Part shown: piece after piece, positions 1 through 64,000 of the stretch
Layout: the number at the start of each line of letters is the position of its first letter
How positions within the stretch are numbered: position 1 is the stretch's first letter
Origin: Escherichia phage BF17
Reading direction: 5' to 3' (one strand)
Sequence record: MW822008.1
Length of the DNA stretch: 64,000 nt
Position numbers and translations under genes: made by a program
The notes under the pieces: model-generated
Told to the model about the DNA's origin: nothing
The model's database searches: none
What the model saw: the letters and a program-made list of their open reading frames with translations, nothing else

Positions 1-276
1 TTGTATATCCAATACGCTACGGTTGATGCTGGAGAATATCTCTACAGTGAAATCTATCGTTCGGTATGGATAAAGTTTTTGGATGAATTACATGAATATT
101 ACCATGATTTGTGCATAGTTCGTGATAATAAAATATACAAATTCCGCGATATTGTTAGTCATAGCGGTAAGCTACGATTGGAATTAAGTACTGATAGTGA
201 TGTTGATTGGATTGGTGTAAATTTACTGGAGTTGGAGAATGAAAAACAACTTAAAGGAAATACAAGTATTTTATAA
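1..276 (+). CDS. hypothetical protein, 5' end outside window
   Basis: ORF open from window edge; no start visible upstream. Confidence 0.4.
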   Translation: MYIQYATVDAGEYLYSEIYRSVWIKFLDELHEYYHDLCIVRDNKIYKFRDIVSHSGKLRLELSTDSDVDWIGVNLLELENEKQLKGNTSIL

Positions 277-523
277 ATTCTTATACTTGTCATATGTAAA
301 AGATGAGTACTATGAAAGTGTGTATTATTTTTTATGGCAACATTACCGTACTATAGTAAGAGATTTATATATAGGAAAATCTATCATATCCAATGGTGAA
401 AAATGTATATGTACGGATGTAGTTAGTTTTAATGGTTCTTTAACACTGTGTTTCAGATGCGATAATAATAGTGGGTCATTTTCATTAAACGTATATCAGT
501 TAGAAGGAATAAATTTTGAATAA
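239..523 (+). CDS. small hypothetical protein (YIGK-x-V paralog family)
   Basis: 94-aa ORF; contains LYIGKSII motif shared with other small ORFs in first 12 kb. Confidence 0.45.
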   Translation: MKNNLKEIQVFYKFLYLSYVKDEYYESVYYFLWQHYRTIVRDLYIGKSIISNGEKCICTDVVSFNGSLTLCFRCDNNSGSFSLNVYQLEGINFE

Positions 524-716
524 ATGTCCATATTGTAACAGTACTCAATTAGCTCGTTTCCGTTTAGATTCAGACTGGGCGACTGGTGCTGGTGATTTCT
601 TCCCTATTAATGATGATGCGGAATACACCGAAGAACAGCACAAAGATTTTGATAAATCATGGCGACCTGACATTGAGTGCATTTATTGCCTTAATTGTGA
701 GCGTGTTCATGACTAA
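516..716 (+). CDS. small zinc-ribbon protein
   Basis: 66-aa ORF with CPYC ... CLNC pairs of cysteines. Confidence 0.45.
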   Translation: MNKCPYCNSTQLARFRLDSDWATGAGDFFPINDDAEYTEEQHKDFDKSWRPDIECIYCLNCERVHD

Positions 717-972
717 AGCTGAACTAATAGTTCATACATATAAAATGATATCAAGTACTGAGTTATCATATAGTGCAGATAATCCAGTACTGGATTATTT
801 TGTTGAATTATTGAAAGAGCATTATATTGGTAAATCACTGATTCTTAATAATATTAATTTCACGGTAAAGGATGTAGCACCTGGAAAAAACGTACTAATA
901 GTATGTGTTACTTCATCTGATAACCCAGTATACCCAATATCAATAATTTTTGAGATATTAGGAGATTTATGA
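709..972 (+). CDS. small hypothetical protein (YIGK-x-V paralog family)
   Basis: Internal ATG of ORF 586..972 overlapping upstream stop (ATGA); motif EHYIGKSLI. Confidence 0.45.
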   Translation: MTKAELIVHTYKMISSTELSYSADNPVLDYFVELLKEHYIGKSLILNNINFTVKDVAPGKNVLIVCVTSSDNPVYPISIIFEILGDL

Positions 973-1259
973 ATATCATTTTAATGCAGAAAACATATGC
1001 TATATTGGTGAAAGATTATTCCATTACTTTCGATTCACAAGAAAGTGCTCTACATAACCTATACAAAAACGTAACACAAGAATACAGAAATATGTTTTCT
1101 GACTTAGTAGTAGGAAGGTATTTCAGTACTAGAAAATACCCAAAACTTCAAATAGTTGATGTTTCTTTTTATTTCAATGGTCATATTACTATTCATAGTT
1201 TAGACCAAGATTCAACAACGTACTTAAACTTTTCATTTGATGAGGTAACATTTTTATGA
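969..1259 (+). CDS. hypothetical protein
   Basis: 96-aa ORF, start overlaps upstream stop. Confidence 0.5.
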   Translation: MNIILMQKTYAILVKDYSITFDSQESALHNLYKNVTQEYRNMFSDLVVGRYFSTRKYPKLQIVDVSFYFNGHITIHSLDQDSTTYLNFSFDEVTFL

Positions 1260-1432
1260 GAACAGTATTTTTTATCTGGAGTCTTTTTTCATTGGCAGTA
1301 CTGACAGTATGTGGGATTTGTTTCCTTTCATCAATTAATACTTGGTATATCAATTTACTATTTCCATTTGTCGGTGTTGGTTTAGGGTTTACTTTGCATA
1401 GTGTATGTAAGGATTACAATGAGAACAAATGA
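1256..1432 (+). CDS. small hydrophobic membrane protein
   Basis: 58-aa ORF not in track (below length cutoff); ATGA overlap with upstream stop; GAGGT upstream; predicted 2 TM helices. Confidence 0.35.
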   Translation: MRTVFFIWSLFSLAVLTVCGICFLSSINTWYINLLFPFVGVGLGFTLHSVCKDYNENK

Positions 1433-1697
1433 AGTACTTATTGCTGAAACAATGAAGATGATTTACAATATCACGTCAGCACAGAATATGCCCTATCCAA
1501 CTAAGTCTTTATTGAGGACTGTGTATCTGGGGATAGTACAGGAGTACTACAAATCCAAGCACCGAAGCATTATTAGTGTTTATCGTGATTATGAAAGGAT
1601 TCGTATTTTATTCTGGAACAAGAATCGAGTACGTTCTGAATGTGACCTAGTGGACTTTAAATTAGAGAATCTTTATTGCTATAAACAGGGACAATAG
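1419..1697 (+). CDS. hypothetical protein
   Basis: ORF 1401..1697 trimmed to internal ATG preceded by AAGGA. Confidence 0.4.
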   Translation: MRTNEVLIAETMKMIYNITSAQNMPYPTKSLLRTVYLGIVQEYYKSKHRSIISVYRDYERIRILFWNKNRVRSECDLVDFKLENLYCYKQGQ

Positions 1698-1755
1698 TTT
1701 AATTCATGATATAATAATGGGTAAGGAACAATAATTAACACAAGGAGTGTGTGAA

Positions 1756-2484
1756 ATGCTTGACCGTATCCGTTTCGCTACAGAGATGGCGAATGAATTA
1801 AACATGGCAAATTTCCAAATGTTAACATCAGTAATGGCTGAACATGCATGTGCTTATTCTGTAAGTGGTGTGCAGTGTGGTCAGGAGAATATGTTAGCAG
1901 ATGTTTATAGTGAAGTGCAAAGTAAGCAATATAGTGTGAAGACATATAAGGATAAGTTTGTTAGTCTTTATATGAACGAAGATATTGCCGAAGACCGCAA
2001 ATTCACTGATTTTATTATTGAACGCCGAGTATCAGGTGTATCTAATCCTAATGCATCAAGCGAGGAAGTTTTTGCAGAAGTACTGAAAGATATATACGAA
2101 AATGAATTAAAAAGTAAGAATCATTACAATGTACGTGAAACTAACACAGTGCTCTTGGGATATGATGAAGACGAAGAATACTATTATTTTCGTATGACTG
2201 AAGTTCCTTTTGAATACAAATCTCCATATACAACTACAGTGAAAGAATTTACTGAAAAAAGTAAAAACTTCATGAAGCATGAAGGAAATCGTTGTAGTAT
2301 AAATGGTTATGACGAAAATGGCATTCACATTTATGAGTGGGTTCACCCAAATTGTCAGACATACACTCGTTGCTTGAAAAAACGTTATAATTTAGAAGAG
2401 CATGAATCATTCTATTTTAAAGTTAAGAAGCAAGGTTATACTCGCCCCGCTGATTCTGAATTGTTGGGTATGATATATTTCTAA
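1756..2484 (+). CDS. hypothetical protein
   Basis: ORF 1747..2484; ATG at 1756 preceded by AAGGAG. Confidence 0.55.
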   Translation: MLDRIRFATEMANELNMANFQMLTSVMAEHACAYSVSGVQCGQENMLADVYSEVQSKQYSVKTYKDKFVSLYMNEDIAEDRKFTDFIIERRVSGVSNPNASSEEVFAEVLKDIYENELKSKNHYNVRETNTVLLGYDEDEEYYYFRMTEVPFEYKSPYTTTVKEFTEKSKNFMKHEGNRCSINGYDENGIHIYEWVHPNCQTYTRCLKKRYNLEEHESFYFKVKKQGYTRPADSELLGMIYF

Positions 2485-2494
2485 GGAAACGGCT

Positions 2495-2776
2495 ATGGAT
2501 TTTTATCTACACACATGGACATACGAACAATATATTACATTATATCTTGAAATTATTAACACAGAACCTAGGTGTGGTTGTTGGTTCGCAGATATCATAA
2601 AAGAGTATGCTGACGAGTTCGAGTTTGTGTATCTTGGGTCTGATATATTTGTAAAAAGTGTAGGTAAAACCGGACGAATCACTGATATAGATTACGACAC
2701 TGTTAGTGTTAATTTCTATGTTGATTTTCCTGATACTGGCGTTGATGGTGTATATTGTCTTTATGAAATAATTTAA
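2495..2776 (+). CDS. small hypothetical protein (paralog family-like)
   Basis: 93-aa ORF; motif FVYLGSDIFVKSVG; followed by terminator. Confidence 0.5.
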   Translation: MDFYLHTWTYEQYITLYLEIINTEPRCGCWFADIIKEYADEFEFVYLGSDIFVKSVGKTGRITDIDYDTVSVNFYVDFPDTGVDGVYCLYEII

Positions 2777-2783
2777 ATTCTTA

Positions 2784-2808
2784 GGCCAGCGTTTGCTGGT
2801 CTTTTTTC
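2784..2808 (+). terminator. rho-independent terminator
   Basis: GCCAGC-GTTT-GCTGGT hairpin followed by TCTTTTTT. Confidence 0.6.
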
Positions 2809-2820
2809 GCAGGTACAAAG

Positions 2821-3123
2821 ATGTTCAGTATAGATTTAATTAACAGTACTATCAAAATGTTGGCTGATTTGGTGAGACAATCCAATGGAACTTTATATCC
2901 ATCAATGTATAAAATGTTTGACCGATACATCAAGGATTGTAACATATCATTATATGGACTTACTGTTGATATAGACGATTACTATGGAATTAATACTTCA
3001 TATAAAACAGGAATTTTAATTGGTATTAATATAAAGATGGGGTATTTCCCTTATTACTGTATAGGATTACCAGATAATACTTTGGTAGAATATCCAGCCA
3101 GTACTATTAAATTAAGAGGATAA
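2821..3123 (+). CDS. hypothetical protein
   Basis: 100-aa ORF. Confidence 0.5.
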   Translation: MFSIDLINSTIKMLADLVRQSNGTLYPSMYKMFDRYIKDCNISLYGLTVDIDDYYGINTSYKTGILIGINIKMGYFPYYCIGLPDNTLVEYPASTIKLRG

Positions 3124-3130
3124 AACTAAA

Positions 3131-3709
3131 ATGAATGTATTAGAATTAAGTACTAAGCTGATTAGTATGCGTAATGAGTGGTACGATTGGTTTTATAATG
3201 GTACTGATATGAATTTTTCAAAATATCCATTTATGGAATCAGGATGTGATTCAAGATACCGCTGGTTGAGCAAAAGTGATTCTGGTTTACATATTAGAAT
3301 CGATGATAGTGGTCGAGGAATTATACACGATTTACTTCAAGTTGATCAATTCGTCCATGACAATTGGTGTGATAACGATCCATACCTTGGAAATATGATT
3401 TATATAAGTGAAGATGATTGCGTATTCGTTATCCAGCGACATGGTAATTCTATGTTTTATGTAGCAGACAGCAGTACACCAGAAGGTGCAGCAGCCGATG
3501 GACTTATGCCTAAGATTGATATATTGGAATTTGGATTACCTGAGCACTTCCAGATTAGTACTTTATACGATATTCCACCACTTGAGTTCTTTGAAGAATT
3601 TAAATTGTACTTCAATGATCTTCAAAAATTGAGTACTGATAGACGCATTGAAATAACTGTTAAGTACATGGACGGAACGAAATTAACCGATACGGGGATA
3701 GAATTTTGA
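3131..3709 (+). CDS. hypothetical protein
   Basis: 192-aa ORF. Confidence 0.55.
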   Translation: MNVLELSTKLISMRNEWYDWFYNGTDMNFSKYPFMESGCDSRYRWLSKSDSGLHIRIDDSGRGIIHDLLQVDQFVHDNWCDNDPYLGNMIYISEDDCVFVIQRHGNSMFYVADSSTPEGAAADGLMPKIDILEFGLPEHFQISTLYDIPPLEFFEEFKLYFNDLQKLSTDRRIEITVKYMDGTKLTDTGIEF

Positions 3710-4395
3710 TTAAAGATTTAGATAGAATTTTATATGTACTAAGGGGTGTAATTACATTACATCCACAAATCAATCGAATTGAAAGTACATTTCAGTTGGA
3801 GTCAAGAGAAACTCCATATTCACATATATCAAATGTAGTTGGTTCACTCAGTACTGAAGACTCGTCTTACGATATTTGTGTATGTGAAGTACAACCAAGT
3901 TCGGATCTTGGATTTGCTATTTTTGATAAAAATCAAAATCTCATTAGTATGTTTCAGTGCAATAATCCTTTTTGGAAAACATGCCTGTATCCAGAGTGGG
4001 CTATGCTTGATCCAACCAAGAGTACCATTAAAGTTTATGACTCTAAAAATGATGAAGTCGTTATTGATTTAGATGAGTCAATGTCAGAGGAAGAACACTT
4101 TCAGCTAATGATGATGCGTGCTATGCCTGAATACAATGCAATGATTAACACAGTGCAATACATTAAGGATACCATGCCAGCGTTGCGTACACATGAGTTT
4201 TGTCATCCGGTATTGTATGAACATCTAGATTTAGACTTCAGTACTATTAAATTTAAAGATAGTGTTAAAAAATATATTCAAGAGAATGTTAAATTTGATT
4301 TTATTAGTACTATGAACAATAATCCAAAAACTAATTTTAGGCATCAGTACAATGAATCTTTGTCTAATGGACGTGATACCAGTTGGTGGAAATAA
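3706..4395 (+). CDS. hypothetical protein
   Basis: 229-aa ORF, ATGA overlap with upstream gene. Confidence 0.55.
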   Translation: MIKDLDRILYVLRGVITLHPQINRIESTFQLESRETPYSHISNVVGSLSTEDSSYDICVCEVQPSSDLGFAIFDKNQNLISMFQCNNPFWKTCLYPEWAMLDPTKSTIKVYDSKNDEVVIDLDESMSEEEHFQLMMMRAMPEYNAMINTVQYIKDTMPALRTHEFCHPVLYEHLDLDFSTIKFKDSVKKYIQENVKFDFISTMNNNPKTNFRHQYNESLSNGRDTSWWK

Positions 4396-4396
4396 T

Positions 4397-4660
4397 ATGA
4401 ATATTCAAGATAGATTACAATTACTGTACACACTTGAACAGGCTGCTTATGATCTTGTTCGAAAAATCTCAGATGAACTACCTAAAGGAACTAAAGTTCG
4501 TGTACGTGAGATGAATTATTTTTCTGGAGTAATTGAAGAACAAGTACTAACAGTGAATAAAGTAACATACTATGAATCTGAGTTGTCTATTCAGTGTGAA
4601 TCTGATGATGGATTAATATCATATTATGGAACTGATGTAGATATAGAGGTAATAAAATGA
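4397..4660 (+). CDS. small hypothetical protein (paralog family)
   Basis: ORF 4352..4660 trimmed to ATG after upstream stop; motif GTKVRVREM. Confidence 0.5.
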   Translation: MNIQDRLQLLYTLEQAAYDLVRKISDELPKGTKVRVREMNYFSGVIEEQVLTVNKVTYYESELSIQCESDDGLISYYGTDVDIEVIK

Positions 4661-5799
4661 CCCTTTTGCAAATATATGAAGATTTAATGCACTTATGTAA
4701 TACAAACGATGCATTCTTTTATGTGGATCATAAAAGTCCTGCTGGTGGCACGTATCGTGTATTCAGTTATCGTCTAGCATCATACACTGATTTCATGCAA
4801 CCAAATGCGTTGGAAACCCGTGGCTCTATGTGGGAAATTGATGAAGAAGGTGACATGATACGTTGTGCAGCACGTACAATGAAAAAGTTCTTCAATGCTT
4901 ACGAGAATCCTGCTACAATGTTCCCTGCTAACACCACATGCGATGACATTGCGGTAGTGATGCCTAAGTTGGATGGCTCGATCATCAGTACTTATCGTGA
5001 TAATGATGGTGAGATTCGTTGTAAATCACATACTGCATTGTATTCTGACCATGCGATTAACAGCACTCGACTTATTAACGAGAACCAGAATTTGTATCAG
5101 TACATCGACGAAGCGGAACGTTTAGGTTACACAGTTAATATGGAGTATACAAGCCCAGAGTACCGAATTGTATTACCATATCAGGTAGAACAACTGTTTG
5201 TACTGAACGTTCGTCATCGTGTGAGTGGTGAGTTGCTTTGTGGTAAAGCACTACGTGATAAGTTTCCATGTCTTGCACAGTACAGTACTAATATGACTGG
5301 AAAAGATATTCATCACACTTTTCCGGTACGAAATACCTTCCGTGAAAGCGTGGAGGAAGTTCATAAAATGCTTGATATTGAGGGTTTTGTGTGCATCCTA
5401 AATAATGGGACAATGTGTAAAATAAAGACTGACTGGTACAGTTCATTACATCTTACAAAAGATAGTATTATTATTGATTCTCATTTATATGAAGCAGTAT
5501 TAAATGGTTCAAGTGATGATTTAAAACAATTGTTCAGTACTGATGAATATGCTATGCAAAAGATATTAAGAATGGAACAATTGGTATTTTCGTGCTATAA
5601 TGCATTACAAGATGAAGTAGAAAGCTTCGTCAAGGAACACAAGCACTTGGAGCGAAAGGAATTCGCAATGAAGGTTCAGGAGTGTTTAACTAATGAACTG
5701 AATCGTCAGGGCTTGGCCTTTGCAATGTATAACAATAAGAAAGTTGATTACAAAGAGACTCTTATAAAATACATGAAAATTGTACTAAAGGATTTTTAG
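4657..5799 (+). CDS. rnlA: RNA ligase 1 (T4 RnlA-like)
   Basis: 380 aa; N-terminus, FFY, YRVFSY, LE.RG and KxDGS nucleotidyl-lysine motif align with T4 Rnl1 (recalled from memory). Confidence 0.85.
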   Translation: MTLLQIYEDLMHLCNTNDAFFYVDHKSPAGGTYRVFSYRLASYTDFMQPNALETRGSMWEIDEEGDMIRCAARTMKKFFNAYENPATMFPANTTCDDIAVVMPKLDGSIISTYRDNDGEIRCKSHTALYSDHAINSTRLINENQNLYQYIDEAERLGYTVNMEYTSPEYRIVLPYQVEQLFVLNVRHRVSGELLCGKALRDKFPCLAQYSTNMTGKDIHHTFPVRNTFRESVEEVHKMLDIEGFVCILNNGTMCKIKTDWYSSLHLTKDSIIIDSHLYEAVLNGSSDDLKQLFSTDEYAMQKILRMEQLVFSCYNALQDEVESFVKEHKHLERKEFAMKVQECLTNELNRQGLAFAMYNNKKVDYKETLIKYMKIVLKDF

Positions 5800-5829
5800 T
5801 ACTATCTAGCCTAAGCACAAGGAGAAGTG

Positions 5830-6084
5830 ATGGCTAAACCTAAGTATAAAAATGACGGTTCCCTTTCTCCGACTGAGTTCAGGAAAATACAAGAAGAAAT
5901 CGATGAATTACAGCACAAACGCTCAATGAAAGGTGTGAAGATAAGTAAGAAACGAATCGAGAATACCTTCGGATGTAGTAGTACTGAATACAAGAAGAAA
6001 AGGAAACCAAAAGGTGTTAAGCCGAGAATACATGATGTAACTCGCTATACATCGAAACGTGAAAATAAATTTGATCCACTATAA
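5830..6084 (+). CDS. small basic protein
   Basis: ORF 5827..6084; ATG at 5830 after AAGGAG; K/R-rich C-terminus. Confidence 0.5.
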   Translation: MAKPKYKNDGSLSPTEFRKIQEEIDELQHKRSMKGVKISKKRIENTFGCSSTEYKKKRKPKGVKPRIHDVTRYTSKRENKFDPL

Positions 6085-6093
6085 GGAGTTCAT

Positions 6094-6330
6094 ATGAAAG
6101 TTGAAGTTCAGCATAGTATTGTTCAGGATATGTCAGTAGTTAAATTTCTTTCTCTGAAAGATTACTTCAGATGTATCAAGTTCCTAGAAGAATCTCAATT
6201 ACAGTGGACCCCATTAAAGTACAGTTCATCCAATGATACTGCTAGTATTCGTTGTGATGAATCTGTACTTGTGAAAATCTCCAAGCGATTTGGAGTTGGG
6301 AAATATAATGATAAACAATGCACAAAGTAA
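6094..6330 (+). CDS. hypothetical protein
   Basis: 78-aa ORF. Confidence 0.45.
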   Translation: MKVEVQHSIVQDMSVVKFLSLKDYFRCIKFLEESQLQWTPLKYSSSNDTASIRCDESVLVKISKRFGVGKYNDKQCTK

Positions 6331-6619
6331 TTTACTATATATAAAGTCAGTAGAAGCTGAAATTAAAAATTCAGTACAAACTATCGTCGATGAAATGATT
6401 GACAAATACAAGAGCAATCTTATTGGGAAGAAAGTCAGATGTTGGGATTACACATTCAAACACTGGTACGATTCCGAGATTGTGAAAGTTGATGTGAATA
6501 CTGATAGTAATGGTCTAATTAATGGTATTGCGTATATTGGTGTTTTAATACGCAAGGGAACACCACAGGAATGGCTAACTTATCATAATATAGAGCATGT
6601 TAAATTTTTAGAGGATTAA
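6308..6619 (+). CDS. small hypothetical protein (paralog family)
   Basis: ORF 6290..6619, internal ATG; motif NLIGKKVRCWDY. Confidence 0.45.
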   Translation: MINNAQSNLLYIKSVEAEIKNSVQTIVDEMIDKYKSNLIGKKVRCWDYTFKHWYDSEIVKVDVNTDSNGLINGIAYIGVLIRKGTPQEWLTYHNIEHVKFLED

Positions 6620-6622
6620 AGG

Positions 6623-7555
6623 ATGCCAACTATCACACTAACAGTTGGATTGCCTGGGTGTGGTAAAACTACATGGGCAGTGCAAGAGATTAAAAACGCC
6701 AAATCCAAGACTATCAACATCAACCGTGATGATATTCGTGAATCTATGGCTGGGTCACATGATGCTTACAAATTCAACGATGCTAATGAGCAGTACGTAA
6801 CTAATTTACAGTTCAGTGCAGCAAATTCAGCAGCAGAGAATGGTTGGAACATCATCATATCCGATACAAACCTTAAACAACATTTCCGTAATCTCTGGAA
6901 AGTATGGGCTAAAGATAATGGTTATGATTACAAAGAAAAGAACTTCTATGATGATTTTGTACCTAATGAAGACCGTGGTGCAGATGTTCATGAATTCTTT
7001 AAGATTAAAGAGTTCGTAAAACTTTGTAAGAAATATAACCTCCAGCGTGAGCGTTCAGTACAAGATGATATCATTGACACAATGGCAGATACGTACTATT
7101 ATAGTAAGGCATTACACATTGGTTACTATGGTAATTCACGCGAAGCTGCTATCATCGTTGATATCGATGGAACTCTTGCTCATAAATGGGGTCGTAATCC
7201 TTACGATGAAAGTACTGTTCTTCAGGATACACCTGATGAAGAAGTTATTTTGTCTATTATCGCTGAAGCAGTTTTTCATAAACGCAAGATTATCGTCATG
7301 AGTGGGCGTACTGAAGGGTGTCGTGCTGATACCGAACAGTGGCTTAAGAATTGGGGTGTTCCTTACGATGCATTGTTTATGCGAGATATCGATGATAAAC
7401 GTCCTGATGATGTTGTAAAATTCGACCTGTACATGAAAAATGTGGTTGATCATTACGATGTTAAAAAGGTATATGATGACCGCGATCAAGTTGTATTCAT
7501 GTGGCGTAAGCTACTTGGGTTGAAAGTTTTCCAAGTGGCTGAAGGAAATTTCTAA
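6623..7555 (+). CDS. pseT: polynucleotide 5'-kinase/3'-phosphatase (T4 PseT-like)
   Basis: 310 aa; P-loop GLPGCGKTT, NINRDD, HAD phosphatase motif VDIDGTLA, C-terminal WQVAEGNF closely match T4 Pnk. Confidence 0.9.
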   Translation: MPTITLTVGLPGCGKTTWAVQEIKNAKSKTININRDDIRESMAGSHDAYKFNDANEQYVTNLQFSAANSAAENGWNIIISDTNLKQHFRNLWKVWAKDNGYDYKEKNFYDDFVPNEDRGADVHEFFKIKEFVKLCKKYNLQRERSVQDDIIDTMADTYYYSKALHIGYYGNSREAAIIVDIDGTLAHKWGRNPYDESTVLQDTPDEEVILSIIAEAVFHKRKIIVMSGRTEGCRADTEQWLKNWGVPYDALFMRDIDDKRPDDVVKFDLYMKNVVDHYDVKKVYDDRDQVVFMWRKLLGLKVFQVAEGNF

Positions 7556-7562
7556 TACAAAA

Positions 7563-7590
7563 GGGATCATATATTGGTCCCTTTTTCTTT
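7563..7590 (+). terminator. rho-independent terminator
   Basis: GGGATC/GGTCCC hairpin with G-U pair, then TTTTTCTTTT. Confidence 0.6.
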
Positions 7591-7622
7591 TAAGGTACAT
7601 TATAGTGAATGTAACAACACAG

Positions 7623-7781
7623 ATGTTATTACAAAAAGACTACTTAGAAAATATAGAACGATACTATAGATTGTCTTTGTATGAAAATAAGCATAAAAAT
7701 TATAGTTTTGATAAACTACTAAATTCCAGTACTGATGATTATCTATTTTCATCAATGTTTTATGTGAGAGGTTTATTATAA
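7623..7781 (+). CDS. possible small ORF (52 aa)
   Basis: ATG ORF ending in TAATG overlap with next gene; not in track; weak. Confidence 0.25.
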   Translation: MLLQKDYLENIERYYRLSLYENKHKNYSFDKLLNSSTDDYLFSSMFYVRGLL

Positions 7782-8041
7782 TGGATAAATTTCACACAGA
7801 TATAACACAGATAGGTAATCTTATCAATAGTCTAATTACTGATTTAGAAGAAAAGTACTTAGGTCGAAATGTATACGTAGAAATGTATGAAACATATGGT
7901 GTTATTGATATGATTTATTACAGTGCATTGAAGTGTGAAATACGTTTAACAGTATGTTTGTTTGAAAAAAATACATTCAACAGAAGTACTGCAATTCGCC
8001 AAGTTGGAGTTGATGATATAGAATTATACGAGGAACAATGA
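7781..8041 (+). CDS. small hypothetical protein (paralog family)
   Basis: 86-aa ORF; motif EEKYLGRNVYVEMY. Confidence 0.5.
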   Translation: MDKFHTDITQIGNLINSLITDLEEKYLGRNVYVEMYETYGVIDMIYYSALKCEIRLTVCLFEKNTFNRSTAIRQVGVDDIELYEEQ

Positions 8042-8292
8042 TGTTTGAGCAGGACTTAGAGATATTCAAAAGTCATATTGATTACTTGACTATATTAGAA
8101 AATGATTTAACTACAAAGTACAAAGGCATTCGTGTTCTGTGCTGGTATGATGATTGGGATTATAAACGTGAACTCACGATTGATCGAATTTATTTCAGTG
8201 ACGGTGTACTAAATGTACATGGTGTAAATGATTTTGGTCATTCATATACATATTCTAATAATGCTAAATTTAAAAGGATCTACAATGAATGA
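8038..8292 (+). CDS. small hypothetical protein (paralog family)
   Basis: 84-aa ORF; motif TKYKGIRVLCWYDD. Confidence 0.5.
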   Translation: MMFEQDLEIFKSHIDYLTILENDLTTKYKGIRVLCWYDDWDYKRELTIDRIYFSDGVLNVHGVNDFGHSYTYSNNAKFKRIYNE

Positions 8293-8587
8293 ATATTATC
8301 ATAATTTATTCGATTACATAAAACTAATAGATGATCTTTCTTTTGAATTTCTCAGTACTGAAAAAGTTCTTGAACCTCTCTATTATGATTGTATTAGTTC
8401 ACTATGTTTAGATGAAAAAGAGATATTAGCAAACAACTTACCATCCACGGTCTGTACAATCAATGGTTCCAAGGCATTAGTGTGCGAGGTTAATTTTCAT
8501 AAATCACTTAATACAATTGTTTACAAGTTCGATAACACTTGGGTAAATCATGTAACCAGTAATATTAAATCTGTGAGATTTTTATGA
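8285..8587 (+). CDS. hypothetical protein
   Basis: ORF 8228..8587 trimmed to ATG overlapping upstream stop. Confidence 0.5.
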   Translation: MNEYYHNLFDYIKLIDDLSFEFLSTEKVLEPLYYDCISSLCLDEKEILANNLPSTVCTINGSKALVCEVNFHKSLNTIVYKFDNTWVNHVTSNIKSVRFL

Positions 8588-8880
8588 ATATAAAAAAATT
8601 ATTTGAACAAGTAAATTTATTGTACTGGTGTTCAGACGGTTCAGATAAGGAATATAGTGAAGTTTATTTAGAACTGTTTAGAACTGAAATTCATCAAATT
8701 CGAAGATACCTAATTGATAACAAAACTAAAGTACAAGTAAGATACCATAACGGTACTTTAAAGAATGGTGTAATTATTGGATTGATAGTTACACGAATGT
8801 CTAATAATATTAAAGTTGCAGTTAGATTAATGACTGATGATGGTGTCTACACAATAGAAGCTAGTGAGATTATATATTAA
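8584..8880 (+). CDS. hypothetical protein
   Basis: 98-aa ORF, ATGA overlap. Confidence 0.5.
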   Translation: MNIKKLFEQVNLLYWCSDGSDKEYSEVYLELFRTEIHQIRRYLIDNKTKVQVRYHNGTLKNGVIIGLIVTRMSNNIKVAVRLMTDDGVYTIEASEIIY

Positions 8881-9186
8881 ATGGATATACAAACATTCAA
8901 TAAACTTAAGTACTATGATGATGGTTTTGCATTAATAATTAACGAACTTGATGGAATACCATACGAATATCATAATCAAGTAATGAAGATAATAAAATGT
9001 ATATGTGAAGAATTAAAAAGTATATTTAAAAATGAATATGTTTATGATTTAGGTAATAATAGCAAAAAACTATACATAAAGAAATTCTGGGGAACGCATT
9101 GCGGTTTGATGGTCGATTTAGGTTTAAGTTTAGACGATAATTCTGAATCATGTTCATTATATATAGATGAAATGCGAATATCATGA
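8881..9186 (+). CDS. hypothetical protein
   Basis: 101-aa ORF directly abutting upstream stop. Confidence 0.5.
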   Translation: MDIQTFNKLKYYDDGFALIINELDGIPYEYHNQVMKIIKCICEELKSIFKNEYVYDLGNNSKKLYIKKFWGTHCGLMVDLGLSLDDNSESCSLYIDEMRIS

Positions 9187-9212
9187 GACGTATCAGAATT
9201 CGGTGATATAAT
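9184..9212 (+). promoter_or_regulatory. candidate early promoter (extended -10)
   Basis: TGAGAC ... 17 nt ... TGATATAAT; -10 lies inside GGTGAT/ATCACC inverted repeat. Confidence 0.35.
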
Positions 9213-9243
9213 TTGATTACATCACCAATAGGGAGAAGTTGAA

Positions 9244-9570
9244 GTGAATGGTTCGTTTTTAACAATATTAGAAAAGACAACCGAGATGCTTTCTAGCTCG
9301 TTAATGCAGATTTTCAGTACTAATAATTTATACAATACCCAGGTGTTAGATTCAATTAATAATAACTATGTGGTAAGTATATCTGATGAAATATGTCCAT
9401 TTAATGCGTATTCAATTTATAGTGTAGAAGAGTTTCATATATCCGAGATTCGATGTGGTTTTGGTGCTTGGTTAGTTCTAAATGAACGTTCAGGGTTGTC
9501 TTTATACATCGAAGAAGTTAGTAAATTTATATACAAAGGAGTAGAATATGTTAACCCCAATTATTCTTAG
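9244..9570 (+). CDS. hypothetical protein (GTG start)
   Basis: 108-aa ORF, GTG start preceded by GGGAGAAG. Confidence 0.45.
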   Translation: MNGSFLTILEKTTEMLSSSLMQIFSTNNLYNTQVLDSINNNYVVSISDEICPFNAYSIYSVEEFHISEIRCGFGAWLVLNERSGLSLYIEEVSKFIYKGVEYVNPNYS

Positions 9571-10201
9571 CAGTGCATATGTAATCGGTATTATTATTTC
9601 TGGTATGCTTGCATATAACTATAACCGAAGTGTTCTAGGTTATGTAGTACTTGGTACAGTACTAAGTCCAGTGATTGCCATTGGTCTTCTTGTTATGCTA
9701 GGTGAGAAAAATACAAGCTTCTTTATTACTAAAGAACTTGATAAAATCACTCCAGCACCAGAAACAGTTATTCCAGAAGTTAAAGAAGAAGTTAAAGAAG
9801 AAGTTAAAGAAGAAGTTAAAGAAGTTGAAGTTCAAATGCAAGTTAAAGTGTATAATACACTTGAAGAAACTGATCCTAAAGTTGTAGTGAATGTAGTTCC
9901 AGTCGTTGAAGATGTGAAACCAAAAGCTCCTAAAGTACAGAAAAATACTAAAACTGCAAAGAAAGCTCGTTACACTAAAGGTAAGAACAAAGGTAAATCT
10001 AAGGATGAACCACAACTAGGTGTTCATGACCATACTGCACAAATTGCAACGGCAGCGACCGCAGCAGCAATCGTAACATCACCAATCTACAACAATGATG
10101 ATTACAGTGATTATAGCCGTCACAGCAGTTCTTCCTCTGATTCTTGTTCCTATGATAGCTCTAGTTCTGATTCAAGTTCATCGTCTGGAAGTTGTGATTA
10201 A
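9548..10201 (+). CDS. membrane protein with EVKE repeats and Ser-rich C-terminus
   Basis: 217 aa; two N-terminal hydrophobic helices; (EEVK)x4 from 12-bp tandem repeat; C-terminal SSSSDSxS tract. Confidence 0.55.
   Translation: MLTPIILSSAYVIGIIISGMLAYNYNRSVLGYVVLGTVLSPVIAIGLLVMLGEKNTSFFITKELDKITPAPETVIPEVKEEVKEEVKEEVKEVEVQMQVKVYNTLEETDPKVVVNVVPVVEDVKPKAPKVQKNTKTAKKARYTKGKNKGKSKDEPQLGVHDHTAQIATAATAAAIVTSPIYNNDDYSDYSRHSSSSSDSCSYDSSSSDSSSSSGSCD
9779..9824 (+). repeat. 12-bp tandem repeat (GTTAAAGAAGAA) about 4 copies, in-frame
   Basis: Direct reading of sequence; encodes VKEE repeats. Confidence 0.8.
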
Positions 10202-10530
10202 TGTCAATGAAACCACTAATTCAACATAATATTTTTTATAGGTCATTATTCAAAATTCAAGATGATTTTTATCAGACGTTGAGTAATGATCTTATAGGTA
10301 AAACTGTACGATATTCGGAACAATACATCAAACGTATGACAAGTGAGTATATTGACCCTGAATACGAATACGACATTGAACACATTAATCCCAATACTAG
10401 AATGAAAATCATTGAGATATTTAAGAATGGGAGAACTATAGGTGCTGAAATTGAGTACTTGAATTGTGATTGTTACATAGATACCGAGTTAAGTTTGGAT
10501 TATCTTGTTTTAGTGGATGATGAGGAATAA
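10201..10530 (+). CDS. small hypothetical protein (paralog family)
   Basis: 109-aa ORF; motif NDLIGKTVRYSEQY; TAATG overlap. Confidence 0.5.
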   Translation: MSMKPLIQHNIFYRSLFKIQDDFYQTLSNDLIGKTVRYSEQYIKRMTSEYIDPEYEYDIEHINPNTRMKIIEIFKNGRTIGAEIEYLNCDCYIDTELSLDYLVLVDDEE

Positions 10531-10532
10531 TT

Positions 10533-10748
10533 ATGATAACATTTTTTGCAATATATGGTTTTGTAGCATTTGTTACATTTATAACCAACTTTCTAGTACT
10601 TAATTGGGGTTGTTTTAAAGATGAAATCATGATTATCATGAATCTCCAAACAGCAGCACTGATGGCTATTATTTGGCCTGTAACATTAGTATATATTTTT
10701 ATTTCACTTACCCAAGATATTATTAACAAATATAAGAGAAAGAAATAA
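10533..10748 (+). CDS. small membrane protein
   Basis: 71 aa, two hydrophobic helices, KRKK C-terminus. Confidence 0.5.
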   Translation: MITFFAIYGFVAFVTFITNFLVLNWGCFKDEIMIIMNLQTAALMAIIWPVTLVYIFISLTQDIINKYKRKK

Positions 10749-10999
10749 TGTTCAACACTGACTTATCACATTTGCGATATCTTATGTCTTTGGCTGATGA
10801 TTTTATAAATGATCTGAAGCCAAAATATATTGGTCAAGAAGTACGATTAATAAACTCCAGAGGGTATGGAAAGTATATTATTACTGATATGTATATTAGT
10901 GGTGGTGAATGGCGTTTTAAAATTAATACTTATCTTAAAGATGGTTCTTTTGCTGGAACACAAGTTACTAAACACACTAATATTATATGGTTGGAGTAA
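10748..10999 (+). CDS. small hypothetical protein (paralog family)
   Basis: 83-aa ORF; motif KPKYIGQEVRLI. Confidence 0.5.
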   Translation: MFNTDLSHLRYLMSLADDFINDLKPKYIGQEVRLINSRGYGKYIITDMYISGGEWRFKINTYLKDGSFAGTQVTKHTNIIWLE

Positions 11000-11001
11000 T
11001 A

Positions 11002-11745
11002 ATGAAACACTTCTTAGAAGTAACTGTACCTGATGATAAAGATTTATACATTGTAGGTGATTTGCATGGTAATGGTAAACTATGGGATGCTACAGTGAAA
11101 GAATTTGGTATTACACACAATGATTATGTTTTCAGTGTAGGTGATATTATCGACCGTGGAGAACAAAATTCAAAGCTCCTTTTTGAATTTTTGTTCGGAG
11201 AAAATCGTTACATGATTGCGGGTAATCATGAGATGATGTGCGTTGATTCGGAAACACTTCGAGATTGGTATCATTGTTGGATAAGTAATGGTGGTGATAA
11301 ATTCCTTGATGAAGTTGGAGGAACAGGCATTCAATTCTTTCGTCAGTACTTAAAGGATCTCCCTATGATTATCCAAATCAATCACCGAGGATTGAAGATT
11401 GGGTTAGTTCATGCTGGAGTTCCGTTGGAATATACAACATGGGAACGATTTGTTAATGGGACAAAATCACTTAGTGCTGATATAATTGATAAGTGCTTGT
11501 GGGATAGAAAAACATTCGATTATTGTAGAACTAATAATACATATTATGCACCTAAGTTAGATGGAGTGCATTGTGTCTTTAGTGGACATACAGCAGTTAC
11601 AGACCCACTCATTTACGGTAATCGCATTTGGATTGATAGTCAGTTCTTGACGGGTGACTTAACTCTCGCTACTCCACAAAGTGGTGGGATGAGATACTTA
11701 CGTAAAGAAAAAGATGAGTACTCATTCAATCGTTTCAAAAGGTAA
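11002..11745 (+). CDS. Ser/Thr protein phosphatase (PPP-family metallophosphatase)
   Basis: GDLHGN, GDIIDRG, GNHE motifs of calcineurin-like phosphatases. Confidence 0.75.
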   Translation: MKHFLEVTVPDDKDLYIVGDLHGNGKLWDATVKEFGITHNDYVFSVGDIIDRGEQNSKLLFEFLFGENRYMIAGNHEMMCVDSETLRDWYHCWISNGGDKFLDEVGGTGIQFFRQYLKDLPMIIQINHRGLKIGLVHAGVPLEYTTWERFVNGTKSLSADIIDKCLWDRKTFDYCRTNNTYYAPKLDGVHCVFSGHTAVTDPLIYGNRIWIDSQFLTGDLTLATPQSGGMRYLRKEKDEYSFNRFKR

Positions 11746-11750
11746 TAATT

Positions 11751-12020
11751 ATGCATGATGTAGTTAAAAAATATTTGAATGATAGATATATTATGAAAAA
11801 ATCTATTAATTCTATCCTAAAAGACCATGCAAATCAAATACGTGAGATTCTATCAAATAAACTTATTGGTTGTTCAGTTGAGTTCAACTACAAAAAGAAT
11901 GTCGTGAAGGTTGGAGTTATTAAACGTGTAGTTGCTGTTTATGACCAAGATGTATATGTTGAAATAGAATATGATGGTAAATTATCACAATTAAGTACTG
12001 AAGATTTAACATTTTTATAA
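11751..12020 (+). CDS. small hypothetical protein (paralog family)
   Basis: 89-aa ORF; motif NKLIGCSVEFNY. Confidence 0.5.
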   Translation: MHDVVKKYLNDRYIMKKSINSILKDHANQIREILSNKLIGCSVEFNYKKNVVKVGVIKRVVAVYDQDVYVEIEYDGKLSQLSTEDLTFL

Positions 12021-12030
12021 GGAAATAGAA

Positions 12031-12258
12031 ATGAAAGTAATTCAAGTTATGGTAGAAAAATACCAAACTGAAGATGGTCGTATTTTTGATTCAGCTAAAC
12101 AAGCTGAACACCATGAACGTATTATTTCTGGTGCACGTAAAGTATGTCCTACATGTAATGGAACACAACAAGTACCGTCAGAAGATTACCGCAGCTTTTA
12201 TGCTTGTCCACACTGTGATGGGAAAGGCTACGTAGAAAAACAAGAGGTATGGAAATGA
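12031..12258 (+). CDS. small zinc-ribbon protein
   Basis: 75 aa; CPTC ... CPHC. Confidence 0.5.
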   Translation: MKVIQVMVEKYQTEDGRIFDSAKQAEHHERIISGARKVCPTCNGTQQVPSEDYRSFYACPHCDGKGYVEKQEVWK

Positions 12259-12668
12259 AATTGTATTGCTTAACTAATATGTACTGCCAAGGTGTCCAAG
12301 CTGGTATTCAAGCATTCCATGCTGGTGTTAAACTAATTAAAGAATATGAAGGTACTGCTTTCAGTACTATTATTGATGAATGGTACTATGAACACGAAAC
12401 TATTGTAGTACTAAATGCTGGTGGACATGATAAGTTAAATTCTTATTATAACAACCTTAGCAAACAGGGAAAAGTTCCGTTTGCCAAATTCAATGAAGCT
12501 GGATTGAATGATGCTATTACCTGTGTAGCAGTACTGTGTACGTCTGAAATGATTGAAGACATGGCTGTTATGCGTATGAATCTTCCTGCTGGTGATCAAC
12601 TAATGCAAGTAAAATATGGTGCATTGTTTGACACATTAAAAGCAATCAGCACAATGAGGACAATTTGA
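12249..12668 (+). CDS. hypothetical protein
   Basis: 139-aa ORF overlapping neighbours by a few nt. Confidence 0.5.
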   Translation: MEMKLYCLTNMYCQGVQAGIQAFHAGVKLIKEYEGTAFSTIIDEWYYEHETIVVLNAGGHDKLNSYYNNLSKQGKVPFAKFNEAGLNDAITCVAVLCTSEMIEDMAVMRMNLPAGDQLMQVKYGALFDTLKAISTMRTI

Positions 12669-13867
12669 TGGATTTTCCAGAGAAGTTATTTGTTGCACGT
12701 TCCTATGTAAACCACAACCAAGTTGATGGTTTTATTATCGATGCAACAAAATCACATACAAAAGCGTTTGAAACAAAGAAAGAGAGAGCAGAGTACTGGG
12801 CAAAGAAGAACAATCTTCCATCGTTATATATTGACAACGTTCCAACTACGGGATTTTGTGTAGTTGATAAATTAACAACTCATGCACGAGAAACATATTT
12901 CACGATCCGTCACCCAGAAGGATTTGAATTTATGATTAGTGCAAAAAACATGAATGATTTAATTATCAATAACGATATAATCAAAGGTGTTTTTGTAGAC
13001 CCAATGTTTTTCAACAATAACTTAGAATTAATTAATGGTAAAACAAAAACGTTTGCTAAGTTAGTTGAAAAAGAAAATAAAAAAGAACAACAAAAAGAAA
13101 CTGTAGCAGGTCTTAAAGTTGGTGATGGTTTCACTTATCTTAAAGAAGATTACTATTACTGCGGTAAAGTACATGCAATTTGTATAAAGAAAACTAAAGA
13201 ATTTGCATATCCCGACAAAAGTTCAGTTTATCATTTACTTTTTAACAGTACTCGTGGAACTTATGCATTGAATCAACGTTTGGATAATTACAATCTTGAA
13301 CCTCGTGCACTCTTGAATAAGAAGACTACGGCAGATGAAGAAATTAAACTTGCTAATGAATTTTGGCAAAGCTATAGAACAAACAGACATAACCCATTAG
13401 GTGAATCTAACATTCCAGTACTGGTACACAATAAATCATTTAAAGCAAAAGACCTTAAAATTAAATACGAAGAAATAAATGTTGATGATCTTATGAATAA
13501 TGGACGTTTCAACGAGAACGTACCATTTATGACTAAAGATAATGAACAAACATATCGCGTATTTTTTGGTGTAAGTAATAATACAACGCGTAGTTATTAT
13601 GGGCGTAGTGGAGATTATAATATCCATTATAATGATAAATTTGAACGCTTTAGTGCATATCCAGTTCAAATTGATGATAATGGGATTATGGTAATGGATG
13701 TTGATATTAATGAACACTCATCATTTAGTACATGGAATGGCTATCGTTCCCCATTCTTCCCACCAAATGAACGCAAAACATCAAGCACTCGTTACTACCA
13801 AGACAAACCATGTCACGTTCAACTATCAATTAGTAATCCACTTTATATTGGAAAGTATTATCTATAA
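12665..13867 (+). CDS. hypothetical protein (400 aa)
   Basis: long ORF, ATGA overlap; no motif recognised. Confidence 0.55.
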   Translation: MMDFPEKLFVARSYVNHNQVDGFIIDATKSHTKAFETKKERAEYWAKKNNLPSLYIDNVPTTGFCVVDKLTTHARETYFTIRHPEGFEFMISAKNMNDLIINNDIIKGVFVDPMFFNNNLELINGKTKTFAKLVEKENKKEQQKETVAGLKVGDGFTYLKEDYYYCGKVHAICIKKTKEFAYPDKSSVYHLLFNSTRGTYALNQRLDNYNLEPRALLNKKTTADEEIKLANEFWQSYRTNRHNPLGESNIPVLVHNKSFKAKDLKIKYEEINVDDLMNNGRFNENVPFMTKDNEQTYRVFFGVSNNTTRSYYGRSGDYNIHYNDKFERFSAYPVQIDDNGIMVMDVDINEHSSFSTWNGYRSPFFPPNERKTSSTRYYQDKPCHVQLSISNPLYIGKYYL

Positions 13868-13878
13868 AGGAATATACA

Positions 13879-15297
13879 ATGAGCATTTTAGCAATTCTTG
13901 AAAGCATTAAAAATACTAGCAGTACTCTGGGCAAAAAGGCTATTCTTGAACAAAATAAAGATAATGTAACTTTACAAAAAGTACTGAAATATACTCTAGA
14001 CCCTTCTATCGTTAGTGGCTATAAGAAGCTCCCTGCCGCTGATGACGTATATCAACATATGACGTTAGATGAAGCAATTGATAAGCTAGAATGCATTTAC
14101 AAGCGTGATGTGACAGGAAATGCGGGGCGTGATTTCATTGCTTCAGTACTGGGTTCTGTATCTGAAGATGATCAGGAAGTTCTACGTAGAATGCTCACTA
14201 AGAACCTTGATTGTGGTATTCAGGAGAAGAACTGCAATGATGTGTTTGGTAAAGGATTCATCAAAGACGAACCATATATGCGTTGTTCTTTGATTGACAA
14301 AAAGACTGCAAAGAACATCAACTTCAAAGATTATGGTTACGCTATATCAGAAGTGAAAATGGATGGTCAGTACTTAAACCACGTTGTCATTAATGGTTCA
14401 TTAACTTCTACATCCCGTAATGGTAAACTATACGACTTCCTGGGTTGTCGTGATGGTGAGATGGCAGGTCTTGCTCACATCATCCAAAGTAAAGATGAAC
14501 GTTTTAGTAGTGGTGTAGTCTTTATGGGGGAAGGTGTAGTACTGGACAATGATGGAGAAACCATTCTCCCACGCACTACTGGCAACGGTATAATTCAGAA
14601 AGCTGGTAAAGATAGCATCAGTCAGAATGAAGCAATGCGTACTGTATTCGTTCTATGGGATGTTGTTCCATATGATGCATTTTGTGAAGGTGTATGGGAT
14701 GTAAAACGTAAAGAACGTCGCGAGATCTTAGTAGATGCAATTAACGAACTCAATAGTGATTTTGTTCGTATGGTTGGATTCCGTAAAGTTCTAAACATCA
14801 AAGAAGCATTTGAGTACAATAGTGAACTAATGAACGAAGGTGAAGAGGGTTCAGTACTGAAATGTGAAGATGGTATCTGGAAATCTCATACTTCACCTAA
14901 GCAGTTGAAAATGAAATTGAAAATGCAACTGGACTTACGTATTGTTGGTTTCAATGAAGGTGAAGGTAAACGTAAAGGAAGCCTAGGTTCTTTACAACTG
15001 GAAAGTGCTTGTGGTTCATTGAAAGTTAATGTGGGTACTGGTATCAAAGAGAAAGATGCTGAATGGACATTTAAAACCATTTGGGAAAGAATGCAAGAAC
15101 TTATTGGTAAAGTGGTTACAGTTGAGTGTAATGACATTGTATTCGACAAGCGTACTGGTGAGCCATCACTGTTCTTACCAGTGTTTATTGAATTTAGATT
15201 TGACAAAAACACTTGTGATGATTATACTCGTATCTTAGAAATTCGTGAGAGTGCTGTTGAAGTGTTCTCAAACAGTATTATTGACGCATTAGGTTAA
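13879..15297 (+). CDS. ATP-dependent DNA ligase (T4 gp30-like)
   Basis: 472 aa; N-terminus (ILxxL, KAILEQNKDN) and adenylation-lysine region (KMDGQ) align with T4 DNA ligase. Confidence 0.9.
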   Translation: MSILAILESIKNTSSTLGKKAILEQNKDNVTLQKVLKYTLDPSIVSGYKKLPAADDVYQHMTLDEAIDKLECIYKRDVTGNAGRDFIASVLGSVSEDDQEVLRRMLTKNLDCGIQEKNCNDVFGKGFIKDEPYMRCSLIDKKTAKNINFKDYGYAISEVKMDGQYLNHVVINGSLTSTSRNGKLYDFLGCRDGEMAGLAHIIQSKDERFSSGVVFMGEGVVLDNDGETILPRTTGNGIIQKAGKDSISQNEAMRTVFVLWDVVPYDAFCEGVWDVKRKERREILVDAINELNSDFVRMVGFRKVLNIKEAFEYNSELMNEGEEGSVLKCEDGIWKSHTSPKQLKMKLKMQLDLRIVGFNEGEGKRKGSLGSLQLESACGSLKVNVGTGIKEKDAEWTFKTIWERMQELIGKVVTVECNDIVFDKRTGEPSLFLPVFIEFRFDKNTCDDYTRILEIRESAVEVFSNSIIDALG

Positions 15298-15316
15298 CCA
15301 TTTATTGGAGGTGATT

Positions 15317-16108
15317 ATGAAATTTGTTGTAACATCTGATGTACACGGTGGGACTGATTACCTCCATAGTGGTGATTACAGTGATACAGTACTGATTATT
15401 GCTGGGGACTTCGATGAAGTTAAACGCAGTCGTTACCGTACTGGTATAGAATCACTATGTAAGCAGTTTAAGAATGTAGTACTGGTTCCAGGCAATCATG
15501 AATATTATGGTTCCAATATCCACAAAACGCATAAAGTACTGTCCGATATGCAAGATGAGATTCCAAATTTCATCTTTTTGCAAAACAAATTTGTATGGCT
15601 GGACGGAGTACTGCTTGTTGGTAGTACTCTGTGGACAGACTTCGATAAAGGTAATTCTTTGACGAAGTTTGATGCTCGTCTGAAGATGAACGATTACAAA
15701 CATATCCGTCATGGAACAACATCAGAGCCTTGGCGTAAGAAACTGACACCAGATGATACTGAGTTTATGCATCACAAAGATAAACAATTTATCAAAAATT
15801 CTATTGACACAGTTCGCTTTATGCATGATAATGATTTCAAGGTCATCGTGGTTACCCATCACGCACCAAGTTATCAAAGTGTTTCACCAAAATATAAAAA
15901 TGATTCACTGAATGGTTGTTACTGTTCCGATATGGATCAGTACATTGAAGATTTGGGTGCTGATGTTTGGATTCATGGTCATGTTCATAGTAGTTTTGAC
16001 TACCACATTGGTAAGACACGTATCATTTGTAATCCACGAGGCTATGAATCATACAGTGGAGCTTGTGAGAATTTTGATTACAATCCTAAATTTGTATTTG
16101 AAATTTAA
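15317..16108 (+). CDS. calcineurin-like metallophosphoesterase
   Basis: SDVHGG, GNHEYYG, VTHHAP, GHVHSS motifs; ATG after GGAGGTGA. Confidence 0.7.
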   Translation: MKFVVTSDVHGGTDYLHSGDYSDTVLIIAGDFDEVKRSRYRTGIESLCKQFKNVVLVPGNHEYYGSNIHKTHKVLSDMQDEIPNFIFLQNKFVWLDGVLLVGSTLWTDFDKGNSLTKFDARLKMNDYKHIRHGTTSEPWRKKLTPDDTEFMHHKDKQFIKNSIDTVRFMHDNDFKVIVVTHHAPSYQSVSPKYKNDSLNGCYCSDMDQYIEDLGADVWIHGHVHSSFDYHIGKTRIICNPRGYESYSGACENFDYNPKFVFEI

Positions 16109-16120
16109 TGAGAGGATATT

Positions 16121-16504
16121 GTGTCATTAATTTATTTTGAACTGCCAGAATATACCAATTATCCAAGCCGAGTTATTTGCTCAGTTTATAGTAATGCATA
16201 TCATCACTTGTTAGTGAATAGTAATAAAGCTGTGCATTATTATCGAAATAAAGAACCACGTACATTAAAGAATCGTTATGGGTTTGACCCAACTAACACT
16301 GAAGTTGAACTCTGTGATCTGTTCGGGGAAGTAATGGTGGTATTGAAACGAGATATTCATCTTTTCCATACATACAAACTTAATCAGTACTTTATGGAAA
16401 CACTGTCTATACGTTCCCATGCTCCGATGATTAAAGTTGATTTGAATTATGTTGATGATAAATTGAAATATGATTTCATTAATTCACTTGTTTATTTGGA
16501 GTAA
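16121..16504 (+). CDS. hypothetical protein (GTG start)
   Basis: 127-aa ORF. Confidence 0.45.
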   Translation: MSLIYFELPEYTNYPSRVICSVYSNAYHHLLVNSNKAVHYYRNKEPRTLKNRYGFDPTNTEVELCDLFGEVMVVLKRDIHLFHTYKLNQYFMETLSIRSHAPMIKVDLNYVDDKLKYDFINSLVYLE

Positions 16505-16505
16505 T

Positions 16506-16910
16506 ATGAATATACGTTCAGTACGAATATTTTCATTTGTTGATATGAATAAAAAACACTCTTATGTGTTTGAAAATGTCAATAAGTTAAATCCTCATAC
16601 GGCAAAAATGATTGAAACCATGAAGAACTTGAGTTTACATATAGAAGTTTACTATCTTCATGACGATTCTGTTTATGTATATGATGATGGATGGTATGAC
16701 GGTGTGTTTTATGATGACATTAGCACTACTGCTGATTACTACTTTCTAGTGAGTAATCCACTATTCAGTACTAAAACTTTGTTTGACATTACCGATACAA
16801 GCGTGTATGATACAAGTCATGTTGAGTTACTTAAGTTTGATCCAGTATTATTCAACAAAGAGACGGCGTATTGGATGACTGATTTCTTTTCAAATATTCC
16901 AGTAAAATAG
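16506..16910 (+). CDS. hypothetical protein
   Basis: ORF 16470..16910 trimmed to ATG after GGAG. Confidence 0.5.
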   Translation: MNIRSVRIFSFVDMNKKHSYVFENVNKLNPHTAKMIETMKNLSLHIEVYYLHDDSVYVYDDGWYDGVFYDDISTTADYYFLVSNPLFSTKTLFDITDTSVYDTSHVELLKFDPVLFNKETAYWMTDFFSNIPVK

Positions 16911-16911
16911 T

Positions 16912-16940
16912 TTGGACATTTTAAATCTTAGTGATATAAT
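16912..16940 (+). promoter_or_regulatory. sigma70-type early promoter
   Basis: TTGGAC - 17 nt - TGATATAAT upstream of clpP-like gene. Confidence 0.55.
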
Positions 16941-16974
16941 ACTCACAACAACGAAATAATAGAGGAAATTAATA

Positions 16975-17670
16975 ATGGTTGAACAATTCATGTTTGGTGG
17001 TTATGCTAATGGCGAAGTACGTAACATTTCTATTCCTTACGTAGTTGAGAAAGTTAATGGTTCAGAACGTACATATGATCTAGCATCTCGTATGATGCAA
17101 GACCGTATCATTTTCCTTGATACTGATTTCAATGATCAAATGGCACATATCATCAAACAACAATTGGTATGGTTAGACTCACAAGGTGATTCCCCTATTA
17201 CATTCTACATTAGTTCACCGGGTGGTTCAGTACACGCAGGTTTGGGTATTGCAGATGTTGCTAAGTCTTGTATTTCGCCAATTCGCACTGTAGTAATGGG
17301 CTATGCAGCATCAATGGGTTGCTATACACAATCTGTTATTGGGACTAAAGGTTTCCGTTTAGGTGGTAAACGCTCATACTTCATGTGTCACCAAGTAAGT
17401 TCTGGTACACAAGGTCTAATTACAGACCAGAAGATTTCCCTACAACATTCTGATGCACTGAATACATTGTTGACCAAAGAAATTGCAGAAGCTGTAGGTG
17501 TATCACATGAACAATTACTAAAAGATGCTGACCGCGATTTGTGGTTAAATGCAGAAGAAGCACTTGAATATGGTGAACATGGTTTCATTGATGGTATTAT
17601 TCTTGGTCCACGTAACGAAGAAGGCAAGTACTTAGTTAAGCGTCGCGGTGGTGTAGAAGAGTGGGTGTAA
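16975..17670 (+). CDS. clpP: ClpP-family serine peptidase
   Basis: 231 aa; RIIFL, SSPGG, GYAASMG (Ser), MCHQ (His), RD..L.A.EA.EYG align along the whole length with bacterial ClpP. Confidence 0.8.
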   Translation: MVEQFMFGGYANGEVRNISIPYVVEKVNGSERTYDLASRMMQDRIIFLDTDFNDQMAHIIKQQLVWLDSQGDSPITFYISSPGGSVHAGLGIADVAKSCISPIRTVVMGYAASMGCYTQSVIGTKGFRLGGKRSYFMCHQVSSGTQGLITDQKISLQHSDALNTLLTKEIAEAVGVSHEQLLKDADRDLWLNAEEALEYGEHGFIDGIILGPRNEEGKYLVKRRGGVEEWV

Positions 17671-17718
17671 GATAGATTTTGATGCCTCAATATGGGGCAT
17701 CATCTTTGTGGAGATTAT

Positions 17719-18009
17719 ATGAAAGTACTAGTACGTAATAATACGGAAGTAGCAAATGTATTAGAAGATTCCGATTTTATTAATGTTGCGTTCGATCAAA
17801 TTAGTGCAGTAGCACTTGAATTAAAAAATGTAGATGAATCTGAGCGTGTGCTGAATGGTTTTGCAATTGTACTTGAATTAATGAATGAAGTACTAATTAA
17901 AAAGAACATTAATCCAGTTGATGCGGTTCAACATGCAGAAGCTGTGCGTAAAGAACACGGTACATTCTCTGACAAAAAATACATTCAAACTGATGAGGTA
18001 AAAGAATAA
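17719..18009 (+). CDS. hypothetical protein
   Basis: ORF 17692..18009 trimmed to ATG after GGAG. Confidence 0.5.
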   Translation: MKVLVRNNTEVANVLEDSDFINVAFDQISAVALELKNVDESERVLNGFAIVLELMNEVLIKKNINPVDAVQHAEAVRKEHGTFSDKKYIQTDEVKE

Positions 18010-18010
18010 T

Positions 18011-18457
18011 ATGTCCAATGCACAATATAAAGATGGTTATGACGCATACAAAGCAAAAGTAGTTCTAAGTGCTGAACAGCTAAAAATGCAGCATCCATTA
18101 TATCGTCAGGGCTATCGTGCAGCACAAGCAGAAGCAATGAAGAAAAATAATGTAACTTTCCCTACTACACTATATGATATTCCAAAACGTCCACACATTT
18201 TTAAAGCTGAATGGACTGATATTATGGCAGCGACAAAGCGTCCACGCTTTGCTAAATTACACACCGATGAAGGTCGCTGGTTGCTAATGGGGATTATGAA
18301 AGCAGTTGAGAATCAATCTCATAAGATTGTTCGTTATAAAGATGTTGTTGCTATGGTTGATAAAGCATTTGACCTTGTACTTCAATATGGTTATGATGAA
18401 GGTGTTCTAACTGTTTCTGATTGTGAAAAATATCAGTACACCCCATATCAAAAATAA
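18011..18457 (+). CDS. hypothetical protein
   Basis: 148-aa ORF followed by terminator. Confidence 0.55.
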   Translation: MSNAQYKDGYDAYKAKVVLSAEQLKMQHPLYRQGYRAAQAEAMKKNNVTFPTTLYDIPKRPHIFKAEWTDIMAATKRPRFAKLHTDEGRWLLMGIMKAVENQSHKIVRYKDVVAMVDKAFDLVLQYGYDEGVLTVSDCEKYQYTPYQK

Positions 18458-18467
18458 TATTGTGAAA

Positions 18468-18497
18468 AGGAATCCTATCATGGGATTCCTATTTTTA
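18468..18497 (+). terminator. rho-independent terminator
   Basis: AGGAATCC/GGATTCCT 8-bp stem, then ATTTTT. Confidence 0.65.
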
Positions 18498-18583
18498 TTG
18501 CTGTATATCAATTTTCCATTGATCATATTTTGATCTATATGAGCTAAATACCCAAGGAATCATTGTTACTAGGGTAGGTGAAT

Positions 18584-19132
18584 ATGCAGCAATATAATTT
18601 AACTGAAGAACAAAGTGATATTTTTTACCATCATATGTTTTTAATTGATGAATTTGCTTTAAAAATTAATTCTGAAGCAATTGATATATTGAAGAAATGG
18701 TATAGTTGTTATAATAAAAACAAAAAGTGGTATTGGTTTAATAGAAATATAAAATCATTTCTAAAAACAATCACATACACTGATAGTATTGAGTTAATAC
18801 ATAGTTCTATTGGATATAGTTACTTAACTAAACACAACAGTACTATGATGTTATCAGGGTTTAAAGTTGAAAGAATTTCCAAGTTAACAGGTTTGTCATT
18901 AGAAACAATTCTATATGATATTGAGAAAATTTGGAAAACTATAGAATTAATGCATAAAAATATGTCATTCATATATAGAAATTATGATATATTCACTGAT
19001 GTACGACAATATCATAATAAACCGTATGTATTGGATGAAAAGTACTATAATCATATGGAAGTTTGTTCTAAACTCGTTGATGATTGGAATCTAGAGGGAC
19101 ATAATGAAATACACACACCTAAGTATAGATGA
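18584..19132 (+). CDS. hypothetical protein (very AT-rich)
   Basis: ORF 18578..19132, ATG at 18584. Confidence 0.5.
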   Translation: MQQYNLTEEQSDIFYHHMFLIDEFALKINSEAIDILKKWYSCYNKNKKWYWFNRNIKSFLKTITYTDSIELIHSSIGYSYLTKHNSTMMLSGFKVERISKLTGLSLETILYDIEKIWKTIELMHKNMSFIYRNYDIFTDVRQYHNKPYVLDEKYYNHMEVCSKLVDDWNLEGHNEIHTPKYR

Positions 19133-19628
19133 TACTAATATCTGGTTAGATAACATAATCAAGACATTAGAATTAATTAAACTTACATTACAAAAAACTA
19201 CTGATATTGAAATTAATATTAAACAAGAAATATTAAACTATTATCATAGAAACAAATATAGCACGTTTATCTCTAAATTAATTTATGGATTATATGATAT
19301 TGAAGATATTTGCATCGGTTACAGTACTGGTATTTGCTTCACAGTTAATGGTTTAAAAAATGATTTAAATTTCAGACTTTCCGATGAAGAGCAAGATTTT
19401 CGTAGATTTTGTGATAATATTATGGATACAGATAAAATTACATTTGTTATTGAATTAAATCAAACGTGGTCTACATATGCAGATAAACCATTTGAAATTA
19501 ATGAAACAGATGTGTTAAACTATATTCGAGTTATGAAAATTCATGATTTGTGTAAAAACGCATTGTTAAGTATTGGAGCTTATAATGAAACATACGACTT
19601 GGTTGAAGATAGCAGAAGTAGTTGCTGA
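19104..19628 (+). CDS. hypothetical protein (very AT-rich)
   Basis: 174-aa ORF overlapping upstream gene by 29 nt. Confidence 0.45.
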   Translation: MKYTHLSIDDTNIWLDNIIKTLELIKLTLQKTTDIEINIKQEILNYYHRNKYSTFISKLIYGLYDIEDICIGYSTGICFTVNGLKNDLNFRLSDEEQDFRRFCDNIMDTDKITFVIELNQTWSTYADKPFEINETDVLNYIRVMKIHDLCKNALLSIGAYNETYDLVEDSRSSC

Positions 19629-20064
19629 GGAAAGTAAATGTATTTCACAAAAAGTTGGTTGTGTTATTGTTAAAAATAACCGAGTATTGAGTACTGGATA
19701 CAATGGTACTCCATCAAAACAACCAAATTGTTGTGATGTGAATCAACACTTAGTCAATGATGGACGTTTTCAAGACTGGGTTAGTGATGAAGCAAAGCAT
19801 GAACATCATGAGTGGAGTAATATTCATGAAATCCATGCTGAAATGAACGCTTTACTCTATAGTTCTCCTACTGAACGTCAAGGTGCTACTCTTTACACAA
19901 CACTACAACCATGTTATACTTGTTCTAAGTTGATCGCAGGTAGTGGAATTTCACGTGTAATTTATCTCAAAAATTATCCTCGTACACCACCAGAAGCTAT
20001 TAAAGTACTGGAAGATGCTGGAATTATTGTTAATTGCATTTATGATAAGGGTCTTGATAAATGA
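19585..20064 (+). CDS. cd: dCMP deaminase
   Basis: HAEMNAL and PCYTCSK zinc-binding motifs of the cytidine/dCMP deaminase family; size fits T4 Cd. Confidence 0.85.
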   Translation: MKHTTWLKIAEVVAEESKCISQKVGCVIVKNNRVLSTGYNGTPSKQPNCCDVNQHLVNDGRFQDWVSDEAKHEHHEWSNIHEIHAEMNALLYSSPTERQGATLYTTLQPCYTCSKLIAGSGISRVIYLKNYPRTPPEAIKVLEDAGIIVNCIYDKGLDK

Positions 20065-20318
20065 CAGTAATAATTATTATTGCTTTTCTAATAACAGTGT
20101 TTTTCATTTTTATGTTATATATAGTTGCTATGGATGAACCTAATACTTCTTTTCGAAATTATGAAGTTCGTTTTTCTGCACAAAATAATAAGTACTATAT
20201 TGTAAACTGTATACACCGTAGTGAGAAAAGGGTAACAAGTAGATTTGGATTTACCATTTATTATAAAGACCGAGTAGAAGCTGATATGATTTGTCAGAAG
20301 CTTAATACTGTAGAATAA
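20061..20318 (+). CDS. small membrane protein
   Basis: 85 aa, N-terminal hydrophobic helix. Confidence 0.5.
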   Translation: MTVIIIIAFLITVFFIFMLYIVAMDEPNTSFRNYEVRFSAQNNKYYIVNCIHRSEKRVTSRFGFTIYYKDRVEADMICQKLNTVE

Positions 20319-20348
20319 AAAAAAGGAGCCGTATGGCTCCTTTTTTTG
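20317..20348. terminator. bidirectional rho-independent terminator
   Basis: A8-GGAGCC-GTAT-GGCTCC-T7 between convergent genes. Confidence 0.7.
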
Positions 20349-20726
20349 TTAACCAGGGAGGTTACAATAATACAAATCCCAAGGGTGATATTTCATCGCA
20401 CCAGTACTCAATTTAATTTTATGAAACTGGAATGATTCGGCAAATGCACTATCGTCAATCTTAATACAAAAAGTGTTTTTGGCTAGAGTTGGTGCAATTT
20501 CCAATGCTGTTTTAGATGCATCTAATCTAATTTTATCTTTATCATAACTAGTGATAGTTACAAAACGATAAACATTAAAATCAGTATCAATGAGATCGTA
20601 AACACAACTAGAACGTTGATTAAAGATGTTCAAGTTATATTTCAATTCACCGTTTATATTAGCTGCGGTTACACAAAACCCGCCGATATTGAATGGTAGT
20701 TTACCTTGTGCTGCGATAGCTTTCAT
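20349..20726 (-). CDS. hypothetical protein (only convincing minus-strand gene)
   Basis: 125-aa ORF on - strand with AAGGAAA SD-like sequence upstream of ATG; convergent with cd operon. Confidence 0.55.
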   Translation of the reverse strand: MKAIAAQGKLPFNIGGFCVTAANINGELKYNLNIFNQRSSCVYDLIDTDFNVYRFVTITSYDKDKIRLDASKTALEIAPTLAKNTFCIKIDDSAFAESFQFHKIKLSTGAMKYHPWDLYYCNLPG

Positions 20727-20795
20727 ATTTTATTTCCTTTTTAAATATAAGTATGAAATATATTTGTTTTTTACATCAGATGCACCATGAACTAG

Positions 20796-20824
20796 TTGAC
20801 AAAACATCAGTGGTATGATATGAT
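20796..20824 (+). promoter_or_regulatory. sigma70-type promoter
   Basis: TTGACA - 17 nt - TGaTATGAT. Confidence 0.5.
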
Positions 20825-20885
20825 CTGTTATAAACTGTACACCTTAAGTTTTATTTTTAAAAATTTGAGTTAAGTACAGAAAAAG

Positions 20886-20914
20886 TTTGACTTAAGTGTT
20901 TAAGTACTATATTA
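20886..20914 (+). promoter_or_regulatory. sigma70-type promoter
   Basis: TTGACT - 17 nt - TATTAT, 37 nt upstream of ATG 20951. Confidence 0.5.
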
Positions 20915-20950
20915 TTTATATCTTCCTAAACAAAATTGAGGACTTGTTAT

Positions 20951-21559
20951 ATGAAAAGACTATGGCTTGAAGTGATACAAGCAGCAATGTTTCTATTGTT
21001 AATAAATTTTCCAGCCAGTGCTGGTATTGAAAGTAAAAATGTGATAAAGTATAATCCTGAAACCCGAAATGTATATTTCATATCAGATATTACAGATGGG
21101 TCACTCAAGAGAATGATAGAGTTGTATGATAAAGAACACTATGATACCATCACAATTACATCTCCTGGTGGTGATTTTGATGCAGGTATTCGAATGGCAA
21201 ACTTTGTTAGAGACAATGGGATAAATTTAATTGTTTCTAGGTATTGCAATTCAGCATGTACTGTGGTATTCTTTAGTGTATCTCCCGAAAAGCGATATAT
21301 GACAAATCGCTCAGTACTGGGTCTTCATAACATTTCGATTAAAAGTAATGTTACTGATGGTGATAATTCATTTGTGTCTGTAAGACAGTTATCAACTTTT
21401 ACCGAAGAAATGGCAACAAAGGTAGGTTTCCTTTTTTCACTATATGCAGCAAATGGAATCCCACCAGAAGTTCTATTTAGAGTTAGTCGTTCTCGTGGTG
21501 AAGATGTTGTAATATTAACAAAACCAGAACTGGTTTTTTACGGTTCAGTCAAACAATAA
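20951..21559 (+). CDS. secreted ClpP/S49-fold peptidase-like protein
   Basis: N-terminal signal peptide (hydrophobic core then ASA); ITSPGGDFDAG, CNSAC, KRYMTNRSVLGLHN align with ClpP Ser/His region. Confidence 0.5.
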   Translation: MKRLWLEVIQAAMFLLLINFPASAGIESKNVIKYNPETRNVYFISDITDGSLKRMIELYDKEHYDTITITSPGGDFDAGIRMANFVRDNGINLIVSRYCNSACTVVFFSVSPEKRYMTNRSVLGLHNISIKSNVTDGDNSFVSVRQLSTFTEEMATKVGFLFSLYAANGIPPEVLFRVSRSRGEDVVILTKPELVFYGSVKQ

Positions 21560-21629
21560 AAATAATTAAAATAACAGGATGATTATGATGTACTTCCTTT
21601 GTTATTAATTATATTGAGATTATATAACT

Positions 21630-21890
21630 ATGACAAACATCCAAAACTTGACATCTATTATTTTTTATGCTACTGTAGTAATGTATGCTACAGTTATTTT
21701 TCTAACAGTTTTCATTTACAAAGATTATCGTAATGGCTTTATTGATTCAACTACAATGAAGTTCAATTCAAAATTCGAAGCAATAATTTATTATGTACTA
21801 TCAACTTCATACTTGGTGTGCCTAATGTTGTTAGGAGCACTAATTTATATCTTATACACAACATTATTTGCAATTGGAGCTATTTTATGA
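21630..21890 (+). CDS. membrane protein (3 predicted TM)
   Basis: 86-aa hydrophobic ORF. Confidence 0.5.
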   Translation: MTNIQNLTSIIFYATVVMYATVIFLTVFIYKDYRNGFIDSTTMKFNSKFEAIIYYVLSTSYLVCLMLLGALIYILYTTLFAIGAIL

Positions 21891-22480
21891 CCTGTATTAT
21901 TGCACACACTAACGGAGTAAGTTCTTTTATTGCTGGGGATAAGTTAGGAAGCAATGGATTTACAAAAACTGTTCAAACTGAACCAAAGGTATTCGAGAAA
22001 GAATTTATCAAGTTACATGATGATGGACTAACTAGAACTAAAGAAGTAATGGCATTGGGTTATACTACATCATTTCGTATGGGTCAGTTGTTAAATTATA
22101 ACCTTAATTTACCTGAACAAGATGCTAGTCAAACATTTTCACAATATTTGGTTCTTAAAGTTATTCCAATTATTCGTCAAATGTTTAAAGAAGAATGGGG
22201 TGCACGAGATGCATCACAAGATGTAGGTGGTGGACAATTTATCATTCTCCACAATCATACAATCTATGAAGTTCAAGAAGACTTTTCAGTACTACAACCT
22301 AAAACAAGAATTACCGCAGTAGGTAGTGGGACATATCATGCAATTGCAGCAATGCAAGCATATATTGAAGTTGAGAACGAATCTAAAAAACCACTACACG
22401 AACGTATCAAATCAATTTTTAAAATTGTTAGTGATAATGTAACAAGCGTAAGCGAAGAGTTTGATGTTTTAAAATATTAA
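21887..22480 (+). CDS. HslV-like Ntn-hydrolase (proteasome beta-type peptidase)
   Basis: ORF 21818..22480 trimmed to ATG overlapping upstream stop; begins M-T-CIIAHTNG..IAGD and has AVGSGTYHAIAAMQA, matching HslV TTIVSVRRNG..IAGD and AIGSGGPYAQAAARA. Confidence 0.6.
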   Translation: MTCIIAHTNGVSSFIAGDKLGSNGFTKTVQTEPKVFEKEFIKLHDDGLTRTKEVMALGYTTSFRMGQLLNYNLNLPEQDASQTFSQYLVLKVIPIIRQMFKEEWGARDASQDVGGGQFIILHNHTIYEVQEDFSVLQPKTRITAVGSGTYHAIAAMQAYIEVENESKKPLHERIKSIFKIVSDNVTSVSEEFDVLKY

Positions 22481-22507
22481 AAGTACTAATATTATAAGAG
22501 AGAATAG

Positions 22508-22702
22508 ATGATGGCATACACAATTTATGAATGGGTTTTGAGTTTTTTTATAGTTTTTTCTATTGTTGTAATTTATAACAATACTAAATGCTTATATAGG
22601 GACTTGAAATCCAATGGTTATCACAAAGATAATAATTTTATGTATGCCTATCATATTGGAATCATTCTGTTATTATCAATATATTTAATTGGTTTTTTAT
22701 AA
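22508..22702 (+). CDS. small membrane protein
   Basis: 64 aa, two hydrophobic helices. Confidence 0.45.
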   Translation: MMAYTIYEWVLSFFIVFSIVVIYNNTKCLYRDLKSNGYHKDNNFMYAYHIGIILLLSIYLIGFL

Positions 22703-22705
22703 GGA

Positions 22706-23464
22706 TTGAATATGATATCAGAAAAATTTATAAGCAATGAAGGTAAAAAGCGATTACTGATTATATCAGGTGCAGGACTTTCTGTTGAAAGTGGTATGGA
22801 ACCTTTTCGATTTGATGATGGTTTGTGGGATACATTTAAAATTAATGATGTATGTAACATTGCTAGTTTAACTACAAAATATCATGTTGTTCATTCTTTC
22901 TATAATACATTACGTGTAAAATTGGGACAATGCGAACCGAATGCAATGCATTATTTTATAAAATCGTTAGAAGATCAATATGGTGATTGCTTCCTTCATA
23001 TGACTTCTAACATGGACGATCTTTATACTCGTATTGGTGGTCATGAGCTTAAACTTCATGGAAACTTGTGCGAAGTTATTGAAAATTATAGTATCAATTC
23101 CGATGATTATAATGTTATTAACTGCGGATACGAACCATACATACCAAAACATGATGTTTTTGCTAAACCAAATGTAGTAATGATTGGAGAATATCATCGT
23201 TATGTTGATGGTATTCGCTTACCAATTTACGAAGAACGAAATAATGTGTTGAAATCTCTTAATGAAAATGATACAGTTATTGTAATTGGTAGTAGCGATA
23301 CAGTACTGGTATGGTCGAGATTAGCAGCAGCATTACCATGTTATAGTGTTAATGTTAACATTCGTAAAAATGATAATGATTTTTTGTTTAATGAAAAAGT
23401 TATCAAGCCAGCAACCAAAGCAATACCGCATCTAGAGACTATAATTAAGGAACGTATGAAATGA
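22706..23464 (+). CDS. Sir2-family (sirtuin-like) protein
   Basis: GAGLSVESGMEPFR NAD-binding motif near N-terminus, HG motif (LKLHGNL), C-terminal VIVIGSS Rossmann strand. Confidence 0.6.
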   Translation: MNMISEKFISNEGKKRLLIISGAGLSVESGMEPFRFDDGLWDTFKINDVCNIASLTTKYHVVHSFYNTLRVKLGQCEPNAMHYFIKSLEDQYGDCFLHMTSNMDDLYTRIGGHELKLHGNLCEVIENYSINSDDYNVINCGYEPYIPKHDVFAKPNVVMIGEYHRYVDGIRLPIYEERNNVLKSLNENDTVIVIGSSDTVLVWSRLAAALPCYSVNVNIRKNDNDFLFNEKVIKPATKAIPHLETIIKERMK

Positions 23465-24012
23465 GTGTTAAAGAAGTTCCCTTTGGTGAATATGGCACAC
23501 GTGCAAATTTTGTATTTTGTTATTTCTTTGCAAGAAAATGCAACCCTTACAAAAACTATGAGTTGAATGATATACCAGAAGTAAATTTAGTATTACTGCA
23601 ATTACGATGGGATGGTCTTCTTGGTGGATGTGGTGGAACCGTAGAAAGTACTGATATCTCACTAGAAGATGCGTTGCGTCGTGAAGTTCAAGAAGAAATG
23701 GATTACAATATTTTTGTTTCCCATCTTCGACCACTCAAAACTTTTGAAATTTACCCAGGTGCAAACAGTCACAGTTTTAGCTATGAAGTAACCTATGACG
23801 AGTTGAAACACATTAGAGATGGATACACTAATGCTAAACATGCAAGTGCAGAAGTTGCTGGTGTAAATTTATGTCATATTTCTCGTTATTCTAAGGGACA
23901 AAATCGAGAAGCGGGATATAATAATCTTATGACACAGAACTTCATCGGTACAGCAAAACAAGAATTGGAGTATCTGGTTCAAAAAGAAAACTTACTAATT
24001 AGTTATCTATAG
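23461..24012 (+). CDS. Nudix hydrolase
   Basis: Nudix box GGTVESTDISLEDALRREVQEEMDY (G-x5-E-x7-REVxEE). Confidence 0.7.
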   Translation: MSVKEVPFGEYGTRANFVFCYFFARKCNPYKNYELNDIPEVNLVLLQLRWDGLLGGCGGTVESTDISLEDALRREVQEEMDYNIFVSHLRPLKTFEIYPGANSHSFSYEVTYDELKHIRDGYTNAKHASAEVAGVNLCHISRYSKGQNREAGYNNLMTQNFIGTAKQELEYLVQKENLLISYL

Positions 24013-24021
24013 GAGTTTAAC

Positions 24022-24342
24022 ATGTCTTACTCAATGTTTTTGGATGATATTCGTGATGCAAATCTATATTATCCAAACCAAGATATGGTGGTATGTCGTG
24101 ACTTTAAAAGTGCATGTGAATATGTTATTGAAAATGGAATTCCAGCATTTGTATCATTCGACCATGACTTGGGTGATGTGAGCGAAGACGAAAAGACTGG
24201 ATATTCTTTTGCTAAGTTTCTTATTGATTATATGTTTGATAATAATATTAAAGAACCGTTTGAGTACTTTGTTCACAGTAGTAATCCTGTTGGTAAAATT
24301 AATATTGAAACATACTTAAACAATGGATTTAACGCATTATGA
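24022..24342 (+). CDS. hypothetical protein
   Basis: 106-aa ORF with conserved-looking acidic motifs (FDHDLG, HSSNPVG); no family assigned. Confidence 0.5.
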   Translation: MSYSMFLDDIRDANLYYPNQDMVVCRDFKSACEYVIENGIPAFVSFDHDLGDVSEDEKTGYSFAKFLIDYMFDNNIKEPFEYFVHSSNPVGKINIETYLNNGFNAL

Positions 24343-24641
24343 TTCAAACACACATCAAAAGTCTTATTTGTACTGTTCTGTTAGGTGCAGGAGTTCTTTG
24401 GTTCGGACAGTATCACGAGAACACTAAGCGTACCAACATTCACTACAATACCGCAGAAGTTGTTAGTTTAGGACAATGTAGCGAGTCCAAATGTTCATTT
24501 ATGTATAAAACCCAAAGTGGTGAAGTACGTAATGGACTATCAAGAGAACCAGTTTCAATTGGTCAACTTGTTTACCAGGAGTGCTGGGAAGAAAAGGTTC
24601 GAGGTTCACGTTGCTATGTTGAATACGAACCAAATATGTAA
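24339..24641 (+). CDS. hypothetical protein with N-terminal hydrophobic segment
   Basis: 100-aa ORF, ATGA overlap. Confidence 0.5.
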   Translation: MIQTHIKSLICTVLLGAGVLWFGQYHENTKRTNIHYNTAEVVSLGQCSESKCSFMYKTQSGEVRNGLSREPVSIGQLVYQECWEEKVRGSRCYVEYEPNM

Positions 24642-24701
24642 TAATCCGAGTCAATAACATTAGTCGAGTACAAGGATGTACTCATAACTCAAGGATGTTT
24701 T

Positions 24702-26141
24702 ATGAAAAAATATACAATTGACACAAACGTACTACTATCTGACCCGAATGCATCTATTGCTTTTGATGGTGCTGCAATCATTCTACCATTTACAGTACTG
24801 GAAGAATTGGATTCAATTAAGAGTCGTAATGTAGATGTTTCACGCGATGCTCGTGTTGCTATTCGTAACATTGAAGCAATTATTGCAGATGCATCACATG
24901 ATGAGATTAGTAGTACTGGTGTTAATATTGCTGATGTTCATACCAATATGAATCCTGATAGCAAATTGTTTGTTATTACAAACGAAGAAGCTGAAGCACT
25001 AATTCGTACTAAAGGTTCAGAAGAGAAAGTTCAAACCCTTCTCAAAAGCACAGTACCTGATGATAAAATCATTCTGGTAGCTTTAGCAACAGAATCAGTA
25101 CTGGTAACTCGTGATATCAACATGCGTATCAAAGCACTAAGTTATGGTGTCGAGGTACAAGATTATCGCCATGATATTGTTATTGGTGATAGTGATTTGA
25201 TTCACATTGGTCAACACCATTTGGAAATTAATTTTTGGGAAGTATATAGCAACTTATCCAATACTAATATTCAATCCGAACAAGTTGGTCGTCGTTTGTA
25301 TCATTACATTTCTAAAAGCTTGATTGAACATTTGCTTCCACAAAATCTATGCATCGGTGATTATCTATATGATGATGCAGACGTATTATTTGTGTACGAA
25401 GGTCAATCAGCAATTGAGGAAGATGATGGAACACTAACACCAGAAGATATTTTGGTATTCCAAGATATTGGACAATCAGTAGCTTTACGTGCTAAAGTAT
25501 GGGATATTAAAGCAAAGAATATCCAACAAGCACTCGCCATCAACAGTATTCTCGATCCTGATGTACATCTAACAGTACTGCTAGGTTCTGCTGGTACTGG
25601 TAAAACACTAATTACGATTGCTACTGCATTAGAATTAGTACTGGAAAAACGTAAATACGACCGAATCATCTTCTCTAAAACTCAAGACTCACAGTTTGAA
25701 GATATTGGTTTCTTGCCAGGTTCAGAAGCAGAAAAAGTGATTCCATTCTGTGGAGCCGCAATTGACGCGTTAGAGTTTCTTCATAAAGATGATGCTAACC
25801 CACAAGGTAGTATTGAAGAGATTATGAAACGTAATGTTATTCAATTTAAAGCACTAAACTTTGTACGTGGACGTTCATTCACCAACACTATTCTAGTAGT
25901 TGATGAATTCCAAAACATTACACCTGCACAAGCCAAAACAATCTTGACACGAGCAGGATTAAACTGTAAAGTAGTAATTATGGGTAACTTGAGTCAGATT
26001 GACAGTAAGTTTATTAGTCCTGTTAACAGTGGTTTGACATATGTAACTGAGAAGTTTAAAGATTGGGCAGGTTGTCGTGTCATCGAACTTGAAGGTGTTG
26101 TTCGCTCACCACTAGCTGAATTTGCTGAAGAAAATATGTAA
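24702..26141 (+). CDS. phoH: PIN-domain PhoH-like ATPase
   Basis: 479 aa; N-terminal PIN-like region (IDTNVLL), Walker A GSAGTGKT, Walker B VVDEFQN typical of PhoH/YlaK. Confidence 0.85.
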   Translation: MKKYTIDTNVLLSDPNASIAFDGAAIILPFTVLEELDSIKSRNVDVSRDARVAIRNIEAIIADASHDEISSTGVNIADVHTNMNPDSKLFVITNEEAEALIRTKGSEEKVQTLLKSTVPDDKIILVALATESVLVTRDINMRIKALSYGVEVQDYRHDIVIGDSDLIHIGQHHLEINFWEVYSNLSNTNIQSEQVGRRLYHYISKSLIEHLLPQNLCIGDYLYDDADVLFVYEGQSAIEEDDGTLTPEDILVFQDIGQSVALRAKVWDIKAKNIQQALAINSILDPDVHLTVLLGSAGTGKTLITIATALELVLEKRKYDRIIFSKTQDSQFEDIGFLPGSEAEKVIPFCGAAIDALEFLHKDDANPQGSIEEIMKRNVIQFKALNFVRGRSFTNTILVVDEFQNITPAQAKTILTRAGLNCKVVIMGNLSQIDSKFISPVNSGLTYVTEKFKDWAGCRVIELEGVVRSPLAEFAEENM

Positions 26142-26148
26142 TATTGTA

Positions 26149-26178
26149 TGGGACATTATGTCCCATACATGATATAAT
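26149..26178 (+). promoter_or_regulatory. early promoter with palindromic TGGGACA upstream element
   Basis: GGGACA - 17 nt - TGaTATAAT; 19-bp palindrome ATGGGACATTATGTCCCAT. Confidence 0.55.
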
Positions 26179-26209
26179 GTTGTTATCATACTACAGAAGG
26201 AGATATAAA

Positions 26210-26398
26210 ATGGCTAAACAACCTAAGAAAAAAGAACCAGTAGCAAAAGTTAAGAAAGAGAAAGTTATTCAATCTAAAGAACAACGTATGTACGAACAAC
26301 GTAAGAGTGAAACCCTATCCGGTCTACAAGCTCTACGCAAACAAGGTGTACTAACTCGTGCACAGTACCGTGAACTAGTAGCTCAGAAAGGTTTTTGA
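26210..26398 (+). CDS. small basic protein
   Basis: ORF 26144..26398 trimmed to ATG after GGAG; 62 aa, K-rich. Confidence 0.45.
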   Translation: MAKQPKKKEPVAKVKKEKVIQSKEQRMYEQRKSETLSGLQALRKQGVLTRAQYRELVAQKGF

Positions 26399-26502
26399 TT
26401 CATTTGAAGACATATTGTGGAGTTCTTAATAAATACTTTTATAAGAATAATAATACTTTTTATTAAATTAAAAAGAACTCCATGTGTTATTTCAGTTTTT
26501 CG

Positions 26503-26530
26503 TCCCTGTCTTTTGGCAGGGATTTTTTAT
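26503..26530 (+). terminator. rho-independent terminator
   Basis: CCCTGTC/GGCAGGG stem then ATTTTTT. Confidence 0.55.
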
Positions 26531-26624
26531 ATCTATATCTTGACAAAAGGAACAAATCATGAGAACATGTATTAAAGGAAGAATGACTTTCCATTAGGTT
26601 ATTTTAACTTAAAGGAGATTTCAT

Positions 26625-27182
26625 ATGTTTTTTGACCAAACATTTACGTTGTATCACGATTCTGGTAAAGTTGAGATTATTGATAATCTGTTAGAGTACA
26701 TTGCGGAACATGACGGTATAGACCGTTTCCACAGTAAGATGAAATTCGATTTAGCTGAATTCAACAAAAAGAATCGTGAAACATTTTGGAAGAACCGTTT
26801 CTATTACGAAATGTATCCAGAAAAGTTCGTAGGTTATTATCTTTGTACTGAAAAAGGATTACTTGTATCTCCTGATTTACTTATGGGTGAATACATGATA
26901 CTCTATAATGAGTACTGGGAACATAAACGTAAAGCTCGTGATAAGGAATGGCGACATAAGCGTTCGTATATGTACAAACATAACCACTCCCGATACAAGC
27001 GTCCTAAGACTCAGCAAGAGCGTCGTATGGCTTGTGCAGTACTGAAGGATGAGGGGGAACCTGAAATACGTGGAAGACGTAAGATGCGTTCATTACCATC
27101 GTATTGGGACGATATCAGAACAAGACACAGTACTGGCTGGAAATACAGTACTAAACGTAAACATCAATACAAAGGGAGCTAA
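26625..27182 (+). CDS. hypothetical protein, basic C-terminus
   Basis: 185-aa ORF; AAAGGAG upstream. Confidence 0.5.
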   Translation: MFFDQTFTLYHDSGKVEIIDNLLEYIAEHDGIDRFHSKMKFDLAEFNKKNRETFWKNRFYYEMYPEKFVGYYLCTEKGLLVSPDLLMGEYMILYNEYWEHKRKARDKEWRHKRSYMYKHNHSRYKRPKTQQERRMACAVLKDEGEPEIRGRRKMRSLPSYWDDIRTRHSTGWKYSTKRKHQYKGS

Positions 27183-27209
27183 TGCTCCCTAATTTTATAG
27201 GTGAACTTT

Positions 27210-27539
27210 ATGAACAAAATTGACGTTACTGTAGTGATTGGTTATATTGAAATTGAACCGTGTGGCATTGATACCTTTATTGACACTCTTAATAAGTATC
27301 GTGCTGAATATAACGGTCCCATTAGTCTTTCACCCGACGGTGGTTACGGCGGTTTTCATGGATACAATGTAATTTGGACCAGAGAAGAAACTGACGAAGA
27401 ATATAATACACGAATTGAAGCTGAATCTAAAAAATGTGAAGAAATTGAACGTCAAGAAATGAAACACTTAATGAACAAGAAATCATTAAGTACCGAAGAG
27501 AAATCTAAACTGCTAAAATATATCAAGGATTACATGTAA
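27210..27539 (+). CDS. hypothetical protein
   Basis: ORF 27201..27539 trimmed to ATG. Confidence 0.5.
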   Translation: MNKIDVTVVIGYIEIEPCGIDTFIDTLNKYRAEYNGPISLSPDGGYGGFHGYNVIWTREETDEEYNTRIEAESKKCEEIERQEMKHLMNKKSLSTEEKSKLLKYIKDYM

Positions 27540-28189
27540 TGAAAAATGTAACTCAAGAAAAGATTCTGTACCTTGCAAAGTACAATGGTGGTTTCAATAT
27601 CATTAGCCGTGAGTACAGTGGTAATTTGGCTAAGTTGATTGACAGTTTGTTAGAATTTGATTTCATTAAATGGGAAACTAATGAACTTTGGTACGAATAT
27701 GCTGGTCAGAAATGGGAAAGTGATTATGATAATGCAATACATTCATACACTATCACCAAAGCAGGTGAAGTTCGATTAGCCATTATGCGTTGTGCATATA
27801 CTTACAAAAATCATAAAGGTGAAGAAAAACATATTCGCAGAAATGAAGAGCTATTACTTCTCATGGAAGCAGCAAAAGTTACAATGCATGATTTGTTCCA
27901 CCACCCACGTTGGTATGAAAATCTAACAAAAGCAGAGTACAAAGCTTTACGTTACATTGATGAACAAAACAACACCCCAGTTGAAGTTGATGATGTTAGT
28001 GATGATGAACTAAGCCTCAAAAATGTATTTGAAAGTACCAGTACTGAAAGTATTACAGACATTTCTGTACAGATGGCCCTAAAAGCAATGGAACTTTTCA
28101 AGACACAATATGAAGGACACAGTGCTGAAGAAGTAGAGCGTGAGTTCATCACACGCGTACAGATTGCATTGTTCCAATCGAAAAAGTAG
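27539..28189 (+). CDS. hypothetical protein
   Basis: 216-aa ORF. Confidence 0.55.
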   Translation: MKNVTQEKILYLAKYNGGFNIISREYSGNLAKLIDSLLEFDFIKWETNELWYEYAGQKWESDYDNAIHSYTITKAGEVRLAIMRCAYTYKNHKGEEKHIRRNEELLLLMEAAKVTMHDLFHHPRWYENLTKAEYKALRYIDEQNNTPVEVDDVSDDELSLKNVFESTSTESITDISVQMALKAMELFKTQYEGHSAEEVEREFITRVQIALFQSKK

Positions 28190-28215
28190 GATGATATGAA
28201 ATATGAACATCCGTG

Positions 28216-28397
28216 ATGGGTTATCATATAAAGAAGCAGGTAAAGATGGTGTCAAAGGTGAAGCTGTAGATCTTTGCATTTGTGCACTTGACATGTTCGC
28301 TTTGTAATGCGATAATATGAGTTCAGAAGAGATGGAACGTGAGTTCCTTACTTACATGAATGTTAAACTAGCCAAATGGCGTAAATCAATTCAATAG
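28216..28397 (+). pseudogene. decayed partial duplicate of 3' end of gene 27539..28189
   Basis: Two short reading frames split by a stop encode ...AVDLCICALDMFAL and MSSEEMEREFLTYMNVKLAKWRKSIQ, resembling upstream C-terminus ...DISVQMALKAMELF...SAEEVEREFITRVQIALFQSKK. Confidence 0.4.
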
Positions 28398-28406
28398 GTA
28401 TTTTAA

Positions 28407-29378
28407 ATGAAAACTAAAATTATTTCTGAACAAAAAATTGGCAATACTACAGTACTGAATCTTGAAGTTCAAGGTCTTAGTAATGTTCGTTCTCTTACGG
28501 TTTGTACTCAGAGAGATGATTTGACTGATTTCTATAGCTCAGAATACATGTCAGAAGAACCTTGGGATATGGGATGGTTGGACGGTAGTAGTTATATCAG
28601 TTCACGTTATAGTTTTGGTTCTCATGAAAATATTGAACAATTAAAAAATGAGTATATTAAACTCAGTGATACTATTGAAATGAAAGAAGAAGATTGTGTA
28701 GAACTTTTCATTTTTGAATTCGATGCCGGAAATGGTAATTCATTACTAGTAAGTAATATTGAAGAACATTTAATGTATCATGAAATTGAAGATGTAGATT
28801 TTGAAAGTATTAAAAATGTTGTTCATATGGTTGGTGGTAGTATTACTGATGATTCAGATATCGGTCATAATATTTCACTGTGCTTAATTTCTCATCCAAA
28901 AACTCGTGGTTTTAAAGTTCCACAAGATGAAACTTACGTGTCTGAAACTGCTGATGAAGGAATTTATCCTTGGAATGATTATGTAGAATACTATGGTCAT
29001 TTCTGTTCTGATACAAAAGAACTGAAAAAAGGCGAACAATATTTTGATATGTTCCGTGCTGCACAGCGTTTAGTACTGAATAATACTGAACTATTTCCTG
29101 ATCGCGGCGAAGAAAATATGATTGATATTATCTTCAAGAACTATGATTATGTACAGAACATTCCTGATAATGTACATTTGGAATATGTTCACAGTTCTTC
29201 AAACAAATTCTATAATATTGAATTGAATGCTCCAGTGTGTGAAGTAATTATTGAGTACGGTGCTATTGGTAAAACCAGTACTACTGATGGTGAAGAATTC
29301 GAAACTATTGAAGAAGCACGTAAGTTCTTCGAGAAGAAAGTAATTTCCAAAATTAAAAGTGGTTATAGCCCAAAATGA
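28407..29378 (+). CDS. hypothetical acidic protein
   Basis: 323-aa ORF. Confidence 0.55.
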   Translation: MKTKIISEQKIGNTTVLNLEVQGLSNVRSLTVCTQRDDLTDFYSSEYMSEEPWDMGWLDGSSYISSRYSFGSHENIEQLKNEYIKLSDTIEMKEEDCVELFIFEFDAGNGNSLLVSNIEEHLMYHEIEDVDFESIKNVVHMVGGSITDDSDIGHNISLCLISHPKTRGFKVPQDETYVSETADEGIYPWNDYVEYYGHFCSDTKELKKGEQYFDMFRAAQRLVLNNTELFPDRGEENMIDIIFKNYDYVQNIPDNVHLEYVHSSSNKFYNIELNAPVCEVIIEYGAIGKTSTTDGEEFETIEEARKFFEKKVISKIKSGYSPK

Positions 29379-29755
29379 AAATCACACGCTTTGGTAAAAC
29401 CTTTGAACTAAACATTGTTTCTGTTTATAAAAAAGGAAAATCAGGAAAGTTAAGCACTGATAATATTAGATTTGTTATTAGTGATTATTATGATATGTTT
29501 AATCAGGCATTTGAAGAAAATAAATTTGGTTTGATTTTATGTAAACCACAAAAACCGGAATTAGGTATTTTGGATTTAAGAACTGATAAGTCTGATTTTA
29601 TTGGTAATCTTGATATTATTGAATTTAAAGTTGATATATCAAAAGAACATTTTAGAGTTAAAAACTATAATTATTACAAAGTTGATATTAATTCTATCGA
29701 AGTACAAAACGTACTTGATGAACTTATCAGTAATAATTCGTGTTTTACTAAATGA
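29375..29755 (+). CDS. hypothetical protein
   Basis: 126-aa ORF, ATGA overlap. Confidence 0.5.
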   Translation: MKITRFGKTFELNIVSVYKKGKSGKLSTDNIRFVISDYYDMFNQAFEENKFGLILCKPQKPELGILDLRTDKSDFIGNLDIIEFKVDISKEHFRVKNYNYYKVDINSIEVQNVLDELISNNSCFTK

Positions 29756-29767
29756 GAAAAAAATATC

Positions 29768-30001
29768 ATGAAAAATATATTCATTACATTAACAATATTT
29801 GTATCCATTATTCTCTGTGGTTGTGCTCCTAAAGTTGATGAGATGGATGCTGAAATCATCCGTCAAGGTTTAACAAAACTAAATCACCAAGGAACACTAT
29901 ACGCATGTCATACTATGCGTCATGGGCAAGATCTTAATCTCATGTGCAGGAAGATTGTGAATCGCAAACGTCTTAATACTGTTCCGAAGGATGCACAATG
30001 A
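29768..30001 (+). CDS. putative lipoprotein
   Basis: Signal peptide ending in lipobox-like ILCGC. Confidence 0.5.
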   Translation: MKNIFITLTIFVSIILCGCAPKVDEMDAEIIRQGLTKLNHQGTLYACHTMRHGQDLNLMCRKIVNRKRLNTVPKDAQ

Positions 30002-30168
30002 AAGAAGTAATTGACTACAAATGTAAAAATTGTGGCAAAGATAAGGGTAAGCATTCAGTACAAGGGATGGCTTGCCCGAATCCAGGTCGTGGTAATTTCA
30101 GCGGGTTCAGTACTGAAAAGTCTTACGAACCGGATCATACCAAACCTGTAATGGGTTATAAATTATGA
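29998..30168 (+). CDS. small Cys-containing protein
   Basis: 56-aa ORF not in track; overlaps both neighbours at start and stop (ATGA); CKNC ... C. Confidence 0.4.
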   Translation: MKEVIDYKCKNCGKDKGKHSVQGMACPNPGRGNFSGFSTEKSYEPDHTKPVMGYKL

Positions 30169-30524
30169 GTGATTATGTAGCATTTCTTCATCGCTTTGGA
30201 GAAGCTAAAGAAAAACATATTATCCGTATGCCATTATATGGTGAAAAAGACTGGTACAAAAGTACTATAAGTGTAGGTGCATTTCGTGACCGTGAAGCTG
30301 GATTCTTTCTGGGTAAGCAACATGAACGAGAGGTACTTTGCTCACTGTGGCGTTTGGATGAATGGGATAGTGAGAACGTAAGAACTGCTGAATCAATGCT
30401 GGCTATTGTTGGTATTGCGAACTATCAGCACCCATATGACCTATTACCTACATTTGAACATGCTTCTTTGTTTGATTTTTACAAAGCAGTAGGGTATGAT
30501 TATAAAAAGAAACGTTACATTTAA
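30165..30524 (+). CDS. hypothetical protein
   Basis: 119-aa ORF. Confidence 0.5.
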   Translation: MSDYVAFLHRFGEAKEKHIIRMPLYGEKDWYKSTISVGAFRDREAGFFLGKQHEREVLCSLWRLDEWDSENVRTAESMLAIVGIANYQHPYDLLPTFEHASLFDFYKAVGYDYKKKRYI

Positions 30525-30570
30525 TATCAGTACTACCACAGTGGGCAGTACTTTTTAATTGGAGATTACT

Positions 30571-31185
30571 ATGACTACATCTGAAAAGTACTGGTGGATT
30601 TTGGCTCATCCTAAATTCATAAACAAAGATATGGTTCCAGCTAGGATTGATATAGAACCTCATGATGTGTGTCCAATGACAAATCGAATTGAAGATTTCA
30701 AAGCATTGAATACAAAGACTCAATTTTGGGTAGAATTTCTTTCACCAATGTATATTGAGCAAGACGACGAATGGGTACAAGCACATGATTATCAATTGGA
30801 TTGTGGTGGTGATACGTATGAAGAGGCGATTGATAAATTATACAAAAATGTGCTAAACACATATGGTGATTACACCCAACAAGAAGCAGATAACACATTT
30901 AATAAGATCCATGCATTCAAATCTACTCCATCAATTTTTAATCCTACTAAAACTGTTTGGGAGGAACGACACAGTTGGAGTTCATGTGTAATCGATGAAG
31001 AAACCAAAGAAAAAATCATCGATGATATAAAAAATTTAAAAAATACGATAGAAGCCTTGCGTGAATTCATAATGTCTTGTACAATAGAACAACAGAAAGA
31101 GGCAAAGATACATTTGGAGAGTGAAGAATGTAAACTTTGGGTTCTAGAGAAATCTATTGAAAAGGGTATAGACTTAGACTTATGA
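30571..31185 (+). CDS. hypothetical protein
   Basis: ORF 30559..31185 trimmed to ATG after GGAG. Confidence 0.55.
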   Translation: MTTSEKYWWILAHPKFINKDMVPARIDIEPHDVCPMTNRIEDFKALNTKTQFWVEFLSPMYIEQDDEWVQAHDYQLDCGGDTYEEAIDKLYKNVLNTYGDYTQQEADNTFNKIHAFKSTPSIFNPTKTVWEERHSWSSCVIDEETKEKIIDDIKNLKNTIEALREFIMSCTIEQQKEAKIHLESEECKLWVLEKSIEKGIDLDL

Positions 31186-31550
31186 ATAGTAAATTGGAGA
31201 AACTAATCGAAGAATTACGCCAGATGCCACCTATTGAACAAGTAGGAAATTACAAACGGTATCGTGTTATTGCTCGTGCACTTGATAAAAAAGGTAGAGT
31301 ACTGGCAACTCGCACAAATTCTTATACACAGACTCACCCAGTACAGAAGGGTTTCGCCATTCGTGCTGGGCGACCGCAAGGTGAGTTTCTTCATGCTGAA
31401 ATTTCATGTTTACTGGCTGCTCGTGCTGATGTTCATACTTTACTGATTGCACGGATAAGTAAAGATGGAATTCCTGTTCCGGCTAAACCATGTGAAATTT
31501 GCTCATTAGCAATAAAAGAATATGGGGTGAAAGAGATTATCCACACATGA
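31182..31550 (+). CDS. CDA-fold zinc deaminase-like protein
   Basis: 122 aa; HAEISCL and PCEICS (H-A-E ... P-C-x-x-C) zinc-binding signature of the cytidine deaminase-like superfamily. Confidence 0.55.
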   Translation: MNSKLEKLIEELRQMPPIEQVGNYKRYRVIARALDKKGRVLATRTNSYTQTHPVQKGFAIRAGRPQGEFLHAEISCLLAARADVHTLLIARISKDGIPVPAKPCEICSLAIKEYGVKEIIHT

Positions 31551-31768
31551 AAATTGAAAGATATGCTAAGCATACTGTTGGGTGTGTAAATGATATATTC
31601 TATTATTATATTTTTGCACCTGAACTACGTTTTCAAATCACAACATACAATGATGGCAGATTTAAAGATACAAACTTCCTCATAACCGACTTAGCAAAGT
31701 ATGCGAATACAGAACATTTTAATCATTTAGTATTTGTGTACTGTATACCAAACCCAAATAAAAAGTAG
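31547..31768 (+). CDS. hypothetical protein
   Basis: ORF 31499..31768 trimmed to ATG overlapping upstream stop. Confidence 0.45.
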   Translation: MKIERYAKHTVGCVNDIFYYYIFAPELRFQITTYNDGRFKDTNFLITDLAKYANTEHFNHLVFVYCIPNPNKK

Positions 31769-31778
31769 GAGATTAAAA

Positions 31779-32138
31779 ATGGCTAAAACAATTTCTTTAA
31801 AAAATGAAAATGTAGGACAACGCAAAGATGGTTTCTTTGGTTTTTCTTGGACAACATTATTCTTTGGACCGTTCCCTGCATTGTTTCGTGGTGACTTTAT
31901 TACGTTCATCGGTGCATTCGTAATTTACTTCATCCTCAACGCAGTGTCATTTTGGATTGTGGGTACAATTGCAATGGTTGTATGGGCATTTCTTTATAAT
32001 AAGTACTACACCGTGAATCTCATCAAGAATGGGTATAAATTCAATGGCACACATGAAGAAAATGCTGAAGCTGCAATGGCTTTGCAAATTGATTTGAATA
32101 AAAACAACACAGTTGATAAAAATAAAGATCCTGAATAA
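31779..32138 (+). CDS. membrane protein
   Basis: ORF 31734..32138 trimmed to ATG after GGAG; hydrophobic helices. Confidence 0.5.
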   Translation: MAKTISLKNENVGQRKDGFFGFSWTTLFFGPFPALFRGDFITFIGAFVIYFILNAVSFWIVGTIAMVVWAFLYNKYYTVNLIKNGYKFNGTHEENAEAAMALQIDLNKNNTVDKNKDPE

Positions 32139-32357
32139 ATGGAAAAATACGATATAATTTACGATTATTATGGTAAGGCTTATATGAAGTGTGGGCGTTA
32201 TGTTGAACTCTCTAATAGAGAATCAATAGACCCCCACACTCTTATAACAATTCATAATTCGTACTATAAAAAAGTTACAATAGCTAATTTTGCAACATAC
32301 GTAAATAATCCTTTATTTCCTTACATTATTCAGTACTACTGTAGAGTTATCAAATAA
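32139..32357 (+). CDS. hypothetical protein
   Basis: 72-aa ORF. Confidence 0.45.
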   Translation: MEKYDIIYDYYGKAYMKCGRYVELSNRESIDPHTLITIHNSYYKKVTIANFATYVNNPLFPYIIQYYCRVIK

Positions 32358-32368
32358 GGTAAAAAGAA

Positions 32369-32779
32369 ATGTTAGCTGATGAATTTATGTCACTAAGTAT
32401 CAAGATATTTGATATACTAGGTGATGAAACAGATTTCAATCTAAGCGACAAAGATATTCCATTGGAAGATGGTGGATACTTTTTTGCGATTGGAACTACG
32501 TATAATCTGGATCTTTCAAAGCCTATCAGTGATGATAGTGATTATAATGCAACAACATATTTTGATTTCCAGCTTGATGGACATAAAGAGCGTTTACTAA
32601 CGTACAGACGTAAAGGTAGTTTCAATAGAACCGAGATTACAATAATGGATTTTGAAAAACGCATTGAACTAGCTAAGAAACATCCATTCATCAGTACTCA
32701 TACATTTAATAGACTAATCGATCTATTAGATAATTATCCATATACAATCCGAGGGTCGTTACGTTTAAATGCAGAATGA
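32369..32779 (+). CDS. hypothetical protein
   Basis: 136-aa ORF. Confidence 0.5.
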   Translation: MLADEFMSLSIKIFDILGDETDFNLSDKDIPLEDGGYFFAIGTTYNLDLSKPISDDSDYNATTYFDFQLDGHKERLLTYRRKGSFNRTEITIMDFEKRIELAKKHPFISTHTFNRLIDLLDNYPYTIRGSLRLNAE

Positions 32780-32954
32780 AATCTTCAAAAAAGAATACGA
32801 TGGTGAAAGTCTCTATGATATTCAAAGAGACGTACATGAAGCATTCGATTCAAGATTTAACCCATTAGCTGAACAAATCCCACAAGATGAGTTTGGTTTT
32901 CAGGAAGGCACTTTCACAGTGACTATTACATGGAGTCCAGATGAGACTAGCTAA
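32769..32954 (+). CDS. hypothetical protein
   Basis: 61-aa ORF. Confidence 0.4.
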   Translation: MQNEIFKKEYDGESLYDIQRDVHEAFDSRFNPLAEQIPQDEFGFQEGTFTVTITWSPDETS

Positions 32955-33057
32955 ACTTGTCATAGGTTGTAGTGCACTTGCTGCATATATGCTTTTTTCC
33001 GCACCAACCAATGTATTACTGTTAATTTGGGCAGTTGTTATATTAGCAGTACTTTAA

Positions 33058-33080
33058 AGCACCCTAGTGGTGCTTTTTCT
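33058..33080 (+). terminator. rho-independent terminator
   Basis: AGCACC/GGTGCT stem then TTTTT. Confidence 0.55.
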
Positions 33081-33216
33081 ATTTGTGCAAATAAAAACCA
33101 ATGTGACTTTTCCTTGATATAGGTCAAGAGAAATAACCTGTTCTGACGCTATAATGTTGTCTGGTGATATTAAATATCTTCACCCCCAGATGATTTCAAA
33201 ATACAAGGAATGTACA

Positions 33217-35022
33217 ATGCAATTAGATAAATTATATACTGACGTAACGAATTTCCTCAATCAGAGCAATACTGATCTTACCAACGAAAATGCGAACAAA
33301 GATGCGAAATGCGTCAATACACACAGGGATTTACTTGCAGGTATCCTATCTAAGCATTATTCACAAGATGTTATTCCAAATGAGCTAATGCAGTGGCATA
33401 ATGATGGTTATGGTCATATTCATGATTTAGACTACTATATCAGCCCATTAACCAACTGTTGCTTAGTTAACTACCCAGATATGCTAAAAAATGGATTTAC
33501 CATTGGTTGTGCCAAAATTGAAGAACCAAAGAGTTTTAGTGTAGCATGTACAGTACTGACACAGATTGTACAAGCTGTAGCTAGTTCCCAATACGGCGGT
33601 CAATCGTTGGCTCACATTGATGTCGGTTTAGAACCTTACGTTCAAAAGTCATGGGATAAGCTGTTAGAAAAACAAAAGAAATATAATCTAAGTGATGAGT
33701 TCATTGAAGAAGAATTACGAAAAGAAGTATACGATGGATGTCAAACATTACTTTACCAGACTAATTCAATGATTAGCACTAATGGACAAGCTGCATTCAT
33801 TTCTCTTAGTTTAGGGCTTAATACTTCTAAATTTGGTAAATTAATCACTGAACAGTACTTAAAAGTTCATGAGAATGGTTTAGGTAAAGATAAGATTACT
33901 CCAGTGTTTCCTAAAGTAATTTTCTTTTTACAAGATGGTATAAACATGAATACCAATGATAGTAATTATGACCTTAAACAGTTAGCTATGCGTTGTGCAT
34001 CAAAACGAATCTACCCAGACTTTGTTTCAGTTCCATTAAATCACAAAGTGACGGGAAGTAGTAGTACTGCTGTAACACCGATGGGATGTCGTTCATTCTT
34101 AGGAAAATGGGAAGATTCAAATGGAAATGAACAATACAACGGTCGTTTCAATTTAGGTGTGGTTTCTATCAATTTACCTCTAATTGCTCTTGAGAGTGAT
34201 TCTGATGGAGAGTTTTTTGATAAGATAGACGAGCATATGAATATTGCATATCGTGCTCAGATGAACCGTGTGGAGCGTTTAAAAGGCACTAAAGCGAAGC
34301 AGAATCCAATTTTGTTCATGGAAGGTGCATTAGCACGTTTAGGTGCAGAAGAAACCATTGACAAGCTATTTTACAATGGTTATGCTAGTATTAGTATTGG
34401 TTATGTTGGTCTTGTTGAATGTTCAGAAATCCTCACTGGTTCTATCAGTAAGGAGTTTTGTATGTCAGTACTGAATTATATGAAAGTAAAATGTGATGAG
34501 TTCAAAAAAGAAAGTAATATTGCTTTTAGTCTATATGGAACTCCAGCAGAGTCGCTTTGTTATAAATTTGCACGTTGCATTGAAGCAAAATATCCTTCAG
34601 TACTAAAACGTGATTACATCACAAATTCCTTCCATCAACCAGTATGGGTAGAAAGTTCTCCATTTGATAAATGGAGTTATGAAGAAGGGTTTGCTTACCT
34701 AAGTAACGGTGGAAACATCAGTTATGTTGAATCTCCAAACTTAGCAAACAACATTCAAGCACTTGAAACATTAGTTAACTATGCGTACACTAAGATACCA
34801 TATTTTGGTATTAACCAACCAGTTGACCATTGTTATGAATGTGGCTTCCAGGGTGAGTTCAGTGTAGATAAACATGGTTTCCACTGTCCTGTATGTGATA
34901 ATCGTAATGAGAAGACAATCTCAGTGATTCGTCGTGTTTCTGGGTACTTGGGTAATCCTTCTTCGCGTGGCTTCAATAAAGGCAAGCAACAAGAGTGTTG
35001 TGAGCGTATTCAGCACAAATAA
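33217..35022 (+). CDS. nrdD: anaerobic ribonucleoside-triphosphate reductase
   Basis: ORF 33154..35022, ATG at 33217 after AAGGA; NENANKD, TNCCLV, C-terminal zinc ribbon CYECG...CPVCDN and glycyl-radical motif RRVSGYLG match T4 NrdD. Confidence 0.9.
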   Translation: MQLDKLYTDVTNFLNQSNTDLTNENANKDAKCVNTHRDLLAGILSKHYSQDVIPNELMQWHNDGYGHIHDLDYYISPLTNCCLVNYPDMLKNGFTIGCAKIEEPKSFSVACTVLTQIVQAVASSQYGGQSLAHIDVGLEPYVQKSWDKLLEKQKKYNLSDEFIEEELRKEVYDGCQTLLYQTNSMISTNGQAAFISLSLGLNTSKFGKLITEQYLKVHENGLGKDKITPVFPKVIFFLQDGINMNTNDSNYDLKQLAMRCASKRIYPDFVSVPLNHKVTGSSSTAVTPMGCRSFLGKWEDSNGNEQYNGRFNLGVVSINLPLIALESDSDGEFFDKIDEHMNIAYRAQMNRVERLKGTKAKQNPILFMEGALARLGAEETIDKLFYNGYASISIGYVGLVECSEILTGSISKEFCMSVLNYMKVKCDEFKKESNIAFSLYGTPAESLCYKFARCIEAKYPSVLKRDYITNSFHQPVWVESSPFDKWSYEEGFAYLSNGGNISYVESPNLANNIQALETLVNYAYTKIPYFGINQPVDHCYECGFQGEFSVDKHGFHCPVCDNRNEKTISVIRRVSGYLGNPSSRGFNKGKQQECCERIQHK

Positions 35023-35030
35023 GGTAAATT

Positions 35031-35363
35031 ATGGATTTAAAGCCAATTGTGGTTAACAAATACAAAGAACCGTATGATGTGTATATTGGACGTGGGTCTA
35101 AATGGGGAAACCCATTTACCCATATTAAAGATAAACAAACCAAAGCCGAGTTCATTGTTAGTACAAGAGAAGAATCAATTGAAAAATTCAGAGAATACAT
35201 TATTGAACGTATTTCTTGTGGAGAAGTTAAGATTGATGAATTACTTGAACTCGCAGGGAAACGCCTTGGTTGTTTCTGTAAACCAAAATCATGTCACGGC
35301 GATGTTCTTGTCGAAATAGTGAGTGCAATATTAGATGAATTACCAGACGATAATCAAGGATGA
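35031..35363 (+). CDS. DUF4326-like small protein
   Basis: IGRGSKWGNPF motif common in phage proteins of unknown function (name recalled, unverified). Confidence 0.4.
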   Translation: MDLKPIVVNKYKEPYDVYIGRGSKWGNPFTHIKDKQTKAEFIVSTREESIEKFREYIIERISCGEVKIDELLELAGKRLGCFCKPKSCHGDVLVEIVSAILDELPDDNQG

Positions 35364-35805
35364 TTTAGTAAATGGAGAGGGCGTTCGCTGCTCTTTATTT
35401 GTTAGTGGGTGTTCGCACGGATGTGATGGTTGCTTCAATGAAGAAGCATGGGATTACAGAAGTGGTCAATTGTTCAGTACTGAAACAGTTGAGATTATAC
35501 TACAGGAACTAAAAAAACCATATGTTAGTGGTTTGTCACTTCTAGGCGGCGATCCATTAATGAAAAAGAATATAGATGAAGTTTTAAATCTATGCAAAGT
35601 AGTTAAAGAAACTTATCCTAGTAAAACTATTTGGTGCTGGAGTGGGTATACTTTAGATGAGATTATGAAAAATCATGCTAAAGATATACTTCAGTACTTA
35701 GATGTATTAGTTGATGGTAAGTTTATTGAGTCCGAAAAGAATTTAAAATTACCTTTCCGTGGTTCAAATAATCAAAGAATACTATATAAAAATAAAGATT
35801 TTTAG
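35335..35805 (+). CDS. nrdG: anaerobic ribonucleotide reductase activating protein (radical SAM)
   Basis: 156 aa; cysteine cluster GCSHGCDGC near N-terminus; immediately downstream of nrdD. Confidence 0.85.
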   Translation: MNYQTIIKDDLVNGEGVRCSLFVSGCSHGCDGCFNEEAWDYRSGQLFSTETVEIILQELKKPYVSGLSLLGGDPLMKKNIDEVLNLCKVVKETYPSKTIWCWSGYTLDEIMKNHAKDILQYLDVLVDGKFIESEKNLKLPFRGSNNQRILYKNKDF

Positions 35806-35810
35806 CATAA

Positions 35811-35831
35811 GCACCCGTTGGGTGCTTTTTT
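35811..35831 (+). terminator. rho-independent terminator
   Basis: GCACCC-GTT-GGGTGC then TTTTTT. Confidence 0.65.
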
Positions 35832-35839
35832 ATTATGTA

Positions 35840-35847
35840 TATAAATA
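35840..35847 (+). promoter_or_regulatory. T4-type late promoter core TATAAATA
   Basis: Exact TATAAATA about 35 nt upstream of the first fiber-like gene. Confidence 0.5.
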
Positions 35848-35881
35848 CATTAACTAATATCTAATTTATAAGGGATATATA

Positions 35882-45930: not shown

Positions 45931-48720
45931 ATGTTAAACAATAATATTGATAATATTGTACAACTTCTTTATGGGCATCACAAATTTATTGAAAGAAATA
46001 CTGGTGATACAATAGACCCAACAGTACAACATTATGTGGTGAATAATCAGGGTGTTTTGGCGAACAACCGTCATTTTATTAACTATTCTGCAATGGAAGG
46101 TCAACCAAACGGTGACGGGACAACAGAAGGTCAAAGTCTATTAATTTTAGGATACATTTATGCGTATCTGGCAACAAATGATCCAATGTTTTTAGATAAG
46201 GCAAAGTGGTACTGGGACGCATATCATCAGTACTTTTATGCTGGACGTGAATTACCAGATCCACCTACACCACTACAATGTAACTGGATAGTTAATGCCA
46301 AAGAACCTATATTGGCTAACTGGCCTTTAGCTGATGATGGCTGGCCCACACATGGTGGTTTCAAGGGAGTAGAATTTACATTTACTAATGGTCAATGTAA
46401 AATACCACATGGTGCACCATATTATGGTCAGTTCTTGGATAAAGTGACATTTGCATTCAAAGGTGCGTTAGCATGGAACCAAATAAATGCTTCAGTAAAA
46501 GCATTATTACCAGATGGTAGTGTTGATTGGGATACACCAGGTGAACAATATGATGTTGACTGGATTATCGATTTCATGGGTAGAAAAATCGACTGGGATG
46601 GTAATATTTTAGAAGAAGGTTTTGACGAATCTGAAAAAGGAACTGTTCAATTAAAGAATACAACAATTAATGGTGTATATAAATTAAATTTTGCAAATCG
46701 TCAACCAGTAGAATATGGTGGTGTGATAATTCAACGAAATGAAATGCAACACAACCGCCCTCTTCATGTTCCAATTGATTTGGAATTTGCTGATAACGCA
46801 TCAGATGCAGAATTATGGTTTAGTGATGCTTCTTATTTGTTATATAAAATAACAAAAGAAAGAAAACATTATTTGGGTTGGAAATGTTCACTACTAACGT
46901 GTTATGCTTATGGTGATATTGACTCCAGAGATAAATTTTTCAGACAAAGTACAATTGTAACCACACCATTCACTGATGGTATTTCCTATGAATATTTTTA
47001 TCCTAGTGATGCTATTGCTAAGTTTGGTAGAAATTCTCTAGGATATATTACTATCAGGCAAGACCAAAGTGCACAAAGTACTATGGAACAACAAGCTATT
47101 TGGTTCAGGGTCAATGCTGATTCTAAATTACTTGTAGACTATGGTGGTGTATGTGATGATGGTAAGCCGTTATCATTTAAACCAGTACTGGAATTGTCAA
47201 AAACAAAAAATGACCATGATGTTGTTCGTTATCGTTGTGGCTTACCGGAAAGTAAAGACCAAAATATCACACATTCATTAACACCTTTAAGTGCATTTGT
47301 TAGAGAAAAGAAAGCAGATGGTTCCCCTTATATAATTGCTGATAGTAGAATTGTTGTTCCTTATGGTGCAGCTACGTCCGAAATGATATATAGTACTGAT
47401 ATATTAGTTACACGCCGCGATACCATTAATCAGTTAGTTTGTGGTGAAGATGATGGTGCTGTTATTGGATTTTGGCTATTAGCAACAAATAAGTCTGAAG
47501 TTAAATCTTTTACCTATCGTTCATATGAAGATGATTACAATATAAGAATTGTAGATGATAATGGTTGGAGATGGTGGTGGATGATTCCTGCAACACACGG
47601 GGAATGGACTACAATCACACTAAGTTCCGATACATTACGTTTATCTGGGTATCAGCCAAATCATCCAAGTTCTGACCCAAGACCAGATGCACCAGTTTAT
47701 AGTGAACTAGAAGATATTACTATTTTACCTGATACAACCCCAGTAGATGGTGTTGCTGCAATAATTGATTGGTATTGTATTAATGACATTCCAGAATTAT
47801 ACACGGATGCTGACGGTGATGACTATACTATGACATTTTCAATAACAATTGCAGGTGAATCACCATATACTGCACAGTTAGGGGATTGTGTAATCAAGGA
47901 TTATTTGTTAAACTCATTGCATTACACACCAGGAACAATACCATTTTCTAACATCACTGACCCGTATGCGAACCAGTATTCAGGATGGCGTGGTTTACCG
48001 TATCCAGGTTATCAATATCCTGTGATATATTGTTTTAAAGACCAGCCAGTAGATAACACACGCTTAGGAAACATGTTAAGCTTTATGAAAGATTCCCAAA
48101 CATGGTTTACTCAACAATTCGGTACTGTTGGTCCGTGTGCACAAGCATATGTTTGGAACCGCTGGGATAACTTAAAATATGGTGAACCAGATACATTTAC
48201 TATGCTACATTGGGGTGATCAAGCATGGAGTGGGTATGAACCACGTGCGTTCTTTGGGGCTGCCAGAGCATGGCAAGAACTCGCAGAGAGAGGAATTGAA
48301 CCACCAGCAGATCTTGTTGAATTTTGTGAGAATTGGATTCACTTTTTAATTCAATTTCAAAAAGATAATGATGGTCGTTCACCAACAATCTTCAATAAAG
48401 ATGGCACAGTTGAAGGTCCAGATTGGGACTTTACAGGTCATATGTGTGGGTTGTGGTTAGCTGGGGCTTGTGCTGCTGGATTGGCTGGATGTAAAATAGA
48501 AGGTCTAACAACACTCGCTGATAACTTAGTTCTCGAACTTCAAAAGAATTATGTTATTGTAAATCCAGGTTCACCAATGAATGGTTCATGGAGTCCAGCA
48601 GTTAGAGAAGGTACTGATAATGGTATGTTTTTTGGTTTCTGGGCAGGTGAGATTATGCGTGGATTGGGATTATACTCAATGTACCGCTTAAACACACCAA
48701 ATCGTTTCCGTGATTTATAA
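45931..48720 (+). CDS. large hypothetical protein (929 aa), possibly virion-associated
   Basis: Long ORF, W/D/G-rich; no motif recognised by eye. Confidence 0.6.
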   Translation: MLNNNIDNIVQLLYGHHKFIERNTGDTIDPTVQHYVVNNQGVLANNRHFINYSAMEGQPNGDGTTEGQSLLILGYIYAYLATNDPMFLDKAKWYWDAYHQYFYAGRELPDPPTPLQCNWIVNAKEPILANWPLADDGWPTHGGFKGVEFTFTNGQCKIPHGAPYYGQFLDKVTFAFKGALAWNQINASVKALLPDGSVDWDTPGEQYDVDWIIDFMGRKIDWDGNILEEGFDESEKGTVQLKNTTINGVYKLNFANRQPVEYGGVIIQRNEMQHNRPLHVPIDLEFADNASDAELWFSDASYLLYKITKERKHYLGWKCSLLTCYAYGDIDSRDKFFRQSTIVTTPFTDGISYEYFYPSDAIAKFGRNSLGYITIRQDQSAQSTMEQQAIWFRVNADSKLLVDYGGVCDDGKPLSFKPVLELSKTKNDHDVVRYRCGLPESKDQNITHSLTPLSAFVREKKADGSPYIIADSRIVVPYGAATSEMIYSTDILVTRRDTINQLVCGEDDGAVIGFWLLATNKSEVKSFTYRSYEDDYNIRIVDDNGWRWWWMIPATHGEWTTITLSSDTLRLSGYQPNHPSSDPRPDAPVYSELEDITILPDTTPVDGVAAIIDWYCINDIPELYTDADGDDYTMTFSITIAGESPYTAQLGDCVIKDYLLNSLHYTPGTIPFSNITDPYANQYSGWRGLPYPGYQYPVIYCFKDQPVDNTRLGNMLSFMKDSQTWFTQQFGTVGPCAQAYVWNRWDNLKYGEPDTFTMLHWGDQAWSGYEPRAFFGAARAWQELAERGIEPPADLVEFCENWIHFLIQFQKDNDGRSPTIFNKDGTVEGPDWDFTGHMCGLWLAGACAAGLAGCKIEGLTTLADNLVLELQKNYVIVNPGSPMNGSWSPAVREGTDNGMFFGFWAGEIMRGLGLYSMYRLNTPNRFRDL

Positions 48721-48721
48721 C

Positions 48722-48750
48722 TTGACATAGAAAAAGTAATTATGTATAAT
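48722..48750 (+). promoter_or_regulatory. sigma70-type promoter
   Basis: TTGACA - 17 nt - TGTATAAT. Confidence 0.6.
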
Positions 48751-48751
48751 C

Positions 48752-48782
48752 AGAGAACTTCATATGGAGTTCTCTTTTTTTT
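48752..48782 (+). terminator. rho-independent terminator
   Basis: AGAGAACT/AGTTCTCT 8-bp stem then T8. Confidence 0.65.
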
Positions 48783-48795
48783 ATAAGGTGATAAA

Positions 48796-49215
48796 ATGTT
48801 AAATGAACGTATTAAAAATGCACTACATGTATTGAACCAAGAAGTCAATTCTATTCATAAAAGTACTGACCGTTATAAAGTAATGCATGAAATCAAACAA
48901 GAATTGGAATCTATTAATAAGGGAGAGTGGTGGTATCTTCAGCCCGAATATCAAACTCGTGAATTAAACGATGTTGAAAAAGAAATTGTCAAATTCATCA
49001 CTACTCGTTATTGTGATACATCAGAGAATGATGTATCAGCGAACTTCAATCTTACTAAATTGGAAGTCGAAGAAAAATTCCATTTTGATTGGCTTGATTG
49101 GATTGAAATGGTAATGGAACTAGAAGAAAAATTCAATGTTGAAGTTGATGAAAAGTTCGAGAATAATGAAACTAAGCTGTATGAACTAGTAGAACATATT
49201 CAAAAAATGTTGTAA
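48796..49215 (+). CDS. hypothetical protein
   Basis: 139-aa ORF. Confidence 0.5.
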   Translation: MLNERIKNALHVLNQEVNSIHKSTDRYKVMHEIKQELESINKGEWWYLQPEYQTRELNDVEKEIVKFITTRYCDTSENDVSANFNLTKLEVEEKFHFDWLDWIEMVMELEEKFNVEVDEKFENNETKLYELVEHIQKML

Positions 49216-49268
49216 AACTATACAATTGTATACTCTAAATAATATCATCAACTATAGGAGATATTATT

Positions 49269-49643
49269 ATGAGTATGTTAGAAATAATTGTTTCAAAAAT
49301 TCTTATTCCATTTTGGAAACCAATTTCTTTTGTATTATTAATTGGCGGTTCAGCTTATGCTGGTTGGGAAGCTAATACTTATTACAGTGGATATCAACAA
49401 AGCATAGAGCAACAAATAGCTAAAAAAGTTGATACCGCCTTGGATAAAATGCAACAAGAAAATGCAAAAAATTACCTTGAAACTAAAAAAATCATGGAAG
49501 ATAATGCTAAAGTTATTGAAACAAAGGTTCCTTTTATTGTAGAACGTGAAGTTTATAAGAATGTATGTTTAGATGAAGATGGTGTAAAAGTACTGAATGA
49601 ACTAAAACAAAATTCTCAAGCAGCGAGGAATAAATTCAAATGA
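49269..49643 (+). CDS. putative i-spanin (Rz-like)
   Basis: N-terminal TM helix then charged coiled-coil-like region; overlaps next lipoprotein gene (ATGA). Confidence 0.55.
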   Translation: MSMLEIIVSKILIPFWKPISFVLLIGGSAYAGWEANTYYSGYQQSIEQQIAKKVDTALDKMQQENAKNYLETKKIMEDNAKVIETKVPFIVEREVYKNVCLDEDGVKVLNELKQNSQAARNKFK

Positions 49644-49948
49644 AAAAATTATTAGTTCCAATGATTTCTTTTTTAATTATAAGTGGGTGTGCCGAGCAAG
49701 TAAAACTACAATCCCCCGCACCAATTAAACAAGAAATTCTGTTAGAAAGATGTGATGATGATACACCTCTACCACAAAAAATTATGATTGACAAAAATGG
49801 TTTTAAAGGTTATGATGGTGCAGAAATTCTTAAAGTACTTACTCGTTGGGATGCAGTCTACAATGAATGTGCTTTAAAACACGACGCATTGATTAAAACT
49901 ATTCGTGATTTACAAGGTAAAGATATTAAAATCAATATCAAGGAATAA
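49640..49948 (+). CDS. putative o-spanin (Rz1-like lipoprotein)
   Basis: Signal peptide with lipobox IISGC; overlaps upstream gene. Confidence 0.55.
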   Translation: MKKLLVPMISFLIISGCAEQVKLQSPAPIKQEILLERCDDDTPLPQKIMIDKNGFKGYDGAEILKVLTRWDAVYNECALKHDALIKTIRDLQGKDIKINIKE

Positions 49949-49949
49949 A

Positions 49950-50561
49950 ATGAACAAATATCATGTTTACTATACGACAAAATTATCACTTCTTGAAGAA
50001 TTAAATCAACGAAGTACTAAGATGAAACGCTACACTTTAAATGGTATTACTTTTCGATATTTCCCACAAAAAGTTCTTACTTTTGTTAAGAATCCAAAAT
50101 GCGTGGCATGTGGGATTGAAGCTACTGAAGTACGCATTGAACGTTCATTATGTTCTGATCCAGTATATGGTAAACCACATTTAAATGTATATGCTGTATG
50201 TGGTCTTTATGAAGTTTTAATGACAGTTGACCATAATCATCTGGCATCTAAGGGTGGACCTGATTTAGAGTCAAACTTTAATACTATGTGCTCCAGATGT
50301 AATCAACTACGTTCGAATAAAACTGAAACAGTTGATGAGTTTCTTGAGAAAGTTAAAGGTCGTAATCTTCTCCAAGAACATATGAATAATTTCTTTAATG
50401 TACAAAAAAAGAAAAATAACATTGACAAGTCGAAACTACTAGAAGAACGTAGGTTACGTCAAGAATTATGGGAAACCGATCATCTATGGCATGTTCGAGA
50501 GTTTGGTCGTCATATGAAAGCTTTGAAAAAAGAACAGAAGAAATTGAATAAACATGATTGA
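49950..50561 (+). CDS. HNH endonuclease
   Basis: ORF 49905..50561 trimmed to ATG after upstream stop; DHNH ... N ... CSRCN motif with flanking cysteines. Confidence 0.6.
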   Translation: MNKYHVYYTTKLSLLEELNQRSTKMKRYTLNGITFRYFPQKVLTFVKNPKCVACGIEATEVRIERSLCSDPVYGKPHLNVYAVCGLYEVLMTVDHNHLASKGGPDLESNFNTMCSRCNQLRSNKTETVDEFLEKVKGRNLLQEHMNNFFNVQKKKNNIDKSKLLEERRLRQELWETDHLWHVREFGRHMKALKKEQKKLNKHD

Positions 50562-50574
50562 TATGATATTATAG

Positions 50575-50602
50575 GGACTTGAGTATTCAAGTCCTTTTTT
50601 TT
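50575..50602 (+). terminator. rho-independent terminator
   Basis: GGACTTG/CAAGTCC stem then T8. Confidence 0.65.
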
Positions 50603-50613
50603 GGAGAAAATAA

Positions 50614-50970
50614 ATGAAATCTAAAATCTTTTTACCACAATTAATGTGGCATCTAGCAGAGTTAGATGAAAATGATGAATATACTGACTATGGTGCATGG
50701 GATGACAGTACTGAAACTTTTAAACCAGATGTAAAATATAAAATCATCTGCAATGAAAGCAAAGGGCACAGAAGGTGGACTGAAGAATTTGATCTCGTAT
50801 TTCTTGACATGAGCACAAATAAGTTTTATCATTGTACTTATGAACGAGGTTTAACAGAAGATAGACCAGTACAACCATTCAGTACTGAAACTGATGGTGT
50901 TAAGTGCAATGAAGTTTCTGTTACCAGAGAAGAAATTATCACTTATCGAACTTTGTGGAAATATTTGTAA
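50614..50970 (+). CDS. hypothetical protein
   Basis: 118-aa ORF after GGAG. Confidence 0.5.
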   Translation: MKSKIFLPQLMWHLAELDENDEYTDYGAWDDSTETFKPDVKYKIICNESKGHRRWTEEFDLVFLDMSTNKFYHCTYERGLTEDRPVQPFSTETDGVKCNEVSVTREEIITYRTLWKYL

Positions 50971-50971
50971 A

Positions 50972-51370
50972 ATGCTTAAAGAATTAGATTTTTCAAACTT
51001 AGAAATTATCAGTGCTGTAAAAAACATTTCCGATATGGGAGATGAGAAAGCAGTTCTTGTTACTATTACTTTTGTAAAAGAAAAAGATAGCTATAGCCAT
51101 TTAACTGGCATTGAAGAACTAATTCATAAAACCAATCTTGAGAATGATGGTAAACTCATCAAGCTTCAGGCTTCCTATACGCAAAAAACGTCAAATTTTA
51201 TAGACCTAAATAATGTAGTCAAGGTGGTATACAATCATCCTGAACACACATATAGGAACACGACAAGAAATGAAAATGTTGCTAACGATTCGAATATTAT
51301 CGAAGATGTTGAATTCATAAACACAATTTTTGATCGTTGTTCTAAGGATTTAAAAAAAGTATACATGTAA
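50972..51370 (+). CDS. hypothetical protein
   Basis: ORF 50894..51370 trimmed to ATG after upstream stop. Confidence 0.5.
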   Translation: MLKELDFSNLEIISAVKNISDMGDEKAVLVTITFVKEKDSYSHLTGIEELIHKTNLENDGKLIKLQASYTQKTSNFIDLNNVVKVVYNHPEHTYRNTTRNENVANDSNIIEDVEFINTIFDRCSKDLKKVYM

Positions 51371-51399
51371 TGGGACATTATATGTTCCAATGATATAAT
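51371..51399 (+). promoter_or_regulatory. early promoter with TGGGACA upstream element
   Basis: GGGACA - 16 nt - TGaTATAAT; near-identical to promoter at 26149. Confidence 0.55.
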
Positions 51400-51676
51400 G
51401 TATATAGAAAATGACAACGGACATTGAAAAATGGACACTGAGAACCTACTTCTCTTGAAAATGTAAAGGATAGATGAGCTTTACCGTTGTAGCGAACAGC
51501 AGAAGAAACCTGTTAGAGTACTGGCATTCAAACAAACACGATGTAAGACCACGAATCACGGCGACACGGCTGTATAAAGAACTCCGATAAGCATACAGAG
51601 AGTTCCTAGATAGATGTATAAGGTTCGCACCTTACCAGATTTGCTAAGGGAGTTCAAGAATAGCGGACGCAATTTT

Positions 51677-51706
51677 TACAAGAAAGTTGCGTCCAAAATT
51701 TGAGAA
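51677..51706 (+). repeat. dispersed direct repeat copy 1
   Basis: TACAAGAAAGTTGCGTCCAAAATTTGAGAA, 27/30 identical to copy at 51829. Confidence 0.7.
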
Positions 51707-51828
51707 CAAGTACTACTTTGATCGAATAGAGTTAGTACTGAGTGCTGTTGATGAAAAGACCAGCGACCGTTGCATATGACTGCGATAGAGAGAAACCGAG
51801 CAACCCGCTTTCGCTCTCTAAATTTTGG

Positions 51829-51858
51829 TACAAGAAAGATCCGTCCAAAATTTGAGAA
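51829..51858 (+). repeat. dispersed direct repeat copy 2
   Basis: TACAAGAAAGATCCGTCCAAAATTTGAGAA. Confidence 0.7.
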
Positions 51859-51896
51859 ATTCGCAATTCGATAATATCCGATGCCATCATCGTCAA

Positions 51897-51921
51897 GAGA
51901 GACTTAATTGTCTCTTTTTTA
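51897..51921 (+). terminator. rho-independent terminator
   Basis: GAGAGAC-TTAATT-GTCTCT then TTTTTT. Confidence 0.55.
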
Positions 51922-52060
51922 TTACCTTCATTCCCCTGCGGGGGGATGTAATAGTCCTCAACAAATCCCGTCAAGTTTTTAAAGTACATTATCATTTTCA
52001 GAAGGAACTAGTTTACGAAGTAAACGCAGTGACTTCTTGAGTTACGAGAGAACGAAGTGA

Positions 52061-52489
52061 ATGAGTAACACAACGAAAATATCCGATAAATCCGAATTAA
52101 CACAAATGTTATTCAAAGAATATTTTGAGTTTCAGATAAAAGACGAACATCAATTACCACAGCAATATTTGAAAAGAATTAAAGATCCGTCAGTAATTAC
52201 TAAAGAAACTAATTTTTATAATAGTATTTTGGATTTCGTTAAATCAGTTCATACAACAAGACCTATTGTAGTTTTGTTTTTTGATAAATCTATTCCTTTA
52301 GTAGTTCCTGAAAATGTATTTTTTATTTCAGAAACTGATTTAAATAATCAAAGTACTGTAAGTAGATTAAGAAATTGCTTACTTGTAGTATGTGATTCTT
52401 CTTTGTATAATAACAGAATACTATGGGATAGAAGTAAACGCAATGCAGTTTCGGAAATGAATCCTGAAATTACCTTTATTATTAACTAA
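52061..52489 (+). CDS. hypothetical protein
   Basis: 142-aa ORF. Confidence 0.5.
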   Translation: MSNTTKISDKSELTQMLFKEYFEFQIKDEHQLPQQYLKRIKDPSVITKETNFYNSILDFVKSVHTTRPIVVLFFDKSIPLVVPENVFFISETDLNNQSTVSRLRNCLLVVCDSSLYNNRILWDRSKRNAVSEMNPEITFIIN

Positions 52490-52521
52490 ATAATAAGAGA
52501 ATAACTCTAAGGAGAGATATT

Positions 52522-52962
52522 ATGGAAGATATTAATGATTTACGACACGTAATGGACTTTATCGGAAGTACTGAAGAAGATAATTCATATGATGAAGTAC
52601 TATTAACTTTTATTGAAAATAGTTTGTTTTTAAGTTCTGCTGCACATAACTGGCACTTACAATGTCATTTTTATACAAAGCATTTACAATTAGATGAACT
52701 ATATAAAGAATTACCAGAATATGTAGACGCATTTGTTGAAGGTATCATGAATAATCGTGGTGCTTTGCAAGTTGGGACTGGTAATAGTTATCGTTTTACA
52801 CCAATTGAAGATTGTGTACCAATTCTTGAAGAATATGTTGAGCAATGCAGAGCAATTCATGATATGCTTGAAGAATCGGGTGATTACGGCAGTGTAAACA
52901 CATTAGAAGATATTATGAGTTTTGTTGAAGGAACACTTTACAAACTTAAAGTTTTACAATAA
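52522..52962 (+). CDS. Dps/ferritin-like four-helix-bundle protein
   Basis: AAHNWHLQCHFYTKHLQLDELYKELPEYVDAFVEG shows H-x11-H-x14-D-x3-E spacing as in Dps ferroxidase-site residues. Confidence 0.45.
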   Translation: MEDINDLRHVMDFIGSTEEDNSYDEVLLTFIENSLFLSSAAHNWHLQCHFYTKHLQLDELYKELPEYVDAFVEGIMNNRGALQVGTGNSYRFTPIEDCVPILEEYVEQCRAIHDMLEESGDYGSVNTLEDIMSFVEGTLYKLKVLQ

Positions 52963-52972
52963 ACTATATGGT

Positions 52973-52999
52973 GAGTCGCTATGACTCTCCTTTTCTTTT
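52973..52999 (+). terminator. possible terminator
   Basis: GAGTC-GCTAT-GACTC then TCCTTTTCTTTT; short stem. Confidence 0.35.
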
Positions 53000-53010
53000 G
53001 GAGAAATAAT

Positions 53011-53628
53011 ATGAAATCGCATGAGTTAGCAAAATTACTACTATCTCAACCAAATCTAGAAATTTATCATTATGATGCAGAGAGTGACTTGCATTATCAG
53101 AATTTTGATAATAGATTAATGGTTACACCATCTGGTATTTTCACAACGGTAAAACCTACATCAGTTTCTGAAAATGTACTTACACCATACGAAACCCCCC
53201 TCTTGGGTCATGTGCAAATTTTCTTTAAGGATGGTACTATTACTCCAAAATTGGAGGGTTCACATATTCAAACTGTTCTTAGCTTAGAATATGGGTTGGT
53301 ATTTAACATTCCTTATGAAAAGCCAATTGTTTTATTAGGTAAAAATAAATCAACACAATTCTCTAATCAACATGCTGTTTGTTATACATCTGATGATATT
53401 GATTTCATTTCAGTACTGACAGAATATGATCCTAATACTTGGCATGAAACATGGGAAAATATGTCATATGATGAAGCAATTGAATGTGGTAAAAATTTAG
53501 CCAAAATGTTATTTCCACCGAAAAAAGAACTTTCACAAGAACAAAATGAATCATTTTCTAAAGATTTTCCTGATTCTGAATTCAATGTTAAAGTATCACC
53601 TTCTATGATTGATAAAATTGAAAAATAA
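53011..53628 (+). CDS. hypothetical protein (paralog of 54364 gene)
   Basis: ORF 52981..53628 trimmed to ATG after GGAG; shares LAxLLL..P..E.YH ... TPSG.F motifs with 54364 gene. Confidence 0.5.
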   Translation: MKSHELAKLLLSQPNLEIYHYDAESDLHYQNFDNRLMVTPSGIFTTVKPTSVSENVLTPYETPLLGHVQIFFKDGTITPKLEGSHIQTVLSLEYGLVFNIPYEKPIVLLGKNKSTQFSNQHAVCYTSDDIDFISVLTEYDPNTWHETWENMSYDEAIECGKNLAKMLFPPKKELSQEQNESFSKDFPDSEFNVKVSPSMIDKIEK

Positions 53629-53640
53629 AAGAGGTTGAAC

Positions 53641-53994
53641 ATGAGTGATTACCGCGTAACATCTGGACTAATGGCACGTCTTATTGAAGCAGTTCCTGAA
53701 GATGATTATGAAGCTATTTCAGATCGTCTTTTTGACGCAGATTCTAAACTCCATATTACATATGATGGTGCATTGATTTACAGTACTGATATTGATATGT
53801 CTAGTTATGAATTTGAGATTTCTTTTGGTAACAAACTAACTACTGAAGAATTCGCTCGAAAATGTGAGCGTGAAGGATTCTGTATTGATATTAGTTCAGT
53901 TCAGCCATATACATCACTGTGGTATGATGGTGCTGATAGTCCAATGTCTACTACATCTTTACAGGATTTTCTAAATGCAAATCAAAAAGATTAA
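53641..53994 (+). CDS. hypothetical protein
   Basis: ORF 53635..53994 trimmed to ATG. Confidence 0.5.
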   Translation: MSDYRVTSGLMARLIEAVPEDDYEAISDRLFDADSKLHITYDGALIYSTDIDMSSYEFEISFGNKLTTEEFARKCEREGFCIDISSVQPYTSLWYDGADSPMSTTSLQDFLNANQKD

Positions 53995-54367
53995 ATTCCA
54001 CCAGCATTGTTCTATACATGAATGTGATGATTGTGGTATACAAATGAGTGACATTTATACAGTTTCCTGTAAAGGTTTCAAATTCACTCACGGTGAACCT
54101 GCTTATTGTTATGGTACAGAAGAAGGTGATATCGAAGTAGTACTGAAAGAATTGTTCCAGTACTTGCAAAGTGTAGGTCATGATGTTACAATACCCACAT
54201 ATTATGAAGATGATTATGATGCACATGTAGAAGAAAATACATATTATAATCAATTCGTTTATGGTAATGGTTTTATCACATACCTACATGAGAATGGTAT
54301 TGAGGTAAAAACTAAGTACACCAGTGATGATTATGATGATGATAATTCTATGGAGATTGTAGATTGA
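53975..54367 (+). CDS. hypothetical protein
   Basis: 130-aa acidic ORF. Confidence 0.45.
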   Translation: MQIKKIKFHQHCSIHECDDCGIQMSDIYTVSCKGFKFTHGEPAYCYGTEEGDIEVVLKELFQYLQSVGHDVTIPTYYEDDYDAHVEENTYYNQFVYGNGFITYLHENGIEVKTKYTSDDYDDDNSMEIVD

Positions 54368-54951
54368 AAGCAAAAGACTTAGCAGCACTGTTGTTGCAGA
54401 ATCCTGAAATGGAAGTGTATCATGAGCACATGCACATTGATGACATGTGTGACGCTTACTATTCACCAGAAAATGTGTCTGGTATTGAAATTACCCCTAG
54501 TGGAGTATTCATCAGTACTGAACATATTGATTTCGATTCCCAGCAAGAAATCAAAACTCCACATAATAAGCCTCGCATTGGTGCTATTGACCTAGTATTT
54601 CATCAGGACCGTTTGGTGGAATATGATGAAGACGATGGTACTACCCGAACTGATGTTGAGAACATTGTTTTTCCTTTTTATAATGCATACGGAGACTCAA
54701 CAACAGGTGAAGATTTCTTCAGTGAACTATTAAATGATGGGGAAGTTTATGGTCAGAATGGAACAGTTTTTGTACTAGATCCTAATTATGAGCCAGACCA
54801 TAATACATGGCAATTCTACACACCTGAAGATGTAATGGAAGTTAAAGTACTTACAGATCTTGACGATAATTGGAACCCAGTATATACTTCAATGACATTT
54901 GAAGAAGCAAAAAACCATTTCGTTTCTAAACTAAACATTACAAAAGAATAA
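54364..54951 (+). CDS. hypothetical protein (paralog of 53011 gene)
   Basis: 195-aa ORF. Confidence 0.5.
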   Translation: MKAKDLAALLLQNPEMEVYHEHMHIDDMCDAYYSPENVSGIEITPSGVFISTEHIDFDSQQEIKTPHNKPRIGAIDLVFHQDRLVEYDEDDGTTRTDVENIVFPFYNAYGDSTTGEDFFSELLNDGEVYGQNGTVFVLDPNYEPDHNTWQFYTPEDVMEVKVLTDLDDNWNPVYTSMTFEEAKNHFVSKLNITKE

Positions 54952-54955
54952 GGAT

Positions 54956-55246
54956 TTGAAATTTATGAAAATTGTCGCAAGTGCATGGATGAAACTACAA
55001 GATGGTACTACTGCTTTTGAAGAGTATGGTTTTGTTGAAAGTGTAGAAGAATTAAATCGTTTTAAACGTGAAAATGATGATGATGTATTTGACATTGTAT
55101 TCACCTATCACCATATTCCAAATGATACAGATTATGAACATTATTATTACAATCCAGATCTGCTGGAAACTCTAGTTTGCGACAATCAACATGAAATTGA
55201 TGAAAACACTGCTCTACTAATGCTGAGTACCGTATCTCCGGTATAA
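54956..55246 (+). CDS. hypothetical protein
   Basis: 96-aa ORF; start ambiguous (TTG 54956 or ATG 54965). Confidence 0.45.
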   Translation: MKFMKIVASAWMKLQDGTTAFEEYGFVESVEELNRFKRENDDDVFDIVFTYHHIPNDTDYEHYYYNPDLLETLVCDNQHEIDENTALLMLSTVSPV

Positions 55247-55254
55247 GGAGTTAT

Positions 55255-55734
55255 ATGTATAACCTTACAATTATCCGCGAACCAAATGATTATGAAGGTA
55301 ATACAATCTATGGTGAAGTTTTGGTATTTCAAAGTACTGAACAAAGTGGTATTGAACATAAATTAAAAGATTATTTACGTGATCATTTATATCTGCACCG
55401 TACTGATGCAAATTGTAATTATGGTGATATAATGTTTATTGTAACGCACAATGGTGCGGTAATTGAACATGTGAACATGACAAATGTAATGGATTTTTAT
55501 AATTACACTGACACTTCTTTTCCATTGGATAACTATTTCAGTACTGTTTTTGATGCGTTACGTAAGAACGTTGCTAAAAATGATAGATTCTGTACTAATT
55601 TTAGATTATTAGAAACAAATACAAGAAAGAATCTTTCTAAGAAGTATGATGAAGAACATAAGAAAAATCAGGAAATTCAACGTTTACATGAGTTAATGAA
55701 GAAATATCCCAACGAGGTCAAATATGGCTCTTAG
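55255..55734 (+). CDS. hypothetical protein
   Basis: 159-aa ORF. Confidence 0.5.
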   Translation: MYNLTIIREPNDYEGNTIYGEVLVFQSTEQSGIEHKLKDYLRDHLYLHRTDANCNYGDIMFIVTHNGAVIEHVNMTNVMDFYNYTDTSFPLDNYFSTVFDALRKNVAKNDRFCTNFRLLETNTRKNLSKKYDEEHKKNQEIQRLHELMKKYPNEVKYGS

Positions 55735-56062
55735 AGGACAAACTCAATATAAGTGTATTGAAGAAATCAGAAAGAAAGATGGAACACTTTTTGACAGGAA
55801 ATTAAAACAAGAATATAAAGACCTAAGAGATGTTATCCGAAATGAAAGTTTCGGTGGGAAGCGTAGGCAGAAGATTTATGAATTTCTGAAGAATGGTGTA
55901 GAAATTCAAGTCAATGGTCTTCATTGTGTACAAACCAAAAACGATCCAGATATTTTACGTCTTTTAAAAGAGGGTAAAATAGAAATGTTCAATATCCCAA
56001 TTTCATCCTATGGTAATAGATTAAAATGTAAGCACACGTACTTAAGGATTAAAAATGGGTAA
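55724..56062 (+). CDS. hypothetical basic protein
   Basis: 112-aa ORF. Confidence 0.45.
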   Translation: MALRGQTQYKCIEEIRKKDGTLFDRKLKQEYKDLRDVIRNESFGGKRRQKIYEFLKNGVEIQVNGLHCVQTKNDPDILRLLKEGKIEMFNIPISSYGNRLKCKHTYLRIKNG

Positions 56063-56639
56063 ATTAGTATATTACTATGGTAGTATGTCTAGTGGTAAAA
56101 GTACTCATCTTTTACAAAAAGCATATAACCATAAGAAAAATGGAATGAAGGTAATTTACTTAACCAGTGCACTTGATGATCGTTATGGAACAGGAAAGAT
56201 TACTTCAAGAATTGGCATCGAAGCTGTGGCTGAAGTAATTCCAAAAAATGACATTAGTGTTCTTCTTAAAGTTAAAGAAACACTCAAAAATGACGTTGAC
56301 ATTAACAGTATCTATGTTGATGAATGTCAATTTTTAAACAGAGAACAGATTGACCATTTAGCTGATATAGCAGATAATTATGGTGTTGATGTTTCCTGTT
56401 ATGGAATACGAACAGATTTTGAATCCAATCTATTTGAAGGTTCACAAAGACTGTTCGAAATAGCTGATGACATACATGAACTTAAGAACGTGTGTGAGAA
56501 TCAGAAGTGTGGCAAAGAAGCCACGATGAATGCCCGTATAGTTGAAAGTACTGATAAAGTCTTTATTGGTGGTGATGAATCATACAAGAGTCTATGCAGA
56601 ACTTGCTATATGGATTATATGAGGAATAAAAATGGTTGA
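56055..56639 (+). CDS. tk: thymidine kinase
   Basis: P-loop GSMSSGKST, VDECQF, C-terminal zinc ribbon (C..C ... C..C) typical of type II thymidine kinases. Confidence 0.85.
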   Translation: MGKLVYYYGSMSSGKSTHLLQKAYNHKKNGMKVIYLTSALDDRYGTGKITSRIGIEAVAEVIPKNDISVLLKVKETLKNDVDINSIYVDECQFLNREQIDHLADIADNYGVDVSCYGIRTDFESNLFEGSQRLFEIADDIHELKNVCENQKCGKEATMNARIVESTDKVFIGGDESYKSLCRTCYMDYMRNKNG

Positions 56640-56856
56640 TTCATTTATGAAACGCGTTTTGAATGATGTACTATCTGGATTTAAAAAAGCGACTAGTCTT
56701 ATTTTTAGTTCAGTAGTGATGGTTATTACCGTAATGGCATTTGCACTTGTACTGCATTTTGTACCATTCTGGTTAGTATTCATTGTACTCATTGTTCTTC
56801 TAGGTACGCATGTTTATTATGTTTACCGTGAAGCTTTGGATGATGATAACGTTTAA
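56632..56856 (+). CDS. small membrane protein
   Basis: 74 aa, two hydrophobic helices. Confidence 0.5.
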   Translation: MVDSFMKRVLNDVLSGFKKATSLIFSSVVMVITVMAFALVLHFVPFWLVFIVLIVLLGTHVYYVYREALDDDNV

Positions 56857-56864
56857 AAGTGTTT

Positions 56865-56888
56865 GACCTCACTATGTGGGGTCTTTTT
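56865..56888 (+). terminator. rho-independent terminator
   Basis: GACCTCA/TGGGGTC stem with G-U pair then TTTTT. Confidence 0.5.
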
Positions 56889-56899
56889 AAGGTATCTAT

Positions 56900-57343
56900 A
56901 TGCATAACGAAACTGAAGTCTTCAAACGTTTCATTGATATTTGTTTACACACGAATTTGGTATATTTGGGTCCAGGAGCAAACTTCAGAACTTTATCTTC
57001 AATTTTAGGATACACTGAACCATCATGCTTATATTGCGATGGGAACATGATCCATCTCACTGATGGTGATTTTAATGTTCAGTACATTTCACAATGTGAT
57101 ATGTATGTGTTTAATACGCCAGAATATAATATTATTATTGAAGAACGTACTAAAGATAATTACCCAACCCAATATGTAAGTTGGGATAGAACAGATTGCG
57201 TATATGCCACTGGTCCAGTACAGAAACCTATGAACTATCCTACTATTCATTTGAATGTTATCCATGATGAATTGAAAGATTACTGTAACAGTATTTCAGA
57301 TTCGGAAACAAAATACTTTCCTATTATATTTTTTAAGGTTTGA
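56900..57343 (+). CDS. hypothetical protein
   Basis: 147-aa ORF. Confidence 0.5.
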   Translation: MHNETEVFKRFIDICLHTNLVYLGPGANFRTLSSILGYTEPSCLYCDGNMIHLTDGDFNVQYISQCDMYVFNTPEYNIIIEERTKDNYPTQYVSWDRTDCVYATGPVQKPMNYPTIHLNVIHDELKDYCNSISDSETKYFPIIFFKV

Positions 57344-57735
57344 TTATGAGATGGCGTAAACGACATGTAACAAGATTTAATAAAATAATCAAAAAGTATT
57401 TCTCGCATAAGTTAGATCCAATCATACTTCAACTAAGAAGTAGTATGTTTGATAGACGTTTCCCACAGTGTTTAGAATCGTACAGTCGTAGACGTTCCAA
57501 GAATGAATACCTGGTATATCGTTATGATTTATCAGAATTCTTTTTGAATACTCGTGTATCTGTACCCATAAAACTGTACTCAAGGGTAAAACGAAGTAGG
57601 ATTCAAGATATCACGTATGGTTATCTTATGCTTGAAATCAGCGAACTAAATGAAAAAACAGGTAGAAATTTCAGTACTTTATGTCTGGAAAACAATGATA
57701 CCATAAAAAGAATTATAGAAGATTTGGGCAAGTAG
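57340..57735 (+). CDS. hypothetical basic protein
   Basis: 131-aa ORF, ATGA overlap. Confidence 0.45.
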   Translation: MIMRWRKRHVTRFNKIIKKYFSHKLDPIILQLRSSMFDRRFPQCLESYSRRRSKNEYLVYRYDLSEFFLNTRVSVPIKLYSRVKRSRIQDITYGYLMLEISELNEKTGRNFSTLCLENNDTIKRIIEDLGK

Positions 57736-57753
57736 GATTTTTTATGCTATAAT
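57724..57753 (+). promoter_or_regulatory. candidate promoter (extended -10)
   Basis: TTGGGC ... TGcTATAAT; lies very close to the SD of the next gene. Confidence 0.3.
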
Positions 57754-57764
57754 TGGAGATGAGT

Positions 57765-58109
57765 ATGAAATACATCGACAAAGGTACAGTTGAAACGCAG
57801 TACTGGAATATTCATATTGCTGGTGATATCCAAACAGCAAGAGAGTACACAAGAAAGTTCACATTCAATCTTGGTTTTTGTGTACAATTGATTCCGTGTG
57901 AATACATCTACACGGGTGGTCTTGAAAGTGGAATGTGTGCTCGTATTATTCAGTACCCACGCTTTCCAAAAGAAGAAGTATATCTCAACCGAGATGTATT
58001 AAACTATGCTAAGGGTTTAGCTGAAGAGTTGTGTCAAAAGAGTTTTACTATTGAGCGAAACAATGATACAATCTATTATGAAAGTGCCAACCCTTTACAC
58101 AAGAAATGA
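57765..58109 (+). CDS. hypothetical protein
   Basis: ORF 57753..58109 trimmed to ATG after GGAG. Confidence 0.5.
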   Translation: MKYIDKGTVETQYWNIHIAGDIQTAREYTRKFTFNLGFCVQLIPCEYIYTGGLESGMCARIIQYPRFPKEEVYLNRDVLNYAKGLAEELCQKSFTIERNNDTIYYESANPLHKK

Positions 58110-58120
58110 AAGGAAAATAT

Positions 58121-58252
58121 ATGAATGGACTAAAAAAGTTTGGTAAAGATTTTCTAAAGTGCATCCGTTATACATACGATGCCAACCCTGAAATGACTGC
58201 CATCGTGGGTGTGTTTATTACACTCGTTGTATTAAGCTTTATTGTGGTGTAA
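58121..58252 (+). CDS. small membrane protein (43 aa)
   Basis: ORF not in track; AAGGAAAA SD-like sequence; C-terminal hydrophobic helix. Confidence 0.4.
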   Translation: MNGLKKFGKDFLKCIRYTYDANPEMTAIVGVFITLVVLSFIVV

Positions 58253-58255
58253 AAT

Positions 58256-58459
58256 ATGATTGAAATTAATGCTGATGTATATTGTAGTGCATCACCCAAC
58301 TACTTCATTTATGCACTAAGTACATTTGGGGAAACTGAAGGTGAAACTTTTGTTTTAGTAGATAATACTACATGGTACAAAACAAGTAATAAAATTCCGA
58401 AAGATGTTTTGGAAACTTATGTTCGTATTGAAAATAAAAACATATATGTAAATTTATAG
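58256..58459 (+). CDS. hypothetical protein
   Basis: 67-aa ORF. Confidence 0.4.
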   Translation: MIEINADVYCSASPNYFIYALSTFGETEGETFVLVDNTTWYKTSNKIPKDVLETYVRIENKNIYVNL

Positions 58460-58466
58460 GTAAAAT

Positions 58467-58877
58467 ATGATTGAAATGGAAGGAACTCTGGTGTATGATC
58501 CAGATCGTGGCACTATGAAAAAGAAGAAGGACTTCTGGTTAGTACTACAACTTCCATTGCAGTTGGTTCGATACTACCAGTACTTCATCAGAACTAACTT
58601 ACATATTGATATTAAAGACCCACAATGGGGAGCACATGTCAGTATCGTTCGTGGTGAAGTGCCACCAAATCCAGAGTACTGGAAAAAGTACGATGGAATG
58701 AAAGTTAAGATTAAGTTCGATCCTTTCATCGAAGAAGTAAAAGACAATAAGAAACCTGGGTCATTCTTTATCATAGAGTTTGAAGATGATTTCATTGCAC
58801 AAATTCGTGATGAACTTGGTTTAGCATCTAAATATTTCAAATATCACATCACCATTGGTAGAACATACTACGATTAG
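58467..58877 (+). CDS. 2H phosphoesterase-family protein (two H-x-S/T motifs)
   Basis: 136 aa; GAHVSIV and KYHITIG motifs at the spacing expected for the 2H (LigT/CPDase) fold. Confidence 0.55.
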   Translation: MIEMEGTLVYDPDRGTMKKKKDFWLVLQLPLQLVRYYQYFIRTNLHIDIKDPQWGAHVSIVRGEVPPNPEYWKKYDGMKVKIKFDPFIEEVKDNKKPGSFFIIEFEDDFIAQIRDELGLASKYFKYHITIGRTYYD

Positions 58878-58900
58878 TGTGGATATTTGGTAAATAGGTC

Positions 58901-58928
58901 TTGATATAACTAAAAAGTATGCTATACT
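58901..58928 (+). promoter_or_regulatory. candidate promoter
   Basis: TTGATA - 16 nt - TATACT upstream of lysozyme-like gene. Confidence 0.35.
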
Positions 58929-59044
58929 ACTTAAATGTTCCAAAGAACAACTGAGTACTGTAGAAAGTCCAATGAGGCTTTTGCAAATGGCCTCTTTGCC
59001 CTCTTTGTGATTGCTCATTGTTAACAACCAACAAAGGAGGCGTT

Positions 59045-59971
59045 TTGAAAAAAGCGAAAAAAGCACTGAAAACTAAAATTGCCATAGGCGTGTTAGTTTC
59101 ATCAGCCCTATTCGCTGCGATTGGATTTTATGGTTTTTCTCAAAGTGATCGTGCATCATCATTAGACGAAAGTCAGGTGCATAATTTAAAACCACAAGTT
59201 ACGCAAATTCAAAAGCAGGAACTACCACAGGTATCAGTACCAAAAGCAGTTCCAAGCAGCGAGAAACATTATACGGTTCAACCTGGAGATAGTTATTATT
59301 CTATTGCACAGAAATTTAAACCTAAAAATGTACAGATTGAAGATTATGTCATTTTGTTGAAGAACATCAACTTAAATGCAACTCTTCATACTTCTCAGGG
59401 TATCTTTATCCCAACAAAAGAGGATTTGAAGAACGTATTGTTACCAGATGTGACTGTACTGTTTGATTATAAAGATCCAGAAATTGTCAATCACATCAAA
59501 GAAGCTGAAGGTTCTATTGAATTTCAGTCCAAGAACAAACGACGTTTACTTGGTGGGAAAGTTGGAGTTCCTTTCCACAATTCTAAATTTCATCCCTATA
59601 AGGACATGAAAGGTAATTATACAATTGGTTATGGGCATTATTTGGGTAAGAAAGATTCTGATGCAATGAAGTACAGAAACGGGATTACCAAAGCACAGGC
59701 CAACAAACTTTTAATGCAAGATATGAAAAGGACTTACGAGGACTTTACACTATTGATGCAGAAGAAAGATGCAGTTAATCTGACAAAAGAACAGCAGCGT
59801 ATCCTGTTTGAAATGTCATACACAATGGGCGTTGATAAGTTGGCAACATTTAACAAACTATGGAAAAGTGTTAAAATGGATAACCCTAAGAAATTCAAGA
59901 AAGAAATCATGAATTCCTTGTGGTATCGCCAAGTTACAAACAGAGCGGATTTGTTGTTAAGCTCACTCTAA
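59045..59971 (+). CDS. membrane-anchored LysM-domain lysozyme (T4 lysozyme-like, GH24)
   Basis: ORF 59018..59971; probable TTG start after AAGGAGG; N-terminal hydrophobic helix; LysM motif YTVQPGDSYYSIAQKF; catalytic region E...YKD..G.YTIGYGH like T4 lysozyme. Confidence 0.7.
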   Translation: MKKAKKALKTKIAIGVLVSSALFAAIGFYGFSQSDRASSLDESQVHNLKPQVTQIQKQELPQVSVPKAVPSSEKHYTVQPGDSYYSIAQKFKPKNVQIEDYVILLKNINLNATLHTSQGIFIPTKEDLKNVLLPDVTVLFDYKDPEIVNHIKEAEGSIEFQSKNKRRLLGGKVGVPFHNSKFHPYKDMKGNYTIGYGHYLGKKDSDAMKYRNGITKAQANKLLMQDMKRTYEDFTLLMQKKDAVNLTKEQQRILFEMSYTMGVDKLATFNKLWKSVKMDNPKKFKKEIMNSLWYRQVTNRADLLLSSL

Positions 59972-59986
59972 AAAGGTAGGTAAATT

Positions 59987-60319
59987 ATGCTAAATCTAGT
60001 TATCCAAGGTAATGTTGATATTACTCCAGCAATCAATGACGCAATTCATGCTGAAGCAAATGCACTAACGAAGTTTAGTGATTCTTCAGTACTGCATATT
60101 GGTGTTCATGTGAAGAAAGAGCATAAGAATCAATATTTCGTAACTTTAACATCAGGCGGTAAGAGTGTTACAGCCGATGATGCAGATTTATACAAAGCAA
60201 TTGGTGATTCATTTGAAAAAATGGAAACTGTCTTAGGTAAAGACAAAAGCATCAAATTGTATCGCCGTAACCACCCCGAACATCCAGTTCAAGAAGACTT
60301 GACTGAAGACGAAGAGTAA
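59987..60319 (+). CDS. hpf: ribosome hibernation factor / RaiA-like (S30AE family)
   Basis: 110 aa; I.GNVDIT, GG...A..DLY.AI pattern and acidic C-terminal tail resemble HPF/YfiA. Confidence 0.65.
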   Translation: MLNLVIQGNVDITPAINDAIHAEANALTKFSDSSVLHIGVHVKKEHKNQYFVTLTSGGKSVTADDADLYKAIGDSFEKMETVLGKDKSIKLYRRNHPEHPVQEDLTEDEE

Positions 60320-60327
60320 GATATAAT
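60299..60327 (+). promoter_or_regulatory. sigma70-type promoter
   Basis: TTGACT - 17 nt - TATAAT spanning stop codon of hpf-like gene. Confidence 0.5.
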
Positions 60328-60330
60328 AAA

Positions 60331-60358
60331 GGGACAGAGATTATTCTGTCCCTTTTCT
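60331..60358 (+). terminator. rho-independent terminator
   Basis: GGGACAGA/TCTGTCCC 8-bp stem then TTTTCTT. Confidence 0.65.
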
Positions 60359-60373
60359 TATGGAGTTTTAATT

Positions 60374-60790
60374 ATGAATTATGTTTGGGCAGATGTAGTA
60401 AAATCTCTCGTATCAACACATGATGTTGATTTACCAGATAGTCTGGTATTTAACAGATGGTACTATCCAAACCCAGAGGACTGTAACGTTGGAATTGGAT
60501 TTTTTATTAATGATAAATCTAATTTGTTTGGATTAATTGAAGATGAGACAAAATCCAACCTTATATTCTCGATTGAGTTGAATGCTGATCACATAAAATA
60601 CTACACCAATAAAATGGACGAAGACGATGGAGATGTTATAATCCCAGCAGAAATAGACGAAGCTTCATTTTTTCAGTTATCATTGATTTATGATCTATCT
60701 AACATTACTTATGATAATGTGAAAGACCTTTTTATATTGTACAATAAAATGTATAATTACTTTTTAAGACCTTTTTATATTGTACAATAA
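60374..60790 (+). CDS. hypothetical protein (3' end within tandem duplication)
   Basis: 138-aa ORF; last 7 codons supplied by second copy of 43-bp repeat. Confidence 0.5.
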   Translation: MNYVWADVVKSLVSTHDVDLPDSLVFNRWYYPNPEDCNVGIGFFINDKSNLFGLIEDETKSNLIFSIELNADHIKYYTNKMDEDDGDVIIPAEIDEASFFQLSLIYDLSNITYDNVKDLFILYNKMYNYFLRPFYIVQ

Positions 60791-60809
60791 AATGTATAAT
60801 TACTTTTTA
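60724..60809 (+). repeat. perfect 43-bp tandem duplication (2 copies)
   Basis: AGACCTTTTTATATTGTACAATAAAATGTATAATTACTTTTTA repeated head-to-tail. Confidence 0.9.
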
Positions 60810-60825
60810 TAACAGAGGAATTGTA

Positions 60826-61011
60826 ATGGAATATACCATATGTGTAATTGTATGTATCATAGCCTTACTCGCAGGAGTTGGTGTGATGATTTACTGTGAT
60901 GCGGAACCAAGTACTGAAGTAGGTACAACCATCACACTTAAACCTGGTGTTAAAATTAATGATACCTATTGCTACAATCCAAACACAAACCGCTATGAGA
61001 TTTGTTTATGA
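60826..61011 (+). CDS. small membrane protein
   Basis: 61 aa, N-terminal hydrophobic helix. Confidence 0.45.
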   Translation: MEYTICVIVCIIALLAGVGVMIYCDAEPSTEVGTTITLKPGVKINDTYCYNPNTNRYEICL

Positions 61012-61415
61012 GAACATTCAACATTGATTATATAATTGATTCGATTGCAGAACATATGAAAAACATAAGTAAAAACGAGCCTGGTTTTTACTTCAACTTA
61101 GATAAACTCCATCGCAATACCAATGTATCTAGTTTTAATCGTGCTAAGAAACTTTACATCCGTATACATAACCTTTGGTACAGTGACGATACGTTGATGA
61201 TAGATATTACTGTTGATGAAGACATAACATTAAGATACATTGACGATTTTAAATCAGATGATATTCGTGCTGGATCATTACCAATTGATGCTTCATATGA
61301 AGAATATCTGCAATACCAGTTCATTGATGACACATTTGGATTTGACTTTGATCTATATAATAGTATAATGAACGTATACCATATATACGAAAGGAATTTG
61401 AATGGACATTCGTAA
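61002..61415 (+). CDS. hypothetical protein
   Basis: 137-aa ORF. Confidence 0.5.
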   Translation: MFMRTFNIDYIIDSIAEHMKNISKNEPGFYFNLDKLHRNTNVSSFNRAKKLYIRIHNLWYSDDTLMIDITVDEDITLRYIDDFKSDDIRAGSLPIDASYEEYLQYQFIDDTFGFDFDLYNSIMNVYHIYERNLNGHS

Positions 61416-61824
61416 AATACCAAATTTCCACAGTACATTAAGGTTCTTTTCTGAACAAGAAATCAGTACTGAAAGACGTGGCTTGATTTCATACAATCAT
61501 CATCGTGTTATGTACACTAATCATTTCCAGGGTACAGTTCGTATTAAATTTCGTAATGCACTCGACGACAATGATGAATTGTTAATTTTACTACGAAAAA
61601 GTAAGATAGAATTGACATACGCAACTCACCATATTGAAAGTGAGTTGATGTGGCACACACTATCAAAAAAAGAAGGGTCATTACCAGTTGATGATAATGG
61701 ACCAGAAACACTTGATCAGTACATGTTCATTGATGATACATTTAGTATTGACTATCCATCATTTCAGTGTATACTAGCTATACATAAAAAATATTACGAC
61801 CGTCTACGTGACAGATTAATTTAA
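61402..61824 (+). CDS. hypothetical protein
   Basis: 140-aa ORF. Confidence 0.5.
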   Translation: MDIRKIPNFHSTLRFFSEQEISTERRGLISYNHHRVMYTNHFQGTVRIKFRNALDDNDELLILLRKSKIELTYATHHIESELMWHTLSKKEGSLPVDDNGPETLDQYMFIDDTFSIDYPSFQCILAIHKKYYDRLRDRLI

Positions 61825-61835
61825 TTGGAGGCATT

Positions 61836-61958
61836 ATGATTGCTATGTTAGAAGAAGATTGGGGTGTTTCCGAGCAAGGCACTGATGAATATGAATACCC
61901 AGAATATAAGCCTAAAGGCTTTTGGGAACGTTTGCGTGATTGGTTGATGGGGGAATAA
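61836..61958 (+). CDS. possible small ORF (40 aa)
   Basis: ATG 4 nt after GGAGG; fills gap before CCA-enzyme gene; not in track. Confidence 0.3.
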   Translation: MIAMLEEDWGVSEQGTDEYEYPEYKPKGFWERLRDWLMGE

Positions 61959-61959
61959 C

Positions 61960-63075
61960 ATGAAAAAGTATTTGGTTGGCGGTTATACGAGAGATCGTTT
62001 AATGGGCATCCGTGCAAAAGACAAAGATTATGTCATTGTCGGTGCATCCGAATCTGATATTAAGTACTTGCAAAGTATTGGTTATAAGCAAGTAGGTAAG
62101 GATTTTCCTGTGTATCTCAGCCCAGAGGGTAATGAGCACGCATTGGCACGTACTGAACGTAAAACTGGTACTGGTTACGGTGGTTTCGAAGTGAATACTA
62201 AAGGCGTAACACTGGAACAAGATTTGTATCGCCGTGACCTTACAATTAATGCAATTGCGTATGATCCAGTACTCCAGATTCACATCGACCCTTATGGCGG
62301 GAAAGCTGATATCAAGAACAAAGTACTACGACATGTATCAGAACACTTTAAAGAAGATCCATTGCGTGTTCTACGTTTGGCCCGTTTCGCTACACGTTAC
62401 TCAGACTTTACAATCCATGATGATACTATGACAATGTGTAAAGATATGGTTAGTACTGGTGAACTAGACCATCTAGTCCCAGATCGTGTTTTTGTTGAAT
62501 TCGAAAAAGCACTTTCTGAAGAAAACCCTTCCAAGTTTATCAAAACTCTGGTACAATTTGGTTATTACGAAAAGGCATTTACTACAGTTCCAGTTACCAA
62601 GAAACGTCTGGAATTAATTGATGCTATCGCTGCAAATTGTACAGAAGAATATAAACCATATTTCTTATGGACAGTACTTCTTGAAAATGAAGAAGTAAAT
62701 AATGATTCAGTACTTAACGGTTCCATTAAGGTTCCAGTTAAGTACGTGAAGTTTAGTAATTACATCAAGCGTTTCCGTGAAGATATTAAAACCTTCCGTA
62801 AGAAGACCCCAGTTGAAATGGGACAAATCTTACTGGATATGAATATCAAAAACAATGGTGGTGAAGATTTCCTTTACAAAGTACTGGAAAACTTCATTTT
62901 GAACAAAGAAATTGATTCTGATCTTGAAGATTTGATTATTAAAGTTTATGATCGTTATACTGATGTTGAATTACCTGATATTCAGCAGTTAGTGAAAGAT
63001 GGTGAACTCCAAACATCGGAGATTCGTGATTTTGTTGCTGAATTGCGTATTGAAGCAATCAAGCAAATGTTCTAA
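61960..63075 (+). CDS. cca: tRNA nucleotidyltransferase (CCA-adding enzyme, class II)
   Basis: 371 aa; GG.TRD..MG, DKD (catalytic Asp pair), RRDLTINA, DPYGG and EDPLRVLRLARFA motifs of the poly(A) polymerase/CCA family head domain. Confidence 0.8.
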   Translation: MKKYLVGGYTRDRLMGIRAKDKDYVIVGASESDIKYLQSIGYKQVGKDFPVYLSPEGNEHALARTERKTGTGYGGFEVNTKGVTLEQDLYRRDLTINAIAYDPVLQIHIDPYGGKADIKNKVLRHVSEHFKEDPLRVLRLARFATRYSDFTIHDDTMTMCKDMVSTGELDHLVPDRVFVEFEKALSEENPSKFIKTLVQFGYYEKAFTTVPVTKKRLELIDAIAANCTEEYKPYFLWTVLLENEEVNNDSVLNGSIKVPVKYVKFSNYIKRFREDIKTFRKKTPVEMGQILLDMNIKNNGGEDFLYKVLENFILNKEIDSDLEDLIIKVYDRYTDVELPDIQQLVKDGELQTSEIRDFVAELRIEAIKQMF

Positions 63076-63079
63076 AAGC

Positions 63080-63108
63080 TGGGACAAGTTAACATCTTCT
63101 GATATAAT
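63080..63108 (+). promoter_or_regulatory. early promoter with TGGGACA upstream element
   Basis: GGGACA - 16 nt - TGaTATAAT. Confidence 0.5.
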
Positions 63109-63181
63109 TACTAGTATCTGAACATCACTTGATGATAAAGAGATAAGATTATGCGTTATAGCTGTGGTATAATATTTTATC

Positions 63182-64000: not shown

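Follow-up and report, generated by a model that had tools for sequence, protein, structure and literature searches.

The window analysed here, a 64,000-nt stretch of the genome of Escherichia phage BF17 (MW822008.1), carries on its + strand, at 59987–60319, an open reading frame encoding a protein of the S30AE (HPF/RaiA) family. The frame starts with ATG and specifies 110 amino acids, beginning MLNLVIQGNVDITP and ending in DLTEDEE, with a folded domain of approximately residues 1–94 and a disordered tail of residues 95–110. A sequence-only reading of this DNA had placed a phage-encoded ribosome hibernation factor homolog at the same position, and the frame, its start codon, its length and its quoted sequence were all recovered, as was the acidic tail to which it had drawn attention. 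A Shine–Dalgarno-like AGGTAGG (59974–59980, + strand) lies 6 nt 5′ of the ATG, and the orthologs carry AAGGAAGGTGA at this position.

The gene immediately upstream (59018–59971, + strand) encodes a 317-aa protein with an N-terminal hydrophobic segment followed by LysM and phage lysozyme domains. Only 15 nt separate it from the HPF-like gene, a terminator is absent between them, and the two genes belong to the same transcription unit. A sigma70-type promoter-like site with an extended −10 element (58901–58928, + strand; TTGATA-16-TGcTATACT) precedes the pair and is conserved in phage PBECO4. The leader between this site and the lysozyme start (58940–59017), which is near-invariant between the window phage and PBECO4, holds a GAGGC...GCCTC hairpin followed by T-rich sequence, and may therefore have a regulatory role, possibly as an attenuator.

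The unit is closed directly after the HPF-like gene by an intrinsic terminator (60328–60362, + strand) with an 11-bp stem, a 6-nt loop and the run UUUUCUU (−18.2 kcal/mol, z = −4.2), in whose stem phage EJP2 carries compensatory, covarying changes. The 3′ end of the gene also contains a near-consensus sigma70-type promoter for the next gene (60299–60327, + strand; TTGACT-17-TATAAT), with its −35 element inside codons D104-L105-T106 and its −10 element just past the stop codon, abutting the terminator hairpin. An equivalent layout is found in the phages Munch (TTGACA-17-TATAAT) and Hallingskeid (TTGACA-17-TACAAT). The Leu105 codon is TTG in every examined ortholog that has leucine at this position, whereas other conserved leucine codons vary; given the embedded −35 element, this invariance indicates that the conservation of ‘DLT’ is at least partly a constraint at the DNA level. 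The last four residues of the protein vary in sequence while their acidic charge stays constant, a pattern that would fit selection at the protein level on the end of the tail.

A compact module, in which a sigma70-type −10 element stands no more than ~0–3 nt ahead of an intrinsic terminator hairpin with its T-run, recurs at 60299–60362, 48722–48775 and 50544–50596 of the window and at ~4800–4860 of locus L004 and ~4795–4850 of locus L005. A transcript from the promoter of such a module would begin in the 5′ arm of the hairpin and thereby evade termination, and read-through from upstream would stop. Across positions 1–64000, the coding strand carries 17 sigma70 sites that agree with the consensus in at least 11 of 12 positions, and the opposite strand carries 1, against an expectation of ~1.4 per strand under a second-order Markov model (maximum 4 in 100 simulations); at a loose threshold, the total of sigma70-like sites across the window showed no enrichment. 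These 17 sites and the conserved promoter upstream of the operon are compatible with the use of host RNA polymerase, and the promoter sequences suggest transcription by a host-type holoenzyme. However, according to the Sharanji genome paper, the phages have an RpoD-like sigma factor as well, so that the timing of expression is not deducible from the promoters.

Further from the gene, the neighbourhood has a flavour of RNA repair and translation maintenance. A CCA-adding tRNA nucleotidyltransferase (61960–63075), a NUDIX hydrolase (63182–63595) and a glutaredoxin/NrdC-like protein (63585–63833) are encoded downstream, and the frame at 58467–58877 gives a sub-threshold match to 2H phosphoesterases (23.5 vs. 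27 bits). A macro-domain protein is encoded further downstream in PBECO4 and Munch, and an RNA ligase upstream in Hallingskeid; positions 458–1711 of locus L005 belong to the same set. Two adjacent, overlapping frames at 61002–61415 (137 aa) and 61402–61824 (140 aa) are paralogs (BLASTP E = 5e-9) that have in common a C-terminal GSLPxD...QYxFIDDTF motif and match no Pfam family; the frame at 60374–60790 has no detectable relation to this pair. tRNA genes were not found in the 64,000-nt window, and PADLOC and an anti-defence library gave no match.

The 110-aa protein matches the Pfam family Ribosomal_S30AE (PF02482) with E = 3.2e-10 and 41.0 bits, over the gathering score of 23.7, its residues 8–87 spanning positions 5–84 of the 88 in the profile. 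The NCBIfam equivalog models score it below their cut-offs: TIGR00741 (HPF/YfiA) gives 32.2 bits against a trusted cut-off of 40.9, and NF007780 (E. coli-type HPF) gives 18.8 bits against 125. In PHROGs, the protein is assigned to phrog_34864, for which no function is given, and weakly also to the S30EA family phrog_8990. PDB sequences searched with the protein and with a profile of its clade returned HPF/RaiA/pY chains only.

The AF2 model (pLDDT 76) shows a β-α-β-β-β-α fold, with strands at residues 2–8, 36–46, 49–56 and 59–65, helices at 14–30 and 68–85, and residues 90–110 disordered. In a Foldseek comparison with the PDB, the best 36 matches are all HPF/RaiA/pY proteins with TM scores up to 0.76, many of them solved on ribosomes, and no other family appears among these 36 at E < 0.005. 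The S30AE fold, on which the sequence-only reading had made its claim depend, is thus predicted. When the protein is aligned with RaiA and HPF of E. coli and a panel of 54 diverse S30AE proteins, G8, T13-x-A15-I16, D67-L-Y69-x-A71-I72 and K78 occupy signature columns that are 60–100% conserved, and the motifs singled out in the earlier reading fall at these columns. Each of the nine signature residues (G8, T13, A15, I16, D67, Y69, A71, I72 and K78) is invariant within the phage clade, as are the residues of the fold core. However, the stretch that had been likened to KLERQ reads KMETV, with the conserved Arg and Gln of the motif both replaced. Taken together, the PF02482 score, the restriction of the PDB matches to HPF/RaiA proteins and the dN/dS values of 0.12–0.27 given below place the match beyond chance, and the gene is a genuine HPF/RaiA (S30AE) homolog in an E. 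coli jumbo phage.

In its architecture, the phage protein is RaiA-like: its domain is short, and an RR motif leads into a disordered tail of ~16 residues with an acidic end. E. coli RaiA (pY/YfiA) has the same S30AE fold and a similar length (113 vs. 110 aa), has its RR motif where helix 2 ends, as the phage protein does, and continues for 17 residues after this motif, compared with 16 in the phage protein, to an end that is acidic in both. The two proteins are 23–27% identical (27% by BLASTP, E = 7e-5), and unlike RaiA, the phage protein lacks equivalents of R17, K/R23, K26, R83 and K91, is phage-encoded and lies in an operon with a lysozyme gene. The short HPF of E. coli (YhbH) has the fold and the signature core residues in common with the phage protein, but consists of 95 aa and has no tail. 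BLASTP of the single phage sequence gave no alignment with E. coli HPF, whereas with a profile of the clade, RaiA reached 23.5 bits and E. coli HPF 29.9 bits, and both were outscored by the N-terminal domains of long HPFs. Since BLASTP points to RaiA and the clade profile to HPF, the core was assigned to neither subfamily. The long HPFs differ in their C-terminal dimerisation domain and their length of ~180–200 aa, whereas the phage protein has a single Pfam domain within its 110 aa and is not of the long type; the stop codon and the terminator are conserved in all orthologs.

The window shares 96.9% identity with Escherichia phage vB_Ec-M-J and 86–89% with PBECO4 and 121Q, and represents an Asteriusvirus-type jumbo coliphage of the PBECO4/121Q group (~350 kb). 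The Asteriusvirus orthologs (PBECO4 gp039, 121Q gp533 and that of vB_Ec-M-J) occupy the same locus and are 75–99% identical to the window copy, which is a near-identical allele of them with no difference of substance. A word-indexed homology search returned close relatives only. When 1.84 billion representative proteins were searched exhaustively with a profile, only 59 matched at E ≤ 1e-3, and five of these reached E ≤ 1e-10. One match, P0014 (1605 aa, 125 bits over 29 weakly matched stretches), was treated as a repeat-inflated artefact of a tandem 53-aa repeat protein; this metagenomic sequence comprises ~30 tandem copies of the 53-aa unit without a stop codon, an odd, endless-repeat structure in itself.

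The nearest outgroup, P0015–P0018 (103–107 aa), comes from other ~350-kb enterobacterial jumbo phages, namely Salmonella phages Munch, 7t3 and SE_PL, Klebsiella phage fENko-Kae01 and Erwinia phage Hallingskeid. The nearest match outside these two phage clades, P0019, has no phage record of its own by tblastn, and a scan of IMG/VR found two loci, one of them phage 121Q itself, and thus gave no sign of a wider viral spread. The small clade to which the gene belongs is known only from ~350-kb enterobacterial jumbo phages. In Munch and Hallingskeid, the gene lies in a neighbourhood matching that of the window, with the lysozyme gene upstream and small ORFs, the CCA-adding tRNA nucleotidyltransferase, NUDIX and NrdC genes downstream, although the proteins are only 31–46% identical. 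Identity to host RaiA/HPF is only 23–29%, and the gene is thus no recent capture from the host but an old, vertically inherited component of this jumbo-phage group. Among eight Asteriusvirus orthologs, pairwise dN/dS over the whole gene is 0.12–0.27 with dS up to 1.8, indicating purifying selection on the protein, and the full-length copy is conserved in more than 30 isolates.

In four Salmonella-infecting Asteriusviruses, whose genomes are smaller (310–326 kb), the gene is present only in part. In the two examined, SD-15_S21 (L015 401–625) and SD-6_S16 (L014 371–523), in-frame internal deletions have reduced the product from 110 aa to 74 aa and 50 aa, respectively, and destroy the S30AE fold. 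Both ends of the gene, with the start and the C-terminal codons, remain intact in these phages, as do the embedded promoter and the terminator. As these phages are viable, the gene is dispensable at least in this Salmonella-infecting lineage.

How the protein might engage the ribosome was considered from its rRNA-contact residues. According to structural papers on bacterial hibernation factors, rows of basic residues on helix 1 and helix 2, two in all, touch 16S rRNA. In E. coli numbering, Lys23 and Lys26 contact the h44 backbone near m3U1498, and Lys80, Arg83, Lys87 and Lys91 are among the 16S rRNA contacts, with Arg83, at m4C1402, called the “single essential arginine” in one structural study. 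The same literature describes an aromatic residue at position 30 as a contact feature, and Arg95-Arg96 of RaiA as touching rRNA and uS7. In the 54 bacterial S30AE proteins, ten columns are at least 50% K/R, and the phage clade is basic at five of them (K29, K78, K85, K87 and R94) and also at R93. K78, K85 and K87 correspond to E. coli K80, K87 and K89, R93-R94 to RaiA R95-R96, and F30 retains the aromatic character of W30/Y30; the structural papers give all these positions as contacts to 16S rRNA or uS7. The other five columns are non-basic, being occupied by N17, E23 (a charge reversal), A26, T81 and I89; E23 and A26 are the equivalents of Lys23 and Lys26 on helix 1, T81 is the equivalent of Arg83, and I89 is that of Lys91.

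In the Munch clade, the equivalents of Lys23 and Arg83 are gone as well, whereas those of Lys26 and Lys91 are present. The Asteriusvirus clade has an invariant basic patch of its own (H41, K43, K44, H46, K47, K59 and K70), and varies most on the exposed outer face of helix 1. The lost basic contacts lower the confidence in canonical ribosome binding but do not exclude binding, because a Francisella study found that the core is conserved and the contacts are not, the contact residues varying widely among genuine bacterial RaiA proteins. Net charge and pI were dropped as a sign of lost rRNA binding, since the core of E. coli HPF is itself net negative, and the column-wise comparison was used in their place.

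The gene is already known as an annotation, and phage-encoded HPFs are a published class. RefSeq labels PBECO4 gp039 and 121Q gp533 as “HPF/RaiA family ribosome-associated protein”, orthologs in other records are called “sigma 54 modulation protein / S30EA” or “ribosome-associated inhibitor A”, and the Sharanji genome paper places its ortholog among translation-related genes. PF02482 proteins were described from Cronobacter phage GAP32 and rV5-like coliphages by Mizuno et al. (2019; PMC6375957); like the window protein, they are phage-encoded, ~105–111 aa long and found in large myoviruses. The rV5 HPF, which belongs to a different lineage and is the only phage HPF tested so far, was expressed in E. 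coli and was absent from 70S and 100S ribosomes after a high-salt wash, and 100S levels were unchanged. The authors found that the rV5-type proteins group with the HPFs of Gammaproteobacteria, as recently captured genes would; the window clade, in contrast, is deeply divergent and vertically inherited. The GAP32 protein (BFVD K4F6Q6) is a structural match to the window protein (E = 3e-7, 22% identity), and rV5-type proteins were not detected by tblastn with the window protein as query. For the Asteriusvirus protein itself, passing mentions in genome papers were found and no experimental or transcriptomic work. To this record, the present analysis adds the depth and synteny of the clade, an architecture like that of RaiA but with a changed contact surface, the promoter/terminator module at the 3′ end, and the deletion variants.

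The interpretation favoured here, to which we assign a probability of roughly 55%, is that the protein acts as a RaiA-type factor in the decoding channel of vacant host ribosomes, where it parks or protects the ribosomes or overrides host hibernation. Binding in the 30S decoding channel of vacant host ribosomes is the most likely mode of action that we infer. By analogy with bacterial HPF/RaiA, the folded domain would occupy the mRNA/tRNA channel where the 30S head meets the body, and the flexible tail, with its RR motif and acidic end, would run toward the RMF site as that of RaiA does. The tail would in this way favour inert 70S monomers over RMF/HPF-driven 100S dimers, and the payoff would be that spare host ribosomes are parked and protected, or host hibernation overridden, during the long infection of a ~350-kb phage. 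The family and fold matches, the retained K78, K85, K87, F30 and R93-R94, the RaiA-like tail, the purifying selection, the shared gene neighbourhood and the host-type promoters would count in favour of this reading. Several results tell against it, namely the five non-basic contact columns, the negative result with rV5 HPF, the shortfall against TIGR00741 (32.2 vs. 40.9 bits), the variable face of helix 1, the fold-destroying deletions in viable Salmonella phages and the conservation of ‘DLT’, which is confounded by the promoter. The proposal in the sequence-only reading that a phage copy could shut down or protect host ribosomes is likewise weakened somewhat, since half of the conserved basic residues that contact rRNA are gone and the rV5 HPF, from another lineage, did not co-sediment with ribosomes.

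The same losses can be read as a sign that the S30AE fold has been neofunctionalised off the ribosome, for instance to bind another RNA or a nucleotide signal in the manner of the dsRBD-like Acb4, a literature example of an HPF-like fold that serves as a nucleotide sponge. The lost or reversed basic residues of helix 1, the missing Arg83 equivalent, the clade-specific invariant cluster from H41 to K70, the absence of rV5 HPF from ribosome fractions (PMC6375957) and the RNA-repair-type neighbours (the CCA-adding enzyme, the weak 2H phosphoesterase match and the Hallingskeid RNA ligase) would all suit such a role. However, membership of PF02482 is clear at the sequence level, the strong fold matches are all HPF/RaiA proteins, PADLOC gave no match, half of the contact columns are retained together with the RR motif and the aromatic residue at position 30, and contact residues vary among genuine bacterial RaiA proteins too. 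Acb4 is absent from the 36 PDB fold matches at E < 0.005, the presence of its structure in the searched library being unconfirmed. A function off the ribosome is therefore considered doubtful, although it is the least improbable of the departures from the favoured reading. Weaker and more reversible binding, which the partly lost basic contacts would also fit, is the premise of an anti-hibernation decoy, in which weak or transient occupancy of the HPF/RaiA site and blocking of RMF by the tail would prevent 100S formation and keep ribosomes free for phage mRNAs, so that 100S formation triggered by the host upon starvation or defence-induced dormancy is averted. Mizuno et al. (PMC6375957) put forward such a role for viral HPF, the literature records an increase of RMF during DRT2 defence, and the RaiA-like tail is directed at the RMF site in homologs. 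Bacterial RaiA itself, however, inhibits translation, and the conservation of the tail is partly explained by the embedded promoter, so that a decoy is judged unlikely, and more so than a function off the ribosome.

The embedded promoter also bears on whether the protein has any function at all, since a decaying passenger could be retained only for the promoter and terminator at its 3′ end that serve the neighbours. The position of the conserved −35 element inside the last codons, and the loss of the fold in SD-6_S16 and SD-15_S21 with the gene ends and the promoter/terminator module kept, are what such a passenger would show. Nevertheless, the low dN/dS holds across the whole gene, more than 30 isolates maintain the full length, as do phages of other genera at 31–46% identity, and the fold-core residues are invariant, all of which make a functionless passenger very improbable.

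A bolder reading would regard the protein as an ancient jumbo-phage branch of HPF with a remodelled rRNA-contact surface, having lost the helix-1 lysines and the Arg83 equivalent and gained an invariant HxKKxHK patch, that is expressed from host-type promoters as a takeover factor. Such a factor would override the RMF/HPF/RaiA programme of the host or shield ribosomes from defence nucleases. We regard this reading as speculative, its chances lying between those of a function off the ribosome and those of a decoy; if true, it would constitute a viral counter-dormancy mechanism. The clade is suited to functional experiments, being conserved and under purifying selection, and its natural deletion variants offer ready-made controls. 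Ribosome hibernation is a central survival and dormancy response of bacteria, and dormancy is increasingly viewed as an anti-phage strategy. With a factor of its own that sets how host ribosomes hibernate, a phage would have a direct handle on this response.

Follow-up and report, generated by a model that had tools for sequence, protein, structure and literature searches.

A small gene of Escherichia phage BF17 (record MW822008.1) carries at its 3' end a perfect head-to-tail duplication of 43 bp that adds seven residues to the C-terminus of its product. Analysis of a 64,000-nucleotide stretch of this genome (hereafter the window) and comparison with related phages make it likely that this duplication has a single origin, and that it has been inherited and recombined across backgrounds with an effect that is small or nil. 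It is probably an ordinary inherited polymorphism, near-neutral, and the allele is already present, uncommented, in public genomes.

TRF analysis of the 64-kb window detected an array at 60723–60809 with a period of 43, 2.0 copies and 100% matches. Its score (174) was the highest in the window, the runner-up being a 12-mer array (score 100). The 43-mer AAGACCTTTTTATATTGTACAATAAAATGTATAATTACTTTTT, searched with up to 3 mismatches, was found at exactly 2 sites in the window, which are the two copies listed in Table 1, and at 0 sites in 100 dinucleotide-preserving shuffles. These data confirm the perfect 43-bp head-to-tail duplication proposed in the original prediction, whose start at 60724 is an equally valid phasing. 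The periodicity extends by one base on the right side (A 60809 = A 60766) and stops at 60722 on the left side (A, versus T at 60765). Since the match extends just one base beyond the unit, the microhomology at the breakpoints does not exceed 1 nt, and simple slippage between flanking repeats is therefore no explanation for the duplication. A 9-bp direct repeat present in the ancestral sequence, CTTTTTATA, was considered as a source of slippage and rejected because it would give a 32-bp and not a 43-bp duplication. Elsewhere in the window, the 12-mer array is a perfect tandem repetition of AGAAGTTAAAGA (9775–9824, 4.2 copies, TRF score 100).

Table 1. Positions in the window of the features of the duplicated locus and of the promoter-like motif of the phage (aa, amino acids).
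Feature	Position	Strand	Remarks
HPF/RaiA homologue	59987-60319		Upstream of the 60374 gene; Pfam PF02482
Gene for the 138-aa protein of PHROG 36582 (unknown function)	60374..60790	+	Ancestral length 130-131 aa
Copy 1, AAGACCTTTTTATATTGTACAATAAAATGTATAATTACTTTTT	60723..60765	+	Encodes the conserved C-terminus ...KDLFILYNKMYNYF(L); single-copy homologue in all relatives
Copy 2, identical to copy 1	60766..60808	+	One base out of frame: RPFYIVQ + stop; remainder now intergenic
12-bp perfect palindrome TATTGTACAATA	60735..60746	.	Inside copy 1, coding
Palindrome TATTGTACAATA, second	60778..60789	.	Inside copy 2
TATAAT hexamer, copy 1	60752..60757	+	TG directly before; no matching -35
TATAAT hexamer, copy 2	60795..60800	+	25 nt to ATG 60826; deleted in SRR30543657
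Derived codons 132-138 (AGA CCT TTT TAT ATT GTA CAA = RPFYIVQ)	60767-60787	+	Copy 2, shifted frame
Derived codons with new stop TAA	60767..60790 (TAA 60788-90)	+	Tail also in P0001-P0008
Ancestral stop TAA, now out of frame	60810..60812	+	13-14 nt before the next ATG in single-copy relatives, beside the Shine-Dalgarno
AGAGGA, putative Shine-Dalgarno of the 61-aa gene (by eye)	60814-19	+	
61-aa gene, PHROG 4189	60826..61011	+	Hydrophobic N-terminal stretch, putative transmembrane segment (by eye)
Motif GGGACA-N13/14-TGATATAAT	1688-1715, 11458-11486, 26150-26178, 51372-51399, 63081-63108	all +	

As 43 equals 3 × 14 + 1, the frame reads through the old stop, and the protein gains RPFYIVQ and ends at a TAA within copy 2. 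The C-terminus of the 138-aa ORF is ...KMYNYFLRPFYIVQ, also written ...KDLFILYNKMYNYFLRPFYIVQ, and its codon 131 (TTA, 60764–66) spans the junction between the two copies. The gain of the tail, the new stop and the wider gap between stop and ATG can be read directly as consequences of the duplication. The frame shift and the RPFYIVQ extension had been correctly predicted: single-copy relatives all end with ...YNYFL or ...YNYFI before the stop, and the predicted single-copy ending ...MYNYFL was seen directly in TH47.

Megablast assigned the window to the Asteriusvirus jumbo coliphages of the PBECO4/121Q group, the nearest records being vB_Ec-M-J (97.5% over 1.5 kb), EC.P1 and WPEC5. Relatives were fetched and aligned by BLAST anchoring on the 83 nt upstream of the repeat, and single-copy alleles, looked for in these related genomes, were present in TH47, PBECO4, 121Q, G17, UE-S1, fEgEco12, CMSTMSU and JNE01. 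In the first five of these phages, one copy was found at the same position, colinear on both sides and followed directly by TTATAA. The protein ends with ...KLYNYFL in 121Q, PBECO4, UE-S1 and G17, and with ...KMYNYFL before the stop in JNE01 (~77% nucleotide identity). In fEgEco12 and CMSTMSU, the single copy gives a protein ending with ...YNYFI, and the sequence enters a 500-bp cassette after TTACTTT. When a 161-nt query was compared by BLAST with 34 GenBank records, 4 of the 34 (vB_Ec-M-J, A4, WPEC5 and EC.P1) aligned colinearly and in one piece through both copies, and about 30 spanned 117–118 nt or less, corresponding to one copy. Only one or two copies were seen in these 34 records and in 10 further loci. 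The same query gave no match in complete E. coli genomes.

The junction itself (TTACTTTTT followed by AAGACC) is identical in the window and in the four GenBank phages vB_Ec-M-J, EC.P1, WPEC5 and A4. The same junction was detected in 7 further assemblies from NCBI, ENA and Logan (loci L015 and L017–L022), and it is thus present in 12 of 12 carriers, window included. These further carriers are the E. coli draft assemblies GCA_973721985, GCA_036253495, GCA_011911785 and GCA_012813795, the ENA metagenomes ERZ27302919 and ERZ28616714, and the Logan run SRR30543657. A collection of 5.8 billion proteins yielded 12 clusters, 8 with the tail (P0001–P0008) and 4 ending with ...YNYFL; in cluster P0007, RPFYIGQ is found in place of RPFYIVQ. 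Individual carriers differ by small post-duplication changes: an A>G in copy 1 of EC.P1, a T>G in copy 2 of ERZ28616714 (V>G), and an extra T after copy 2 in vB_Ec-M-J. In SRR30543657 (L020, ~2915–2935), a 12-nt deletion in copy 2 removes TGTATAAT and leaves the duplication in place; this deletion could be real or an effect of the assembly. An exact 32-mer scan for the junction in IMG/VR viral contigs and a 22-mer scan in GTDB genome contigs gave no match. The sole match in JGI metagenomes (L014) was discarded as a chance 22-mer match, the gene being absent and the flanks visibly unrelated.

The carriers are otherwise far from uniform. Copy 2 is followed by at least six distinct sequences, one of which is the 500-bp cassette (EC.P1 and WPEC5), and upstream the carriers fall into two different proximal haplotypes, ERZ28616714 being TH47-like yet duplicated. 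The HPF gene is 97–100% identical to that of the window in the vB_Ec-M-J group and 85% in the A4-like group (A4 and the loci of P0002, P0003, P0005, P0006 and P0008). The corresponding values are ~99% and 88–90% for the gene body, 90–99% and 76–80% for the 61-aa gene, and 90–94% and 73% for the two paralogous genes that follow. Comparison of haplotypes showed that A4-like carriers are identical to the window from ~45 nt before the repeat through both copies. In TH47, a single-copy phage, both neighbouring genes are 98–99% identical to the window, and all combinations of duplication state and flanking haplotype occur. Repeated formation of a junction devoid of flanking microhomology is unlikely, and a single origin is thus favored. 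Together, the shared junction, the six or more downstream contexts and the divergent flanks indicate that one origin followed by recombinational spread, with possible losses, is the most likely history.

The original prediction had taken the perfect identity of the copies as the sign of a very recent event. This dating does not hold, given the 11 other carriers and flanking genes that are as low as 73–85% identical to the window. Even across single-copy genomes whose other sequences diverge by more than 15%, no more than ~3 positions of the 43-bp unit vary. The two copies thus remain alike because this unit hardly changes, also where it is single, and their perfect identity is uninformative about age.

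These observations are consistent with the following sequence of events. A small accessory gene would have acquired, once and at its 3' end, a 43-bp head-to-tail duplication, by illegitimate recombination or by replication slippage, with at most 1 nt shared by the breakpoints. As suggested by the mosaic haplotypes, the allele would then have been passed on by descent and carried to many backgrounds when co-infecting relatives underwent homologous recombination. Recombination between the two copies may have removed it on occasion. Its phenotypic effect would most likely be small or nil, the allele persisting as a polymorphism.

Loss was considered because gene bodies are identical between some single-copy and duplication alleles (P0009 = P0002 and P0012 = P0006). 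Moreover, locus L019 (an NCBI E. coli draft, two copies) and the Logan contig L023 (one copy) show 0 mismatches in 5.4 kb except for a 43-bp gap. Clusters P0009, P0010 and P0012 come from Logan only, and the Logan contigs L016 and L023 were fetched. Short-k-mer graph assembly, as used for Logan, could collapse a 43-bp tandem repeat. L023 may be such a collapsed repeat, and its difference from L019 is either a very recent loss or a collapse by the graph assembler. Since these single-copy twins come exclusively from Logan assemblies, recurrent loss of the duplication is plausible but unproven.

One observation counts against neutrality: the duplication-bearing segment of ~135 nt is identical across lineages that differ by 12–27% in their flanking genes. 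This could equally be an indication that the two-copy allele is a selected variant, the tract having been swept by recombination across these lineages. Its advantage could come from the seven-residue tail, from the spacing between stop and start, or from the extra promoter-like sequence upstream of the 61-aa gene. Such a selective sweep is unlikely in our view, and single origin with inheritance, recombination and little or no effect is preferred.

A regulatory benefit, which we regard as quite unlikely, would be a more specific form of adaptation. The duplication could supply an additional weak promoter or an upstream element rich in A/T. Alternatively, it could put distance between the upstream stop and the Shine-Dalgarno of the 61-aa gene and thereby uncouple translation of this gene. 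The effect in question would drive the spread of the allele among lineages. The presence of the allele on very divergent backgrounds within an identical short tract is compatible with this proposal. Each copy contains a perfect TATAAT within TGTATAAT, the second one in a workable geometry relative to the ATG of the 61-aa gene, and a weak sigma-70-like site that did not exist before (TTAAGA-18-TAAAAT, 60764–60793) is formed at the junction. The -10-like element predicted in each copy therefore does exist, but its reading as a promoter finds no support beyond the hexamer. A consensus scan for a -35 with at least 4/6 matches at 16–18 nt found none for either TATAAT, the best candidate being TTTTTA (3/6). 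The extended -10 TGnTATAAT is absent at both hexamers, since TG abuts TATAAT and is one base short. TATAAT occurs 73 times on the + strand of the window (33.6% G+C), and the sigma-70 consensus scan of the window returned 31 sites for 25.8 ± 5.3 expected, that is, no enrichment. Furthermore, TH47 has TACAAT where the window has TATAAT, and the hexamer of copy 2 is deleted in SRR30543657 while the duplication is kept.

Another signal recurs in this phage. The promoter-like motif GGGACA-N13/14-TGATATAAT has 5 exact sites in the window for 0.01 expected from shuffles. Those of the sites that were read in context are each followed at a short distance by an apparent start codon, and the motif probably represents the phage's own strong promoter class. 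It is missing from the 43-bp unit, which argues against a regulatory role of the duplication; the nearest site is the last one listed in Table 1. Looser variants of the motif were noticed at 9204, 16932 and 57745. A literature search for mapped transcripts or promoter studies in Asteriusvirus found none; what has been published for the related phage CBB is limited to motifs predicted by MEME (PMC5259590). As a separate observation, the segment 60299–60355 begins within the terminal part of the HPF/RaiA gene with a near-consensus TTGACT-17-TATAAT. This is followed immediately, just upstream of gene 60374, by an 11-bp G+C-rich hairpin with a T-run (AAAGGGACAGAG...CTGTCCCTTTTCTT). The records of G17 and UE-S1 label the hairpin a terminator, and it is unusual for a promoter to abut one.

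With respect to translation, the upstream stop precedes the ATG by 13–14 nt in single-copy genomes, where it lies beside the Shine-Dalgarno, and by 35 nt in the window. Judged from this spacing, altered translational coupling of the downstream gene is conceivable. RNA folding of the one-copy and two-copy regions was no better than that of shuffles (z = -0.7 to -1.8), which also weighs against a regulatory effect. The doubled TATTGTACAATA permits a predicted 12-bp RNA stem between the copies that is not significant (z = -1.8), and the Rfam search returned only sub-threshold eukaryotic noise. TATTGTACAATA was also rejected as a dispersed operator: it is not enriched, with 3 sites in the window at ≤1 mismatch, a number reached by 8 of 100 shuffles. 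Nucleotide-level constraint was tested through synonymous-site differences, which show a slight and statistically weak drop at the 3' end of the gene (5–16% versus 11–30%, small counts).

The seven added residues could also matter for the protein itself. Conservation of this protein is highest in its C-terminal 40 residues, and a hydrophobic seven-residue tail may for this reason not be innocuous. RPFYIVQ would change activity, partner binding or stability, and the two alleles would form a balanced polymorphism, an adaptive scenario at the protein level that is very unlikely. In its favor, 8 of the 9 different protein variants with the tail have it unaltered, and an excess of non-synonymous differences in the N-terminal two-thirds fits changing selection. 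Over 60374–60640 (N-terminal 88 codons), comparison with 121Q/PBECO4 gave 23–24 replacements versus 9 synonymous differences among ~60 conserved codons, and these counts suggest fast or diversifying evolution of the N-terminal two-thirds. However, conservation of the tail is automatic, as it is a copy of a highly conserved coding stretch, and cluster P0007 already carries a V>G change. The protein also has no known function, fold or partner: Pfam gave no match for gene 60374–60790 or its neighbors except the upstream HPF/RaiA gene, PHROGs matched only families of unknown function, and the AlphaFold2 model (13-sequence alignment) had a mean pLDDT of 39 and was unusable. Finally, the gene is absent from WPEC3, indicating that it is dispensable at least in this background. 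WPEC3 (L007, 2820–3060) also encodes a 61-aa protein version that differs in its N-terminal segment.

The locus belongs to a region with the gene order LysM-lysozyme, HPF/RaiA, gene 60374–60790, 61-aa gene, two paralogues, 40-aa gene, CCA-adding enzyme and NUDIX hydrolase. The two paralogues (61002–61415 and 61402–61824) are adjacent, overlapping genes for proteins of ~137–140 aa (PHROG 20693, BLASTP E = 5e-9). From such relationships, this part of the genome appears to grow by local gene duplication. Paralogy of the tail-bearing protein with the neighboring ~137-aa genes or with the cassette gene was examined and is not claimed, the BLASTP values (E = 0.04 and 1.2) being not significant. The 500-bp cassette consists of a 372-nt and a 126-nt gene (123-aa and 41-aa proteins), is found in relatives at L002 (2292–2822), L006, L008, L009 and L013, and has its insertion point at about window position 60806, exactly after the unit. 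Its 41-aa protein is a paralogue of the product of the 40-aa gene of the window (61836–61958; 70% identity, E = 4e-17).

The proximity of the cassette raises the idea that the duplication is a scar of its insertion or excision, either as a target duplication or through unequal crossover between cassette-plus and cassette-minus genomes. The cassette begins after TTACTTT, 2 nt short of the end of the unit, and in EC.P1 and WPEC5 copy 1 ends as in the cassette-minus type (TTACTTT-TT) and copy 2 continues into the cassette-plus type (TTACTTT-ATATGA). This origin is nevertheless highly improbable. The duplication is found with the cassette in EC.P1 and WPEC5 but without it in the window and 9 other carriers, and single-copy genomes likewise occur with the cassette (fEgEco12, CMSTMSU and JNE01) or without it (121Q and others). 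No copy of the unit is present at the far end of the cassette, both copies lying on the same side, and the EC.P1 arrangement is just as well accounted for by an independent duplication with later recombination. Lastly, an assembly artefact in the window genome, which the original prediction had named as the finding that would overturn it, has next to no chance of being the explanation: 11 other assemblies share the junction, and they were produced independently by various laboratories in several countries with several pipelines (Irish, Chinese and Thai phages in GenBank, E. coli drafts, ENA metagenomes and Logan). Moreover, assemblers tend to collapse such repeats rather than create them.

Short frame-shifting tandem duplications arise from slipped mispairing or illegitimate recombination, the classical example being the frameshift mutants of phage T4 (Streisinger model). 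As in these T4 duplications, the copies described here are head-to-tail, the unit has a length that three does not divide, the downstream frame is shifted, and relatives show the ancestral allele with one copy. Unlike the T4 slippage cases, the unit is long (43 bp) and the breakpoints share at most 1 nt. Moreover, the duplication lies at the very end of the gene, where it extends the protein and does not destroy it, and in contrast to the T4 laboratory mutants it is a persistent natural polymorphism. The locus also resembles phase-variable repeats (contingency loci), in that alleles differing by one unit coexist in close genomes and copy number changes the frame. However, the copy number among ~45 genomes is always one or two, the unit measures 43 bp and not 1–10 bp, and the sole pair with an identical background (L019/L023) includes a possibly collapsed Logan assembly. 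A third comparison is with PeSL elements, reportedly described by Arbiol et al. in 2010 as promoter-containing repeat cassettes at module boundaries of T4-type phages. Here too a short, repeated, A/T-rich sequence with a -10-like hexamer is located where relatives differ by a gene cassette. In contrast to PeSL, the unit is not dispersed (2 copies in 64 kb), has no -35 and no stem-loop and is mostly coding, and duplication and cassette occur independently.

The comparison carries a warning, as a 43-bp tandem repeat may be collapsed unnoticed in short-k-mer graph assemblies, which makes single-copy calls from such sources unreliable. For annotation, the 137/138-aa "hypothetical proteins" of vB_Ec-M-J, EC.P1, WPEC5 and A4 correspond to an ancestral 130–131-aa protein with a derived tail. 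Beyond annotation, the importance of the duplication is small. The locus nonetheless provides a tidy example of short-tract exchange among mosaic jumbo-phage genomes, for which the junction is a convenient marker.

Follow-up and report, generated by a model that had tools for sequence, protein, structure and literature searches.

The gene at positions 61960..63075 on the plus strand of the window (the whole 64-kb stretch of phage DNA analyzed here) very probably specifies a CCA-adding enzyme of class II, in a short form devoid of the HD domain, that would finish the CCA-less tRNAs of the phage and also rebuild lost CCA ends. According to the ORF listing, this gene (cca) is an intact ORF of 371 amino acid codons that starts with ATG, and its product (phage Cca) was assigned to the class II tRNA nucleotidyltransferases, CCA-adding type, in the short form lacking HD, on the basis of Pfam, PHROG, NCBIfam, and AF2/Foldseek. 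The class and the CCA-adding type had already been named in an earlier sequence-only reading of the same DNA, and this assignment was supported by all sequence and fold tests run. From these comparisons and from the tRNA genes of related phages, we infer the CCA-adding activity, the substrates, and the biological role of phage Cca.

All five motifs quoted in the earlier reading (GG.TRD, DKD, RRDLTINA, DPYGG, and EDPLRVLRLARFA) were present in the 371-aa translation of 61960-63075, and the class II motif set A-E (GGxxRD...DxD, RRD, D..GG..D, EDxxR, and R...E..K) was complete. Conservation was evaluated in an alignment of 71 homologues, and the motifs described below all lie on the plus strand and were read from the sequence. 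Motif A (GGYTRD...DKD, G7-D23; 61978..62028), the site of the putative catalytic carboxylates, consists of GGYTRD at residues 7-12 and DKD at residues 21-23, with G7, G8, R11, D12, and D23 invariant in the alignment. Motif B (RRDLTINA, R91-A98; 62230..62253) retained the invariant residues R91, R92, D93, T95, and N97, and motif C (DPYGGKAD, D110-D117; 62287..62310, with DPYGG at residues 110-114) retained the invariant residues D110, G114, and D117. In motif D (E132-A144; 62353..62391), the predicted EDxxR nucleotide-selecting template, E132, D133, P134, R136, R139, and R142 were invariant. The motif E region (RVFVEFEKAL, R176-L185; 62485..62514), which was not among the motifs quoted earlier, contained the invariant R176 together with V177, E180, and K183, each at least 90% conserved.

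The C-to-A switch requires a flexible loop located between motifs A and B, which is deleted in CC-adding enzymes. This region (EHALARTERKTGTGYGGF, residues 59-76; 62134..62187, plus strand) was located in phage Cca by BLASTP against E. coli Cca and by multiple alignment. The loop itself (ALARTERKTGTGYGGF) was almost the same as its counterpart in E. coli Cca (ALARTERKSGSGYTGF) and was aligned with no gap within it; the only gap nearby, of a single residue, immediately precedes the loop. In the AF2 model, pLDDT falls to 78 at residues 71-80.

In the Pfam search, the head domain PF01743 (PolyA_pol) was matched with 66.2 bits (GA 23; 4.7e-18) and the neck domain PF12627 (PolyA_pol_RNAbd) with 37.5 bits (GA 22; 2.1e-09). 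PHROG 2244, "tRNA nucleotidyltransferase", was matched at 2.9e-115, with residues 1-370 of phage Cca on profile positions 3-387 of 392, and the NCBIfam model PRK10885 (E. coli-type Cca) at 6.3e-83 with 278.8 bits. These profile matches lie far beyond chance. The PcnB models TIGR01942 and NF008634 gave 89 bits (cut-off, 305.65) and 44.9 bits (cut-off, 702), respectively, and the A-adding NCBIfam model gave 65.3 bits. The cca and pcnB genes of E. coli K-12 were fetched for direct comparison by BLASTP; E. coli Cca was 51% identical over phage residues 1-210 in an almost gapless alignment (E 3e-68), and PAP I of E. coli was 30% identical, with insertions in the loop region. Both by bit score and by identity, phage Cca was thus set apart from the poly(A) polymerases, the grouping that the earlier reading had named as the one speaking against its assignment. 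The AF2 model, built on the alignment of the 71 homologues, had a pLDDT of 95 and a pTM of 0.88, and Foldseek against PDB returned class II enzymes only. The best match was 3h38, the Thermotoga maritima CCA-adding enzyme (full length; E 4.7e-16; TMq 0.73), about 390 columns were aligned to 3h38, 5hc9, 1miv, and 4x4w, and E. coli PAP was ranked below the CCA-adding enzymes. Because the alignments extended over the full length, phage Cca is predicted to have the complete head-neck-body-tail architecture.

The C-terminal body/tail half (residues 208-371; 62581..63072, plus strand) was all-helical and contained neither histidine nor an HD motif. The histidines of phage Cca are at residues 60, 108, 125, 129, 153, and 171, with none past residue 171; Pfam gave no match to PF01966 (HD) in the protein, and in the multiple alignment the columns of the HD motif (H...HD...D) were gapped or replaced. 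The PRK10885 match was confined to model positions 1-204 of 409 and remained below the cut-off of 451 bits. The E. coli-type multifunctional CCA protein (NF008137) was ruled out as an identity for phage Cca by the absence of HD and by the score below the cut-off. No significant match to E. coli Cca was obtained with the C-terminal half by BLASTP, and its homology rests on the multiple alignment, the HD-less bacterial relatives, and the fold search; as the short HD-less bacterial enzymes align further along the protein, this half was interpreted as a diverged body/tail and not as a new domain. Some related records carry the labels "phosphatase", "multifunctional ... 2'3'-cyclic phosphodiesterase", or "Appr-1-p processing domain protein", for which no matching domain was found. 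With the HD domain absent, the "multifunctional" and "phosphatase" labels in the relatives are wrong; both are carried over from E. coli Cca.

The sequence-only reading had suggested that the enzyme might mature phage tRNAs encoded elsewhere and had called for a survey of tRNA genes. The tRNA/Rfam scan detected neither a tRNA gene nor any Rfam family in the 64-kb window, and the survey was positive only outside it, in the nearly identical phage WPEC5. The tRNA inventory given here is therefore that of WPEC5, which is 98.9% identical at cca, the scan of the source phage having covered 64 kb. In the whole WPEC5 genome, ARAGORN detected 4 tRNA genes, clustered together at 84.8-87.5 kb and separated from cca by about 170 kb, and Rfam gave a weak tRNA-like match at 89.3 kb in the same region. 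The Ser(GCT) and Met(CAT) genes have CCA next in the 3' flank; the flank of Thr(TGT) reads CAAA and that of Asn(GTT) reads CAAAA, with no encoded CCA in either case. According to the ARAGORN calls, CCA was lacking in 2/4 tRNA genes of WPEC5, 3/6 of 121Q, and 4/8 of RaK2, and a tRNA-Thr without CCA was found in all three genomes. In the 3' trailers of the CCA-less phage tRNAs, the first base is always C and the second A or U, most of the trailers consisting of C and a run of A. The lack of CCA in half of the phage tRNA genes provides a concrete substrate for phage Cca and favors a role in maturation, so that this part of the earlier reading received direct support. To our knowledge, the tRNA genes of E. 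coli all encode CCA and its Cca is a repair enzyme. Phage T4 has CCA-less tRNA genes that are matured by the host Cca. Since the host Cca is present and T4 relies on it, phage cca would not be strictly required for tRNA maturation.

As in other class II enzymes, phage Cca would use one active site in the head domain, with the carboxylates of motif A and two metal ions, to extend the 3' end of a tRNA by C74, C75, and A76, with no nucleic acid serving as template. CTP and later ATP would be selected by the EDxxR of motif D, the C-to-A switch would be driven by the flexible loop together with motif C, and the helical body/tail would grip the tRNA elbow; with the elbow held in this way, synthesis should halt after A76. 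During infection, the likeliest job would be finishing the CCA-less phage tRNAs, namely those for Thr and Asn in the closest relative with a complete genome, and lost CCA ends of host or phage tRNAs may also be rebuilt independently of the host enzyme.

At the DNA level, cca was 98.9% identical to that of WPEC5 (381 kb), about 95% to those of fEgEco12, WPEC3, and Turkey3, and 84% to those of 121Q and PBECO4, both members of the genus Asteriusvirus. Judging from its sequence, the source phage is an Asteriusvirus-like jumbo coliphage, i.e. a RaK2/121Q-like myovirus and not T4; the earlier reading, which had taken T4 as its frame, was off in this respect. Relatives of phage Cca were found by tblastn in 495 phage records, 72 of which covered at least 80% of the protein. 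Among the matches listed, those of full length were all from RaK2-like jumbo phages of about 310-390 kb, to which this version of the body/tail is specific, and the remaining records (Vibrio, Aeromonas, Cronobacter, Erwinia phages, and others) shared the N-terminal 50-60% only. Syntenic cca orthologues were present in 121Q, fEgEco12, RCIP0023, and Munch, and many orthologues are labelled tRNA nucleotidyltransferase or CCA tRNA nucleotidyltransferase. The orthologues of the RaK2-like phages (121Q gp539, YP_009102126, 'tRNA nucleotidyltransferase'; fEgEco12 g284; RaK2 gp031; and that of GAP32; PHROG 2244) have 367-374 aa, the HD-less C-terminal half, 57-99% protein identity, and the same neighbors, a small ORF upstream and Nudix and glutaredoxin genes downstream; they showed no difference of substance from phage Cca. 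The WPEC5 copy is labelled hypothetical only.

Among the bacterial enzymes, E. coli Cca (b3056, NF008137) shares the head and neck, motifs A-E, and the flexible loop with phage Cca, but it has 412 aa and an HD phosphohydrolase domain that the phage protein lacks. Enzymes of similar length without PF01966 were found in Coxiella burnetii (P0115 and P0122, 376-381 aa) and in a further protein, P0092 (357 aa), P0115 being 45% identical over 74% of the query and P0092 41% identical over 99%. These short enzymes differ from phage Cca in being encoded by chromosomal genes and in their C-terminal halves, which show only weak similarity to that of phage Cca. The best full-length structural match, with the same four-domain architecture, was the CCA-adding enzyme of T. 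maritima (PDB 3H37/3H38/5HC9), but its sequence identity was 22-23%, a likeness at the level of the fold and not close kinship. PcnB has the head domain of the superfamily and an EDPxR motif, and differs in loop-region insertions and in both its N-terminus and C-terminus.

A Shine-Dalgarno-like GGGGGA (61949..61954, plus strand) was read from the sequence 5 nt before the ATG of cca, and the stop codon of an upstream ORF of 40 aa (61956-61958, plus strand) ends 1 nt before the cca start, an arrangement that suggests translational coupling of cca to this ORF. The scan for sigma-70 promoters and terminators around cca gave 23 sites, compared with 17.9 +/- 3.4 in shuffles, an uninformative outcome. 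Between cca and its 121Q orthologue, 94 synonymous and 48 non-synonymous codon differences were counted; of the latter, 22 fall within residues 1-205 and 26 within 206-371, and both halves of the gene are under purifying selection. The G+C content of cca (37%) is near that of the phage (33.6%) and not that of E. coli cca (56%), which points to an old acquisition.

Genes for other enzymes of RNA repair were identified on the plus strand of the window: T4-type RNA ligase 1 (RnlA, Rnl1; 4657..5799; Pfam RNA_lig_T4_1 and T4_Rnl1_C), 56 kb upstream of cca; the polynucleotide kinase/3'-phosphatase Pnkp (6623..7555; Pfam HAD_PNKP, 8.6e-44, and AAA_33); a PTH2-type peptidyl-tRNA hydrolase (12249..12668; Pfam PTH2, 2.1e-05, above the gathering score); and RlaP, the RNA-ligase-associated Pol-beta nucleotidyltransferase (43992..45224; Pfam RlaP, 6.3e-16). 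A probable 2H phosphoesterase (58467..58877, plus strand) contains two H-x-S/T-x motifs (HVSI and HITI) and belongs to PHROG 12204 of unknown function; its 2H-SAK Pfam match was sub-threshold (7.2e-05; 23.5 bits vs gathering 27). The Pfam search also gave an HPF/RaiA-like protein at 59987-60319, and in relatives a Macro-domain protein (sub-threshold in Pfam) is encoded downstream of cca, at a place just past the window end. The earlier reading had placed cca alongside RnlA, Pnk, and a 2H phosphoesterase and described it as complementing RnlA/Pnk. These genes are real, with the 2H match sub-threshold, and share one genome with cca, but none is adjacent to it; Rnl1 and Pnkp lie 54-57 kb away with dozens of unrelated genes between, and there is no operon or other physical linkage. 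As the repair genes are spread over about 60 kb and share no operon with cca, the complementation was deduced from co-occurrence. Since phage Cca has no HD phosphohydrolase, healing of 3'-phosphate or cyclic-phosphate ends would have to fall to Pnkp or the 2H enzyme. General repair of tRNA 3' ends by phage Cca is plausible from the gene content, and so is the second role suggested in the earlier reading, in which the enzyme would restore ends trimmed by host nucleases.

Two alternatives concern the reaction or its substrate. Because PF01743 spans poly(A) polymerases, CC-adding enzymes, and A-adding enzymes alike, because the EDxxR of motif D is found in PAP I too, and because structures of the A. 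aeolicus A-adding enzyme were among the good fold matches, phage Cca might be a poly(A) polymerase or the CC-adding or A-adding member of a split-function pair; this was judged highly improbable, as the protein scores far higher with the E. coli-type Cca models than with the PcnB or A-adding ones, keeps the flexible loop in nearly the same form as E. coli Cca, and has no second paralogue in WPEC5 for the missing half-reaction, tblastn having matched one place in that record. On the model scores and the retained loop, poly(A) polymerase, CC-adding-only, and A-adding-only identities were rejected as assignments. The other alternative concerns the substrate: the C-terminal half is too diverged for BLASTP to E. 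coli Cca, which leaves room for an altered preference, and the HD-less half may have been retargeted to the CCA-less tRNAs of the phage, or to tRNA-like elements or toxin-modified 3' ends. We consider such retargeting improbable; if true, phage Cca would belong to a dedicated viral tRNA-end system and would not be a copy of the host activity.

The remaining alternatives concern the role in infection. Counter-defence as the main role, in which tRNA 3' ends trimmed or altered by anti-phage nucleases or toxins of the host would be rebuilt together with Rnl1, Pnkp, RlaP, 2H, and Pth2, would agree with the presence of Rnl1, Pnkp, PTH2, and RlaP in the same genome, with the probable 2H enzyme 3 kb upstream of cca, with the sub-threshold Macro-domain protein downstream of cca in relatives, and with the existence of toxins that act on tRNA 3' ends, e.g. 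MenT/AbiEii; the CCA-adding enzyme is also counted among the RNA-repair components of jumbo phages by Iyer et al. (PMC7824862). This role is doubtful, since the repair genes lie 17-57 kb from cca in no shared operon, no host nuclease in particular is implicated, specialization for damaged (phosphorylated) ends is disfavored by the missing HD end-healing domain, and the CCA-less phage tRNA genes are a simpler substrate. The lowest probability was given to cca being a redundant passenger, i.e. a remnant of a captured bacterial gene with no important role because the host enzyme suffices. E. coli Cca is indeed available in the host, T4-like phages do without cca, and any match was found in only 49 Escherichia phage records; against this, conservation and synteny of the gene extend over several genera of jumbo phages with 57-99% identity, the purifying selection acts on both of its halves, and its G+C content has been ameliorated towards the phage value, a sign of old acquisition. 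Finishing of CCA-less phage tRNAs, with rebuilding of lost CCA ends, is thus the preferred reading.

Phage cca is already known both as an annotation and as a hypothesis. A role in tRNA maturation or repair was proposed in 2013 for RaK2 gp031, together with polynucleotide kinase, RNA ligase, and Pth2 (PMC3622015), a comparative review of 224 jumbo phages in 2021 placed CCA-adding enzymes among the common components of RNA repair in jumbo phages of groups 2 and 3 (PMC7824862), and a survey of huge phages included such enzymes in the translation toolkit of phages (PMC7162821). The novelty implied in the sequence-only reading did not hold, as orthologues had been annotated and the idea published, and the finding is accordingly an ordinary one. 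The literature search for a characterized or anti-defence phage CCA-adding enzyme returned mentions in genome annotations only, other matches being two cases in which CCA-adding enzymes served merely as reagents or analogy. What is added here is the explicit test of HD loss and the count of CCA-less tRNA genes. Like its published relatives, the source phage carries a maker of tRNA 3' ends beside enzymes of tRNA repair and rescue, and the CCA missing from about half of the phage tRNA genes is a concrete reason for cca. The result matters little beyond annotation, where the 'multifunctional/phosphatase' labels that relatives took over from E. coli Cca are corrected, and a phage CCA-adding enzyme is a reasonable but unsurprising biochemical target.

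As a separate observation, the Nudix gene directly 3' of cca was split over two reading frames. The zero frame holds the first 21 codons (MRYSCGIIFYRDGQILIGHTT; ATG at 63151), and the +1 frame holds the remainder (GQNHWDLPKGK..., including the Nudix box, end at 63595); the more distant relatives Munch and RCIP0023 have a single unbroken Nudix ORF reading ...GHTTGQEHWDLPKGK... at this place. An extra base, the lone C at 63214 in CAT ACA ACA C GGA CAG, was present in all 6 Asteriusvirus genomes examined, and the frameshifted clade gained no member other than 121Q itself in scans of IMG/VR. The ratio of synonymous to non-synonymous variable codons was 5:1 in frame A and 1:6 in frame B upstream of the site, and 4:72 in frame A and 57:18 in frame B downstream, so that the substitution pattern changes frame exactly at the extra C. 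In the zero frame, the site carries the codon CGG, which occurs 3 times in the 17,077 codons of the window ORFs. Upstream of the site, no Shine-Dalgarno-like element was conserved, and 0 of 20 predicted pairs downstream were compensatory, which gives no support for a stimulatory RNA structure. The literature search found no mention of the Nudix frameshift. The downstream gene of fEgEco12 labelled 'aminoacyl-tRNA hydrolase' (L001 23273-23650) had no Pfam match, which leaves this label unsupported here. From the frame-dependent substitutions and the little-used CGG, the Nudix gene is a candidate for a conserved programmed +1 frameshift in which the ribosome would slip at a "hungry" codon; it is annotated everywhere as 5'-truncated.

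The gene for a Nudix hydrolase located 3′ of cca, the tRNA nucleotidyltransferase gene, was found to be split across two reading frames (window 63151-63595, plus strand). The frames meet at a shift site on the same strand (63208-63217, with an extra C at 63214), and the synonymous and non-synonymous substitution patterns switch frame exactly at its ACA-ACA-C-GGA. This +1 frame change was kept in all six Asteriusvirus genomes that were checked, and the Nudix gene of the outgroup phages (Munch and RCIP0023) is a single contiguous ORF. The zero-frame codon at the site, CGG, is near-absent from the codon usage of the phage (3 of 17,077 codons). Judged from these sequence patterns, the split is a candidate for programmed +1 ribosomal frameshifting. 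Existing annotation everywhere gives a truncated Nudix protein with a GTG or ATG start (63182 and 63185, respectively).

The Nudix hydrolase gene forms a cluster around cca together with genes for a probable 2H phosphoesterase (window 58467-58877) and a Macro-domain protein, which lies just past the window end and was located in two relatives (L001 of fEgEco12, 22456-22932, and L013, 6453-6929); the Pfam matches of the latter two proteins were below the gathering score. ADP-ribose 1″-2″ cyclic phosphate is a product of NAD-dependent RNA 2′-phosphate removal, and the three proteins taken together resemble the pathway by which this compound is broken down. Two more translation-linked phage genes were observed near the tRNA toolkit, both on the plus strand: a PTH2-type (archaeal/eukaryotic-type) peptidyl-tRNA hydrolase (window 12249-12668) and an HPF/RaiA-like ribosome hibernation factor (59987-60319).

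In the near-identical relative WPEC5, the tRNA called Asn(GTT) (L004 37130-37214, corresponding to WPEC5 87130-87214, minus strand) has a long variable arm and a total length of 85 nt, both atypical for tRNA-Asn, and carries no encoded CCA, whereas the tRNA-Asn of 121Q is of normal length (75 nt) with CCA encoded. A weak tRNA-like gene of WPEC5 (L004 39287-39365, WPEC5 89287-89365, minus strand; Rfam, 32.6 bits), which was not called by ARAGORN, has a counterpart in 121Q (L014 1277-1358); its D-arm is almost missing, its variable arm is long, and CCA is encoded. The 121Q record labels it tRNA-Leu(taa), but the anticodon loop, CUUCUAA, instead reads UCU.

The ends of the WPEC5 record (L003 1-21000 and L010 about 9800-31326) were compared using the annotation tables alone. 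Because the CDS pattern of the left end (e.g., 153-362 and 431-832) recurs with equal spacing at the other end (359817-360026 and 360095-360496), these tables suggest that about 21 kb is directly repeated at the two termini.

The fEgEco12 gene g291 (L001 23273-23650) is annotated as "aminoacyl-tRNA hydrolase"; this label looks unsupported, since no Pfam match was obtained for it at E ≤ 0.01 and its counterpart in 121Q and WPEC5 is labelled "hypothetical". Identical or near-identical copies of the cca protein (P0001) were found on contigs of 355-360 kb deposited as Escherichia coli, under the names "CCA-adding protein [Escherichia coli]" and "Multifunctional CCA protein", so entire genomes of jumbo phages have entered public assemblies labelled as bacterial contigs.
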